DNA from: Pelagomonas calceolata
Taxonomy: Eukaryota
Direction of reading: 5' to 3'
DNA: 64,000 nt
Assembly (NCBI GenBank): GCA_918797485.1
Contig: CAKKNE010000006.1
Coordinates: 372,001-436,000, forward strand
The position numbers and the translations under genes were made by a program. Every line of letters begins with the position of its first letter. Position 1 is the stretch's first letter. The notes under the pieces were generated by a model. It saw only the letters and a list, made by a program, of their open reading frames with translations. It did not search any database and was not told where the DNA came from. Below, in pieces: positions 1-64,000 of this stretch.

Positions 1-1831
1 GACCTAAGTAGAGAACGACGAGTGAGTGAAATTTTCGACTCTCGACGGCCCTCGGCGTCCATAAAATGAAATGCTGACTCTGGCACTCGCCGTAGGCTTC
101 CATAACTCGGGCGACAAGTAGCCGTACGAGGCCGACACCGCGTTGAAAACAGCGGTAATAAAGTTGCCCGTCGTGCGCGAGTGGCCGCGCGTCGTGGAGT
201 AGCAGTCCTGCGTGCAAAGGAGTGAGTTGGCGTTTCGCGTCATGGATGCGGCGGCCGCTAAATAGCTGGCCCGCCCCCGCCGCGACTCGAAGGCCTCATT
301 AGTTGTTGGACGCAGCTGCTGACCTCGAGGCCAGCCATGGCGAGGATCTTCTTAGAGGCCGGGGCGGCGACGAGGCCCGTGCCGCGCGGCGCCGGGATAA
401 GACGCACGCTAACGCTACCACAGGTACCGGAGAGCTTCATGGGGATCGTGTGAGGAAGCCCGGAATTTTTACTGTGTAGATCAACCAGTGAGCGATGCAA
501 CGTTTACAGCCCCGCGGAGACTCTCTCGAAGTGGCAGACGCGTCGATTCTCGTTTTCTGACGCTGTCGCGGACCCCCAGTAGCCGCGGCGGATCGGCACG
601 AGGTGCATCTTGGCCATGATAAGAGCGCCTCTAATGGCCGTAGCGACCTGTGCGCAAATCAATCAGTGAGTCGGGTGCGCGTCGATGGCGTGGAGGTCAT
701 AATTCAGCAGTGGACGTGCCGCGACAATTTGATTTAAGCGCAGGTAGCGACCTCCGAGGAGCACTTCTTGCCGAGGCCGATGTGGCCGTCGAAGTCGCCG
801 ACGGCGACGTAGGCCTCTGCGTGGAGTAAAAACGGTGAGTTTCGGCGAAGGCTGACGTTTACGTCAACATCGACGTTGAAGGCGAGGACGCTGGCAAATA
901 CTGAATCTAGTTCTCTGGCCAGCCGACGACTGCTTCTGAACGGGCTTGATGGTCATCACCTCGTCTTTGAGCTTTCCAGCGGTCGGCGGGAAGAAGTGGT
1001 CCACCTGCGAGAGGAATACGAGCGGTGACCGCGCGCTTAGCTGGGGCTGGGGGGCGGTTAAACCGTCTACGCAAAGGTGCGTCGACGTTGCGTAGATCGA
1101 AGGCGCCTATCTCGGCGCCGAGACGGCACAATCTGGTGCTCCTTGATCGGCATCGAGTGAAGGAAGATTTCCTGTGCGAAAAAACGGGTCGCGAAAACGC
1201 TCCGCGACGCCTAGACTCTCTCATGATCACGAAGACGGCGTCGAGGCGACGTGGTCTCGTGAAGACGCCATCGCCGCGCCGCCCCGGCGAGTTAAAAATT
1301 CATTTTCTGCTCCGGTGCTGACCTCGAGCGAGCGGATTCTGCCCTCCTTCACGAGGCGGCCGAGCTTGGTGACGGGGATCTGTGTGGAAATCAACCGGTT
1401 AGCGTCACGTCATTTTGGCGTGGCGGTCTACGCGTCTATTCAGAAGGCGCGATGAAAAGATTATCCGCACTGCGTTTTGCCCATTCGTCCTTATCGTCGC
1501 CCCCGCGCCTGAGTATATCGACCAGTGAGTTCGCTGCGCCATTGTGTCGATGTCGGCGAAAAAACGCAACCGTATCTGGAAAAACGCGGCCGTTTCTGGG
1601 AAAACGCAGCCACTTGGATACTTTTCGACGCAGCGGTGGTATAGCTTGCTCGATAAGGCGCTCTGCGCCCACTGGAAGCATTGTAGTGAAGGCACCTTCG
1701 ATTTAAGCACTGCGGATTTACCCTCTGCCACGTCCGCGGCCGCGGCCGCGGCCCCGGCCGTCGCGGCCGCGGCCGAAGCCGCCGCGCCCGCCGCGCCCTT
1801 CGCCTCTACCTTCTCCAGGAGGTCCGCCCAT
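1..1831 (-). CDS. RPS2: 40S ribosomal protein S2 (uS5); at least 10 exons, 3' end runs off the window
   Basis: Manually spliced exons 1831-1722 (RGG-rich), 1508-1481, 1379-1323, 1171-1130, 1004-902, 816-752, 647-574, 471-324, 207-91, 3-1 give [82 protein letters not shown]. Introns are GT-AG or GC-AG. Confidence 0.96.
648..751 (-). mobile_element. Introner forming RPS2 intron 6
   Basis: Perfect 8-bp direct repeat GTCGCTAC (minus sense) at 751-744 and 647-640; degenerate TIRs CTGCGCTTAAATCAA / TTGATTTGCGCACAG; internal CGCGTCGATGGCG motif. Confidence 0.85.
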
Positions 1832-2410
1832 GCTGCTGTATGATATCTGGCCTGCGGGGACGATCGGTTAGCGCCGCGTCATCTCGTATTGCTCTCTTTG
1901 CGGCGACGGCGCTCTCTCGCGTGCAGACTGTGCTGCAGCAGTCACGGGTGACGTCTCGTAAGCTCTGCCGAGCCGGCGCAGCGTCGACGGCGTCAACGAG
2001 CGCCGCGAGGCTGCTGGCGACGCAATGTCGTAATAGCAGCCTAGGAGCTCGCCGCGCGCCGCGTCTTTTGCAACACGGCTCGGCTGGCTCAAACGCAGCC
2101 CTCTCGCGAGCTCTTGCTGCAGGAATACGTAGCTGGACGCTGTAGCGGACGTCTAATGCCAATCTCTATCACTGAAAGGCGATTTTGTGCGGGTTCCGCG
2201 ATATGCGAGAAGCACGAAAAGCACGCATTGGCACGCCATATAGGACCTCCCGTACGCGTCCGAGGCAAAAAACGCGACGCGCTTCCAGCTAGCTCGAGGC
2301 CCACAAAAATTGGAGTTCACATAAGACATCAAACGCCGCCCATTCGGCGCCACCGATGCGCATGGGTCGCGCAGCCTAGGCGCAGCGAGCGCACCGCAGG
2401 GGCAGCAACC

Positions 2411-4144
2411 ATGCGCATCCTCCTTGCGCTGGTCCCGTGCGCACTGGGAGAAATTGCCCTCTCCAACGAGTGGCGCAGGCAGCACTGCGTCGGCGACATG
2501 CGCACCCGAAGTTTGGTGGTAGCGACGGCGACGGACTCGCCCAATTTACTCCCTATCCTGGCGGTCATCAACTCGACGCTCACGCACGCCGTTGACGGCG
2601 ACGTTTCTCACGTCGTCATCACGCGGCACGTCCGACGCCTGCACGCGGCGGTCGCCAAGTTCACGCCGACGGCGCAGGTGACGATCTGCGGCGGTTTTTC
2701 CGATTTATTGACCCAAAGGCCACCTCTCGACAAATTGCAAAGGTTGGCAGATACTCAGAGGGTTAGAAGGAAGGAATTACTATCACCGTTCAACTTCGCG
2801 GCGTTCTACTTACCGTACGTGCTGCGAGAAGCCTCTCGCGTGTTGTACTTGGATACCGATGCGGTCGTGGAAGCGGACGTAACTATGTTACGCTCATTGG
2901 ACATGGGCGGAGCGCCCGCCGCGGCGGTGGAGGACTGCACGCAGAAGGTGCATAAGTACGTGAACTACGAGCTGCTCGAGGAGAAGGACCACCACAAGCT
3001 GGGCGGGGAAAAGCACTGGTCTCGGTTCGGGTTGAGCGATGCCGCGTACTCCAACGAGACTTGCGTGTTCAACCGAGGTGTCGTTTTGTTCGATTCGGCG
3101 CGATGGAGGGAATTACGCTTGACGGAGACCATCGAGGATCTGGTTGACGCGTTTGTGAGTACAAGGGCGAAGTTATGGAGAGGAGGGATCTCGCAGCCTC
3201 CGTTCTTGTTGACGCTGGCCGGAAGATACTTAAAGTTAGGCGTGGAGTGGAACGTGCGCGGTTTGGGAAGGTTGGAGCTGGGTAGAGCCGAGTGGATGTT
3301 ATTAGCGCAAGGCGCTCAGGAAAGATACGGCACGCCGGGCCTCGACGCCCACACGGCCCCCGCGGGGCCCTTCCGCCACACGTTCAACCCCTACGTGTCG
3401 CCCTTCGCGGCGCACGCGAAGATTTTGCACTTCAACGGCGACGTGAGAGCGCGGCGTCCCGTGTGAAGCTTCGACGTGATAGTACGCTGTCGCGGCGATG
3501 GCGTCGCGGCGGGCGTACAGCTATTCCCGTCGACTCATCGATCGAAGGACGCCCCGTGAAGACACGTGATGCTTCGTGAGACGAACATAGCTTCGCGTCG
3601 ACGGCGCAGGGAGGGGTCTCACACACAGGTCAAGCCCTGGATGCTCTCCAAACAGGACGCAGAAAACTGGCGGCGATTAGGTATTGAGGTGTCCACCACG
3701 GAAGACACGACACGCCACATCACCGGCGTCTGCAAACTCGCGGCCTGCCCGACGGCCGTCAACGTGACGACTGGGAGACGCCTACGGTCCAAGTGCGAGA
3801 CCTGGACGTCGTCCGAGGACGTCGATGGGCGGGTCCGCTACGACCAGCAGCGTAGAAGCTTGAGCGGCGAGCGCTGGACGGCGAAGACTCTAAAAACCTT
3901 CGGGGCCTACTACGGCCACGCCTGCGTCGCGCGGGCGCCCCTCTGCACGTGCCGCTCGGACATGTCCGACGACTGCGTCACCTCGTGCGCGGCGCTCTGG
4001 CACCGCTACGTCTCGGAAGAGTTGTCCCAGAGCTTCGCGGCGTCCGACGTCGCCTGGGCCAACGACTCGATCGCGTCGACGCCGCACCACCTTAGGGCGC
4101 TGTCGGATTCGCGGCGGCTTACAGAAGTACAATGGTGGCTCTGA
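2411..4144 (+). CDS. Glycosyltransferase family 8 protein with signal peptide; intron 3443-3628
   Basis: YLDTD (DxD), AAVEDC, FNRGV, QPPF, WNVRGLG motifs; splicing restores HFNGD|VKPW (GT8 HxxGxxKPW). Confidence 0.85.
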
Positions 4145-4239
4145 CGACGCCGTGCTCGTGGGGCAGTGTCCTACTACGCCGTCGCCGCGACCCGGGAACG
4201 CACCATCAGACGCGATAGTTATTAATCACAATGTTGTTA

Positions 4240-5157
4240 CTAGAGTACCTTCTTCGACGGCGCGACGTCGGGCCTTCTATCTTGTTCGAACTTCATCAGC
4301 CGCTTGAACGACGTGAGATACTTCCGCTGGGCCTCGTCGTTCATGACGTGGGCCACGTTCTTCTGCTCGACCTTTTCTCGGGCGGTCCGCGTGTGGATAC
4401 CTACCGAGGTCACACCTATGGGCCAGGCCGCGTTGCCGATCGCCACGAGAATGTACGCGTCGTTCGCTTTCACGAACTCGCCCGCGTCGCAGTGCGCGAT
4501 CATCTCTATCAAGCTAGATTTGATGGACGGCTCGAGGCCCTTTCTTTTACATAGCCTTGTCAGGGGTCGTATGTACTCCTTCGTTTGTTTATAAGTTTTT
4601 GTTTTGAGCCGGCCCTGCGCGGAGCGCTTGTCCGCATCACTCCTAGATTCGAGGGCCGCCTCCCAGGCCTTGAGCCGCGCCTTGATCCAGGATCTGATAC
4701 GAGAAAAGTCGTCTGTCAGATCTTCTTCCTCCTCTTTTTCTTCCTTGGTTTCTTTGGCCTCGCTGATCTCGTGCCCCCCTCGCAGCCGGAAGTCGTCCTC
4801 CCCCTCGTTCCGCGGATCATGTAATGCTAATCGTCGTATTCTCTCATCAGCAGTCTCTCCAAATAACGTGACGGGCTGGCCCAGTTGCCTCAGGCGCTTG
4901 ATCACGTCTCCTTGCGGCAGTTTAGTTAACGCTTTGACGCGCTCTTCAATACGGTCGTCGTCTTTCGGTGTGGTCGGTTGAACTTCTTCCACAACGACGG
5001 GTCTGGCGACCGGCTTGCGCGCGGCCGATGCCTCGATGTCCTTGCGCCGCTGCTGTTGCAAGTCGGCAGTGCGGACCCAGCGGCGCTTCGCGTCGCCGCC
5101 CTTGGCGCCGTCGACCTGCTTGCGCTTTTTTGCGATCTCGGCCGCGAGGGCGTCCAT
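4240..5157 (-). CDS. PRP18: Pre-mRNA splicing factor 18
   Basis: PRP4-like LRQLGQPVTLFGET and Prp18 core AIGNAAWPIGVTSVGIH..AHVMNDEAQRKYL. Confidence 0.95.
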   Translation of the reverse strand: MDALAAEIAKKRKQVDGAKGGDAKRRWVRTADLQQQRRKDIEASAARKPVARPVVVEEVQPTTPKDDDRIEERVKALTKLPQGDVIKRLRQLGQPVTLFGETADERIRRLALHDPRNEGEDDFRLRGGHEISEAKETKEEKEEEEDLTDDFSRIRSWIKARLKAWEAALESRSDADKRSAQGRLKTKTYKQTKEYIRPLTRLCKRKGLEPSIKSSLIEMIAHCDAGEFVKANDAYILVAIGNAAWPIGVTSVGIHTRTAREKVEQKNVAHVMNDEAQRKYLTSFKRLMKFEQDRRPDVAPSKKVL

Positions 5158-5651
5158 CTTTGCGTCTTTGCGCTGTTCTTGGCTGCGCCGCGGCGGCGTC
5201 CGGTGGCACGGCTGCGGCCCGCGGTGCGCCTCTTGAGCAGTGCAGTGTGCAGCACACGGCGACGGCGTCTGGGGGTGCAGCTGTCGCGGAGCAGCGCAGG
5301 GCTAGATCAATATGGCTTTAACTGGTATCAATGCGCATGCGCGTGGCTTATAGCCTCTGTTTTGCCTCCTTTTACTCTGGGCTAGTGTTTTACAGCCCGC
5401 TAGCCTCACTTTGCTAACTTGTCCTTCGTCGATTCAGCGCTTGCTGGCGAGGGACTTACCGCACGAAGCAGGCGGTCTGAAGCGTCCTTTGTCGCCGCCC
5501 CCGAGTGCTGGTGCAATCTCAGCTCACGCTGCGTCTTGCTCTTGCCGCCTGCGAGAGAAGAACTGCTGCCTGCTTGCCTGACGCATTGCCGCCGGGACGC
5601 GCAGCGCACCGGCGAAGCGCCTGGACACGCAACACACTGGTGAAGCTTGCG

Positions 5652-6440
5652 ATGGGTGCTCTCAGCCGCGGCGCAACCGCGAGCCGCGCCTCGACCGCGA
5701 GCCGCGCCGCGCTCTGCGCCTTGCTGGCGGGGCGCTGCGCCGCTTTCACGTACTCTGCGCGCCCCCCGCGCTCGGTGACGTGCCGCTTCGTGCTCGAGCG
5801 CGCCCCCGACGCCGCCGGCGCGCCGCCGCGCCGCAAGGTCGTCCGCAAGAGCACGCAGACGACCTGGGACGAGCGCTACCGAGAGCTGTCGACCTACCGC
5901 AGCACCTGGGGCACGGCCGACGCGCCGCTCGGCGACTCATTGGGCCGCTGGTGCCGGACGCAGCGGCAACAACACGCCGAGGGTAAGCTGAGCGACGAGC
6001 GCGTCGCGAAGCTCGACGCGCTTGAGTTCTCCTGGAAGAACCCCACCGAACTTTCAACAGACGAGCTCGAGGCGATTTGGGACACGAACGTCGAGGGTTT
6101 GAGGGCCTACGTGCTCGAGCACGGCAACGGCCAGGTGCCGAAAAAATACAAATTGAATCCGCGCCTGGGCGGCTGGGTCGCCGCGGTGCGGAGACGGGGC
6201 CCGGACGCGCTACCACTAGAACGACGGTCGGATCTTGAAAACGCGGGCTTCGAGTGGATTTCGACGCGGAAATGCGGCTCGGCCTTCATGAAAAATTTTA
6301 GAGCGTTGCGCGATTTACCAAAGGGCGAGGCGCCTTCATCGGAGTTAAAAGCGTGGGCGGCGGCGCAGAAGAAGCTCGCCGCGAAGGGCGGCCTGTCGGC
6401 GGAGCGGCGCGACTACCTCGCGTCGGTGATGGACCTGTGA
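5652..6440 (+). CDS. Helicase-associated (HA) repeat protein, probably plastid-targeted
   Basis: Repeats W..RY.EL..Y...G..LG.W...QR...L...R...L....F.W; hydrophobic leader ending CAA-F. Start codon inferred. Confidence 0.75.
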   Translation: MGALSRGATASRASTASRAALCALLAGRCAAFTYSARPPRSVTCRFVLERAPDAAGAPPRRKVVRKSTQTTWDERYRELSTYRSTWGTADAPLGDSLGRWCRTQRQQHAEGKLSDERVAKLDALEFSWKNPTELSTDELEAIWDTNVEGLRAYVLEHGNGQVPKKYKLNPRLGGWVAAVRRRGPDALPLERRSDLENAGFEWISTRKCGSAFMKNFRALRDLPKGEAPSSELKAWAAAQKKLAAKGGLSAERRDYLASVMDL

Positions 6441-6732
6441 GTTTTTGTAGAATAAACATACCTTGAACATACCTGGAACCAGCCTGGGTCGGGCACCCGC
6501 GGCGACGGCGTACGAGGGCCGGGGGCGGGGCGGGTGTGGGCACCGCGTGCGGTCACGCAGAGTCGCAGACCCCGCGCCGGCCGGGTGGCAGGCAGCCTAG
6601 CTCTAAGCAAAGCAATGGGACGCAGACGGGTCCCGGGCACGCGCAAAAAAAGAAGTACAGCAAAACTGTTAACAGGCGCGGCCCACAAAACTGGGAGGGG
6701 GATGGGGACAAAGGGCCGGCACCAAAACGACT

Positions 6733-8808
6733 TCAGGGCTCATCGGCGGCAAGCTCTTCACCACTGATGAAGTGCGCGAAGGTCAGCTCGTGGGGCTCGT
6801 AGAAGTTCGACTTGACGGCGTCGTAGACGTCGAGCTCCGTGAGCTCCTTGGGCGGGATGGACTGGCCCCAGAACTTGCGCATGTAGTGGGCCGACGCGTT
6901 CTTCGCTTCTTGGTTGCTCTGGTCGAAGAAGGCCGAGGCATTATAACGCATGACGCAGAAGGGCGACACGCCCGTCGACAGGCCGACGTCCATGCCCGCG
7001 AGGCCCTGGGCGTTCGTGAAGAAGGGCATGGGCGACTCCTCCATGCGCTTCCGCGCGAGACCTTCCAAGCCGGCGGCCATGCCGACCTCGCCCCAGCCTG
7101 TGTTGATCGTCGCGTCGATGGCGTTTGGGCGGGTCTCTCTCGCGGCCGCGGCGACGGCGTCGCAACGGCGCGGCGATGGCGTGGGGGTCGTAGCGTCGCC
7201 GGAAGTACAAAAGGACGCCGCGAAACAAACCGGCCCACTGCATCGCCGTGCAGGGCAGGCCCTTGGCGTTGCGGTAGCGCGACAGCGAGTCCAGCAAACT
7301 ATTGGCGGCACTATACGGAGACTGGCCAGGATTGCCATAAGTAGCGACACTAGAAAAGAGCCACAGGAACTCGAGCTTGTCGCAGTTAAACTTCTCGAGG
7401 GCGTGATTCAAATATAAAGCCGCCCAGGCCTGTGTGGAAATCAAATTTCGGGCGCCCCACGCCATCGACGCGACGTTGTCGCCGTGCCCGCGTCGGTTCG
7501 ATGCAACCTAACTCACTGGTTGATTTCCACACACAGGCAAGGGCCTTGGGCTTGAAGACGGCGTCGTACTTTTCGGCATCTTGATTCATCAATAACGCGT
7601 CTCTCAGTATTCCCGCCGAGTGCACGAAACCAACTAGACGATCCGCATGTTCCGACACGAACGCCTCGACGGCCTCGCGACTAGACACGTCGCACTTCTC
7701 CTGGGTGACCTTGATCGAACCTTCTGCAGCTAAGCGTTGCACGTCGTCCCACAGCTGTTGTTGCGCCGGCTGGATCTTGCAGGACCGCGACAGGAACTTG
7801 ATCTCCAACGAAGCCGTCTTTCGTTGATCGCCCAACCTTTCTAGGAGGTACTTGCCCATCACTAAACCTAAAGCACCGTTCCCGCCTCCGATGCCCACGA
7901 CACCGGTAGAAGGCGGCTGGAAGATTTTGGAAGAGGTGTATCGAGGTTCAGCTAACACCATCCTCGCGACGAACCTTCCTCTCCAATTCAACCGCACGGA
8001 ATTCTCGCCGAAACCGGCTTTCCTAGAAACCTCATACCCGATCTGCTCCACTAAGTCATCGTCCACTTTATATTCGCAGTCCACGTAATGAATCGGTGTG
8101 GACGGTAACTCTAATCTGCAAGTATTGCACATGCCGAATAAGTGGGAGGCTGCTACTAAGCCAACTCCAGCTTCATTCCAGGTCTTACTTTCGTTCGAAT
8201 GCGTGTCGGTCGTCAACACAAATAACTTCTTCGCATAGCTTGGTTTGCGTTGGATGATTTGTACTAGTGTGAGGAATACTTTAATGAGTCGGTCGGACCA
8301 CTTGACCACATCGTCCGGATCATTACTTTCCGGCGAGTCCGCGCCAGCCCCGAACACGACCACGTCCCATGAATCAGCTAGTAACTCTTCGACCTTCTCC
8401 GCATCCAACAAGTCGTCATTACCGTAGACGTTGACGACTTTTTTGGCGCCGACATGTCTGTGCTGTTGGAGCGAGTCGAGGACCGAGGTCGTTAATCCCG
8501 ATTCGTCGGCAAAGGCCAGAATATCTAATTTGCCCGTTTCGGAAGGATCTTCCTTGGGGACCGCATCGATAATGGCCTTCGGGAGCGTGGGACCGGCCTT
8601 GCGGATCGTATCCCTTATAGCTTTTTCAGTAGGGGGTAGCGGCTGCTCGACCCACTCTACTAGACAACAAAACTTGCCGTCGACCTCGCTTATAATTTCG
8701 GGCTTGCGCTTCGCGTAGAGGGCGTCGTCCCAGGCCTGCGTTGTGTGGTGTCGTGGTGCGGCGTTTTTTGTGCGGACGCCGGCTCCGCGCGGCAAAGACT
8801 TCGGACAT
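6733..8808 (-). CDS. Stand-alone type I PKS-like ketoreductase; introns 8736-8799, 7430-7544, 7098-7230
   Basis: GIGGGNGALG, CDVS, HSAGILRDA, FKPK|AW, FSSVA.YGNPGQSPYSAAN, MQWAG|WGEVGMA after splicing. Confidence 0.85.
7430..7544 (-). mobile_element. Introner in ketoreductase gene (GC-AG intron)
   Basis: TIRs CTGTGTGGAAATCAA and TTGATTTCCACACACAG; degenerate TSD GCCCTTGC/GCCTGGGC. Confidence 0.85.
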
Positions 8809-9422
8809 GGTGGTGGCGGGCGCGGCGGCGGCGTCGGATGTGGCCTGCGGCGAGGGGCGCGTGACGTGGCGTCGCCGGCGCGGCGGTTTGCGCGACGGCG
8901 CCGCGGCGTAGGGCGCCGCCGCCCCGGCGCGCGCGCGCGTGTGCGACGCCTGTCCGACGGATGCGCGCCACGATTCGCGCAGCGCCGTGGCGCACCGCGC
9001 CGCGCTGTAAGCGCCGTCGAACTGCACCGCTGGCGCGGCGCGCGTGTTAAACTGCTCACCGAGGCGACATGCTTGCAGGACACTGAGCGTCGCGCCTGGA
9101 GCGCTATTTATTGCGCGGTCGCTTCGACGTCTTCTTGACGTATCAGTGCGTTGTCTCGCGCAGTACGAGCACAAATGGTGCGCGCGACGACGAGCTAGCA
9201 GTCCTCAAAACCGGGTAGTGGACTTGCAAATATGCACCCCGCACGCAAAAGAAGGACCAAAATTTGCGCGGCATACCTCGTTTCGGAGCCTTCAGACGAC
9301 GCGGGGAGACGCTAGTTCAAGAACTGGGCCGCGCGCTTCTCCTCCGTTAGCCCAAGCCGGCAGCGCAAAGGGCAGCCATAAGACCATGCCATCGGCCTAA
9401 CAACACACAGAAAGCGAAGAAT

Positions 9423-11711
9423 ATGCCGATCGCACGCCAGCCGGCGAGCAATAGCATCGGGGCGCGGCCTACACCATTCATCAAGACCGCATCGGCAGCT
9501 ACCCAGCAAAGGATAAATGAAGTGCTGGGCGCCGAAGGAATAGAGCGCCGAAGAATGCTCCTCGTCTCGACCACGGGGCCGACGTCTTTTGTGGTTGCGG
9601 AACAAAACGCGCCAGACGGCGACGAGGCGAGCGAGCGGCCCGCGCGCGAGAAGCATAGGGTCAAAATAGGCCACCGCCACTCGTGCTCATGTGGACACCT
9701 GGGAGACGGCGAGCTCTGCCACCACGCCCTGTTCATTTTGTTGAAGGTGCTGCGCGTCCCCAAAGACAACCCGCTGGCCTTCCAGACTTCTTTGCTAGAG
9801 TCTGAGCTTGAAGCTGTCCTACGCTTCCGCGCGCTGGCGGACCAGCAAGCGCGGGACCAGGCGAAGCGCCACCGCATCTCCCAACTACGGGCCGAGCGAA
9901 GGCAGCAGCAGCCCGTCGTTCCAGTAGTGGAAGCGCCTGATGAGGCGTTATGCCCCGGACCTAGAGCACAAAACGCCCCGCAGCCGCCTCTGGATGGCGA
10001 GGACTGCCCCATCTGCATGGATTCGTTGACGGATGGTGCTCCACTCACCTATTGTCCGAAGACGTGCGGGAACTGGGTCCATGTCAGATGTTTGAAGGAG
10101 TATGCTGAACATACCGCACCAAGGGAAGCAAAGTGCCCTCTGTGTCGCGACGCCTGGGGCGGCGTGGAGCTGATCCAGGCGTGTAAAGCTAGACTACGGC
10201 GGGAGGCGGCGCAGCCTATGATAGGTGCGAAAGGGTCTGATACCCATAGATTGCGATGCGCGGGCTGCGGCGTCACACCCATCGTCGGCGAGCGATACCG
10301 GTGCGTGCGCTGTGTTCAAGGCGTCGATTTGTGTTCGGGGTGTTTTGGGAGAGGCAAGCACGGCCACCACGGCTTCGTCGCCAAGAGTCTGGTGGGCGAC
10401 GCGTGGGCGGCCGCGCCGCGCGTCAAAGCGCGACCGAACCAGTGGCGGCCCGTCGCGGGGCTAGCCGACGCTAATTTACCAGCGTCGGCGTTAGCTGCCT
10501 TACAGTATCGGGATCTGGGTCCCAACGACTACGCTCTGTTGCAGCAGCTCGATCAGCCGGCGGCGGTGCCGACCTTCCGGTCCCTGGGTTCTTATTTGAC
10601 CAAGGGCCTCGCGTCTTCATCAGACGGCGTTTGCGACGTCTGCGGCGCGGCGTGCGACGCCGTCCTCGCCTGCGGCCACGGCGTCCACCGCGCGTGCGTC
10701 TCGAACGCAATTGACGAGGGAAAGCCCGAGGACGTGCTCTGCCCCGTTTGTGGGGTATCGGCCTTCCCGGGGTTGCGCCGGAAGCCGCGGCGGCCGCGCC
10801 CCGAGGCGCCTCCTTCACAACCGCAAGCCGTGGCGGCCTTCGGTTCCGTCGTCGAGCGCTCGGCGTTCAACGTGCCGCGGTCGCCGCCGCCCGGGCCGCA
10901 AGGTCTGGAAGCGCTCGTCGTCGGCTCGACGATCGGCCCGGCGGCGTCTGTCGTCGGGCCTTCGGCGGGCTCGTTGTTCACCGGCTCGGTCGCGGCGACG
11001 TCGGTGGTCGAGCCGCTGGCGGCGCCGTCCCTGCTGGAGACGGGCTCGGTGTTCACGCTGTCGAACGCGGCGCCGATGAGCCCCAGCTCGCGCGCGGCCC
11101 TCGCCGTCGCGCAGCGGTCCCAGCGCGCGGCGCTCGAAAGGAGCGACCGCGCGGAACGGGCCCGCCAGCGCCGAGCAGCAGCGGCGTCGCGCGGCCCCAT
11201 CGAGTTGGCCGAGGCCGCGGAACGGAACGCGCGGGCCGACGCGGCGCTCGAGCGGCGCGACACGGCGCGCGAGGCGCGGCGGCGCGCGGCGGCGGATCGA
11301 CGCGCCGCCGCGGCGGACCGGCGCGCCGCGCGCGCGGGCAATGACGTGCCTTTGCTGGCCCAGGCGTCGGTCGCCCGCGACGCCGACGCGGCCCTCGAGC
11401 GGGCGACCGCGGCGCGCGAACAGCGGCGCCGCGCCGTCGCGGATCGCAGGGCCGCGGTGGCCGACCGCCGCGCGGCCCGGAGCGAACCAACCCTTGACGC
11501 GGTCGCAGCAATGCCGCCAATGTGGCTCGCGGACGCGGTGCGCTCGGCGTCGGCGCCCGAGGACGGCGTGCTGCAACGGCGGCGGCTCCTGAAGCAGCGC
11601 CAGCGCCTCCACGAAAAGAAGGCCGTGGCGGCACGCGAACGCCGGGAGCGCCTGGCGGGCCGCGTGCTGGTCCTGGCGCCGCCCCGTTTAGGCTTCGCGC
11701 ACGAGTGTTAA
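9423..11711 (+). CDS. ZSWIM2: ZSWIM2/MEX-like E3 ubiquitin ligase (SWIM-RING-ZZ-RING)
   Basis: CSC..CHH SWIM; CPIC..CGNWVHVRC..CPLC RING; CAGC..RYRCVRC..DLCSGC ZZ; second RING CDVC..CGHGVH..CPVC. Confidence 0.8.
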   Translation: MPIARQPASNSIGARPTPFIKTASAATQQRINEVLGAEGIERRRMLLVSTTGPTSFVVAEQNAPDGDEASERPAREKHRVKIGHRHSCSCGHLGDGELCHHALFILLKVLRVPKDNPLAFQTSLLESELEAVLRFRALADQQARDQAKRHRISQLRAERRQQQPVVPVVEAPDEALCPGPRAQNAPQPPLDGEDCPICMDSLTDGAPLTYCPKTCGNWVHVRCLKEYAEHTAPREAKCPLCRDAWGGVELIQACKARLRREAAQPMIGAKGSDTHRLRCAGCGVTPIVGERYRCVRCVQGVDLCSGCFGRGKHGHHGFVAKSLVGDAWAAAPRVKARPNQWRPVAGLADANLPASALAALQYRDLGPNDYALLQQLDQPAAVPTFRSLGSYLTKGLASSSDGVCDVCGAACDAVLACGHGVHRACVSNAIDEGKPEDVLCPVCGVSAFPGLRRKPRRPRPEAPPSQPQAVAAFGSVVERSAFNVPRSPPPGPQGLEALVVGSTIGPAASVVGPSAGSLFTGSVAATSVVEPLAAPSLLETGSVFTLSNAAPMSPSSRAALAVAQRSQRAALERSDRAERARQRRAAAASRGPIELAEAAERNARADAALERRDTAREARRRAAADRRAAAADRRAARAGNDVPLLAQASVARDADAALERATAAREQRRRAVADRRAAVADRRAARSEPTLDAVAAMPPMWLADAVRSASAPEDGVLQRRRLLKQRQRLHEKKAVAARERRERLAGRVLVLAPPRLGFAHEC

Positions 11712-11865
11712 CCAGTGTTTGTTTTTTTCAAGTTTCAAGTTTGAACACTGGCACTACTAGTAACACAAAGAACTTTACCCGAGCGCATCCACAGCCGCTC
11801 GACGCGACAGACTCTCCTAGCAACGCAAACTGCATACGCCATCGACGCCGCGAGCCACGCAAAAG

Positions 11866-12171
11866 TCACCGCGCGTCCCAGCAGAAGGACGGGTAGTCGT
11901 GCTTCCGCCGCTTCGACCCCTTCTGCTTGGGCGGCAAAGGGCGCCAGTTCGCGCCCGGCCGGCCCTGCTCGTCGAGCTCGTCCGAGTAGTCGCCCCTCAA
12001 TAGAGCCGCCCGCAGCCAGGGCTTCGTCGCGAGCCAGTAGAGCGGCGCGGTTATAGCCGCCGCGAGTACAATGAAAAACTGGATGCCTACCAATAAATGG
12101 GTGTAGCGCTCGACGTCGGCCAAGGTTAAGCCGTGGTGGAACTTGTGGTAGAACCAGCGCTCGATGGCCAT
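11866..12171 (-). CDS. Small single-pass membrane protein, unknown function
   Basis: ATG in ACCATGG context, one hydrophobic helix (LLVGIQFFIVLAAAITAPLYWL); 3' end may be spliced. Confidence 0.5.
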   Translation of the reverse strand: MAIERWFYHKFHHGLTLADVERYTHLLVGIQFFIVLAAAITAPLYWLATKPWLRAALLRGDYSDELDEQGRPGANWRPLPPKQKGSKRRKHDYPSFCWDAR

Positions 12172-12693
12172 GGTTTGTTGTTGTTGCTTTTGTGCCGATG
12201 TGAGTGGCTGCCCCGGGAGTCCTTTTCGATGCGAGCAGGCTGCCTCCTGGCGTCGGACGACCGGAAGCGTTCTCCTGCTTGGTTCTCAGCCTCTCACACG
12301 GGGCGTTTTACGCTCGGCGCTGGCCAAGCAGCCCCACCGATTTGTTTTTTAGCCGGGTCGACGGCGCGGTCGCAGCCAAACTTTGTGAGGTTTATGAAGG
12401 AAGCCTAGAGAGGGGTCCTGGCTGATTTTACGCCGCATCCGGCCGGGCCCACTACATGTCTTTGAGGCCACAGCACATCGCATTTAGGCTGGGATCACGC
12501 ACTTGCGAAACTCTGGTAACGTTAGGCATCGTGAGTTATCGTCGTTAAGGCACAGCTGCACAAGCGACAAGTCTCCGGCACCGCTTCCCTGCTTTGCACA
12601 AAGTTGCAGCCTGTCACGTGTAGCCTGCATCACAGAGACGCACGCGCAATCCGCAACTCAAGCTAAAAGCCCACCGCACGAAAAGCAAACAAG

Positions 12694-13542
12694 ATGCTCG
12701 ACGGCATCTTCCCCTGGTCCGCGCCCGTGGCCGGCCTACCGGTCGTTTTATCGGTAGCCGTAGCGCGGCAGTACTTGAGTGGCTTCCTCATTGGGTGCGG
12801 CGTCGGCGGCGTGGTAGGAGCGTCCACTTTGGGAGTGGCTATGTTTTCGCTGAGCGCGCCGACGGGCGAGCTGAAAAACTTCACGGCCGTCGTACCTGTG
12901 GTCAATTGCTGCGCGAACGTCGGTACGGTACTCCAGTACTCGAAGCATGCGAACAGAAGTATTTGCATGAAGATGTGGCCGTTCATCGTGTTGGGCATCT
13001 GCGTCGGTACCTGGTTACTCCCTCGCATCGACGAGGCGTCTCTTAGGAAATTTACTTCTGTGGTCTACGCGCTAGTCCTCGCGCAGTCCGTGAGCGAGTA
13101 CTTCCTGCAGAAGCAACGGGCCAAAAGCGCCCAGAAGGAGGACGACGCTCTGAAGGACCAGAAGAAAGCTTCCGAACAGTTCTACGGGAGATTGGAGGTT
13201 GCGGCGGCCATTTCGATACTTTGTGGGTTGCTCACGGTGCTGACGAACAACAGTGGTCCGATTTTCAACATATATCTGTTGAACTGTGGTTTGTCCATGA
13301 ACCAGTTCGTCGCGACGAGAGCGGTCCTGATGGCGGGCAAGAACGTCGCGAAGGTCGGCGCAAGGCTCGTGGCCGGCTCGATCTCCGTCCCAGTGATCAT
13401 CCACGGCCTCCAGATCGGCGTCATGTGCCTGGTCGGCATCCAGTGCGCCAAGCCCATCAAGGACCGGACGAGTCCGCAGCTGTACAAGTTCTTCACGTGG
13501 GGGGTCCTGCTCTACACGGCGGTGAAGATGTGGTTCGCGTAG
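12694..13542 (+). CDS. TauE/SafE (DUF81) sulfite-exporter-like membrane protein
   Basis: About 8 hydrophobic segments; G-rich SGFLIGCGVGG and NNSGPIFNIYLL half-repeat motifs. Confidence 0.75.
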   Translation: MLDGIFPWSAPVAGLPVVLSVAVARQYLSGFLIGCGVGGVVGASTLGVAMFSLSAPTGELKNFTAVVPVVNCCANVGTVLQYSKHANRSICMKMWPFIVLGICVGTWLLPRIDEASLRKFTSVVYALVLAQSVSEYFLQKQRAKSAQKEDDALKDQKKASEQFYGRLEVAAAISILCGLLTVLTNNSGPIFNIYLLNCGLSMNQFVATRAVLMAGKNVAKVGARLVAGSISVPVIIHGLQIGVMCLVGIQCAKPIKDRTSPQLYKFFTWGVLLYTAVKMWFA

Positions 13543-13698
13543 GGGTTGTAAGTATAAGTCGAGTCGAGTTTCATCTCTCCCGTCCGCGTCGATGGCGTGC
13601 GGGTGGCGCAGAATTCAGATCTTGGACGCCGCGCGGCGCCGCGCCGGGCGTATTACACAAATAAACTTATATAGCCGCGGACCGTCGGGCCCGCGGGA

Positions 13699-14997
13699 CT
13701 ACACGACGGAGAAGCGCCGCCGCGCCCGGCGAAACACGTGCGCGATGGAGTCGTGCTCGACGCTCACGACGCGGCTCGCCGCGCGCCGCGCGCTCGCCCG
13801 CCGCATCCGCGAGCGCACGACCTGCACGGCCCGGAAGCCGCACTGCGCCAACCTCAGCCAGCGGACGCAGCGCAACGCGACCAACAGACGAATCAGCCGC
13901 AGGATCCGCGCGATGAGCGTCGGCAGGTCGGGCAGCCAACTGGCCAAATAAGCGTCCACAACGCCGCCGATGCGTGGGGCCGCCTCGCGGAGCCGTCTCT
14001 TCAGGTCGAATGCCTTCAAAATCCGTCGCGCGATCTGGAGGGGTCCCGGCGGTGGGGGCTTGCACTGCGCCCACCTGTGTGGAAATCAACCAGTGTGTCG
14101 GACGAACGCGCCGTAAAATGTTGATTTCCACACAGGCGCCCACCACGTGTCGTAGGAGCCGACGGCGCACCTCCTCGGTGCCGGCACCGCCGCCAGCGCG
14201 CTCGGGCCCAGCGCGCCCAGGACGTCCGGCAGGAGCCAGCCCGCGGCGTAGTGCCTCATAATGCGGCCGCGTCGTAAGATCAAAGTACCTCCTTTATCCA
14301 CATAACCCGTGTGCAGGTTCAGCGCCGCGTCAGCGACGAAGAAGGCCGACCCCATCACATTAACGTTCGGGTTGAGCACCATCGCGACGGCGACGAGCGC
14401 AGCACAAAAATCCCAGAGGCGCCGCGGGCCCGAGTTCGGATGAATCACGCCCGCGTCGCGGCTCGTCTGGCGCATGAACGTGACCCGTTCTCGTAGCGGG
14501 AGGGCCCGCGACGCGCGCTCCGCGCCATCCGCGAGCGCGTCGAGCGACCGCCGCGAGGTGCGTCGTCGTAATGGCGGCTCGGAGAGGGGCGCGTGCGTCG
14601 GCGGCGACTTGATTGTCGGTGTGGCGGGCAGGGACCGCGGTGAGACCGGCGGTACCGTCGCTGCTGATGGTGACGTCGGCGGCGATGCGGGATTCGCGTC
14701 GAACGTCTTCTCGGCGGACCCGAGGGCCTTGCGGCGGCGGCGTTTCCGCCGCGCTCGCACCGTTACATTGGGTGAGGGCGTGCAGACGTCGTCGTCGGCG
14801 TCCAGCAGGGACTGGTGCGGTCGCAGTGGTGACTGGCGCTGCCGCGGCGGCGTCCTTGCGACGGCGGTCGGCGCTGCCGCGGCGCATGCCTGCTTCTTGG
14901 CCTCCCCGATCTCAGCGCAGTTCTCCGCGCGCGACGGGCCCAGGGGCGCGCGCGGCGCAGGAGCCGGCTGTGGCAGCTCTTCGCAACTGGCGCGCAT
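13699..14997 (-). CDS. EAG/CNG-channel-like voltage-sensor (S1-S4) protein without pore; intron 14075-14143
   Basis: VIHPNS..RRLWD, FFVADAALNLHTGYVD, RHYAAGWLLPDVLG, then after splicing an S4-like RILRLIRLLVALRCVRWLRL and a stop at 13699. Confidence 0.65.
14075..14143 (-). mobile_element. Minimal 61-bp introner plus 8-bp TSD
   Basis: Perfect 15-bp TIRs (14075-14089, 14121-14135); perfect TSD GCGCCCAC at 14067-14074 and 14136-14143. Confidence 0.95.
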
Positions 14998-15238
14998 CTT
15001 CACCACCCCAGCGGTTTGGCTTAAACACAGCCCGGGCAAAAGTTAACTGCGAAAACCTAGCGTATCAACACTACTAGCTCCGTGCTCGACGGCTTCCGCC
15101 GCCACAGGGCGCCTCTGGGCAGCCCACCACACGAGGTTATGCCTTAATAGTGGTATTACTAAGGCCCTGTCGCGAAGGATTTGCAAGAAACGCTGCCCGA
15201 ACACCAGAAGTACCATTCAGCACCGCGAGGCCGACGCG

Positions 15239-16099
15239 ATGGCCGAGCGCACGTCGCCCGCGACCCTCCGGTCGCAGCCGGACTACGAGGCGTCTCCCAC
15301 ATATCTGACGTCGGCGCTCCCGCCCCGCGAGGGCCAACGACCGCGGACGGAGTCGTGCCTGCCCCACGCGCAAATGGAAGCCGAGAGCCCGGACGCAATT
15401 TTCGAGGCGCTCACCGCGGCAGCTTCCGCGAGCCTGGGCGATGGCGTGGTGGAGGGCCCTACGACGGTGTCGGTGCCATCCACGTGGCCAGCGTACCACC
15501 TTTGCAGGCCGTGCGGCGACGCCATGCCGCGCGAGGCGTGCATGACGCCGGGCGGCCCGGCCTGTGGTCTTGAGCTGTGTGGAAATCAACCAGTGCGTCG
15601 GGTGCACCGACAATTCTTCACTAAGTCATTTCCCGGCGATGATGCTGCCGTGCTGGCTCCATGGAGCGGCGAGGAACCGGCATCGCCACGCCATCGAGCA
15701 GGCGTCGCGTCGATGGCGTGGGGGACGACGCGACGATTCAGCACGAACGCGCCGTGAAATTTTGATTTCCACATAGGTCTAGAGTTTGCCCACGTGCACG
15801 CCCGATATATCCCGGGCGACCATCCGACCGCGGTCCAGGCCAAAGCCCGAGGTCTGCCATGGCAGGCGTACCAGGGCGGCGGTCAGGGCTCGATGCACCT
15901 GTGCCTCACCCTGCGAGACGCGGCGGCCGTCCTGGACGCGGGCTGGGGCGAGCTGCACCTGCTCGCCGGAAGGACCATGGGGCCGGGCGCAAAGGTGCCG
16001 CGCGGACTCGTACTCGTCTATGCGCCGCGCACGGCCGAGGAGGTCTCGACGGTGGTGCGGATCCTGGGGGCGTCGCATGCGTTTGCCCGATCGGCGTGA
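15239..16099 (+). CDS. Luciferase-domain (fungal Luz-like / DUF5519-like) protein; intron 15567-15776
   Basis: Spliced EFAHVH..GSMHLCL...DAAAVLDAGWGELHLLAG..VLVYAPRTAEEV..V..IL. Confidence 0.7.
15567..15776 (+). mobile_element. 210-nt introner (longest copy in the window)
   Basis: TIRs CTGTGTGGAAATCAA (15575) / TTGATTTCCACATAG (ends 15776); TSD GTCTTGAG vs GTCTAGAG; internal 12-bp hairpin 15686-15721. Confidence 0.95.
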
Positions 16100-16119
16100 A
16101 TGTGTAAAGATGAAAATTG

Positions 16120-19100
16120 TTATCCAACTAACTGGATTGGCCCCTCAAACGTACTGGAGCTCTGCGTAAGATAAATCTCGTCCTTCACGGCCGGCGCCGG
16201 CGCCGGCGCCGGCACGGCGGCGTAGAGCGCCGGCGCCGGCGCCTCGACGAGCGGCGCGGGCACCGGCGCCTCGGCCACGTGGATGCGGTCCACCGAGAGC
16301 GTCGAGCCAGGCGGCGGCGCCGCCGCGTCGACGTAGGCCACGGCCTCGCGCACGGGCGTCAACGTCGCGCTCGGCGAGCGCAGCGTCGTCTCTTCGAGTA
16401 GCTCGGTGATGTGGTCCAAGCGCTGTCTCATGGATTGTTGGCTGCGACTGAGCCGTATCTTCAGCGACGATTCGCGGCGTAGCAGCTCCTTCACGTCGGC
16501 GCGGAGCTCTATGTGGAACTCTCGTAGTTCCGCGGCGAACTCCTTGTCTGGGATATGCGCACCGACGGTCTCGACCGCCGCCGCATCCTTGGACAGCGCC
16601 TCGACGGCCGTCGCTTTGGACTCGCCGGTCGTCTGCACCTGTGTGGAAATCAAATTTACGGCGCATTCGTCCTGAATCGCCGCGTCGACCTCCACGCCAT
16701 CGACGCGACGCCTGCTCGATAGCGTGGTGGTGTCGATTCCTCACCGCTCGACGGAGCCAGCGCGGCCACGTCGTCGCCGAGAAATGACACACTGGTTGAT
16801 ATCCACACAGGTCTGCACTCTCTCGGCCACAAGCCGCTCAATGGCTTGCTCGATCCGGTAAGTTCGCTCGAGGTAAACATTGTCAGTCGCTAGGCGCGAC
16901 GCGTCGCGAAACATCTCGAGCTGAAGCTTGATGTCGCGGTCCAGCTCAGACAACGAATCGACGTGCGACCTAATCGTCCACATGCGCTTGAACCATCCCC
17001 GCTCGCCGAAGGCCCGCACGGCGGCGTGGAATTGACGCAGTAGCTCCAGCAGTTGCCGCATCCGCGCCTCCACGATCTCCTTGCCTTCTACCAGCGACTC
17101 CGCGTTCTTATTCATCAGCGTCACCAGCTCGAGCACCTCCACGACGCGCCGCGCCGCGGTGACGACGTCGTCCGCCTTGTCCGCAAATTCGCTGGCGGAG
17201 CCGAAGAACTCGTTCGCGACCTCGGCGATGTCTCCCACAAACGGCACGAGAGAGCCCGCCGTGAGCAATGTGTTCACCAGAGACATGCCCGACGCCACGA
17301 CCTGGGCGACGTCTTGGTGCTGCTCCAACGCTGCCTCGTTCGCCATCTCCGTCGCTGTGAGCGCCGCGGCGGCACCGGCCTCCGCGGGCGCGACCTTCGT
17401 GCCCTTGTCCTTCCGCGGGGACGCCCGCACGAAGCCGATGCACGCGCTGACGCCCGCGAAGGCGAACACGATGACGACGACGACGATGATAATGATGGTA
17501 ACATTGCTGTCCTCACCGCCGCCGCCGCCGCCGCCTGAGCCCCCGGGACTTGTTGTTGGAGCTGAGGTCGGCTCCGGCGTCCTTGCAACTTCCATGCACA
17601 CGGCTTCGACGGTCATTCCGGCAAAAACGACCTGATTACCCGTTTCTGCGGCTTCCTTATGCATGGCCCTTTCAATCTCGCCGGCCCCCACTGGAATAAA
17701 TGACACGGCGTTCGCTGCGTGCTCCACCGATTCGTAGCGAATCCAGTAGGGGACGTATACGACGTCACCACTCTGAAGACGTCTTTGCCCCGTACCGTTA
17801 CGGCATACGTCATCACTCTGGAGACGTCTTCGGCCAGATGAAAACGTCACGGTGACCCGGTCGGGGTGGACGCCGTAGACGCTGGCGATTGCCGCCACGA
17901 AGACGTCCGCGAGCGCCTCCGCGTCCGCCAGCGAGATGCCCGCGCACGTCAGCGAGCCCTCGAGGAGGCCGTCGGCGGCCGCGGTTAGCGCGCCCGGCGT
18001 CGGTGGGCGCGTACTGGGCGCGGGCGTCGGCCACAAAGTAGGTAGAGGTGTCGGTTGGGGTGATGGGCGCGTGCTGGGCGCAGGCGTCGGCCGGAAAGTA
18101 GGCATAGGTGTCGGAACCGGAGTCGGGCGGAAAGTAGGGCGAGGCGTCGGGCCGGGCGTAGGACTTGGCGTCGGGCGTGCAGTCGGCGCGCAGCCGCCCG
18201 CCACTTGCGTGACGCCGCACGACGTCGACGCGCACGGAGAGTCAACGAACGCGTTGTTCAGGTTCACGCCGTCGTCCACGCACCAGCCGAGGTCCTGGTT
18301 AAAGGCGAAGGCCTCGGCGAACATGAGCTCCATGCTCGTGACGCTGTGGACCGCCCATCCACTGATGTCCTGGTCGAAGGCGTCGGCTTGGTAGAACACC
18401 CCGTACATATCAGTGACGCCGTCAACCGCCCAAAAACCGATGTCCTGGTTAAAGACCGAGGCGCGGGCGAACATAATGCGCATGCTCGTGACGCCTGAGG
18501 TGTCCCAATCACCGAGGTCCTGGTCGAAGGCCGAGGCGGAAAAGAACATCCCGTGCATGCTTGTCACGCTGTGGACCGCCCAATTACCGACGTCTTGGTT
18601 AAAGGCCGAGGCTTCGTAGAACATGGACCTCGTGCTCATGACGTTGTCGACCGCCCAATCACTGAGGTCCTGGTCGAAGGCTGAGGCGCGGGCGAACATG
18701 CACCTCATGCTCGTTATGCTGTCGACTGCCCAACCGCCGATCGGCCGGTTGAACGCCGAGGCGCCTTGAAACATGTTTTGCATGGTTGTGACGCCGGATG
18801 TATCCCACGCGCCGATGTCGTCGTTAAAGGACGCCGCGGCCGTGTTGTAGTACGAGCACTCAGCACCATCGCTGCAAAACAACTCCGACATGTCCGTCAC
18901 CCCGCCAGTCGCCCACGTCGAGATGTGGCCGTATGTCGTCTCTGCGGATGCGCTGTCCGAGAGCCACGCAGCGACGGCTGTTCTAATGTTGCTGTCGGTC
19001 ATGACGTACCCGAGCTTGCGCCGCGTCATGGACGCGTTTGCAGTTCCGAAGGGCCGGGCCGCCGCCGCGAGCTGCGGAAAGGCCAGCAGCACGCCGAGGA

Positions 19101-19302
19101 CCCGCGCGCGCCCCGCGGAGCTGCCGCGCGTCGGCAGCGCCGAGCCGGACAAAAAGGCGCCGACGCCCGTGACCGCAGCAGCAGCACTCTGCGGCGACGA
19201 CCACCAGCCGACGTCCGCGCCGGCGCGGCGCGTCGCCGCCATCGCCGCCAGGACCGCGAGGGAGGCAGCCCAGCCAGCTGTGCAGGGGCAGCGCCGCCTC
19301 AT
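16120..19302 (-). CDS. Type I membrane protein: DUF285 (BspA-like) repeats, PT-rich stalk, TM helix, cytoplasmic MLKL-N-like helical domain; intron 16639-16818
   Basis: 26-aa repeats (WDTSGVT.M..MF..ASAFNQD); PTP.PT repeats; [34 protein letters not shown] domain. Start codon uncertain. Confidence 0.8.
16639..16818 (-). mobile_element. 180-nt introner
   Basis: TIRs at 16639 and ending 16810; perfect TSD GTCTGCAC at 16631-16638 and 16811-16818; interior alignable to the 15575-15776 copy. Confidence 0.95.
18270..18920 (-). repeat. Tandem ~78-bp coding repeats (DUF285)
   Basis: Recurring GTCCTGGTCGAAGGC / GTCCTGGTTAAAG units encoding the 26-aa repeats. Confidence 0.85.
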
Positions 19303-19597
19303 CGTTCTCGTGCGCGGGGTGCAAGATCCAAACGCCGCAGACACTCTCGCGCCGCGTTGCTGCGCCAGCTGCAATGCCAGACTCGCCGGTCAGGAGCACC
19401 AGTGGGGGCGCTCCGGCATGACGTCTTGCCATGGTGCGGGCTTGCCGTGCGCGCGCCGGGCCAGCTCGGAGTTTGTCTGGAGACGGCAGGGACGCTGAAG
19501 GATAGCCTTCCACGGGACTCGGCTCGTAGAACGCAGCACGAGACAACGCGGGACAAGCAACTAGATATAAACGAAACTTTAGATTCGATAACCCGAC

Positions 19598-22291
19598 TCA
19601 CTCGTCCTTCGGGTTGAAGCCCAGGGGAATGCCCAGCGCTCTGAAGAGAGCAACTTGCGCGTTCCACTTTTTCAAATAACCGCCGCCGCCGTCCGGGTTC
19701 GCCGGAGGATAATTAGCAACCGGATGCACGGCGTGGAAGTCCTCCTTGATGCCCACCGTGCCCCTCAGTTCATCATCATCAATATCGCTCCAGTCCCGCG
19801 CGGTGCCGTCGCCGACGATGACCCGATTGTACTCGTTGTCCCCCGTCCACCTTGCAAAATAAGGCTGGCCGCCGTCGTTCTCCAACGCTTTATTGTACCA
19901 GTTGTAGAACTTATATATTAAATCATCACCTTTTCCTGCCTTATTTATTCTGGGAGCACCTAAGTCGTCGATCATGTGCGCCTGGCCCTGCATCACACTG
20001 TAGTCCTCCAGGCCGATGTGGTAGTTCCAGTTGTTCACTAACACCTCTAAGAACTTCGGGACTCCGGGGAACCCCGTAACAGTCGTGAGAATAGGTCCCT
20101 TCGGCAGGTGCTGCCGCAGCAATACTCGTGTCCGCTTCGGCGCAATCGGGACGATGTGGAACTCCTCGTGGAAGCCACTGACGCCGCCGTGCCTTACAAT
20201 ATTCGGCGCGTCAAATCTCACAAGTTTGTTCGGCTTCAGGGCGCCGCGCAGCTTGCCGACGTGGCCCGGTCCTACGTCGTCAGAAAACGCTTTCATCAAT
20301 AAGTTGTCCGTGTTCGACCGCCTCATCCCCAAAGCGGCGATGGGCGGGATCGACCCATCGTGTAAGTGGAAGAGGTGGACGGAGTCGAGGTTGTTCTCGA
20401 CGATGTACTCGAATCCGACCTTGTAATCTAAGACGGTGTCGACGGGGTACGTCGGCGTCGCGTCGGGCACTTTTTGGGGCAGCTTCGACGCGTCGGCCTC
20501 GAGCAGAGGTCCTCGCCACACATAGACAATCCCGTCGACCTCCTCCGCGGCAAATTGCTTCAACGAACAAGCGTTCTTCTTGAGCGTCCCGTCAGGCTTG
20601 AACTGGTCGACGTCAGCCCGGACCCCGTCCTTCCCGAAGGCCCAGCCGTGGTAGAAGCACCGCAAATTCCCGTCATCCCCAACCCTCCCCATGGACATCG
20701 GCGCGGATCGATGCGGACAGGCATCCGCGACGGCGTTTATTTGACCGGAAGCATCCCTGTAAATAACCATCGGTTCTCCAAACAAACGCGTCGCGTAGGG
20801 CGTGTAGCCGAGTTCGTCGAAGTCGTCGCCCTCCTGCCGTTCCAATTGTTTGGAGAAGGCGACGGCGTACCAGGCGTTCTCGAACGTCGGCTTCTTTTGT
20901 AACGCGGCGGCACCATGGGATAAGATCGGTAGGTACGAGACGGTCGTGTCCTGGCGGTCCACGACGAGCTGGTCGTAGATCTGCGAATCTCTCCTAGCAG
21001 CAAAGGCGTAGTGGACCGCGCCGCCCCATCTTGCGCTGTGTTTGAGCAAGTCGAAGTTCGAATCCTCGAAGAAGGCTCTCGCCTCGTGCGTGAAGGGTGA
21101 CGGGAGTAAGGGCTTGAGGTTGTCCGTCAAGACGACTGCACTATCGGGCGACGTCGTCGACGCGAGCAATAAGTCCTGGAACAGCCTTCGCTTGGGGAGG
21201 TCGTCCACATAAAATAGGACAGCTTCCGAGCAGAACAAAGTAGGTCGCTCCTTCGAGAAGCCGGCCGACGTGAGGATATCTAACGGTGTCGCCTTGTCGG
21301 GGTCGCCGGCGTCGTTCAAATCATAAGGTATATAAGAAGGCTTCTTGTAGCTGTCGGAGCCGTGCTCGGCGACCCACGTGTCCCAGAGGCCCGACTTACC
21401 TTTGCAGACGTGGGGCAGGTCGAGCTCGTAGATGTCGCCGTCGATGTCCCTTATTCTTTCAGCGTAGCGCATGGCCCGCGTGTCGAAGCCCGCACCTAGT
21501 AGGACAATTTGGGGCTTTCCTGCGCCACTGTTCTCGACGGCGGCTAAGAACTTGTCGACGGCGGCGTCGATGAACTTCGTTCGACTCGTGACGAATTCGG
21601 CGAAGCGCGCCGCCGGTTTGAGGGCGTCCCACTTGGCGACGTCTCTCGTCAACTTCGGTAACAGATTGTGGGCGACCTTGTCCTCGAGCTCACCCGCATC
21701 ATCGAGCAAAGCGCGGGCCCACAACACTCTAAGGTTCTTGGACGAGTCCTCGATGCCCGACGCGTCGCCGAAGTGCAGCAAATCGAACAAGGCGCCCGTC
21801 ACGGCGTCCGTCGCGTAGCCCAGAGGTGATTGGCTTGCCTCGCCGTCGTCCTGCACCACAGACGCCTCGTCCGCCTCGAAGTCCTCGAAGACCTGGACCA
21901 TGTCGCGCGCGTCCGTGAGGACCTGCGTGGTTCGGGGCGTCGCGGCGATGGCGTGATCGAGCAGTAGTCTCGCTCGCGTCGATGGCGTGGTCGCGGAGCC
22001 TCCCCGCGCCGCGCGCCGGCGCCGCGGCGGCGGCGCGGGCGCGGGCCCGACGTCTACGGCGGGCGCGCGGGCCGTGCGCTTCGACGAAGGTACGGTATGG
22101 TGGTTTCCGGCGCCGGGACGCGCCGGCGCGGCCCGAAGGCTGCTTCTCTTCGTGACCTGTGCCTCGTCGGCGACGGTGGCAGGGTCTTCCGTTGCTACAT
22201 TCAGGCTGACGGCGCGCGGCCGCGGCGCAGGCCTAGCCGGAGCCCAAGCACGCGCCGCCACAGCGAAGGCCAGCACGCCTGCGGCCCGCAT
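19598..22291 (-). CDS. Plastid-targeted fusion: LCM-family SAM carboxyl-methyltransferase + Rieske [2Fe-2S]/mononuclear-Fe oxygenase (CAO/PAO-like); probable in-frame intron 21923-22156
   Basis: Leader MRAAGVLAFAVAARA-WAP; RTKFID..QIVLLGAGFDTR..YELDLP..SEAVLFY; WYAVAFS..LFGEPMVIYRD..DACPHRSAPMSMG..CFYHGWAF; ENNLDSVHLFHLH. Confidence 0.9.
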   Translation of the reverse strand: MRAAGVLAFAVAARAWAPARPAPRPRAVSLNVATEDPATVADEAQVTKRSSLRAAPARPGAGNHHTVPSSKRTARAPAVDVGPAPAPPPRRRRAARGGSATTPSTRARLLLDHAIAATPRTTQVLTDARDMVQVFEDFEADEASVVQDDGEASQSPLGYATDAVTGALFDLLHFGDASGIEDSSKNLRVLWARALLDDAGELEDKVAHNLLPKLTRDVAKWDALKPAARFAEFVTSRTKFIDAAVDKFLAAVENSGAGKPQIVLLGAGFDTRAMRYAERIRDIDGDIYELDLPHVCKGKSGLWDTWVAEHGSDSYKKPSYIPYDLNDAGDPDKATPLDILTSAGFSKERPTLFCSEAVLFYVDDLPKRRLFQDLLLASTTSPDSAVVLTDNLKPLLPSPFTHEARAFFEDSNFDLLKHSARWGGAVHYAFAARRDSQIYDQLVVDRQDTTVSYLPILSHGAAALQKKPTFENAWYAVAFSKQLERQEGDDFDELGYTPYATRLFGEPMVIYRDASGQINAVADACPHRSAPMSMGRVGDDGNLRCFYHGWAFGKDGVRADVDQFKPDGTLKKNACSLKQFAAEEVDGIVYVWRGPLLEADASKLPQKVPDATPTYPVDTVLDYKVGFEYIVENNLDSVHLFHLHDGSIPPIAALGMRRSNTDNLLMKAFSDDVGPGHVGKLRGALKPNKLVRFDAPNIVRHGGVSGFHEEFHIVPIAPKRTRVLLRQHLPKGPILTTVTGFPGVPKFLEVLVNNWNYHIGLEDYSVMQGQAHMIDDLGAPRINKAGKGDDLIYKFYNWYNKALENDGGQPYFARWTGDNEYNRVIVGDGTARDWSDIDDDELRGTVGIKEDFHAVHPVANYPPANPDGGGGYLKKWNAQVALFRALGIPLGFNPKDE

Positions 22292-22717
22292 CTTCGAGCG
22301 TGGAGCGTTGCAGAGGATCACTGGGAGTCAGTTTACAGCAATGGTCTGCCGCGGGGGTCCGTCTTGGCTGCGCAAACAGGAGATTAGATCGAGGATCACC
22401 TCAAAAGCTGCTATGCGATCCTAAAGTTGCTTTTCGTGAAATGTCCTCGCACGGCTCTCAGCGGCTTCACTACGCGTGGCATAATCGCGCAAGACGCCGC
22501 AAAAAAATGTCGGAAAAGGCAAAAAGTATGGGCGTGGTCCAGATCTTCGGCACCCGTCGCGCCACACGCAAGAGCGGTCCATGCGGCGCCGACGGGGCGT
22601 CTGAACGTCTCCGCCGGAGGCCTTTCTCTGAAGTCTAGCGGCGCTCTCAAAGTTGAGTGGGGCAGCAGCGCCATCTCTTGGGCAAGAGAGGGCTCAATTG
22701 AAGCGGACCTAGCCACA

Positions 22718-24085
22718 ATGGAGGACGAGCAGCCCGCGGCCGCACCGATCGTCGGCGAGGAGCTGCCCGGCGAGGCCGAGCTCCAGCTCGAGGTGGGGCA
22801 GGAGCCCGCGGCTCTGGAGGAGCTGGGGGCAGCGCCGAGCCCGGCCCGGGGCGCCGTCATCATGTCCCGCGGCCTGCGGACGCGCGACGGCGACTCGCTG
22901 CTCGTGCGGTTTGTGAACCACGAGGGGTGGCTGGAAGCGCGGGCCTTGGACTGCTCGGGTGGAAAGGTCGGGCGCGTCGTGCTGTGCGGCATTGCGGACG
23001 ACGACGCCGCGGCGCAGCGGCGCCTCTGCGAGGAGCTCGCGCCTCGATTGATCGTGCGGGACGGGACGTTGGCGCTGGGCGACGCGCCGCGGCCGGCGGA
23101 CGAGGGCAGCGTGGCGGACAGCGTCCAGCTCGCCGAGGCGCCGGCGCCCGCGCCGCTCGTCGAAGCGCCGGCGCCGGCGCTCAACGCCGCCGCGCCGGCG
23201 CCCGCTCCATCAGCGGCCGAGGCGCCCGTGCCGGCGGCCGAGGCGCCGGCGCCCGCGGCGCCCGAGGAGCCTGAGGCACCGGCGGCGCCCGCGGAGCAGC
23301 CGGTCGAGGCGCCCCCGACCCCGCCAAGGCTCTCCGTGCGCTTCAAGGAGACGGTCACGTTCCAGAGCGCCCGCTTCGGCGCCATCGACGCCGTCGACGG
23401 CGCGCACGCCGGCGCGGCCAACGCCTTCGGATTTGAATCAAAAGAATACGACGACGAGGACCCGACATCGCCAGCAGCACTGGTGCGGCGCGCGGCGGCG
23501 GCCGCGACGGTGGCTGATTTAGCTATGATGCGCGCCAGCATCGCACTAACACGTGCAAAGGAGGCTTCCAGCGGCGCGAACCTCGCGCACCACCGCGACA
23601 ACCGGAGCATGTGGACGGGCCTCGTCGCGACGGCGTCGGCCAAGGCGAAGTGGAAGGCTCTTAGTAAACGCAAGAGCCGCGTGACGGCGCTGCCGCCGGC
23701 TCGAAGCTACGACACGACGCCTACCATGAGACGGCGCCAGCGCGACCGGGAAGCGATGAAGAGATGGTGGGCCGCCGACGCGCCGCCCTGGGAGCGCGAC
23801 GTCACGGCGGCGCTCGCGGTGCGGACCGCACCGGCGCCGCTCATGAGGGTGCCGCGGCCCGCGTCGGCCGCCGTCGACATCGGCGCGATCGCGGCCGCCG
23901 CCGTGCCGCGCCTCCGGCCGAAAACGGCGCCGGTGCCGCGCCAGGTCGTTTCGCGACGGCCGGCGCCGCGGAAACCGGCGCCGGCGCCAGATGGCGCCTG
24001 GCCCCTGCCTCACTTACTACGGCCGCGCGTCGCGCGGCACCGCGAGGCGATGGAGTCCATGCGGCGGACGTATCGGTGCCCCTAA
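22718..24085 (+). CDS. Ala/Pro-rich hypothetical protein
   Basis: Long ORF with ACAATGG start and coding-like GC3 bias; no family recognised. Confidence 0.55.
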   Translation: MEDEQPAAAPIVGEELPGEAELQLEVGQEPAALEELGAAPSPARGAVIMSRGLRTRDGDSLLVRFVNHEGWLEARALDCSGGKVGRVVLCGIADDDAAAQRRLCEELAPRLIVRDGTLALGDAPRPADEGSVADSVQLAEAPAPAPLVEAPAPALNAAAPAPAPSAAEAPVPAAEAPAPAAPEEPEAPAAPAEQPVEAPPTPPRLSVRFKETVTFQSARFGAIDAVDGAHAGAANAFGFESKEYDDEDPTSPAALVRRAAAAATVADLAMMRASIALTRAKEASSGANLAHHRDNRSMWTGLVATASAKAKWKALSKRKSRVTALPPARSYDTTPTMRRRQRDREAMKRWWAADAPPWERDVTAALAVRTAPAPLMRVPRPASAAVDIGAIAAAAVPRLRPKTAPVPRQVVSRRPAPRKPAPAPDGAWPLPHLLRPRVARHREAMESMRRTYRCP

Positions 24086-24446
24086 CACTACGGTTTTTAT
24101 TCTACAGTGTGCGACATCTGGCGTTGTTTCTAGATCGCGTCGACGGCGCGGGAGGAGTAGCGTTCGATATCGTTGTATTGTTACGTTGCTAGGACTAGTG
24201 GGGCGGCCCCCCTGGGCGGTGCGCCGTCCTATTTGCGGAGCTAGTGTGTTTAAGTTCACGCTAGGTTCGGCAAAGGGCCACTTTTTGGCTTGGAGCAAGC
24301 CAGGCTCCCCATAGGTCTAGAAAACGCGCAACGAGCAGTCGGAGTGAGTGCTGCTGCTGCGCCCGAGAAGTTGAGACATCATCCAACGGTGAGCGAGCTG
24401 AGCGAGCACCAGTGCTGGAGCCACACTGAGTGCCACCGCAAAAACG

Positions 24447-26459
24447 ATGCCCTACCCGCCCCCACCGCCCGCGGAACCCACGAAAACAACGCCACCAATA
24501 GCCTTCGTGCAACGATTACGCAACCGCGCGGCCTGCCTCTGCTGCGCGCGCTGCGGCGCCTTCGCGGGAAATGACGCGCTGGTCCAGTGCGCCGCACCGT
24601 CGATACCACGAGACGGCGCGTCGCTCGCCGACGCACTGAAAGAATTGAAGATAAAGCACCGTTCTCATGGTGTTGTCTTCTGCGGCTGCGGTGCTGTTTT
24701 TTGTTCAGAAGCATGTCTCGACGACGACGAGGCGCACGCGCTGCACTGCTGCGGGCCGCGCGCCGAGGGAGATCCGGTCGTGGCGTTCCGTGCATCAATC
24801 TGCGGGCTGCCCTACGCCGACGAGGTTTTGCTGGCCGTCGCGGTCGCGTGCGCGGCGGTCAATGACTCAGAAAGCGAGGCGGCCGCGTGGGTCGAGTTCG
24901 CGCTCTCCGCGTTTGACGCGTCTTCGGAAGACATCCCGTGGGCTAAATTGATCGAGGGCGTGCCCGCTTTGGAGTCTTTAGGTGTAGAGGGCCTGAAACG
25001 CGTGTACGGACGAGTGAGAGAAGAGGCCCTCTCAATCACGCGCGAGAGCCCGCTCGTGGCGAGGTGCCGCGCCTGCACGGACGCCAAGGACCAATCAATT
25101 CTTGTAGAATTCGCGCGGCAAGACGACTACGACGAGGACGAGTCGGATGAGCCACCGGAGGACACGTCGCGCGCGGCCTTGGCGGTCGCGGCGGCCTTCG
25201 CCGACGAGACGAGCAGTAGTGATGAGGAAGCAACCGAGGAGTCCTTCGCGAGCGTCGCGGCGGACGCGGAGGCGCGCTTCGAGCCGCTCGAAGTGCTTGT
25301 CTTGAGCGAGGCGCGGCCCCACGCCTGCGCGCCTACTTATACATTGAGTGCTAACTCAAAGTCGGCCCCCCTCACGTTACTGGAGAAGCGCGTCGCGCCG
25401 GGGCCCGCCACTTTATCGAGGGTCGACACGGTTCTGGAACGGGAGGACCGCTTGGAATGGCTCAAGATGAAGGGCCTCGAGTGCGATTGTTCAAGGTGCC
25501 GCTTCGAAAACGGCGAGAGCGTCTCCAGTACTTTGTTACGGGCCGTCGCGGCGTGCGCCGAGCGCGACGGGAGGTTCGAGGACGCTTTACGAGCGCACGG
25601 CGCCGTCCTCGCAGAGGACCCGAGTGATGGCGACGCGTTGTATGGGCGAGCTCGAGTGCACGGCTGGTCGGACAAGTGGGGGATTGAACGACGGTTATTG
25701 GAGGAAGCGATCGCGCTCGCGCCCGACCATCCTGATATAAGGAAAGCGGTAAACACCAGAGACGCGTACCACGCCGGGGCCTGTTCGTCTAGAACCTTTG
25801 GATTTGAGACCATCTCCCGTGGAGGCGTGAGCGTGTGGTCCTCGAATAGCGTCGTCTCTTCAGAAGCGTGCGCGACGGCGATCGAGCTCGCCGAGGCCCA
25901 CGCTTCTGCCACAGATGGCTGGACGACGGCGAGGCACTTCGCGGTCCCGACGACGGACCTACCGGTCCACGCATCTCCCGATCTCCTGAAGTGGTTCAAC
26001 GCTTGTCTGAAAGATGCCATCTTCCCGGCGGTCGCTCAAGTGACCGGGGCTTCTTCGGAAAAGCTAAGGGTCATCGACGCGTTTGTCGTCCGTTACGACG
26101 CGAGCAAACAGAAAGCATTACCGCTCCATAGCGACCAGTCGGAGTATTCCATTACATTACCATTGAACGATCGGTCGCAATACGAGGGCGGCGGCACGTA
26201 TTTTGCTGCCTTAGATGAAGCGGTGAACTGCGACACCGGCGGATTGGTCGTCTTCCCCGGCGCGCTGTACCACGCCGGCGCGCCTACCACCAAAGGTCGA
26301 AGGTACGTCATTGTCGCATTTTTATTTGAGGATAGAGATCAGGATGAACTGGAGAGGCGATTGGACGGCGCGGACCGAAAGCTGGATGGAGGCGCTGGGT
26401 TCGCGGACGATAGCGAGGACGACCTCAGTCGATTGTTAGCGAACATGAACGACCAATAA
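24447..26459 (+). CDS. Degenerate MYND/SET-like region + TPR + 2OG-Fe(II) oxygenase
   Basis: CGCGAVFCSEAC..H; HACAP and CDCSRC remnants; TPR-like helices; FVVRY..LPLHSD..YEGGGTYF..HAGAPTTKGRRY (HxD..H..R). Confidence 0.8.
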   Translation: MPYPPPPPAEPTKTTPPIAFVQRLRNRAACLCCARCGAFAGNDALVQCAAPSIPRDGASLADALKELKIKHRSHGVVFCGCGAVFCSEACLDDDEAHALHCCGPRAEGDPVVAFRASICGLPYADEVLLAVAVACAAVNDSESEAAAWVEFALSAFDASSEDIPWAKLIEGVPALESLGVEGLKRVYGRVREEALSITRESPLVARCRACTDAKDQSILVEFARQDDYDEDESDEPPEDTSRAALAVAAAFADETSSSDEEATEESFASVAADAEARFEPLEVLVLSEARPHACAPTYTLSANSKSAPLTLLEKRVAPGPATLSRVDTVLEREDRLEWLKMKGLECDCSRCRFENGESVSSTLLRAVAACAERDGRFEDALRAHGAVLAEDPSDGDALYGRARVHGWSDKWGIERRLLEEAIALAPDHPDIRKAVNTRDAYHAGACSSRTFGFETISRGGVSVWSSNSVVSSEACATAIELAEAHASATDGWTTARHFAVPTTDLPVHASPDLLKWFNACLKDAIFPAVAQVTGASSEKLRVIDAFVVRYDASKQKALPLHSDQSEYSITLPLNDRSQYEGGGTYFAALDEAVNCDTGGLVVFPGALYHAGAPTTKGRRYVIVAFLFEDRDQDELERRLDGADRKLDGGAGFADDSEDDLSRLLANMNDQ

Positions 26460-26465
26460 TTATTT

Positions 26466-28658
26466 TTAACTTATAGCATCTAGAGCCTTTGATGTTCGCG
26501 CCACGAGCCAGGTCGCCGCGTTGATATCCTTGTTGTAGGAGTTGCGGTTCCAGATTTTTGAGCCTCTCTCCAACTCCGCCGGCGACGCGTCGATGCGCGG
26601 CCAGAGGTACGAGAAGACGAACCGCGCCTTGTCGACGACGGCGACCTCGAATTGCTGTTTAAATGCATCGCCGTCGATGTCGCGTAACGTGGCGAACTCC
26701 GCGAGGTACAGATCGACGAGGGCCCCATCTAACAGCGACCCGTCTTCACTCAACAGTTCGGAGCCGGCCACCGACGCCGTCAGAAAATGTGCGAGGTCGG
26801 TGGCAGCAAGTCCATCGCCCACATACTGAAAATCCAACAGAGCCACGTCGTCTCCTCTGACGAGCACGTTCGCGGCCTTCAGATCGCCGTGAATCAACGT
26901 GCGCCACTCTTCCACATCAGTACAGTCGTCGTGGGCGAAGGGGTGCGCCTCCCGCCCAGCGGCCACGGCCGCGCGCTGGACGCGGCCCCCGATCGATTCA
27001 AGATCGAGGTCCCGCGTCGCCGGCGAGGCCTCGAGCACGCTCCGGAAGTTGTCGAGCAACCGCGGCCACGCGGCCTCGACAGCACTCTCGAACTGCTCGG
27101 CGTTCTGATAGGCGGGTTGCCAGTGGCCGCCGCAGCGCCACTTTTCGTCCGGGCGCGGCCTCCGCGCCGCCTCGGAAAAGTGCGCGTGGAAGCGGGCCAG
27201 CGCCTTCAGCGTCGCGCGCAGGTCGTCTCCCGCGAGCAGGTTGCTCTGCCGGTAGCCGTCGTCGGGCGAGAAATCCCTCAGGAAGAGCAGCGACGCGGCG
27301 TCCAAGGGGTCGTCGGTCGGCGTGTCGACCGTCGCGGACAGCACCGTCGGCACCTGGACGCCAATGGCGGCCAGTCCCTTCGCCGCGTCCGACGAGAGGA
27401 ACGCCGCCTCGACGCGGAAGGATGCGACATCTCTCCGCAACTTCTGCGGCTGCGCCGTCGCCTTCTTCACGGCTGCGGGTAGCTCCCGCATCTTCACGCG
27501 TTTCAGGAACACCGACGTGTCCGCGACGCGCAGGCGGCAACCGGCAGACAAAGCGCCGCGGAAGGCCTCAGCCTCGGGCGCCTGGTAAGTAGACGCTGCC
27601 ACGCCCGCAGCTTCCGCGACCGTTGCGACGGCGAGCGGCGCCCCGGTTAAGTCGCGAGCTATGTCGGCGGCATGGGAAGAACCTCGAATACCGTAGCGCT
27701 CGAGGACCGCCAGGGCGCGGGCGTCGCGCCGCAGCGTCGCGCAGGCGGCGTCGTGGGCCTTGGACGCGCGTGCCGACGACGCGATGACGCCCAGCGTGTT
27801 CCCGACGGCGCCCGTGTAGGACAGCGGGGCGCCGAAGTAGTCCGTGACCCTGCCGCCGGCGGCGAGGATGGCGGCGGAAGGCGCGCAGGTGTCCCAGGCC
27901 GACGTTTTGCAGTGGAGAATTGCCACGTCCGCTTCTCCCTCGGCGACGCTTTTTAGTTTGTTGCCCGCGGCGCCGCGCACCGCGAAGTCCGCGCCCGGGA
28001 AGGCCTCGACGCCTGCCGCCTGGGCCGCGTCGGAGCCGTCGCCCGCGATTACCAGTAGCGTCTCGCTGTCGCGTTTCAGCGCTCGCGGCGCGTCAGAGGG
28101 ACCCACGGACCCGCGAGAAGTAGCGTAAATGACGCGCGGCGGCCCGCCGTCCGCGGGAAACGGCAGGCCGACGGCACCACACACGGGCGCGTCGCCCACG
28201 GCGACGCCGACGAGGCACTGCACGGCGTCGAGGCGCCCCTCGACGAATTCTCTAGTACCATCCAACGGGTCGACGAAAATGCGCGCCTTCGACAAATCCA
28301 CGCTCGTGGTACATTCCCAGTCCAGTAGGGCGTCGTCGAGTGGTTTGTCGAGTTCGTGATCCTCATCGAGCGCGGCCTCGTCCTCCTCGCCGACAATCGT
28401 CAGGCCCGGCCACGCCTTTGAGAGCGCGCCGACGACGGCGGCCTGCGCCGCGAGGTCGGCTGCTGTCAACGCGGATTTCGCGTCGCCTGCTATTTTGAGC
28501 GTCGCGTCGGTGGCGCCGGACTCCTGGACGCGTCGTATGCGGTCGCAGCCCCGCGCCGCCGCATCGATGCAGGTGCTCAGGAGCTTGTGGAGCGGGACGG
28601 TTTGTGGCTGCAGCGATGCGGCCATTGCAACGCAGCAGAGTGCTGCGGCAAGCCGCAT
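26466..28658 (-). CDS. Inositol-monophosphatase/BPNT-family phosphatase fused to choline/ecdysteroid-kinase-like (APH) domain; signal peptide
   Basis: GEE, DPLDGT, WDTCA phosphatase motifs; LIHGDLKAANV and LLDFQYVG kinase motifs. Confidence 0.85.
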   Translation of the reverse strand: MRLAAALCCVAMAASLQPQTVPLHKLLSTCIDAAARGCDRIRRVQESGATDATLKIAGDAKSALTAADLAAQAAVVGALSKAWPGLTIVGEEDEAALDEDHELDKPLDDALLDWECTTSVDLSKARIFVDPLDGTREFVEGRLDAVQCLVGVAVGDAPVCGAVGLPFPADGGPPRVIYATSRGSVGPSDAPRALKRDSETLLVIAGDGSDAAQAAGVEAFPGADFAVRGAAGNKLKSVAEGEADVAILHCKTSAWDTCAPSAAILAAGGRVTDYFGAPLSYTGAVGNTLGVIASSARASKAHDAACATLRRDARALAVLERYGIRGSSHAADIARDLTGAPLAVATVAEAAGVAASTYQAPEAEAFRGALSAGCRLRVADTSVFLKRVKMRELPAAVKKATAQPQKLRRDVASFRVEAAFLSSDAAKGLAAIGVQVPTVLSATVDTPTDDPLDAASLLFLRDFSPDDGYRQSNLLAGDDLRATLKALARFHAHFSEAARRPRPDEKWRCGGHWQPAYQNAEQFESAVEAAWPRLLDNFRSVLEASPATRDLDLESIGGRVQRAAVAAGREAHPFAHDDCTDVEEWRTLIHGDLKAANVLVRGDDVALLDFQYVGDGLAATDLAHFLTASVAGSELLSEDGSLLDGALVDLYLAEFATLRDIDGDAFKQQFEVAVVDKARFVFSYLWPRIDASPAELERGSKIWNRNSYNKDINAATWLVARTSKALDAIS

Positions 28659-29023
28659 CGATGCACGCAACGATTGGTCTTGCTAGGCAACCGCTACGCG
28701 CGACGTATTCACAGTGTGATCTCGCTGCTGCAGGAGAGCGGCAAGTCAATTTGTGATAGTGCTCCGCTGCGCCGTGATCTATCGCACGCGGTGGTTGCAA
28801 GAGACGTAACGCACTGCTTGGAAGCCATAAACGCTGCGCCGCCGTCCCGCGCACAAAGCTAACCACAGCACTGCTGCCTGCACAGTGTGCTGCCAGTCAC
28901 CTCCGCGAACGACGCGTTGTGCGGAAAGAGCTGCTGTGCTGGCGCTCTACGAACCGTGCGGAGCGGTGCGGAGATCAACCGCTGCACGCCATCGACGCGA
29001 AGTTGTGAGACGACCGAGACGGC

Positions 29024-29644
29024 ATGGCGTCCGAGATCAACTACCGCGACGCCGTCCTCGAGCGCGCCGACCTGGCCTTGTTCGCACCACCACATTGGCT
29101 CAACGACCGCGCCATCCACTTCGCGATGAAGCTGCTCGAGGACGATTCGGCGGTGAAGTGGCTCCTCTTGGACCCGGCCGTGTACGCCTTCTTGATGCTC
29201 CAGTGCGAGTTTGAGGATGAAGATGAGGTTTCGGATTTGCGGCGGGGGCTGGTGTTTCCTGGTGATGAGCGGGTGCTTGTTACTGTTGTATCGGATGCAG
29301 CGGGATTGCACGTCGGCGGCGGGTCGCACTGGTCCCTGCTCGTGTATGATGTGGACGCGGATCTTGCAAGGCACTACGACTCCATGGGGCGCTCGGCAAA
29401 TGAACAGCGCGCTAGGCAGTGCGCGGAGAGGCTGCGGGTCTGCTTTGAACGTGAAACGGTGACGTTCGAGGCCATAGACACGCCGCGCCAGACCAATGCT
29501 TATGACTGCGGCGCCTACGCCCTGGCGGTCTGCCGCGCGTTGATGATGAAGGGGGACATTGGGTTCGTGACGCCGGCGACCGTCGAGGCGCTGCGAGAGG
29601 GGTTCGGGGCGCGGGCGCGGGCGATGTTCCGGGAGGCTTCTTGA
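29024..29644 (+). CDS. SENP8: NEDD8-specific protease (Ulp1/C48 family)
   Basis: WLND..I.F, GGSHWSLLV, HYDS, QTNAYDCG catalytic motifs. Confidence 0.88.
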   Translation: MASEINYRDAVLERADLALFAPPHWLNDRAIHFAMKLLEDDSAVKWLLLDPAVYAFLMLQCEFEDEDEVSDLRRGLVFPGDERVLVTVVSDAAGLHVGGGSHWSLLVYDVDADLARHYDSMGRSANEQRARQCAERLRVCFERETVTFEAIDTPRQTNAYDCGAYALAVCRALMMKGDIGFVTPATVEALREGFGARARAMFREAS

Positions 29645-29816
29645 GTAGGTGTTGTTTGATTGTATTATTTGGTGTCTCGTCCTGGGATTCCTCCGCGGAC
29701 CCAGCTCTGCTCTGTGGAGAGTTCAGCAAAAGCTAAGTCTGAGAGCCATTGCAGTCCGTGCGCAAATAGGTCGTCATCACTCGCGTTTGCCGCACGATTC
29801 AACTATACTCTGCAAT

Positions 29817-30557
29817 ATGGTGGACCTCGGCTTCATGAAGCTCCCGTGCGCGGGCGACTTTAGCGTCTTCAAACTGCTCTTCGGCATGGCCTGTGCCTGT
29901 GTGTCGATCGCTAAGGTGTTCGCGTTTACAGATCTGGTCGGTCCCGCGCTGGCGACGAGCCTCGAGGCCTCGCGCGGCGGCGTCGACTTAGAGCCACTTA
30001 TCGACGCGCTGAGACCGGCGGCGCTCGTCACGCTCGGGTGGAACGTCCTATTTTACAACCTGCTCGGGTCGCAAGTCTGGACGCTCGCGGTCGTGCGCAT
30101 CTTCGAGTTTGTGCAACCGGAAGAAGTCGACGAGGCCTACCACCGCGTCGCGGCGCGCTGGTCGGCCAACACCCTCGAGCAAGCTCCGGTCTTCCTCTCC
30201 TCGCTCTGGCTCTACGCTCTGTTCGCCGACTCGGCCTCCGCGGGCACGCTGGGCGCCCTCTACTTAGTTTCGAGGTTAATGTACCCGCTCGTCTATTGCT
30301 GGATTGGAAGATTTACGTTCGGCTTCGAGCCCGTGACGCAGACGGGCTACGGCGTCGTCGGCGTGTTCTGGCTCGGGACGTATATGGCGCTCGTCGACCA
30401 AGGCTGGCTCTGGTGGGTATCGTCTGTGGGACCTGTCCCGGCGGCTCTGACGGGATTCGCCGTCGGTTCGCTGGCCCTCTTCCCCGGGCTCCCGACGGCT
30501 CCGTTCTACACGTTTGCACACTTCAAGTGCCACACGAGGAAGCACAAGCGCGCCTAG
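29817..30557 (+). CDS. MAPEG-family membrane protein
   Basis: R...NTLEQAPVFL..LWL..G..Y..SRLMYP pattern. Confidence 0.75.
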   Translation: MVDLGFMKLPCAGDFSVFKLLFGMACACVSIAKVFAFTDLVGPALATSLEASRGGVDLEPLIDALRPAALVTLGWNVLFYNLLGSQVWTLAVVRIFEFVQPEEVDEAYHRVAARWSANTLEQAPVFLSSLWLYALFADSASAGTLGALYLVSRLMYPLVYCWIGRFTFGFEPVTQTGYGVVGVFWLGTYMALVDQGWLWWVSSVGPVPAALTGFAVGSLALFPGLPTAPFYTFAHFKCHTRKHKRA

Positions 30558-30767
30558 GTCGGCCGCCGTCGACGGGGCCGCAAGAAAAGACCACGACTCC
30601 CTCCCCCCAAGATAAAGTCCCGCTACTATTAGTGACTAGTATCGGTCCTTCTGTGGGGCTGGAGTGCGTCGCTGCGCGGCGGCGGCAAGCCGGCCGCGCG
30701 AGCTCGAGCTTCTTGGGCAGCCTCGCAAAGCAGCAGTCCAATCGCTGGGAGTGGGCAAGTGGAGACC

Positions 30768-32306
30768 ATGCCAGCTGCGGAAAAGAAGAAATTGGTCGAG
30801 AAAGGAGATGGGGAGCTCGGTCTCACAATGGACCCGTCGCTCCTCCGCGGCGCCACAGCTGATTTGCTCATCAAGAACCGCAGTGAGATATTCAGCTCGA
30901 ATGTACTCTCCCAGAAGGACCTGGCGCAGCTCCACGAGTCCACGGCGATCGTCAGCTTCCTGCACGACTTTTTTAGTCACAGCTGGCGCACCGCGCGCCT
31001 CGACAAATGGGCGGCACTACTGCTTTATTTGAATGTGCGGGCGGCGGCCGTGGCGATGGTCGGGAGTTGCTTCCTCTGGGCACTCCTGGAGGATTTCAAA
31101 GCGGTCCCGCGACTGCTCGTGATCACAGGACCCGGTTATTATTTTTCCGGAATGCCTGTTCTCGTTGGTTTATGCAGCGGTTGCTTCTTCCTCATCAATT
31201 GGCAACGAATCCGAAAGTTCTTCGGTCTCGGTCCGCGCTACTGCTTCCTCGACAAGGTCTGCATCGACCAGGTCGACGAGGTGCGTAAGTCGGCTGGGAT
31301 CGCGTCGCTCGGCGCATTTCTGGGCTCAGCGGAAAACTTCGTCGTACTATTCTCGCCGGATTACTTTTCGCGACTATGGTGCTGTTATGAGCTCGCAGCC
31401 TTCCGGCACCTGCAAGTCGCGGGCAAGCAAAAGATTACCTTCCTACCCCTCGCCTTTCCCAGGGTGCTCTTCGCCAACGCGGTGGCACAGTCCGTGATGT
31501 GCTTGCCGCACGTTCTACTCCCAATCTTTGGGCCCTGGGTTGGCATCGACATCAATAACGTCGATACCAACATGTACTTAGCATTATGCATACCCGGGTC
31601 TCTGCTGAGTGCGTGGACAATGTATGAGGCCCAGAGGTACGTCGACGCCCGCGACATGATCGACGAGCAGCTTGAGAACTTTTCCATAACAAAGACGGAA
31701 TGCTACGAGGAAAAGGATCGCCCGCGCGTCGAGCGAGAAATAGCAAAATGGTTCGGCGACGGCGACCGTGATGAGGGCATCCGCAAATTCGACCAGTACG
31801 TCAAAACTGACGTCCGCGAGCTCATCGAGGACATGGTCGGCAAGCGCAAGCCGTTCGGCGCTGGTATTCCGTGGCTCTACATTCTCCTCTCCTCGACGTG
31901 CGCGATCCTGGAAGACATTTCGATGTTTGCGAATATTTATCAGATACATGGCGTATGGGATAAGGTATTTTTCGCCATGTCGCCCCTAACCTGCATACTT
32001 GTCGGAACGCCGATGATACCGGTGTTATTACTTTGGTGCGCCTCGAAGGAGTACCGTGTTGGGGGCAAGGGGCCTATGATATTCCTCGCGCCGCTGATCG
32101 GTTGGATCCCGACTTACCTTCTGATCGTCGGTTTTGTGACACCCAACCCGACGTTCTGCCTCATTCAATTTCCGCTGGTCCTGGCGTTCGGGGCCGTCGT
32201 CTTCCGCGACTCCATCGCCAATTTGCTGGGCCTCAACAAGCAGCGAAAGGTCCAGAAGCAGCAGTACGTCCAGCTCCCGGCGCATTCCTACGGCTCCAAT
32301 CTATGA
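30768..32306 (+). CDS. Multi-pass membrane protein with TIR-like motifs, paralog 1
   Basis: FFSHSW..FLDKVCIDQ..FSPDYFSRLWCCYELAAF plus several TM helices. Confidence 0.75.
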   Translation: MPAAEKKKLVEKGDGELGLTMDPSLLRGATADLLIKNRSEIFSSNVLSQKDLAQLHESTAIVSFLHDFFSHSWRTARLDKWAALLLYLNVRAAAVAMVGSCFLWALLEDFKAVPRLLVITGPGYYFSGMPVLVGLCSGCFFLINWQRIRKFFGLGPRYCFLDKVCIDQVDEVRKSAGIASLGAFLGSAENFVVLFSPDYFSRLWCCYELAAFRHLQVAGKQKITFLPLAFPRVLFANAVAQSVMCLPHVLLPIFGPWVGIDINNVDTNMYLALCIPGSLLSAWTMYEAQRYVDARDMIDEQLENFSITKTECYEEKDRPRVEREIAKWFGDGDRDEGIRKFDQYVKTDVRELIEDMVGKRKPFGAGIPWLYILLSSTCAILEDISMFANIYQIHGVWDKVFFAMSPLTCILVGTPMIPVLLLWCASKEYRVGGKGPMIFLAPLIGWIPTYLLIVGFVTPNPTFCLIQFPLVLAFGAVVFRDSIANLLGLNKQRKVQKQQYVQLPAHSYGSNL

Positions 32307-32465
32307 GCTCTCCATCCCCCACTGCCTGACTTTGAGTAAGTCTCCTACTTCTGTTACCCAGAGCCCTAAGGATTACTGCTCGCGCGCGCGCGCCCCCGCA
32401 CGGTCTCGAGCTTCTGCTTTGGGCAGCCCTGCAAATCAGTCGCGGGAGCGGGCAAGCGGCGCACC

Positions 32466-34010
32466 ATGCCGGCTGCGGAAAAGAAGAAGCTGGTGACTGA
32501 TGGGGAGCTCGGCCTGACTATCGATCCCTCGCTCCTGCGCGGCGCCACAGCTGATTTGCTCATCAAGAACCGCAGTGAGATATTCAGCAGCAATGTGCTC
32601 AGCCAAAAGGACCTGGCGCAGCTGCACGAATCGACCGCGATCGTCAGCTTCCTCGACAGCTTCTTCTCGCATAGCTGGCGCACCGCGAGACTCGACAAGT
32701 GGGCGGGTCTGCTCCTCTACCTGAACGCCCAGGCCGCCGCGCTGGCGATGGTCGCTGGAACGGTGTTCTGGACACTCCTGGAGGATTTCGGCGTCGTCCC
32801 CCGGCTTCTCGTGTTTTACATGGCAGACCGTCATATGATGTCTACCGGGATGCCTATACTCGTTGGCATCGCGAGCGGAATCACCTTCCTCATCAATTGG
32901 CAGCGAATCCGTGCGTTCTTCGGTCTCGGCCCGCGCTATTGCTTCCTCGACAAGGTCTGCATTGATCAGGTCGACGACGTGCGCAAGGCGGCGGGCATTG
33001 CTTCCCTTGGCGCATTTCTGGGGTCAGCCGAGAATTTCGTCGTGCTCTTCTCGCCGGATTACTTCTCAAGGTTGTGGTGCGTCTACGAGCTGGCGGCGTT
33101 CCGACACCTGCAAGTCGCTGGCAAGCAAAAGATTACGTTCCTGCCGTTAGCCTTCCCCCGAGTCCTCTTCGCCAACGCGTTGGCGATTGCAGTCGCGTGC
33201 TTGCCCTATGCGATCACTCCGATCATCGGGCCGTGGCTCGGCATCGATACAAATGCAGTCACAACCGGATTTCTGAACTGGGGTTGTCTACCTGGCACCT
33301 TTCTATGCATGTGGACGATGTACGAGGCCCAGAGGTACGTCGACGCCCGTGACATGATCGATGAGCAGCTCGACAATTTTTCCATTACGAATACTGAATG
33401 CTACGACGAGAAGGATCGCCCTCGCGTCGAGCGCGAAATCGCCAAGTGGTTCGGCGACGGCGATCGGGCCGAGGGCATTCGCAAATTCGACCAATATGTC
33501 AAAACGGACGTTCGTGAGCTAATCGAGGACATGGTCGGAAAGCGCAAGCCGTTCAGCGCGGGCATACCGTGGCTCTATATCTTCCTCTCGTCCGCTGGCG
33601 CGATCCTGGTGGACATTATTATGTTTGCTACTTGTTACACCCAACCGACCTGGCAGGATCGGCTGTACGAAATCGTTGCGGGCGCGTCTTGCATTCTGGT
33701 CGGCACGCCGATGGTCCCGGTGGTCTTTATCTGGTGCGCATCGAAGCGATGCAGATTGGGGGGGAAGGCGCCGATGATTCTGTTGGCTCCAATCATCTTT
33801 CAGATTCCGCAGTGCCTACTCATCATCGGGACGTTGTCGGCGGACTTCACTTTCGCCATGCTCCAGTTCTTCTGCTTCACGTTGCCGATCGGGGCCGTCG
33901 TCTTCCGCGACTCCATCGCAAATCTGCTGGGCCTCAACAAGCAGGGCCGGAAAGCCCAGAAGAAACAGTACGTCCAGCTCCCGACGCACTCCTACGGCTC
34001 CAATCTGTGA
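32466..34010 (+). CDS. Multi-pass membrane protein with TIR-like motifs, tandem paralog 2
   Basis: Colinear with 30768-32306; near-identical soluble segments and diverged TM segments. Confidence 0.75.
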   Translation: MPAAEKKKLVTDGELGLTIDPSLLRGATADLLIKNRSEIFSSNVLSQKDLAQLHESTAIVSFLDSFFSHSWRTARLDKWAGLLLYLNAQAAALAMVAGTVFWTLLEDFGVVPRLLVFYMADRHMMSTGMPILVGIASGITFLINWQRIRAFFGLGPRYCFLDKVCIDQVDDVRKAAGIASLGAFLGSAENFVVLFSPDYFSRLWCVYELAAFRHLQVAGKQKITFLPLAFPRVLFANALAIAVACLPYAITPIIGPWLGIDTNAVTTGFLNWGCLPGTFLCMWTMYEAQRYVDARDMIDEQLDNFSITNTECYDEKDRPRVEREIAKWFGDGDRAEGIRKFDQYVKTDVRELIEDMVGKRKPFSAGIPWLYIFLSSAGAILVDIIMFATCYTQPTWQDRLYEIVAGASCILVGTPMVPVVFIWCASKRCRLGGKAPMILLAPIIFQIPQCLLIIGTLSADFTFAMLQFFCFTLPIGAVVFRDSIANLLGLNKQGRKAQKKQYVQLPTHSYGSNL

Positions 34011-34045
34011 GTCCCCCTTTGCCTGAGTACAACAATATGTCCTAG

Positions 34046-34240
34046 TTAATCCGCCTCAGACTTCAGCCCGAGCGCCCCCGCCTCCTCGGCAGCCTTCGCT
34101 TCCGCCCTCAACCGCTCGAGCCGCTTTTGCCGCGCGGCCTCGGCGTCCGCGGCGAGGCGCTGGAAGTACGTCATCCCCTTCGCTCGAGTTGTGGTGATAG
34201 GCCGCGGCGTCGGCAGAGGAGCCGGCGCCGATGCGGCCAT
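34046..34240 (-). CDS. Short ORF or terminal exon, unknown function
   Basis: Coding-like coiled-coil ORF preceded by a pyrimidine tract and CAG; upstream structure unresolved. Confidence 0.3.
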   Translation of the reverse strand: MAASAPAPLPTPRPITTTRAKGMTYFQRLAADAEAARQKRLERLRAEAKAAEEAGALGLKSEAD

Positions 34241-34825
34241 CGCCTCGGCCGCGGCGACGAACGCGTTCTTGTGGTGCGGCGCCCGTAGAGCGTCCCCGCT
34301 GCGGCGATGATTGGTCAAAAAAGGGGAGAGTTGTGAAAAACCACCGGCGGCGCTCGTCGGCGCGAGTTTTCGACAGTTTATCGTTACGTGTCAATAAGTG
34401 ATGCAACCTCGGTCGATATGGCTCCCGCTGGACCACTACGCGGGACCTGCGGTCGCTACGCCTGAAACCTGTTTTGTCGTTGCCCACGAATCGTACCAGC
34501 AGCATATAGAGCAGGTACTGGAATGATGCGACGACTCTGGACTTCTTGTACGACACCTGAGAAACCCGCGTGGGCACTTGAGCTTTGGCAGAGCGTCGCG
34601 TCTCATCGCTCCGTGCTCCGTGCCAAGGGGTGCAAATATACGCGAAGAATTCGCAGGCGTCACTTAAATACTGTGGCCTTCGCGCTGCCAACGCGAATTC
34701 GTGCTCGCCGGCCGCTCGCGGCGCGCACACAACATCGCAGTGCTCACTTGCAGCAAGGCGACGCGCACATCAGTCGTTGCGGCTGCAAGACGACAACCAT
34801 AAGCGTTTCCCAACGCTAACCGACG

Positions 34826-35766
34826 ATGAAGCTCCTCCTCACGCTCGCCTCGGCCGCCGCGCTGTCGGCGCCGACGCGCCTGCCCGCCCGAGCCAGCGCA
34901 TGAATCAAACTGTGTCGCGGCGCGTCTCCGCTCGTAGCCTCCACGCCATCGACGCGACGTGATTGATGCGCGCGCAGGCCCTGGCCGCCGACAAGCAGCT
35001 CAAAACGATCTTCGAGAACAACCGGAGGTGGGTCCGCGAGGAAGTCAAGAAGGACAAGGACTACTTTAATCGGATGGCCTCCGGGCAGTCGCCGCAAATC
35101 CTGTGGATCGGCTGCTCCGATTCACGAGTCCCTGCCAATCGTATTATGGGTTTAGATGCGGGAGAAGTCTTCGTGGCGCGAAATGTCGCCAACCAGGTCA
35201 TCGGCACGGACATGTCCATGATGTCCGTCATCCAGTACGCCGTGAACGTGCTGAAAGTACCTCATATCGTCATCTGTGGCCACTACGATTGTGGAGGTGT
35301 GAAAGCTTCCATGGAAAACGTCGACCACGTCCCACCTTTGGAGAATTGGCTGCGGAACATCCGCGATACGTATCGGTTGAATCGCCAGGAGCTGGACCGC
35401 ATCTCCGACAAGGACCAGCGGACGCGTCGCTTGGTCGAGTTGAACACCTTAGAACAGGCCTTCGCCGTTTTTAAAACTGGAGTCGTCCAGAGGAGGCGGG
35501 TCCAGACCTACGGTTCTGATCAAGAGCCCTACACGCAGCCGCGGATCCACGCCGTCGTGTTTGATCCCGGGACTGGCGAACTGAAGGAACTGAACGTCAA
35601 CTGGAAGCAGGAGCTCGACAAATTGGGGCCGATCTACAATTTGTATGCCCCGGAGACGGCGGAAGCTAGAGCGGAGCGGCTCGGCGACGGCGGTGCTGCG
35701 GCGGCCGCGCCGCCTCCTGTGGAGCCTGCGAAGAAGAAGGGCCTCTGGGGGCGTCTTCGAGGGTGA
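34826..35766 (+). CDS. Beta-class carbonic anhydrase with signal/transit leader; intron about 34898-34977
   Basis: Zn ligands in WIGCSDSRV and CGHYDCGG; exon 1 MKLLLTLASAAALSAP. GC donor position inferred. Confidence 0.92.
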
Positions 35767-35847
35767 GGGTTGTCCGGTCACGCTGGCACCGGACATTGCT
35801 AGGGAGTAAGTTAGATAGCTTTACCCCTTGCCGGTGGCGTGCACGTG

Positions 35848-36335
35848 TTATGTATATTCGAAGACCACGCTCTTCCCGGCTTCGCGGGCGCGGAGCGTGG
35901 CTCGCGACTGTCGTAGAGCGTCCACAATCCCCGTTGCGAACGGATGCGCGCCGCCGAGCACGCGCCGCGTGGTCCGTTCCAAATCCTCGAGTGTCCTCAC
36001 GGCCTCGCGGATATCGTCGAGCGTTGCGTCGGGGTCCGTGTAGAGCGCGTCCGCGTAATTCCACCCCAATTTGAGCGTGAGCTCCTCATCATTCTTCCCG
36101 CTAACGCGCCGCGCCACGGGTATCGTTTTGCGATACAATGCCTTGGCTTCTTCGTGGCGCTTTAGAGTTAATAGGGACGCCGCGTAGTTGTTGGCTGCTA
36201 TGGCGGTTTGTTCATGTTCCTCGCCATGGAGCTTCAAACGTCCAGAGTATACATCTCGAAGCATGTTTGAGGCCTGTTCGCTTCGTCCAAGCTTCGTGTG
36301 CGCGTTCGCAAGACGTGTCTGCGCGATGAGTATGC
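35848..36335 (-). pseudogene. 5'-truncated TPR (kinesin-light-chain-like) gene fragment
   Basis: RLKLHGEEH, ARRVSG, RRVLGGAHP repeats; frame begins at a solo introner TIR with no ATG at its 5' end. Confidence 0.55.
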
Positions 36336-36350
36336 TTGATTTCCACACAG
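36336..36350 (+). mobile_element. Solo introner terminal repeat
   Basis: Exact TTGATTTCCACACAG with no partner TIR nearby. Confidence 0.75.
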
Positions 36351-36703
36351 GTATTGATCACGAGAGCACGCTGTTTTCGGCGCTTAATCTCGCTATATCG
36401 CTGGTTACGCTCGAACGTTGGGCAGAAGCTAAGTCCCTGGTGCGCAAGGCATTGCCGGCCGCGCGCCGCGGCGCCCTCGGACGGGATGACGAGATTACCC
36501 TCAAACTGGAGAGCGCGCTAACCGAGGCCATCCATCGGGATGATAGCTCGTCACTCGATGAATTACGCAAGGCTATTTCGTACGCGGCGGACGGATGTCG
36601 GAGGGCGCGACGCGTATACGGCGATGCGCATCCCATCACGGAGGAACTCGCTGCGGTGCTAGACGACGCGCGCGGGAACCTCGCGCGCAGGGCCCAGTCA
36701 TAA
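36351..36703 (+). pseudogene. Orphan 3' exon of a paralogous TPR gene
   Basis: GIDHESTL..ARRGALGRDD..ARRVYGDAHP, same family as the opposite-strand fragment; could be translated from an in-frame ATG at 36326. Confidence 0.5.
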
Positions 36704-36725
36704 GTACAAGAATAACCATCTATTC

Positions 36726-38336
36726 TTAGTCGAGCTGAAACACCGCCCCGACCGGCGAGTGGTCCGCGAAGGGCCACGCGTCGTCCGTCGACAGGATGAA
36801 CGCGTCGGCCAGCTTGAGCGAGGGCGACGCCAGGACGTAGTCGAGGCGCAGCCCTCGGTTCATGCCCCGGTTCGCGACGACGCGCTGCGAGTAGTACGAG
36901 AAGACGCCCAGGGCCTCCGGGTGCTTCGTGCGGAACGCGTCGACCAGGTCGGCGTCCGCCAGCAGCTTTGAGAACGATTTGCGCTCTTCCACCGTCAAAC
37001 CGGCCTGCTTCGCCGGGCCCGAGAGGCCCTTGTATTGCTCCTCCACGGGCACATCCCCGGCACGCATCTCCGCGAAGTTCGGCCTCGTATACATATTATG
37101 TATATCTTCGGGCAGGTGGCAGCAGTTCAGGTCCCCAATGACAATCGTATTGCCGAGACCCTTCACGTAGGAAGCGAGGCCGCGGTCCCAGGTCTCGCAG
37201 CGGTATTGTAATCTGTCTAGTTTTTGACCCGAGTTCGGGACGTACGTCGCCACAATCGTAGGTAGTCCTGGCGCTTTTAGTGTGAGTAAACGACCTTCCG
37301 TCTTCACGATTTCATCAGTAGTCTCATATCCAGCCGTCACGTCCGCGCCTTCCGCGACACCGCCCCTCCTGATTAACATAGCAACACCAGAGTAGCCCTT
37401 CTTCGCCGTGCTACACGTGAAGTGCTGTAAGGAGACGGGGTAGTCCGGCAGGAGTGATGCTAGTTCTTCCTTCATGGCGTCCACATGACTTTCCTGGAGC
37501 TTATGTTCATTCAGACATAGGACGTCGGGCTTTTCGTCTTGGACAAGTTTCTGTAACGCGTCCCTTCGCGCGGCGTCCTTGGCTGGGTCTAGTAAAGCCC
37601 TCAGGCCGGCGACGTTTACCGATAATAATGCAAGCTTCTTGCCTTCCACTGAAGTGCGGGGGCAGGCCGACCGCGGGATCGGCCCGGCCGGCGCCTTCGC
37701 CTTTTTGGTCTTGGTCTTCTTCTTCTTCTCGTCTTGCGTCGAGAGCTTCGCGACGCCGCCGACCCTTAGCTCGAGGGACCCGCCGTCGTCGAGCGTCGTC
37801 GAGTGGCGCAATTTGCCGAACTCCGCGCGCGCGTCGGAGTAGGACTGGGGCGCCTCGAGCGTTTCTTGAATGGCGCCTTTGCTGTCTAATCGAACGATTT
37901 CTATTTTCTGGCCGTCCGGCTTGGGTTTCGCGGGCGACTTGGCCTTCTTGGCCGACGGTGGCGGCGACGGGGCGGCCGGCGGCACTTCGGCGGACCCGTC
38001 GCGAGCCGCCGCGACGAGGCGCTCCACGAGTTCGGCCTTCAATCCTTTCGAATCGGCGCCGGCGGCCTCGAGCGCGGCGCGGAGCTCGGCGACCTTGAGC
38101 TTCTTCGCGTCGCGGGTGGCGGCGGCCTCGTCGAAGGCGCTGGCGTCGCGTTTGGCCATGGCTAGGACGGAGAGCTGTCTGGTGACTGGCCGCCTGACGA
38201 GTCGCAGCGCGGACAGACGCACCGCCAGCGCCAGCGCGGCGATGGCGTAGTAGTGTCTAATTTTGAATTTGCGCAGCGATGCGCAAGAGCTGCGCTTGCG
38301 ATGCGGCTGGCGCGAGAAGCTAGCGACCTGTAACAT
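36726..38336 (-). CDS. ExoIII/APE1-family AP endonuclease with SAP domain (ARP-like)
   Basis: SAP LKVAELRAAL..GLKAELVERL; NVAGLRA, LNEHK, KKGYSG, YVPNSG, GDLN, RLDY, DHSPV. Alternative start at 38159. Confidence 0.92.
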   Translation of the reverse strand: MLQVASFSRQPHRKRSSCASLRKFKIRHYYAIAALALAVRLSALRLVRRPVTRQLSVLAMAKRDASAFDEAAATRDAKKLKVAELRAALEAAGADSKGLKAELVERLVAAARDGSAEVPPAAPSPPPSAKKAKSPAKPKPDGQKIEIVRLDSKGAIQETLEAPQSYSDARAEFGKLRHSTTLDDGGSLELRVGGVAKLSTQDEKKKKTKTKKAKAPAGPIPRSACPRTSVEGKKLALLSVNVAGLRALLDPAKDAARRDALQKLVQDEKPDVLCLNEHKLQESHVDAMKEELASLLPDYPVSLQHFTCSTAKKGYSGVAMLIRRGGVAEGADVTAGYETTDEIVKTEGRLLTLKAPGLPTIVATYVPNSGQKLDRLQYRCETWDRGLASYVKGLGNTIVIGDLNCCHLPEDIHNMYTRPNFAEMRAGDVPVEEQYKGLSGPAKQAGLTVEERKSFSKLLADADLVDAFRTKHPEALGVFSYYSQRVVANRGMNRGLRLDYVLASPSLKLADAFILSTDDAWPFADHSPVGAVFQLD

Positions 38337-38425
38337 ACTAGCAAATCGGGGAGTGTTCCAAAGATCGGGAACGCTGCCCTTTAGGAACTGCAGCGACTAT
38401 CGCGCAGTTGCTATAGCTCACAAAA

Positions 38426-40843
38426 ATGCGAGCACATCTCGTGCGGCGCCTGGTCCACGCCCGACGCGGGCAGCATCTGAACCGCTCCGCACTGGCAGCC
38501 ATGCCTTCCTCTGCTTCGGCCTGGCACGTGGCGACGCCATGGGTGAACGCGCGAGCTCCACTCGCCACCAACCTCGCAGCGGCGGCGTCTTGTCGACGGG
38601 CGTTCAGCACCGACATAGATGCGCGCATCGCCGCCGAGAACAAGTCCCTCCAGGCGCGAGATATGGAAAAGAGCGACCCCGATGGCGCAATGGCGCTCTA
38701 TCGTGAAGTGCTAAAGGACTACGCTAAGCTCAGGGATGCATACGTGGGCCTCGGCGACTATGCCAACGCGAGAGACGTCCTGGAGCGTGCTGTCGCGATC
38801 GAGGAGCGGGCGTACGGCCGCGACCACCCGACAGTGGCCCTCACGCTGACAACCCTCGGGTGCGCGTACGTCGACTCAGGCGACCACGCCAAGGCGCGAG
38901 AGGTCATGGTTCGCGCGCTCGCAATCTTTGAGCGGGAGTTCGGCCGCGATAGCACGTTTGTGGCCACCACGCTGACGAACCTCGGGATCGCGTACGGCTA
39001 CTTAGGCGACCAGGCGAAGAAAAGAGACATGCTGGAGCGCGCGCTGCCGATCCAGGAGCGGGAGTACGGCCGCGACAGCACGCAAGTGGCCACCACGCTG
39101 ACGAACCTCGGGAACGCGCACAGCCAATTAGGCGACCACGCGAAGGCACAACACATGCTGGAGCGCGCGCTTGCGATCTTTGAGCGGGAGTACGGCCGCA
39201 ACCACACGAATGTGGCCCGGGCGCTGAATGGCCTCGGGTGCATGTACGGCGCTTTAGGCGACCACGCCAAGGCGCGAGAGGTCCTGGTTCGCGCGCTCGC
39301 GATCGACGAGCAAGCGCACGGGCCCGATCATCCCAGCACGAAGCAGACCAAGGAGAATCTCGCCAACGTGCAAGCCGACTTAGAGTTCCCGCTGCGCGCT
39401 GCGGCAAAGAGAGGCGACGTCGACGCTATGACTCAGCTCCTGGACGAAGGCGCCAAGGTCAATGTGACGATTCAGAACGGCCAGACGCCGCTCTATATCG
39501 CGTGCGAGCAGGGCCAGATCGACGCGGCGCGGCTGTTGTTAGATAAAGGCGCGGAAATAGACCGCGCGAACGAGCAGGGCGCGACGCCGCTGCTCGTCAC
39601 GTGCGCTTACGGCCACGTCGATGCGGCGCGGCTGTTGCTGGAGAAAGGCGCAGAGGTCGATCGGGCGGACAAGAACGGGCAGACGCCGCTGTACCTCGCC
39701 TGCGCTCTCGGCCACGTCGACGTGGCGCGGATATTGCTGGAAAAGGGTGCCGACGTTGATCGGGCGACGGAGAACGGAGCGACGCCGCTGCTCGTCGCCT
39801 GCCATCAGGACCACGTCGACGCGGCGCGGCTGTTGCTGGAGAAAGGCGCAGAGGTCGATCGGGCGGACAAGAACGGGCAGACGCCGCTGTACATTGCCTG
39901 CCAGAAGGGCCACGTCGACGCAGCGCGGTTGTTGTTAGATAAAGGCGCGGCGGCCGATCGGGCGAATAAGAACGGTGTGACGCCGCTATGGACCGCCTGC
40001 TACTGTGGCCAAGTCGACGCGGTGCGGCTGTTGCTAGATAAAGGCGCGGCGGTCGATCGGGCGTCTGAGGACCGTGGGACGCCGCTGCACGTCGCCTGCC
40101 ATCAGGGCCACGTCGACGTGGCGCGGCTGCTGCTGGACAAGGGCACGGAGGTCAATCGGGTGGGCAAGGACGGTGCGACTCCGCTGTACCTCGCCTGCCA
40201 GAACGGCCATGTCGACGCGGTGCGACTATTGCTGGAGAAAGGCGCGGAGGTCGACCGGGCGGAGAAGCAAGGTGCGACGCCGCTGTTCATCACCTGCCAG
40301 CAGGGCCAGGTCGATGCGGCGCGGTTATTGCTGGACAACGACGCGGAGGTCGATCGGGCGGCGGAGGACGGCCGGACGCCGCTATGGACCGCCTGCTACG
40401 AGGGCCACGTCGACGCTGCGCGGCTGCTGCTGGACAACGGCGCGGCGGTCGATCGGGCGCAAAAGCAGGGCGCGACGCCGCTGCTCGTCGCGTGCTACAA
40501 CGGCCACGTCGACGCGGCGCGGCTGTTGCTAGATAAAGGCGCGGATATCAATCGGGCGACGGAGGACGGTGCGACGCCGCTGTCCATCGCTTGCCAGAAC
40601 GGCCACGTCGACGTGGCGCGTATGTTGCTAGACAAGGGCACGGAGGTCAATCGGGTGGGCAAGGACGGTGCGACTCCGCTGTACCTCGCCTGCCAGAACG
40701 GCCATGTCGACGCGGTGCGACTATTGCTGGAGAAAGGCGCGGAGGTCGATCGGGCGAGGGAGGACGGAGCGACGCCGCTGTCCATCGCGAAAAGCAAAGG
40801 CCACTCGTCCATCGTCGCGCTCCTCGGGGAGCATCAGAAGTGA
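38426..40843 (+). CDS. TPR-repeat plus ankyrin-repeat protein
   Basis: About five 42-aa TPRs (ERALAI.ER.YGRDH..VA.TL.NLG) then about fourteen 33-aa ankyrins (G.TPL..AC..GHVD.ARLLL.KGA.VDRA). Confidence 0.9.
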   Translation: MRAHLVRRLVHARRGQHLNRSALAAMPSSASAWHVATPWVNARAPLATNLAAAASCRRAFSTDIDARIAAENKSLQARDMEKSDPDGAMALYREVLKDYAKLRDAYVGLGDYANARDVLERAVAIEERAYGRDHPTVALTLTTLGCAYVDSGDHAKAREVMVRALAIFEREFGRDSTFVATTLTNLGIAYGYLGDQAKKRDMLERALPIQEREYGRDSTQVATTLTNLGNAHSQLGDHAKAQHMLERALAIFEREYGRNHTNVARALNGLGCMYGALGDHAKAREVLVRALAIDEQAHGPDHPSTKQTKENLANVQADLEFPLRAAAKRGDVDAMTQLLDEGAKVNVTIQNGQTPLYIACEQGQIDAARLLLDKGAEIDRANEQGATPLLVTCAYGHVDAARLLLEKGAEVDRADKNGQTPLYLACALGHVDVARILLEKGADVDRATENGATPLLVACHQDHVDAARLLLEKGAEVDRADKNGQTPLYIACQKGHVDAARLLLDKGAAADRANKNGVTPLWTACYCGQVDAVRLLLDKGAAVDRASEDRGTPLHVACHQGHVDVARLLLDKGTEVNRVGKDGATPLYLACQNGHVDAVRLLLEKGAEVDRAEKQGATPLFITCQQGQVDAARLLLDNDAEVDRAAEDGRTPLWTACYEGHVDAARLLLDNGAAVDRAQKQGATPLLVACYNGHVDAARLLLDKGADINRATEDGATPLSIACQNGHVDVARMLLDKGTEVNRVGKDGATPLYLACQNGHVDAVRLLLEKGAEVDRAREDGATPLSIAKSKGHSSIVALLGEHQK
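39390..40830 (+). repeat. 99-bp tandem ankyrin-coding repeats
   Basis: Near-identical blocks, e.g. 40106-40259 vs 40601-40754. Confidence 0.9.
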
Positions 40844-40990
40844 CTACACGCGGACGAACCTCGGGCCCAATCATCTTAACACGGAAAAGACCAACACAGA
40901 ACCTACTTACCAACTGGCTCCTGAACACGACGGCCGACGAGAGTTTTCTACCTCCCTTTTAGGCCACTTAATTTCATCTAGTTCTATGTA

Positions 40991-42127
40991 CTACTTACCC
41001 GCCGACGACGCGTTGAGCGCCGCCAGCCTGGCCAGCGCCGTCCGAAAACACCCGAGGTTGTAGTCGATCAGGTCCCGCTTCTCGAGGTTCTCCGTCCTGA
41101 GTAAGCAAACTAACGCCAAATTGCGATCAACTTCATCCAAGACCAGAGCCATGCCGTTCGACAGCTGGATCGACGCGGCATTGGACCGCGTTTGCTTCGG
41201 CTCCTCCTCTCGGACAGGCGTATCCTCTTCAGAGGGTTCCGGCTGTTGGGTTTTATCAGGGGCATATATGGACGCGACGTCGAGCACGACGTCGATGGCG
41301 TCGGCGCACAGCTCGTACGAGGCCGAGTCCACAGGGGCACTATCCGTGGCCACATAAACTTTGGACGCCACGTCAAACAGGAACGACTTCTCCATGTCGC
41401 AGGCCGTCACGAGCGCGTCGAGCATCTTTCTCAATACAATTCTCTGGGGCACTAATGCCCTCGACACAAGCTTGGAAAACGCCTCAAAAACAGAATGGTC
41501 ATATATAGACGTGAGAGAAAAAGCAGCGCCCGCCAGACAGTCGTCCGCATACGCCTGGGCCTGCTGGGGGTCGACGGTTTCGTCACTGCCATGGGCATAC
41601 AACTCCGCAAGTTCCGCGCGCGCGCACGCTTCCACCTCCCGCCGACAATCCAACTTCTGCTCCTCGCTCAGGAAGTGGTCGCCATCCACCTTGTGGACGA
41701 AGACCTCGAGTTGCACCCTGGGATTAGCTGCTTTGGCCGCAGCAGCGACCTCCGCTAGTCGAGCACATTCGGAGTACGGGTCCGCCTCGGCGTCGACCAC
41801 GTACGCCAAGACGACGCACCGCCCGAACAAGTCGCGCGGCGTCATCTGCGCGTCGCGCCACCGCAATTCGCTCAAGTCCCTATCTCCCGGAACGTCGAAA
41901 ATGCTGAAATGTACTAAATCGCTGTTGGCCACCAATCGTAAAGTGGGCTGCGCCGTCGACGGGACGAAGAGCGTCTCGTGGGGGCTCATCTTGCCGAAGA
42001 CGACGCGCGCCATGGACGTTTTACCCGAGCGGCGCGAGCCCATGAGCACGATGCGCGGGGCGCGCTCGGCCCGTTCGTTGTCGCCCTCGGAAGGTGTCGC
42101 CGGCCAGCGCTCGAGGTTGGCGTACAT
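40991..42127 (-). CDS. RRAGC: Rag C/D (Gtr2) GTPase
   Basis: MGSRRSGKTS, KMSPHETLF, FVHKVDG, LTSIYDHSVFEAFSK, FLFDV.SKVYVATDS. Confidence 0.93.
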   Translation of the reverse strand: MYANLERWPATPSEGDNERAERAPRIVLMGSRRSGKTSMARVVFGKMSPHETLFVPSTAQPTLRLVANSDLVHFSIFDVPGDRDLSELRWRDAQMTPRDLFGRCVVLAYVVDAEADPYSECARLAEVAAAAKAANPRVQLEVFVHKVDGDHFLSEEQKLDCRREVEACARAELAELYAHGSDETVDPQQAQAYADDCLAGAAFSLTSIYDHSVFEAFSKLVSRALVPQRIVLRKMLDALVTACDMEKSFLFDVASKVYVATDSAPVDSASYELCADAIDVVLDVASIYAPDKTQQPEPSEEDTPVREEEPKQTRSNAASIQLSNGMALVLDEVDRNLALVCLLRTENLEKRDLIDYNLGCFRTALARLAALNASSAGK

Positions 42128-42519
42128 GTTTTTGTGTGGTGCTGCTGGTTTGAGTGCCCACGGTGCGCGGCGACGGCGCGCGATGCTCCAGCGAATTAGG
42201 CTCGACGGTAGGCTGCCAGAGGCTTGTCTACGCGTGCAGAGCTGTGCAGGAACGCTTGCGGCGGCGTGTCTTTTGTGTTTTTGCCTGCTGGCTAGTGTGT
42301 TACATGCCGCTAGCTGTGGTTTTGCGCGACGCGCGCACGGGACGAAGACCAGCCTTCAGCGCTCTCCGAAGCTCGCGCGGTACTTTATAGATCGCTCGAA
42401 ACGGCCTTGGCCTCGTACGGCTGCGCCAGGCGGAGTCCGGCTGGGTAGCTCTCCCAAGCTCAAAAGTGCCAAAAAACAGCGCGGACAAACGCATAGCTGG
42501 AAAATAGAGCTAAAAAACA

Positions 42520-44876
42520 ATGGCCGATGACGCAGCACCACAAGCGGAAGCGCCAGAACCTACTGCCGAGCCGAACGCGGATGCCGCAAACGAGCCGGCG
42601 CGTGCGATACCGCAGCCGCGCCCGACGGCCTGGGTCACGGGCGGCGGCGCCCTGACCTACGCGCGGCCGGTCCCGGACGTGGACGAGGCCTCCGCGGACG
42701 CCGAGCTACACTCCGCGCGGGCAGCCGCCACGCCGACCGCGGACGACGACGCCGACGACTCGCGGGAGGGACTGGACGACGATGCCACAAGCACGGACAG
42801 CGACACGGACAGCGACGGCGACGAGGCGGCCTGGGCCGCCGCCGATGGGTTAACAGAAGACCACCGCGCGTTGCGGGTCCAGGGCCTCGCGTGGGACGGC
42901 GTTCCACAAAATAGGCGGCGACGCGTCTGGCTGGAGCTCTCCGGAGCTTCAAGGAGGGCGGGCGACCCCACGGTGCCTCCTGACGAGCTGCGGCGGACGA
43001 CGGAGGAGCTTGAGAGTGTCGTAGGGAGTCGCGTCGCCGCAGATGTCAAACTCGACTGTGGACGGGGCGGCGGCCGGACGAATAGTCGAGAGCGCCTTGT
43101 GCTGCGGAGGGTGCTCCTCGCCGTCGCCGCGAAATACCCGGCGACGGGCTACGCCCAAGGGTTAAATGTGGTCGCCCAGACGCTCTTGGAATCTGTTGGT
43201 TGTGAAGAGTCTATCCTCTTCTGGCTCCTCGCGGAATTAGTTGATGGGAGATTAAAAGGATGGTGGGCCGGCGACTTCTCCGTGTCGTTGGGTTCAATAG
43301 CGTCGGCGCTGGGCAAGTGGTCCGCGCTGAACGGCGAGGACGAGTGCCTGCCGTCGTTTGCCACCACCTGGGCGCTGTCCCTCTTCGGCCAGCACGCGGG
43401 GAAGCCGACGCCCAAACCTTTCAGGAGGGCCTGCCTCGACGCGATATTGTGTTCGAACGAGGGCGGCGTGCAAGCCGTCCTCGGGATTGCATTGGCGGCC
43501 GCGGACGTCGTACAAAGGTGTCCCTCAGAAGACATGGTCGGGCGGGGCTTGGCCGTCGCGCGGGCCTTCTCAAATGAAAGACGCCAGGTGCTCCTCGAAG
43601 CGAGTCGCCTCGCGCGGACGGCGCTCGTCGAGGTCGAGCCGAACCAATTGTTGTTTGACGCGCCGTCGGAGTTCTTCTGGTTACATACGGCGCGGCGCGT
43701 CGCCGAGGCGCGACTGGCACCCGTCGAACAAGCTGTTGAGACCGCGGCTCCATCATTATACGCGACGACCGCCTCTGCCAGAAAGGCAGCGGACCGCAGT
43801 CTCGCCCACGACGAGAAGCCGCTGCTGCTGATTCTTGGAGACGCTTCATCAGCGGACGCCTGCGCCTACGTGGCGGCGGAGCTGCTCGGCGTCGACAACG
43901 AGCGATCGCCGCCGGTGGAGGAAACGGACGAGCCAAGCTGTAACCCGGGCGCGGCCCCCGGCAACGTGCGCTACCGCTGGGGCGACGCCGCGATCGACTC
44001 CGTTTCGTCCTTCGGCGTGCCGGTGCGCTCGCGGCCGACGGCCGCGCTCCGGCGCGTCGACGCGGCCGTCGTCGTCGACGCCGAGGTCGCGCAGAAGTTA
44101 CTCGCCGAAGCAGACGGCGTCATCTTCGTGATCGACGCGTCGGCCGAGCTGCCAACGCCTGCGTGGAAACCAACCCGTGATTGTGTGCCGCTGATATTTG
44201 ATTTCCACACAGGTCGACGCCCTGGCGCCGGCAGAGCGCGCCCGTCGAGCGGGCCGCCTTCGCTTCGATGGACGCGGGCGGGCCCCAAGTCCGCGTCGTC
44301 TGCGTGACGACGGGCGCCGGCGACGGCGACGACGAGGTTGCTAACCACTGGAACGCGCGCGGGACCCAGGCCGCCTTCCGCACAGCGGGCACGGCCCTCG
44401 CCGCCGCGGGCGCGCGGACCGCGCGGCCGCTGCCGGCCTTCGGGGTCCTCGGCGTCTCCTCAAAAACGACGCGTGCCGAACTGCGGGCCCTGTCGAAGCT
44501 CGTCGACGGCCTGCCCGCGGCGTGTGCCGAGAAGGCCGTCGCGGCGTTACTGGCGCGCTGCGATTGCGTGAGGGCGGTCGCGACGACGCTCGACGCCCTC
44601 GCCGCGACGCCGCCGTCGCGGCTCTACCGGTGGAGCAGCGCGCTGATCGGGCTCGTGACGCCGGAGACCGTCGCGCCGATCCTAGACGAGGCCTCCGCCT
44701 ACCGCGCGATGCCGGACGACGCCCGGCCGCCGCTCGCCGCGTCGGCGGCGGCGTGGGAGGGCCTGGATGGCACTCGGTTGGCGGCTTGGGCCGACGCTTC
44801 ACCAGCGCGGAAGCGCCTCGACCGGGCCCTCGACGTCGAGGCGCCGGCGATGCTCCGGGCGGCGCAGAAGCGCTGA
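42520..44876 (+). CDS. TBC (Rab-GAP) domain protein; intron 44151-44212
   Basis: GVP..RR.VWLELSG, DV.LDCGR, LRRVL.A, GYAQGLN, FWLL; splicing joins ORF 44268-44876 in frame. Confidence 0.8.
44151..44212 (+). mobile_element. 54-bp introner plus degenerate TSD (GC-AG intron)
   Basis: CTGCGTGGAAACCAA..TTGATTTCCACACAG; TSD GCCAACGC vs GTCGACGC. Confidence 0.85.
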
Positions 44877-44924
44877 TTTTGTGTAGTTGTCCTAGGTATG
44901 ATGTCGTGTTAAGAAGGGGAGGAC

Positions 44925-45329
44925 CTATCCCTGCATGAGTCCCTGCAGCAGCGCGTGGCCCGAGAAGGGAGTAGGAGAAGGTTCCGCCGGCGCGGGCGCC
45001 GGCGCGGCGTCCTCGCGCGAGCGGCGCAGGGCCTCGGCGAGGTCTCGCGCCTCCTGCGCCGCCGAGACGGGGCCGGTCGCGAGCTGGCTCGTCTCGGACG
45101 GGGCCGGGGGCGGCATGCTCATGCGGACGTCGCCGTCGTCGTCATATCTCTGGGGCGTGCGCCGGCGCTTGTCCGGCGAGGGCGTGCGGCGCCGAATACC
45201 GGGCTTGTTCGAGTTGAACTCGTTGATGGCCTTGCGGTTCACCCTCCCGAACGTCGACTCCTGGACCCAGCGACCCAAGCACGGCTCGTTCGCCTCCATG
45301 GAGTGGGGCGTCGGCGGGAGGCGCGGCAT
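44925..45329 (-). CDS. Small protein with UIM-like helix
   Basis: QEARDLAEALRRSRED resembles a ubiquitin-interacting motif; start inferred. Confidence 0.45.
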   Translation of the reverse strand: MPRLPPTPHSMEANEPCLGRWVQESTFGRVNRKAINEFNSNKPGIRRRTPSPDKRRRTPQRYDDDGDVRMSMPPPAPSETSQLATGPVSAAQEARDLAEALRRSREDAAPAPAPAEPSPTPFSGHALLQGLMQG

Positions 45330-45886
45330 CTTTGTTGTGGCTCTATGGAGATCGCGGCGGCGGCGATTGAGGCGCGTCGCGCGTCCGTAGCGTAACCGCT
45401 CGATTGATGGTGACCGGGTCACTCGGCTTTTTGGAGACCTTTGGGTTTCCCGCGGTCTTGAAACCGTGGCCCTGTCTATCAGTGATATGTCGGGCGTCTC
45501 GCGTACGTGCCGGATCGACGGGTACACACGCGCTAGACCTCCCAGAGCTTTTTTGCTCGAGTCTCGAAGCTAGCGTCCAGTAAGACACTAGCAAGCAGAG
45601 GCGTGATGAGTCAGTTCGACAATGAGCCAGTTTGAGGAGATCCCGTCCCCGGGTTGCGGCTTCCAGGGCTCCCGCGTTTAGGAAATCCCGCGCGCTAGCG
45701 GCCTGTAAGACACTAGCACGCAGAGGCGGCCGCTTTGGCAGGCTCCTGCGCGCGGACAGTAAGCGTTTGAGGCACGCCACCGCTGCAGGGACTTTCTCTC
45801 TACACCCTCAACACGACAACTAACACGTATTGCTGCGGCCGCAAGCGTAAGCGGCTCAAAACCCACCGCTCTCCGGTAGCACAGCG

Positions 45887-46405
45887 ATGCCAGTCTTCGT
45901 AGCATACATCAAGGCGGACCTCGAGAACGTCGGCAGCGCGTCCGTCGACGTCGCGAGCGCCACGCTCACGATCGACGTGAAGCAGGGCCAGAGCGACGAG
46001 ACGCGCGAGTCGGTCACGATCTGTAGAGAGGACGAGGTGCCGCTCGACGGCAGCCGCGGCATCGCCAACTTAGTACTAAGTGACTGGAAGGCGAGCTGTT
46101 CCGTGCTGACCGCGGACGAATTCACGACGCGGTTCAAGAAGAAGAAGCAGGCGCTGGCCGAGACGCCGCGCCCCGTGACGGACGAGGACTCGGGGAGCTG
46201 GGTACCGCTCGTCGCCTTCGAAGCGCGAGGTTTAGATGTGGTGCGGTGGCGGCTGCGCGAGGGCGACGTCAGCGTGCGGTCGACGGCAGGCTACCCCTTC
46301 GAGGACGTCGACCTGTCGGACGGTGACTGGGCCGACTACGACGTCGAGGCCGACGCGCCCGTGGCTCTGTCGGATATCGAGACGAAGGTCGAGCTCGTGC
46401 GATGA
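45887..46405 (+). CDS. DUF866/UPF0587 (CZIB/C1orf123-like) protein
   Basis: IKADLENV, GSRG.ANLV, FEARGL, FEDVDL..GDWADYD. Confidence 0.8.
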   Translation: MPVFVAYIKADLENVGSASVDVASATLTIDVKQGQSDETRESVTICREDEVPLDGSRGIANLVLSDWKASCSVLTADEFTTRFKKKKQALAETPRPVTDEDSGSWVPLVAFEARGLDVVRWRLREGDVSVRSTAGYPFEDVDLSDGDWADYDVEADAPVALSDIETKVELVR

Positions 46406-46471
46406 TAGGCAGGCGAGTAGGACTATTTAGGAACTTGCGAACGAACCGACCCCAGTCAGTCCCCGCGCGAG

Positions 46472-47575
46472 CTAGCCAGACTCGCGCGCGTCCCAGCCCT
46501 CGTGGGCCGCGCCGTAGGCCGCGGCGAAGCCCTCGCGCTGGCCGGCACCGGCGTCCGGACGTAGACTGCCGACGGCGATGTTGTCCTTCGCGTCGCGGCC
46601 CTCCCACTCCGTGCCGTACGCGCCCTCGTACCCCTCCCTCCGAGAAGCACCTTTGTCGGGCATGAGGCTACCCGTCTGTAAGTTGTCCAGCGAATCCCTG
46701 CCTTCCCACTCCGAGCCATAGGCTCCCTCGAAACCTATTCCCGCGCCGGCGCCGGCATCGGGAACCAAGCTTCCGACTTGTAGATTGTCCTTAGCGTCGC
46801 GGCCCTCGTGCGCCGACCCGTAGACGTTGGGCACCTCGTCGCGGCCCGCGCCCGCGTCCGGAATCAAGCCTGCCCCGAGGTTGTCGAGCGAATCGCGGCC
46901 CTCCCACTCATTACCGTACGCGGCAGCGAATCCTTCGCGCGCCGCCGCCGCCTCGGTCGTCGTAAATCCTCCCTTCGCCCGGACGATATTCGACCGCGTG
47001 TCCTCGCCCTCCCACTCATTCCCGTACGCCCCCTCGAAGCCTTCCCGCGCGGCCTTCGCGGCCGTCGTCGTGATCCCAGCTTTGACGTTGACAAGGTCCG
47101 AATGCGTGTCCTTGCCCTCATGCTCGTCGCCGTATGCTGCCGCGAAGGCCTCCCTGGCAGCCTTTTCCTTCGTCGTCGTGATGCCGGCCTTGACATTCAC
47201 TAAATCGGAATGAGTGTCCTTGCCTTCATGCTCCGTGCCATACGCTGCGGCGAACGCCTCGCGCGCCGCTTTCTCGGCCGTGGTAGTGATGCCAGCCTTC
47301 ACATTCACCAAATCGGAGTGCGTGTCTCTCCCTTCGTGCTCCGTGCCGTACGCGGCCGCGAACGCCTCGCGCTGCGCCCCCTTCTTCGTCGTCGTCAGGC
47401 CCATGGGTCTTTGAAGCACATTGCTATCGAAATACTCTTTATTGGCCTGGTGCGCGAGCACCTCGCGCGCGCGCTGGCGCCGGCGCTGGGCCTCCAGTTT
47501 TTGCTGTCGTTCTTTCTTCCTCCAATAGGCGCCGATGGCGGAGCTGGACGTCGTCCAGCGGCCGTAGTCGGCCAT
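46472..47575 (-). CDS. Protein built of about 36-aa tandem repeats, unknown function
   Basis: About nine units of RE.F..AYG.E(H/W)EG.D...(L/I). Confidence 0.75.
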   Translation of the reverse strand: MADYGRWTTSSSAIGAYWRKKERQQKLEAQRRRQRAREVLAHQANKEYFDSNVLQRPMGLTTTKKGAQREAFAAAYGTEHEGRDTHSDLVNVKAGITTTAEKAAREAFAAAYGTEHEGKDTHSDLVNVKAGITTTKEKAAREAFAAAYGDEHEGKDTHSDLVNVKAGITTTAAKAAREGFEGAYGNEWEGEDTRSNIVRAKGGFTTTEAAAAREGFAAAYGNEWEGRDSLDNLGAGLIPDAGAGRDEVPNVYGSAHEGRDAKDNLQVGSLVPDAGAGAGIGFEGAYGSEWEGRDSLDNLQTGSLMPDKGASRREGYEGAYGTEWEGRDAKDNIAVGSLRPDAGAGQREGFAAAYGAAHEGWDARESG

Positions 47576-47854
47576 GATAGCTGCCCGGGCGCCAATGAAT
47601 GGCCTTCTCCCGGCGCTGCCGCGCTGCCCACCAGGGAGAGCAGAGCTTTTGGATCCGTTGCGCCCGCGCGTCGGCCCGCGCGTCGACGGCGGCGGGCCGA
47701 CGCAGGCGCGCCCTCGACGGATACCACGCGTCGTCGACGGCGTCGGACGTAGGACGAGTCGCCCCGGCCCCTCGCGCTCGCGTCGACCCCGCGGAAGGAC
47801 GCGCCGACCCAGGACCCAGCCCGACAGCTAGACCCGACAGGTCTCCTATGATCC

Positions 47855-48181
47855 TTAGCCGCCGCCCCCCGGCCCCGGCTTGACCCGAATCCCCATGAGC
47901 GTGCTCTGGCCCTCCTGCGCGATGGCCTGCCACGCGAGCATGATGCCGCCCAGGAAGAGGACCGAGACGAGGGTCGCCAGGTAGGGGAAGGAGTGGGCCT
48001 CGTTCGCTTGCATTGGGGAGGCGCATCCTTCCAGAACGCAGGTGTGCCAGGCGTCGTAATTTATGATCGGGTCCCTCCTTCTGGTTGTCGTCGTGAGTAG
48101 GGCTATCGCGGGGATGAGTAATGGTAAAAGGTCGTCTCCATGAAATCGTCGTCGTCTTACGACGTCGTCGGCGCGCGTCAT
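47855..48181 (-). CDS. Putative small membrane protein
   Basis: Hydrophobic helix YLATLVSVLFLGGIMLAW; exon structure uncertain. Confidence 0.35.
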   Translation of the reverse strand: MTRADDVVRRRRFHGDDLLPLLIPAIALLTTTTRRRDPIINYDAWHTCVLEGCASPMQANEAHSFPYLATLVSVLFLGGIMLAWQAIAQEGQSTLMGIRVKPGPGGGG

Positions 48182-48561
48182 GGTGGTGTGTGGAGAACTA
48201 AGCTCTCGAGATGCCCAGCGGTCGTCAGGCAGCCAAACCGCCAAAAGGGCTCGTCGGGCAGCTCAAACAAGTCCCCGTCCCGTGTTTTTGGGCCTCTCTG
48301 CGACGATGAACGCAGCCCTCTCGAGCGCTCCAGTCCGCTGCACCCGCACGTTACACGAAGCGCCATCCCACGCGTCCCACGCCTTCCACCAAACCCCGCG
48401 ACGCGTCGCCCGGCAAAACTAAGCCCCGGCGCCCCGCGCGCGGATCACATGATGGCTGGGCCATCAGAGTGAGGCACGGCCGGCCCGACTGACTGCACAT
48501 AAATCGCAGGGCGCCCCCGGGCGCGCCGGGCGCGCAGGTCCGGAGCCGAGCCAGCCGGACC

Positions 48562-50043
48562 ATGCGACCGCTCCTCGCGGTCGCCCTCGCGGCGCGGGCC
48601 GCCGCCTTTCATGGAGGCAGCCCGCCTCAGCGGAGGGAGGTCGCCGCGGCGGAGGCGCCCTGGTGGGACGACCATGGCACGGACGAGCCCAAGACCCCCT
48701 GGTGGGAGCCGGCCGCGGAGAAGGCGCATGCGACGCCCTGGGCCGACCACGAGTATGACGACCACGAGAGCTATGCGTCCGGGCCCTGGGCCGTCGTCGC
48801 CTTGGCTGCTCTGGGCGTGTTGGCGGCGGTCTACGTCGACGCCGATCAACCTGAACCAGTTGTGAGGCGCCGCCGGCGACGAACGCGCCACGTGCGGCCG
48901 GCTCCCTCGATGAGCGAACCTTCGTCCGCTCTCCGGGCCCTCTTCGCGCCCCAGCCCCAAAAGATCTATGGAAACGATTCCGAGGCAGAGGACGCGTCAC
49001 CACGAGCCTTGGTGACCGAGATGAGGCCCTTCCACGTCTTTGGCGGAGCGCATCTGAGGATCGTGCGCTTCGACCCCGCAACTGCACAGATGAAAGGACC
49101 TTCTTACAAGCCGCTCACGGACCGGTTCCGCTCCGTGAGTGATTGTCTCCTGATCGATGAAAATACGACTCTACCAGAGGGCACGCACGTCTTCGCGCAC
49201 GCGCCGGGCTGCGGTGCTGACTTAAGGGTCGCGCCGCCGCTCGGGTCGGGTCTACCGTTCGGTCGGGGCGAGTGCTGGCACCACCTCGTGGCCTTACCGC
49301 TCCCTCGCACGCGGGACCAGGGCGGTGCCGTCCAATTAGATCGGAGGGCGTTGGCCGTCGGGGCCGCCGGTGGCCAGCTCGACATCGACGCAAATGGGAG
49401 GCTGAAGAGGTGGTGCTGCTACACGTACGCCTCTTACGTCGACGCCGAGGCCGTGGCGAAGGTCGCGAGGCACGTACCGTTGCCTTTCGAACGGTTATGG
49501 CTCGTCGCCGTCCAGTCGTCGGAGGGCGAGTGGCCGTTGTGGATGCCTTCGGTGGAGCGGCGCCCTTCCTTAGAAAAGGGTGGAAGATTGGAGAAATGTG
49601 GTTCGAGAGCGTTCACCATAAAAGCGACGGCGCACGACGACCGGCGAGCTTATGAAAAGGCGAAGCGCATCGCCCTGAAAGCGCGGGAGGCGCGTCGCGA
49701 GGCGCGGATCGCGCTCGCCGACCACGGCCCGGAGCATCCCATTACCAGAGAGGCGCTGCACCTGCGAGAGGCGGCGAAGCGCGAACTGGTCGAGACGGGT
49801 TCATTGCAAACGTACGCGCGGGCCGCGCACGAGCGGCGCGCGCGGCGCGCGCTAGGCCTGATCGACGAGCGGTGGCCCCGTCTCCTATGCCGGCTGCGGC
49901 TCCTGGAGCTTGCTCAAAAATGTCCAACGAGCCCATTGGGCCGCGTGCCGCCGGAGATCGTCGGCCACGTCGCGTCGTTCCTAAAGCTGCGGCCGCGGGA
50001 CCTGGCCGTCGCGCGGCGGCGCTGCGACCCGGGCCCGCTCTGA
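48562..50043 (+). CDS. Hypothetical protein with signal peptide (AAA-F) and one TM helix
   Basis: MRPLLAVALAARAAAF; long ORF; no family recognised. Confidence 0.6.
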   Translation: MRPLLAVALAARAAAFHGGSPPQRREVAAAEAPWWDDHGTDEPKTPWWEPAAEKAHATPWADHEYDDHESYASGPWAVVALAALGVLAAVYVDADQPEPVVRRRRRRTRHVRPAPSMSEPSSALRALFAPQPQKIYGNDSEAEDASPRALVTEMRPFHVFGGAHLRIVRFDPATAQMKGPSYKPLTDRFRSVSDCLLIDENTTLPEGTHVFAHAPGCGADLRVAPPLGSGLPFGRGECWHHLVALPLPRTRDQGGAVQLDRRALAVGAAGGQLDIDANGRLKRWCCYTYASYVDAEAVAKVARHVPLPFERLWLVAVQSSEGEWPLWMPSVERRPSLEKGGRLEKCGSRAFTIKATAHDDRRAYEKAKRIALKAREARREARIALADHGPEHPITREALHLREAAKRELVETGSLQTYARAAHERRARRALGLIDERWPRLLCRLRLLELAQKCPTSPLGRVPPEIVGHVASFLKLRPRDLAVARRRCDPGPL

Positions 50044-50205
50044 AATTCATCCCCTATTCCCTGTCCATAGTCTTTGCTAACGTTCCTTGTGCATACTCGT
50101 ACCTTGTCGCCATCGACGCGAAGCCCCCTCGCGTCGGACATCATGTTTCAGATGGACAGGTGTTTACACATACGGAGGAGGGATGGGCGTTGGGGGAATC
50201 GGCAC

Positions 50206-50714
50206 TCACTTGCGCAGCGCCTTCTGGCGCTCGGCCAGGTGCTTCTGGTGGAGCATCGTCGCGAGTTCTTGGCTGAACTCCTTCTTGAAGGCCTTCGACG
50301 CGTCCGCGAGGCGCTCGGCCTGGAGCTCGGCCTCGCGCTTGTACTTGGCCGCGGCCTCCTTGTCGCGGATGTAGAGGTTCTCCTCGACCGCCTCGCGGCC
50401 CTGGAGCGTCTTCTCGAAACTGCTGAAGGGGTGCGCGCCTGCGCGTGGGGTTTTGGTGAGGACACTCTGTCGGCGTCGCCCGCGCTCTGAGGGCGTCTTG
50501 GCGGATCCCGGCCACGTGAGAAGCTCTCGTCTTGCTGGGAGGCAGGTATTGTATATAGCTTACTCTCTCGCTATGGTTTCAATTCAAAATGAGTTCCACG
50601 CTGCGCGTATAGACCTAGCTGCCAGGGGAGCTGCTTCTCTTTACAGGTTGTCGTAGTGCCGAGGGCCGCAATTTGCGGGCGCGCGACCCGAGCGAGACGG
50701 AGGGTCCGGAGCAT
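50206..50714 (-). CDS. Mitochondrial ATPase inhibitor IF1-like protein; intron 50439-50659
   Basis: Exon 1 MLRTLRLARVARPQIAAL (presequence-like) spliced via GC-AG to FSSFEKTLQGREAVEENLYIRDKE.., resembling IF1 RE.AEE..Y.R. Confidence 0.6.
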
Positions 50715-50960
50715 CGTTGCTGGCAGCTTTTGACGTCGTTCGTGGCGTGAATGGCCCGTGCTCTGCTTCGGATCCTCGTAGCTAGCTAGTGTGTACATGC
50801 ATCTAGCAAGCGCGGATTAAAGAGCAAAAAAAGTAGCCGCAGCACGCGCACGAGGCGCGAGGCTGCAAGCATAGGCGTGCACCGCTGCCACAGCACCGCT
50901 GCGCAGCCGCACAGCTCAAACGCAGCGCAACGCCGGCCGGCGAGCTTCCAAATAGAAACC

Positions 50961-52250
50961 ATGGCCAGGCTGCTCGTGCTGCTCACGGCAGCCACCCGCG
51001 CCGCGCACGCGCTCGAATACTGCTCCGCCCTGAACGACGGCCAGTGCGAGACCTTGCGGGCCCACGACACGGGCGCGCCCGTCTTCCTCGACACGGGCTC
51101 GTTGGGAGGCGAGACGACCCTAGACGACTTGTTGGACACGGGAATCAAGGAGCTCAAGTACATGAAGGCCCACACGTCGCCGCGGAAAGCGCGCGGCGCC
51201 TCGATGGGCGCGAAGTTCCGGAATTTCCGGCGAGAAACGTTAGATATGCGCTGGGACGACGGGAGCAAGGAAGGAGTGTATAGTGGCGACCTCGCGGGCC
51301 TGGGCCGGACCTCGACGCTGTCCTACGACGGCCACACCTTCTTCTTCATGCTTCATGGAGAGGAGGTCGCTCGGTTCCGGATGAACAGTGACGAGAATGT
51401 GTACATCATCGAACCTCTACCTGATGATCATGAGGTCCGCAATAGCGACCAGTACAAGGCCGCGCTCGAGGAGCGGACGTTCATGCGCGACTACGCTAAA
51501 AGAACAGGAGTGCCTTGGTTGGCGTTCTATCCACGGCCCAAGCCAATTTTAAATATGTGGCCGGCGGAGTTCCTCGGCCAGACCCACGTCGTCGCGAGCC
51601 CCCACGCCTACACCCATGAAGAGGGCATCGCAGAAGGAGATTTAGCTCTATCCTTACAAGTCGTCAGCCACGCGCCGCAAGGGCCTCGAGTGTTCCTCGT
51701 GAGGGAGATGCTCTCGCAATTTGAATGTGATCATATTATAGAGATGGGTACCAAAGTTATCAGAGAGTCGATGGTCGGCCAAGGTGGGGGCTTCAAGTCC
51801 AAGACCCGCACCTCGAGAAATGGGTGGCTCCGTCGAAGCGCCTCGCCGACGCTGGAGCGGATCTACAAGCGCTTCGGGGACGTGCTGGGCATCGACCACG
51901 AGTTACTCTCGTCGAACCGTAATGCGGAGGAGTTGCAGGTGGTACGGTACCAGCAGTCGCAAGAATACGCGCCGCACCACGACTTCGGCGACGACGGCAC
52001 GCCGGAGCAGCGGTTCTTGACCTTACTGTTGTATATCCAACTCCCGGACAAGGGCGGGGCGACGTCGTTCCCGAAGGCCGCCGATGGACGGGGTTTACAG
52101 GTAGTACCAGCTAGGGGCGACGCCGTGCTCTTCTACAGCATGCTTCCTGATGGGAATGCGGATGACCTCGCTTTACACGCGGGCATGCCCATCCACGAGG
52201 GCGAGAAGTGGGTCTGCAATTTGTGGGTCTGGGACCCCGTGCGGAAGTAG
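50961..52250 (+). CDS. Prolyl 4-hydroxylase alpha-like 2OG-Fe(II) oxygenase, secreted
   Basis: Signal peptide; PRVF..LS..ECDHII, RTS, EELQVVRY..Y.PHHD, GGATSFP, HAG.P..GEKW. Confidence 0.88.
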   Translation: MARLLVLLTAATRAAHALEYCSALNDGQCETLRAHDTGAPVFLDTGSLGGETTLDDLLDTGIKELKYMKAHTSPRKARGASMGAKFRNFRRETLDMRWDDGSKEGVYSGDLAGLGRTSTLSYDGHTFFFMLHGEEVARFRMNSDENVYIIEPLPDDHEVRNSDQYKAALEERTFMRDYAKRTGVPWLAFYPRPKPILNMWPAEFLGQTHVVASPHAYTHEEGIAEGDLALSLQVVSHAPQGPRVFLVREMLSQFECDHIIEMGTKVIRESMVGQGGGFKSKTRTSRNGWLRRSASPTLERIYKRFGDVLGIDHELLSSNRNAEELQVVRYQQSQEYAPHHDFGDDGTPEQRFLTLLLYIQLPDKGGATSFPKAADGRGLQVVPARGDAVLFYSMLPDGNADDLALHAGMPIHEGEKWVCNLWVWDPVRK

Positions 52251-52339
52251 TCGTCCGTCGCTATCGCCTCCTAAGTCATTGTGTTATCGTGCTCTACTAG
52301 TACTCTTTCACAGGCCATTACACAGGGAGTGGGTTTGCC

Positions 52340-53242
52340 CTACAGCGCGATGTTCTCGAGAGCCGCTTGCGACGGCATCCGCTCGAAGCTGATACGGAGG
52401 TTGTTTCCAGTGTGGCTCGACGCCGACGGCGCTCTTAGAGCCTCGTGGCGGGGGTTCCAGTACTTGAGCACTCGCCAGCAAAGCTCGTTCGGGAAGGTCG
52501 GCGCGAAAAGAAGTTCGAGTTCGCGCGGGGTCTTCGCGCGGAGGCGCTTGATGCTCCGGGCGCGGCCGCGAGCCACGAGCGACCGGAGGCGTAGCAACTC
52601 CTTCGGCGGCACGCGCGCATAATTTTTCCAACTCCCCGCGGCGCGCAGGTCGGCGACGAGCTGCTTACACGCGATATAGTGCTCGTCGTTAGCAAGCTCG
52701 TCGAAACCTCGTCCGCGCACATCCAGGACATCCTCGGCCGTTAATGAGCCACATACATCATCGAGTGACGCCCCGGCTCGCAGTAATAGCTTTACGCTAT
52801 CGAAAGCTGGCCGCCGTCGGTCGTTAGTGTACCAATTTTTGTACTTCAGTGCCATGTAGAGAGGAGTCTCTCCCCCCCAATTCTTGTGATTCACAGATGC
52901 GCCAGCTGCTAGATAGATCCCAATGATTTCCAGGATCACTGCTTTAGCCAAGGCCGGAGCCAAACAATCGAGGCAGCAGTGTAAAGCCGAGTATTCGTCT
53001 TCGCCATCGTCGGGAATACAATTCACGTCCCCGCCGCGCTGTAGCAATATCTTGGCCAACTCGATATGCTGAGTGCTGACCCCGTCAGCCTGCGGTATAC
53101 CCATCAACAGGGTGTCGCCCGGAAAAAACGGGCTGCTGTGACTGGCGGTGTCGTTCACGTCGCCTCCCCCGTCGAGCCAGGCAACCACCGTGCTCACGTC
53201 GCCTTCGTTCACGGCTGTCACGACATTGTCGGGTACGACCAT
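52340..53242 (-). CDS. Ankyrin-repeat protein
   Basis: WLDGGGDVND, LLQRGGDVN, GASVNHKNWGGETPL, LLLRAGA. Confidence 0.8.
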   Translation of the reverse strand: MVVPDNVVTAVNEGDVSTVVAWLDGGGDVNDTASHSSPFFPGDTLLMGIPQADGVSTQHIELAKILLQRGGDVNCIPDDGEDEYSALHCCLDCLAPALAKAVILEIIGIYLAAGASVNHKNWGGETPLYMALKYKNWYTNDRRRPAFDSVKLLLRAGASLDDVCGSLTAEDVLDVRGRGFDELANDEHYIACKQLVADLRAAGSWKNYARVPPKELLRLRSLVARGRARSIKRLRAKTPRELELLFAPTFPNELCWRVLKYWNPRHEALRAPSASSHTGNNLRISFERMPSQAALENIAL

Positions 53243-53600
53243 CGTCCTCCGGTGTGAGCCCTCGGCCGCGGTTGGCCGGCGCGGCTGCGGTCCAGACCAC
53301 CAGAGTCGCCTCCTCCACAGGTGAGGCCTCTTGCTGCTCTACGGTTCGCGCGATCGCTCACAGGTGGCTTGCAGCGTCAACGCGATCACAAATTGATGTG
53401 AAACCGCACCTCTGTGGTACTACCGCCGGCAACGCGCTTGAGCTCGAGCTGCTTGCTTGCTTGCTTGATTGCTAGTGTCTTACCGCTAGGCAAGGACAGC
53501 GCCTAACAATAACTGGACGACGCGCGCGGCTAGAGCGCGCGGCCCGCACCACTCGAGTGGAAAACCTATTTTATAGACGAGGGGGGGAAGCCAGAACCGA

Positions 53601-56600
53601 CTACTGGTTCTGCGCCGTCATCCACGCCGGCAGCGTCGTGCCGCGGCCGCGGCCCTGCGGCCCGCCCGCCGGCCGCGGCGGCGCCATCGGCGGTTGGGCG
53701 CCCCACCCTTGTTGGGGAGGCGGCGCGCCCCAGCCCTGCTGTTGAGGCGGCGGCGCGCCCCAGCCTCCTTGTTGAGGTGCACCCCACGCCTGTTGTTGCG
53801 GCGGCGGCGCCCACTGCTGCTGGATCGGCTGCAAGGGCACCGGCGCCGGAGCCTGCTTCTTCGGCTCGGCGCGGTGCGGCGCGAGCTTCGCACCCTTGGC
53901 CCAGTCCTTCGCATGTCTTTTAAAGTAGTTGAGGACCTCATCGGTCGCGAAGTACCTTCGTTCCCTTAACTCCAATCCCTCAGGCGTGACCTTGACCCAT
54001 TCATTCTTCGGTCTCGAGGCCCTCGGAGCTAAGTAGGTCAGAGCAAATCTACCAGGGTACCGCGGGTCCACCCACAAGACGTAGGGGATACTGGAGGGAG
54101 CCGCCCGGCGCAGCGCCATCAGCTTTTCCGAGGCGGCGTCGGGATCACTCAACTCGGCGTCGTACTTCCGGTGTCTACAAACGTCCTCCGTCAAATCATT
54201 CATGGGCAGGACGTATCTCGCTAACAGCTCATCGAGGTCCTCGTACTCCTCCTCGTCGATTTTATATTTTTTGTCCGTTTCATCAATTTCGACATGCCTA
54301 TACACGTTCTGGCGGAAGGACCAGGTCAATGCCACTTTTCCGGAGGACGACGGCCGCAATATAACTTCCCCCGGGTCCATCCTCGACAGGAGCTCTTCGG
54401 CTTGCCGGTAGTCGCAGTTCGGCCGGTACGCGGGGTGCGTGATCGCCCGTCGCGCTTTTCTCTTCGGCAAAGCATCGAGCCGCGCCCGTTCCTCCTTTTG
54501 TTTTCTCACATCTGTAGCGCGCTTCTTCCGCTGGGAGGCCAGATCAACGTAGTCCTGGACAACCGCAGCGACGTCGAGACACGCATCTACACTGTCCGTA
54601 GTCGCGGCATAGTAAGCGTGAGAATCACTCGGGAAGAAGACGTCGTCGTCCCTCCTACTAAGTTCGACGCGCATCCGCTCCGGATCCACTTTCAATATAG
54701 CACATTCAATGACATCCTCCAGACCCAATGCAGCATCAAAGGGCGGCCTCCTATTCTTCTCCCGGAGCCACTCGTCGCAGTTCTCGACCAGTTGGCCACT
54801 GACATCCAGGTAATCCTGGTGCAGCCCGCCCTGCACGCCCAGATCCGTGGTCGTAAATACGCGGTACTTGTCCGCCCTTTGAATACGAGCAGCAACGATC
54901 TGCCGCGGTCGTATCTGGCCATTGTCACCACCCGCCGTGAGCCACTTGAACACTAAGCTATCGGGCGGCCGCCGCCAGGGCTGCCGTAAGTCGCGGTACG
55001 GCGTTCGCAATTCCCTCTTGATGTCCTCGAGCATGAGTCTCCGTTTCCCTTTGCCCTCGCCTTCTAGGAGCTGCGCGTACGCGTCTAGGTCGAGCTCCGA
55101 GATCTTATCATCCAAGGCCTCGTCGGCGCCCTCGTCGGCGCCGGACAGCGGCGCGCCGAACGGCGGCGGGCTCCAGAAGGCCTTATCATCAAATTCATTT
55201 TGTTGTTGCTTTCTGAGATCTTTCTCCATTCTAGTTCTAGAGTCATCAAGAGCGGCAATGACCACATCTTGATACCCTTCCGGGTCGTCGCGGTCAAAAT
55301 CTCTATCCAAAGCATCGCTACAGATCTTTTGGGCAAAATCATAGGAAATTCCCTCCGTCTGGTCGAAGTAGCACTCCGGGTGGATGCGCGTGTCGTCCAA
55401 CGGGTTCGTGGCGGCGTCCTGCAGGGGGCCCGTCGCTCGCACGCGCAAGAACCCGGCCGCATTCTGAAAACAGACCGTTTCACTCCCTCGTTCTTCCTTG
55501 TGATTCTTCGTGTCGAAGAGCGCGGCCATGGCTCGTCGCGACGTGACCATACCATGCCCGCCGCCTTCTCGAGCTGCTGCACCTGCTCCTGACCGAGCCG
55601 CTCGTCGGAACGCTTGGGCCTTCCTCGGCCCGAGTCCCGCGACGAATTGGAGCTTGCCGAAGTGATGATCATATTGCAAGGCGCGGTTCACGTCGACGCC
55701 AGAACGACAAACTTGGTCGACTAGCGTCCGCTCGAAGGCTTGCAGGAGCTCCTTCGGTCGTACGAACGACTGTAAGGGGTGTAGGGGTAGCGCCACGAGT
55801 TCCTCACCAGCCAAACCCAACCCGGTGCCGTTCTTGAGTCCCAGCGACGTGAAGGCGTAGGTCAGTTCAGCCAAAGGGTCCTGGGCGGACCTCGCTAATG
55901 ACGTGGCAATCCTCAGGCCCATCGAGGCCGTCTTGCCGAGCTCTCGGTCAGACCTCACGGAAGCCGCATAGCACCTCGCCAGACCATCATCCGCGAACGC
56001 CAAAGTAGGGTTCCAGGCGTTCACATTTTCTTGTTCTTCTTCCCTTCGCATCGCGGCGTCCGGCATCTCGTCCTCGAGAATCGGGTATTCTGTGCGAGCC
56101 GCGGCCAAGGCGTCGCCGATGAACCGCAAGGTCCGTCGGCACGCCCCCATGCCCGCCGAGGTCGACACCACGACGATATCGGGCAAGTGGTTCCGCAAAA
56201 ACAGCGCCGCCACGCGCAGCGACTCCATGTCTCTTTCGGTCGCTCGCGACGACACCCCTTCCTGCGCTACTAAGGCGCCCGACGGTGCTAATGCCGCAAA
56301 GATCGTCGAGTCGCCCATCCTAGCGGCTCCCCTTCTTCGCTCACACCGCGCTTCGCTGTTCGGCCGCGGGACGCAGATCCCGACCGCGCTACACCCTTCC
56401 AGCCGCTGCGGGGCGGACTCGGCCAGGCCGTTGCTGCCACCTTCGACGACCGCGAAGGGCTGGACGTCGGCCATGCGTCTGAGAGCGTTCGCCGCTAATG
56501 AAGCGACGGCCTTTTGGCCTCGGCGTTTGAGTTCGAGTCTGATTTCATCCACAAACAGAGGCGCTAGTAACTTTTCAATGGCGTGCGTGACGACCTCCCT

Positions 56601-59600
56601 CCGCAGCGCGTCCCACTGCTGGGCCACCTCTTCGGTTGGCGTCGCGTCGTCCTTGACGGGTTCCGGCTCTTGTTCGCCAGTCAAGTCGAGCTCCGCAAAG
56701 TCCTCTTCTTCCTCCTCGGGCTCCTCTTCGACGACCTCCTCTTCGACGGGCGGCTCGCCACCGAAGACGTCGTCGTCGCTGTCCTCTTGTACACTAGGCT
56801 TCTCGGGGGCCGCCGCGGGCGCCGCGACGCCGAAGAGGTCGTCGTCGTCGTCTGACAACCCGTCGTCCTCAATCACTCTACGCTTCTTCGGGTCCTTGGG
56901 CACGATTTCAGGCGCCGGTTTCTCTGGGACGGACCCTTTCTTGATGGGTGGCCCTGGGGCGAAGTCGTCTTCCGAGTCGTCATCCTCGGCGGCCTTCGGC
57001 GCGTCGGCGGCCTTCGGCGGGGGCACCGAGCCCTTCTTGATCGGCGGGCCCGGGGCGAAGTCGTCGTCGCTGTCGTCGGCGTCCATTGGGGCCGCCGGGG
57101 CCGGCGCGGCCGCGGCCTCGGGCGCCGCCGCGGCTGCGGGCTCCGGCTCGGCCGGCGGAGCGGGCGCGGCCGCATCATCATCAGACGAGTCCCCAAAAAT
57201 GTCGGCGGCAGAGGGCGGCGCGGGCGCCGGTGCGGCCTCCGTCGGCGCGGCCGCGGCCTCGGGCTCTGGCGCCGGCGCCGGCGCGGCCGGCTCAGGCGCG
57301 GCCGCCTCGGGAGCGGCCGGCGCGGCATCGACGTCCATCGGGTCGTCGCCGCCGCCGCCGCGCTCGTGCAGCACGCCACTCCCCTCCTCGGCGGCGATGG
57401 CCGCCTCGGCGGCGCGCGCGAGAGCCGCCGCGTCCTCGGTCGCGCCTTCTTCTTGTTGAATGGCAGCTTCCGCGGCTCTAGCCATGGCCATGGCCTCGGC
57501 CGTCGCCGGGTCGGCCGGCGCGGCGTCGGGCGCGGCGGCCGCCGGCTCCGCCTTCACCGGACCCTCGTCGCCGGGGATCGCCTCGTCCATGAAAGCAGCT
57601 GCCGACGATCTAGGTGGTAAAGGCGCCGCCTGCGCGACCTCCTGGACGGGCGGCGCCCAGGTTTCCGCAGCAGCTAAAGCCGCCGCGGCGCCGGCGGCCG
57701 ACGGCACCTCAGGGGCCGCCGCTTCGACCGGCGCCTGGAAGGGCACCGCGAGATACGCCGCCAGGACGCGCGCCGCGATGGCCTCGGGGCCGCCGTACGT
57801 AATGGTGGTCGAGATCAGACCCTCCTGCTCCGCCTTGAGTAGTCGCACATAATCCGCGGCGGCCAAATCATCTAGAGAATCGGAAGGGTCCTCGTCAGCT
57901 CTACGCTGCCGCCCCATGGCGCCGTCGAGGAAGGTCGCCACGGGCTTGTCTCTCAACCTTTGTAAGCCGTGGAACTCGTGGGACGGGTCGATCTCTTGAC
58001 GCCCTTTCTCCGTCGGCTGCGATTGCAGACACGCCTTCCTCCGGAATTCTGTGCGGCACGCCTCTCTCACACTAGGTAAGGCAGCCAGCTCACGCGCCGC
58101 CACGGCGATGGCGTTCGTTCTCACGCGTTCCTCCGTGTCGCAGTCGCCCACTCCCACATAATCCAAGCAGAGCATGTCGACGCTCTCCGACGGCGTCGGG
58201 GGTAATTTGACCTCGTCACTTCGCAGTGCTTTGTCCAAATCTTGGGGCCGCAGCGTGAACTTGCGCGCGAACTGGTCGACGCCCGAAGCCTTGGCCTTGG
58301 CCCACTGCGCGGCTTCCCGGCGCGCCGGTCGTCTGGCTTGGGAGGTTATTAAACCGTGTTTGGCCGCCTGCTGGCGCGCGTAGGCGCGCGCGTCGGCGTA
58401 CGCCGTGGCATCGGTCTCCAAACAGGCCTGCTGGGCTACCGACAACGAACAGCGGCCCTCGCCGGCACCGTGAACAGCTTTCACAAATCTCTGCGAATCT
58501 TTCCTCTTTTGGACGAGAGAACACCACTCTTCATCGAGGTCGTGGATCCGCCAGAGTTCCTCCACTCGTACGGGCGCGAGGTCGTCTCTCCGATACGCAG
58601 CGACGTACGGCGGCTCCAAGGCATCCTCGTTGAAGAACACGAGACACCTCTTCACGGCTTCGATCTCCTCCTCGGACGACTTCTTCATCTTCGACGCGAC
58701 CCACTTCGACTCGGCATCCAAATCCCGCTCGAACTGGGCCCGCCTCCTTCGTACGGTCGGTAGTTGTCGACACTGCAACCGCTCCGGAATATCTCTCCTC
58801 CGAATGTTCTCGTCGTCACCCGTCACGTAGTACTCCTTCAGCATCTGCGGCTCGAAACGAGACAAAGTGGAGGGCTTCTCGCGCTGGACGGGCGCCTCCT
58901 CGTCGGACATATCTTCTAGCTTCTCCTCGCCGAAGATGTCGACCTGCGTTGGTGTTGTGAGAGCTCCGCGGTGACGCCATCGCCGCGCGTGTGTGTCACC
59001 TGTCCCCGACGCGCCCGACGCGGTCCGAACGGCCCGGGAATCGGAAACGGAACCACTTTCCCCCAGACGCCATCGCCGCGACGCGTATGAACCGGACGCC
59101 GTGTTCAGACCATGTCCATGAGCTGCATCTGACTTACATCAGTAGCAGGGCCATCTCGAGCACCCTTCAAGGAAGCTTCGTGTTCGCGCTTCAGAGCCTG
59201 CTGGATGCCGAGATCATCTTCAATGAAATCATCAAAGTCGTCTTCATCAAAAAGGCCGTCCTTCTTCTTCGTTGGCTTCGCCGGCTCCTCGTCGCTATCA
59301 TCTGCGAAAAGGTCGTCGACGGCGTCGCGCTTCTGCTTCTTGGGCTCCTGCTGCTGCAGGTTGTCCTGGATTAATTGGAGGTCAGCTAGTTCGTCCTCCT
59401 CCCGGTTTCTCTTCAGTCGGTTTTCATCTTCTTCTTCGTCGTCCGAACTGCTGGCACCGTCGGGCTTCGGGGCGGGAATCAATCCCTCATCATCGTCTCC
59501 CACGACGAAGCCGTCCACCACGTATTCATTTTTTTCTTCTTCGGGGACAGCTTCGTCTTCCTTGGGCGCGAGGTCGTCGTCTTCCTCGTCGGCCTCCTCG

Positions 59601-59629
59601 TCGAAGAGCTTGGCGGTGGGGTCCGCCAT
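53601..59629 (-). CDS. SPT6: Transcription elongation factor SPT6; intron 58944-59110
   Basis: Acidic N-terminus, DM|VDIFG, D..IR..DIPER.Q, QDPL.E, LHPLQ, FVAGLGPRKA, LDDTRIHPE.Y, S1 and tandem SH2 (RPSS) domains. Confidence 0.95.
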
Positions 59630-60236
59630 CGTGCTGGCGCGCGGCCGAGAGGCTACGGGGCAGACGCAGGTGTTGCGCGGCGCTGCGGCGGCGCCGGCTG
59701 CTGGCTAAGGGCTTCTCCTTCGCGTGCGCGCGCCGCTGCGACGCGGCGGCGAGGCAGCAGCTGTGCTCGCCTAGGGGCGCCCCGCGGCCCTCAGCGGTGC
59801 GGTCTTCGCTCCTGCCGTTGCAGCCACCGCCTGCAGCACTCGTGCAGCACAACGGCTACGTTTCTGGCTCACTACTAATGGCGTACGCGCTCGCAAGCGA
59901 TGCGCCTCTATCGAGTCGATAAGTCCCGCACGCTAGGTGTCTAGCGTTTTAGCCGCCACGGCTATTTGCAAGGCGTCCAAGCGACCGCTCTGTACGCGAT
60001 GCGTGGGTCGCGAGACGCATCGCAGCTCGGGTCACTGGAGCGCTTCGCAGTTGTGGCCTCCGAGCAATTGCCTGCGCGCTGGGCTAATATCTGCACACAA
60101 GTACTGCATCACGTCGTACAGGACCATTTCACTGGTAAGCAGCGGCCCACGCGGTTTGAGCGCGGTTCTTGGGCGCCGCTAGGAGCAACACTGCAGCAAA
60201 GGTCCTCGGGTCGGAAACGGCGCCGCGCTCACCACC

Positions 60237-61694
60237 ATGCGCTCCCTGGCCCCACCCGTCGCCGGAGAGAACCGCCCGACGGCCCAGCAAGCCTACACCA
60301 ATGCCGAAACGGCCCCACCGTCGCAACGGAGGACGCTCCCGCCGCTCGAGTCGTTCCAGGTCATCAGCCAACGCAAACAAAGATATGTGGGCCCGACGGA
60401 CGAGTCGAACTGGGTGTTGCCCGGGCGATTGATGGTCGGCGCGTTTCCTGGGGTGAGCGATGACCGCGAGAACGATCGACTCCTGAATTCGATACTCAGT
60501 TGTGGAATTACGACCTTCGTCTGCCTCCAGCGCGAGTACGACCCCGACGCGCCCGAATCGGCGTGGCGGAGCGGCGCCGCTATAAGACCGTACTATCCGA
60601 GCGCGGTCGCGTTGGCCGCGCGGCACCATCGGGGCCGACGGTTGGAGTTTATTCATTTTGGGATTGAGGACTGTTCAGTGGTGGAAGACGACGCCGTCGC
60701 CGCCTTTTCTCGAAGTTTAGCTGATAGGTTACGCTGTACGGATGAGGTGATTTACCTACATTGCTGGGGCGGGCACGGTCGCGCTGGTACGATTACCTGT
60801 CTTTTGCTACACTGGCTCTACGGCCTGAACGCCTTGGACGCCATGGCGCGGTGCCAGTTCGTGCATGATTTGCGTAGAGTTCCCATCGTCGTCGGTTCTC
60901 CCCAGACACAAACCCAAAGAGACCAGGTGTGTAGAGTTGTCGCGTCCTCACTGGCCTCGGACAAGCTCGCGGCGGCCGACGCGTCGGATCTTGCTAGAAG
61001 GCAGCGCGCCGAGAGCGATGAAAGACTAAGGCGCCAAGTGGCCGCACGGCAAGAAGCCGCACGGCGAGAAAAGGTTCACAGGGAAAACGCAAGGCAAGCG
61101 GCCGCCGACCAAGCGCGGCGCGCCCAGCGCAAGGCTGGTTCTGTGTGGCACCCGTCGCGGACGCCGTCGCCGGATGCGTTGCCTACTTTATTACATGGTG
61201 TCGCTGTGAGCGATGAAAACGATCCTCGGGGAGCGAACGGCTTCGCTCCGGTGCGCGCGCCTCCAATACCACCTTCCGGTCCCATCGTCGTCCAGACGCA
61301 GCGCGTCAAGGCGCAAGCCTCCAAGCCGACCGCCTCCGCCTTCGCGCCGCCGCCTTCTGACGAGGTGCCCACGCCGCCCGACGTGCCGGTCGTGCGAAAG
61401 CGCATGGCATCGAACCAGTCGCTCCACTCGGCGGGCTCGCGGGGCTCGATGACGGCCATCGGCGGCCACGGCCCGCCCCGCAAACAGATGCAGATGCCGC
61501 CGCCGGCCGCCTCCGAGGTCCCGCGCGGCGTGGTGCCGCGGCGGCCGGCCGGCGGCGCCCCGCGGCCCGCGGGGCGGCCGAGCGGCGGCCGGCGCATCGT
61601 CGCGACGAGCCTCGCGCAGCACCAGTCGCTGAACGGCATCGTGCCGCGGCCGCCGCCCGGGCCGCGGCCGCCGCGGCGCGGGCCCCCGGGCTAG
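60237..61694 (+). CDS. Cys-based (dual-specificity/PTP-like) phosphatase with Pro-rich tail
   Basis: YLHCWGGHGRAG (CX5R), FGIED acid loop, PQTQTQ Q-loop. Confidence 0.85.
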   Translation: MRSLAPPVAGENRPTAQQAYTNAETAPPSQRRTLPPLESFQVISQRKQRYVGPTDESNWVLPGRLMVGAFPGVSDDRENDRLLNSILSCGITTFVCLQREYDPDAPESAWRSGAAIRPYYPSAVALAARHHRGRRLEFIHFGIEDCSVVEDDAVAAFSRSLADRLRCTDEVIYLHCWGGHGRAGTITCLLLHWLYGLNALDAMARCQFVHDLRRVPIVVGSPQTQTQRDQVCRVVASSLASDKLAAADASDLARRQRAESDERLRRQVAARQEAARREKVHRENARQAAADQARRAQRKAGSVWHPSRTPSPDALPTLLHGVAVSDENDPRGANGFAPVRAPPIPPSGPIVVQTQRVKAQASKPTASAFAPPPSDEVPTPPDVPVVRKRMASNQSLHSAGSRGSMTAIGGHGPPRKQMQMPPPAASEVPRGVVPRRPAGGAPRPAGRPSGGRRIVATSLAQHQSLNGIVPRPPPGPRPPRRGPPG

Positions 61695-61860
61695 TGCTAG
61701 TAGACCTTAATTCGTAGTGAACGTGATGCTTCATTCGAACGCTAGATTTCAGGAATATATTTACTGGGGGATCGGGAGAGGGAGAGTCGACGCCGCCTGT
61801 CCGCGGCGTCGTGGGGATAGGCACCAACCGGGGTCGGCAGGCGCCAGAGTGTCGTCTCAA

Positions 61861-62022
61861 CTACGCCGCGATGACGACGGGCTGCTCTTCGTCGTCCTCG
61901 ACGCGGTCCGGACCTTTAATAGTCGCTTCGGAGGGCCGAGGCGACTTGGCGGAGTCGGATCCCTCTGAGCCGGGGGCCTTGGGGGAATCGGGCTCCAGGC
62001 CGAGGACGACGCTGAGCCGCAT
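61861..62022 (-). CDS. Putative 53-aa microprotein
   Basis: GCAGCCATG start, GC3-rich codons; below the ORF-track cutoff. Confidence 0.3.
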   Translation of the reverse strand: MRLSVVLGLEPDSPKAPGSEGSDSAKSPRPSEATIKGPDRVEDDEEQPVVIAA

Positions 62023-62448
62023 GGCTGCAATTGTATTCCAGTGGAGTTTCGCGATCTAGTCACCTCTCACGGCTCCGCGGGCCCCTGGGTAGTCGCAGTA
62101 TCAAAATTTAGGATGGCGTTGAGCTCTGAACTTCGAGCGGTGACGCCGCTGGACCGATACGCCACGCGTGTCCAGCGCAAGTTTGCAAAGATAGAGAGAG
62201 ACTAGTTACTCGGTTTTGGGGACGCTAGCCTAGCTCAGGGGGGATGGACGACTAGAACCAGGCCTCTAAAGGTCCGAATCCAGCGTCACGTCTTCACCGT
62301 CGGGTCTTCGAGCAGGGTCCGCCTGGGGGGGCACTTGAGGATTGTAATCGTCTGCCACATGCCCAGGCCGAGTCGTGTCACCGCTAAGATATGAGTTGGA
62401 AAACCCGCCACAGTAGACGAACAATACATATATTAAGCCCCCAAAAAA

Positions 62449-64000
62449 CTACTCCTCCTCCAAAAACTCCAAATCCCCCTCCTCCTCCTCGCCGCCGACG
62501 GCGTCCGGCGTGACAACGTGTGAAGAGACGAGCTCGCCGCCGCCGCCGCAGAACGCGCGCTTCGGGTCGCGCACGTCCTCCCTGAATAGCCCGGCCGCGG
62601 CCGCCGCGGCGTAGAACAGCGCGTCGACCCGGACCAGGGACCGCGCGAATCCATAGAGAGCAATGTCCAGCCGGTTCCTCTCCATGAGCAACGACCGGTC
62701 CACCGCCGACAGGTTCCGCTTCAACATCATTCGCTTCCTTCCACTCTGACGGTCGCGCACGGGCAGCACCTCATTTAGAGACCAGGGCCGCCACCGTAAA
62801 GCGTGGCGGACGATCGGCAATGCCTCAGACGCGTCGTCCGTCGTGAGGACCACCGCGTAGTCTAGTAATGTTCGTTTGGCTTTATCTAACATATCATCAT
62901 GCGTATGTAGCGGAGGCGTCTCGCCGTCGTACGGCCTTGGTGAATACGACGTCCCCAGCAGTGAACGTGTATGATAGTCCGACGACAGCGCGCAGACCAT
63001 GGACCAGTCGTAGCCCGTCCGGTGCGGCGCTGCCATCGTATAAGGTAATTCCTTCGCCGGGATACACGATCCATCATCCTGGAACACGCCCCTAAAATAC
63101 TCATCAGGCAGACTCCGGACCTTCTCGTGTTTTCTAGGTCTGGCCCTCAGAATGGTACTCCAAAGATGGTTGTGGTGCGACACGATGCGATCGAGAGGAT
63201 CCCGCAACAACGTCGCGTGCCAGATGTCCGGAGAACACGTAGCACCGCCGTTGTCGGCCCATCTTTCAATCGCCATCAGTTCATAGTTATTCCGCTCGAA
63301 GATCGCCCTTCTTGACTCACACGACCGCTCGACGGCGGCGCACCGCGCCCGCCGCCCCTTCCCCACGGACTCCTTGCTTTCGTGCATCACGGACAGGCCG
63401 CGCGCGCAGTTGCCCCAGGTGGGACCTGCGCGGGAGACGGGTCGCGGCGATGGCGTGGGGGCGGCGCGAGGTCCGACGCCATCGACGCGAGCAAACGGAC
63501 GCCGCAACCAACCGTCGCCCGGCGCCCAGAGCGTCGAGAACCGCGGGGGAGCTTTACACCGATTGCGTGAGGCTAATTTGCACAGCGACGTGCCCGCGGC
63601 TTTTGAGACATGTAAATATACAAGGTACCTCGCGGCGCGCTGGGCCTCGACGAGCGCGTTGGCGCAGGCGTCGATGAAATAATTCAACGGTCGTCCCTCG
63701 AGATCGGACGCCGCGAGCAGAAATAAACGCCGGTCGGCGTGCATGGCATCTGTTGAACCCGTGGCTAGATTTGACGAAATAGCGGCGCCCGCGCGGTAGG
63801 CCGCACAGGCCATCACGTGTTGCCTTCGTTTCAGGGTCATTTTCTGAACCGTTGGAGATGCGAGGACCTTTGCGAGTCTGGCGACCGTCGAATTTTCACT
63901 GAACCGCTTCTCGAGCGCGTGCAGCGACAAGCACGACGGCTCGGCGGAAGAAGGAAGCCTCGCCTCGACTGCATTTATCGCCTCAGATAATGCGGGAGTC
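62449..64000 (-). CDS. Sulfotransferase-like protein (5' end outside window); probable in-frame intron 63426-63512
   Basis: YLHVSKAAGTSL (5'-PSB) and LLRDPLDRIVSH (3'-PB), N.LDI.LY; frame open to the window edge. Confidence 0.75.
   Translation of the reverse strand, partial: TPALSEAINAVEARLPSSAEPSCLSLHALEKRFSENSTVARLAKVLASPTVQKMTLKRRQHVMACAAYRAGAAISSNLATGSTDAMHADRRLFLLAASDLEGRPLNYFIDACANALVEAQRAARYLVYLHVSKAAGTSLCKLASRNRCKAPPRFSTLWAPGDGWLRRPFARVDGVGPRAAPTPSPRPVSRAGPTWGNCARGLSVMHESKESVGKGRRARCAAVERSCESRRAIFERNNYELMAIERWADNGGATCSPDIWHATLLRDPLDRIVSHHNHLWSTILRARPRKHEKVRSLPDEYFRGVFQDDGSCIPAKELPYTMAAPHRTGYDWSMVCALSSDYHTRSLLGTSYSPRPYDGETPPLHTHDDMLDKAKRTLLDYAVVLTTDDASEALPIVRHALRWRPWSLNEVLPVRDRQSGRKRMMLKRNLSAVDRSLLMERNRLDIALYGFARSLVRVDALFYAAAAAAGLFREDVRDPKRAFCGGGGELVSSHVVTPDAVGGEEEEGDLEFLEEE

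What the first reader, a model, noticed from the sequence alone, without database searches (positions are those of the whole stretch)
19598..22291. Methyltransferase-Rieske oxygenase fusion: candidate chlorophyll c3 synthase
Seen: one uninterrupted frame carrying a bipartite plastid-type leader, an LCM-family SAM carboxyl-methyltransferase (LGAGFDTR near 21480-21503), a Rieske cluster (CPH near 20719, CFYHGW near 20650) and a mononuclear-Fe motif ENNLDSVHLFHLH (near 20360-20398) as in the CAO/PAO/TIC55 family. Established: CAO oxidises the C7 methyl of chlorophyllide; chlorophyll c3 differs from c2 by a C7 methoxycarbonyl; pelagophytes make c3 and no chlorophyll b; LCM enzymes form carboxyl methyl esters. 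Inference: the oxygenase takes C7-CH3 to COOH and the fused domain methylates it, supplying both steps in one polypeptide. I know of no assigned c3 enzyme, but cannot check recent literature.
Basis: partly seen in the sequence, partly recalled or inferred. Interest (0 to 1): 0.92.

Follow-up and report, generated by a model that had tools for sequence, protein, structure and literature searches.

The report
Candidate chlorophyll c3 synthase
This expressed algal gene joins a methyl-ester-forming enzyme to an iron-sulfur oxygenase in one protein with a predicted chloroplast address, and it likely makes chlorophyll c3, a widespread ocean pigment whose enzyme reviews still list as unidentified.

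Summary
The fusion is real. One spliced, poly(A) mRNA encodes an 830-aa protein, identical to a Pelagomonas calceolata record: plastid-type leader, LCM carboxyl methyltransferase, Rieske cluster, mononuclear-Fe domain. The frame is not uninterrupted: a 201-nt in-frame GC-AG intron is spliced out. Relatives occur in pelagophytes, bolidophytes, a dictyochophyte, many diatoms and haptophytes, the classes known for chlorophyll c3. SAM and Fe ligands are almost invariant. Haptophytes split it into a methyltransferase+Fe subunit without Rieske ligands and a Rieske-only subunit, as Micromonas splits CAO. It is not a CAO descendant (AU p=0.037). Five of six named carriers with pigment data that I read make c3; Ditylum brightwellii was reported without it. 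Absence from c1/c2-only algae could not be tested properly, and no green-algal homologue was seen. Best reading: chlorophyll c3 synthase, about 0.65, untested biochemically. The scan flagged the same family once before, in a diatom genome, with mixed evidence.

The parts
22124..22291 (-). Exon 1 (56 codons): signal peptide and transit-peptide-like leader
   Evidence: RNA reads and contigs; spliced length equals P0282
22247..22291 (-). Predicted signal peptide, residues 1-15, followed by W16 (ASAFAP-type junction ARA|WAP)
   Evidence: sequence; junction rule met in 35 of 68 full-length relatives vs 3.5 +/- 1.8 in shuffles
21923..22123 (-). 201-nt in-frame GC-AG intron of introner length
   Evidence: joint 21921/22123 with 2 shared letters in 4 of 4 runs; again in X22 and X23; ends read; about 210 bp is the introner length peak in this species (PMC9481584)
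19598..21922 (-). Exon 2 (774 codons and stop): all catalytic domains
20987..21751 (-). LCM-family SAM-dependent carboxyl methyltransferase domain
   Evidence: Pfam PF04072; fold match to LCMT1 Z 19.0 and TYW4 Z 18.9; places
21476..21499 (-). SAM-binding motif I, LGAGFDTR
   Evidence: G, G, D, R in 91 of 91 rows
20513..20887 (-). Rieske [2Fe-2S] domain; ligands C458, H460 (20711-20719), C478, H481 (20648-20659), mature numbering
   Evidence: Pfam PF00355
19868..20467 (-). Mononuclear-Fe catalytic domain
   Evidence: fold match to dicamba monooxygenase Z 27.6, rmsd 3.2, 304 aligned over Rieske plus catalytic part
20360..20398 (-). ENNLDSVHLFHLH: bridging D569, Fe ligands H572 and H577
   Evidence: 91 of 91 rows each
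19991..20014 (-). GLEDYSVM: D696, the likely third Fe ligand (role inferred from Rieske-oxygenase architecture)
   Evidence: D in 90 of 91 rows; place
19562..22396 (-). Transcribed unit, poly(A) at 19562
   Evidence: tables 6-8

Best explanation
The gene encodes a spliced, well-expressed methyltransferase-Rieske oxygenase fusion that is predicted to enter the plastid and likely makes chlorophyll c3 by oxidising the C7 methyl group to a carboxyl and then methylating it. Shown: one mRNA, domain order, intact SAM, Rieske and Fe ligands, distribution, and the complementary split in haptophytes. Inferred: plastid import; electrons from ferredoxin pass through the Rieske cluster of one subunit to the mononuclear Fe of its neighbour; three O2-dependent oxidations take C7-CH3 via CH2OH and CHO to COOH on chlorophyll c2 or divinyl-protochlorophyllide; the LCM domain adds the SAM methyl to give C7-COOCH3. 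In haptophytes a Rieske-only subunit would feed the Fe site of the methyltransferase-bearing subunit.
For: [quoted passage not shown] The nearest methyltransferase folds are the carboxyl methyl-ester formers LCMT1 and TYW4 (Z 19.0, 18.9; generic methyltransferases <=13.5). Both sites look active: eight SAM-pocket residues in 91 of 91 rows, Fe ligands in 91 of 91 and 90 of 91, Rieske ligands in 65 of 65 rows that hold the domain (rows chosen as near full length with LCM). Plastid-type junction in 35 of 68 vs shuffle maximum 11. Named carriers are pelagophytes, Triparma, Florenciella, five diatoms and three haptophyte genera. Five of six with pigment data that I read make c3: P. calceolata, Proboscia alata, Bolidomonas/Triparma pacifica, E. 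huxleyi, Phaeocystis (genus level); Florenciellales are listed with c3 at order level. The methyltransferase stays tied to the Fe site, not the Rieske domain, when the gene splits: 26 of 91 rows LCM+Fe without Rieske; 45 of 47 Rieske-only rows without the Fe motif and 0 of 47 with the SAM motif; both sit in one haptophyte clade, support 98. The chlorophyll C7 oxygenase CAO is split the same way in Mamiellophyceae (bioRxiv 2025.02.10.637544 passages). Expression: 6,824 of 12.9 M and 10,582 of 11.1 M reads, the strongest unique signal in 20 kb (raw runs are one sample).
Against: Ditylum brightwellii carries an intact fusion (P0044) but had 0 c3 at both light levels in PMC2639444 Table II (the strain may differ from the sequenced one). 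The oxygenase is not close to CAO: 40 of 42 other Rieske oxygenases scored above the best CAO-motif protein (those 42 were themselves top hits), and family plus CAO as one clade is rejected at p-AU 0.037, which is marginal. So nothing in the phylogeny ties it to tetrapyrroles. Micromonas and Ostreococcus make 7-methoxycarbonyl divinyl-protochlorophyllide, yet no named or separate green-algal branch appeared. No named Pseudo-nitzschia, Rhizosolenia or Karenia hit was seen, though these make c3. The diatom-bolidophyte clade has 69 rows and the Thalassiosira clade 13, many for a pigment found in a minority of cultured diatoms. No pigment data seen for 6 named carriers (Chrysophaeum, Corethron, two Thalassiosira, two Triparma). 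CAO stops at the aldehyde.
Confidence: 0.65

Rival explanations
1. Same chemistry, different substrate: it oxidises and methyl-esterifies another plastid small molecule (a lipid, quinone, carotenoid derivative or catabolite) in these lineages.
For: No phylogenetic link to CAO; nearest relatives are unnamed oxygenases without LCM; Ditylum has the gene and no reported c3; broad presence in diatoms.
Against: The named classes match the c3 classes, including bolidophytes and diatoms. I recall no other methyl-ester metabolite shared by just these lineages; the 19'-acyloxyfucoxanthins need an acyltransferase, not a methyltransferase (recalled).
Confidence: 0.17
2. It belongs to the c3 route but is not sufficient: it stops at the alcohol or aldehyde, a separate dehydrogenase makes the acid, and the LCM domain then methylates it.
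For: CAO performs only two oxygenations (PMC9615114 passages). A missing partner would explain a gene-positive, c3-negative Ditylum.
Against: The stable fusion of methyltransferase and Fe site suggests direct hand-over. The Rieske enzyme SdmA, the best Rieske NCBIfam hit though far below cut-off (64.8 of 600 bits), is recalled to take a methyl to a carboxylate alone.
Confidence: 0.1
3. A chlorophyll-breakdown enzyme: PAO-like ring opening followed by methylation of a catabolite carboxyl.
For: Same broad oxygenase fold class as PAO; predicted plastid location.
Against: No PF08417 match; PaO-domain algal proteins P0118, P0119, P0424 and P0438 lie in a different clade; patchy, c3-like distribution.
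Confidence: 0.06
4. A protein C-terminal leucine methyltransferase like LCMT1, with the oxygenase part as a redox sensor or passenger.
For: Best sequence match of the domain in PDB is LCMT1 (E=1.8e-10).
Against: Only 16% identity to LCMT1; the Fe triad is fully conserved; the known target PP2A is cytosolic (recalled).
Confidence: 0.02

Closest known systems
Chlorophyllide a oxygenase (CAO), including the two-gene form of Micromonas
   Same: Rieske plus mononuclear-Fe oxygenase in the plastid; proposed attack on the chlorophyll C7 methyl; split into Rieske-only and Fe-only subunits in some lineages.
   Different: Separate clade; catalytic-domain profile gives CAO-motif proteins only 4-19 bits; fused methyltransferase; would need a third oxidation and a porphyrin rather than a chlorin substrate.
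PAO / TIC55 / PTC52 plastid Rieske oxygenases (PF08417)
   Same: Rieske domain followed by a D-x2-H-x4-H iron motif; plastid leader.
   Different: No PF08417 match; PaO-domain proteins form another clade.
Dicamba monooxygenase DdmC and related single-subunit Rieske oxygenases
   Same: Best fold match, Z 27.6, rmsd 3.2, 304 aligned; Foldseek E=1.4e-17.
   Different: 19% identity; bacterial O-demethylase, no methyltransferase.
LCM methyltransferases: LCMT1/PPM1, TYW4, mycobacterial Rv0731c/ML2640 (TIGR00027)
   Same: PF04072 above cut-off, fold Z 17.7-19.0, SAM motifs intact.
   Different: 14-23% identity; TIGR00027 below cut-off (72.1 of 93.55); fused to an oxygenase and predicted plastid-targeted. 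Small-molecule acid methylation by LCM-type enzymes (TcmP, FUS9) is recalled, from no call.
CHLC chlorophyll c synthase
   Same: Same pathway if the reading holds; makes c1 and c2.
   Different: A 2-oxoglutarate dioxygenase acting on the C17 side chain; unrelated enzyme class.

Membership tests
Rieske non-heme iron oxygenase | C-x-H...C-x2-H Rieske ligands | tested here: met
   C458, H460, C478, H481; 65 of 65 rows with the domain
Rieske non-heme iron oxygenase | 2-His-1-carboxylate Fe site with bridging Asp | tested here: met
   D569, H572, H577 in 91 of 91, D696 in 90 of 91; fold match
LCM carboxyl methyltransferase | PF04072 domain with intact SAM motifs and LCMT1-like fold | tested here: met
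   70.4 bits vs cut-off 22.3; Z 19.0
LCM carboxyl methyltransferase | Methyl-ester formation on a carboxyl group | not testable with these tools
   needs an assay
CAO | Falls in or next to the CAO clade | tested here: not met
   family 100 and CAO 100 as separate clades, family joins unnamed proteins at 98-99; p-AU 0.037, marginal. CAO rows were identified by a recalled motif and by Prochlorothrix record titles
CAO | Oxidises the chlorophyll C7 methyl | not testable with these tools
   needs an assay
PAO/TIC55/PTC52 | PF08417 PaO domain | tested here: not met
   no match at E<=0.1, while P0118, P0424 and P0438 pass the cut-off
Complex-plastid stromal protein | Signal peptide plus ASAFAP-type junction | tested here: met
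   ARA|WAP; 35 of 68 relatives vs 3.5 +/- 1.8 shuffled, own rule; localisation itself untested
Chlorophyll c3 synthase (hypothetical) | Present in c3 producers | tested here: inconclusive
   5 of 6 named carriers with data make c3; no named hit for Pseudo-nitzschia, Rhizosolenia, Karenia; most rows carry no organism (11 of 118)
Chlorophyll c3 synthase (hypothetical) | Absent from c1/c2-only algae | tested here: inconclusive
   no named hit from Phaeodactylum, T. pseudonana, Ectocarpus, Nannochloropsis, Isochrysis or Pavlovales, but names are sparse; Ditylum is a reported exception

The most novel reading that the evidence does not exclude
This is the missing chlorophyll c3 synthase: a Rieske oxygenase recruited independently of CAO that takes the C7 methyl to a carboxyl and, fused to an LCM methyltransferase, caps it as the methyl ester; haptophytes then split it between the two metal sites, converging on the Micromonas two-gene CAO.
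Probability: 0.6. Interest if true: 0.93.

Novelty: new variant of a known kind. Interest (0 to 1): 0.85.

Why it matters
Chlorophyll c3 is a blue-light antenna pigment and a standard marker for Phaeocystis and other prymnesiophytes, and it is the main c-type chlorophyll still without an enzyme. One named gene makes the question directly testable by a knockout or by expression in a c1/c2-only alga. If right, it gives a DNA marker for c3 producers in ocean metagenomes, a second, independent origin of chlorophyll C7 oxidation, and a tool for adding a new antenna pigment to other phototrophs.

Tried and rejected
No whole genome was held, so copy number and CHLC or PAO paralogues in this organism were not checked. 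ESM Atlas gave no usable hit for exon 2 or P0282. phmmer of the LCM part alone found nothing in PDB; the profile did. The first CAO pattern found 0 genomes; a shorter one found 9. The complex prediction for the Phaeocystis pair P0161 and P0540 gave no verdict, it was not folded, so binding of the haptophyte subunits is open. The careful tree did not finish; one search is the quick tree, and one search is FastTree with long-branch warnings. Rejected: a chance read-through of two genes (one mRNA; 81 of 182 family rows hold all three parts); residues 57-123 of the ORF as protein (intron); CAO descent; the N-terminus of P0117 as a decayed LCM (0 bits). Literature: searches found no paper assigning a c3 enzyme or describing this fusion (0 papers); some searches sought pigment data, another the split CAO. 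Subscription journals are not covered. Neeley 2022, Kunugi 2013 and Jinkerson 2024 were not held under the ids tried. PMC11422499, PMC6438636, PMC9546453 and bioRxiv 2026.10.27.762293 (89) gave nothing useful; the one supplement of PMC11422499 was listed, not opened. bioRxiv supplements were not seen and may hold expression data for this gene.

Full report
Observation. The minus-strand frame 19598-22291 is open for 897 codons and matches Pfam LCM (E=2.4e-19) and Rieske (E=1.2e-17), nothing else. RNA shows one correction: 21923-22123 is a 201-nt GC-AG intron that happens to be in frame, skipped in 4 of 4 runs and in two more raw runs. Assembled transcripts run across both domains to a poly(A) end. 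The spliced product is 830 aa and identical to a Pelagomonas calceolata record. The gene draws 6,824 of 12.9 million and 10,582 of 11.1 million reads and is the strongest unique signal between 12,000 and 31,900; the four raw runs come from one sample.

Anatomy. AlphaFold2 on a 91-row alignment gives pLDDT 86.5 and pTM 0.85. Residues 58-312 of exon 2 match LCMT1, TYW4 and Rv0731c (Z 19.0, 18.9, 18.5; other methyltransferases 13.5 or less) and 345-686 match dicamba monooxygenase (Z 27.6). In that alignment, whose rows I chose as near full length with an LCM domain, eight SAM-pocket residues, the bridging Asp and both Fe histidines are in 91 of 91 rows and the likely third ligand in 90 of 91. An ASAFAP-type junction is in the query and 35 of 68 full-length rows, against 3.5 +/- 1.8 in 200 shuffles (my own rule).

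Family. The first search gave 118 hits, 116 of them family members at 36-97% identity. Organisms are named for few rows: Pelagomonas, Aureococcus, Chrysophaeum, three Triparma, Florenciella, Proboscia alata, Corethron hystrix, Ditylum brightwellii, two Thalassiosira, Phaeocystis (antarctica, cordata and one truncated name), Emiliania huxleyi and Prymnesium parvum. A profile search of 1.84 billion representatives showed no further branch among its best 150, and a 191-row tree places all family rows but one identical pair in clades anchored by these names. Of 306 representatives, 182 scored 100 bits or more on the catalytic part: 81 hold all three parts, 27 LCM and Fe without Rieske, 20 Rieske alone, 16 Rieske and Fe without LCM (14 look like partial calls, 2 lie in the haptophyte Rieske clade), 38 are short pieces.

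The haptophyte split. One haptophyte clade (support 98) holds an unsplit form (P0060), a subunit with LCM and the Fe site whose Rieske ligands are deleted, and a subunit with Rieske ligands, no LCM and an eroded Fe motif. Phaeocystis has both kinds; for E. huxleyi and Prymnesium only the Rieske subunit was named. This mirrors the two-gene CAO of Mamiellophyceae, where both products are needed (bioRxiv 2025.02.10.637544, passages). That the two haptophyte subunits bind is inferred. Sharing between pelagophytes, dictyochophytes and haptophytes is typical of plastid proteins (PMC5462543, passages).

Relation to CAO. A recalled CAO motif retrieved loci from Prochlorothrix, Prochloron and metagenomes; 17 of 129 had a Rieske motif and 300 aa or more. 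They scored 78-118 bits on the family profile, below 40 of 42 other oxygenases, formed their own clade, and were rejected as sisters of the family at p-AU 0.037. The nearest relatives are unnamed oxygenases without LCM. The enzyme may work like CAO but is not one.

Pigments and literature (all read as passages). c3 is 7-methoxycarbonyl c2; its enzyme was unidentified in 2024 and a CAO-like step plus esterification was expected (PMC11879082); a June 2026 review treats synthesis of c1 and c2 only in the passages seen (PMC13297055). c3 is reported for P. calceolata (bioRxiv 2026.09.29.755320), Proboscia alata (PMC6590143), Bolidomonas pacifica and the order Florenciellales (PMC12696874), E. huxleyi and Phaeocystis (PMC2639444). 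The same paper gives 0 c3 for Ditylum brightwellii: 5 of 6. c3 in Prymnesium and Aureococcus is recalled; the table does not list it for the pelagophyte row. In one survey c1 was present in 88% of diatom isolates, c3 usually replacing it in the rest, with traces in five more species (PMC4584358), so gene-positive, pigment-poor strains are possible but this rescue is untested. Searches found no assignment in the open library; subscription journals were not covered.

Mechanism and verdict. Most likely the Fe site oxidises C7-CH3 three times, with electrons from ferredoxin through the Rieske cluster, and the attached LCM domain methylates the acid (0.65). Every chemical step is inferred. Rivals: another plastid substrate (0.17), a c3 step needing a dehydrogenase (0.10), chlorophyll breakdown (0.06), protein methylation (0.02). 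The weak points are Ditylum, the untested absences, the lack of a green-algal homologue and the lack of kinship to CAO. The finding is real, names a single gene for a long-open step, and is easy to test.

Noticed in passing
L009:1501-1527: A Bacteroidota record (Putridiphycobacter MAG chromosome) holds a Rieske protein with the CAO motif that nests among eukaryote-like CAO rows: gene transfer or a binning error.
   Followed up: partly
L001, L003: A Pseudanabaenales MAG and a Leptolyngbyaceae MAG carry CAO-clade genes: possible unrecorded chlorophyll b cyanobacteria.
   Followed up: no
L010-L129: 107 of 129 frames with the CAO motif show no Rieske ligands, many of them 420-560 residues long; likely the Fe-only subunit of two-gene CAO, others cut by introns or locus ends.
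   Followed up: no
proteins P0370, P0372, P0392, P0400, P0422, P0377, P0382: Unnamed Rieske oxygenases without LCM form the sister group of the family (support 98-99); their hosts would point to the origin of the oxygenase.
   Followed up: partly
proteins P0015-P0026 clade: The Thalassiosira members form a clade apart from the other diatoms and Triparma: hidden paralogy or a separate transfer.
   Followed up: no
window 14070-14140, 15570-15780, 16650-16790: Many reads with mismatches and loose ends pile up here: a dispersed, transcribed repeat family; spliced joints at 15565/15776 and 16630/16811.
   Followed up: no
window 26466-28658 (-): A 730-aa frame fuses an inositol monophosphatase-family domain to an EcKL/APH kinase-like domain and has a leader that looks plastid-type by eye.
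   Followed up: no
window 16741-19302 (-): DUF285 repeat protein with a Pro/Thr-rich stalk and a hydrophobic segment, directly downstream of the gene; no sign of a link.
   Followed up: no
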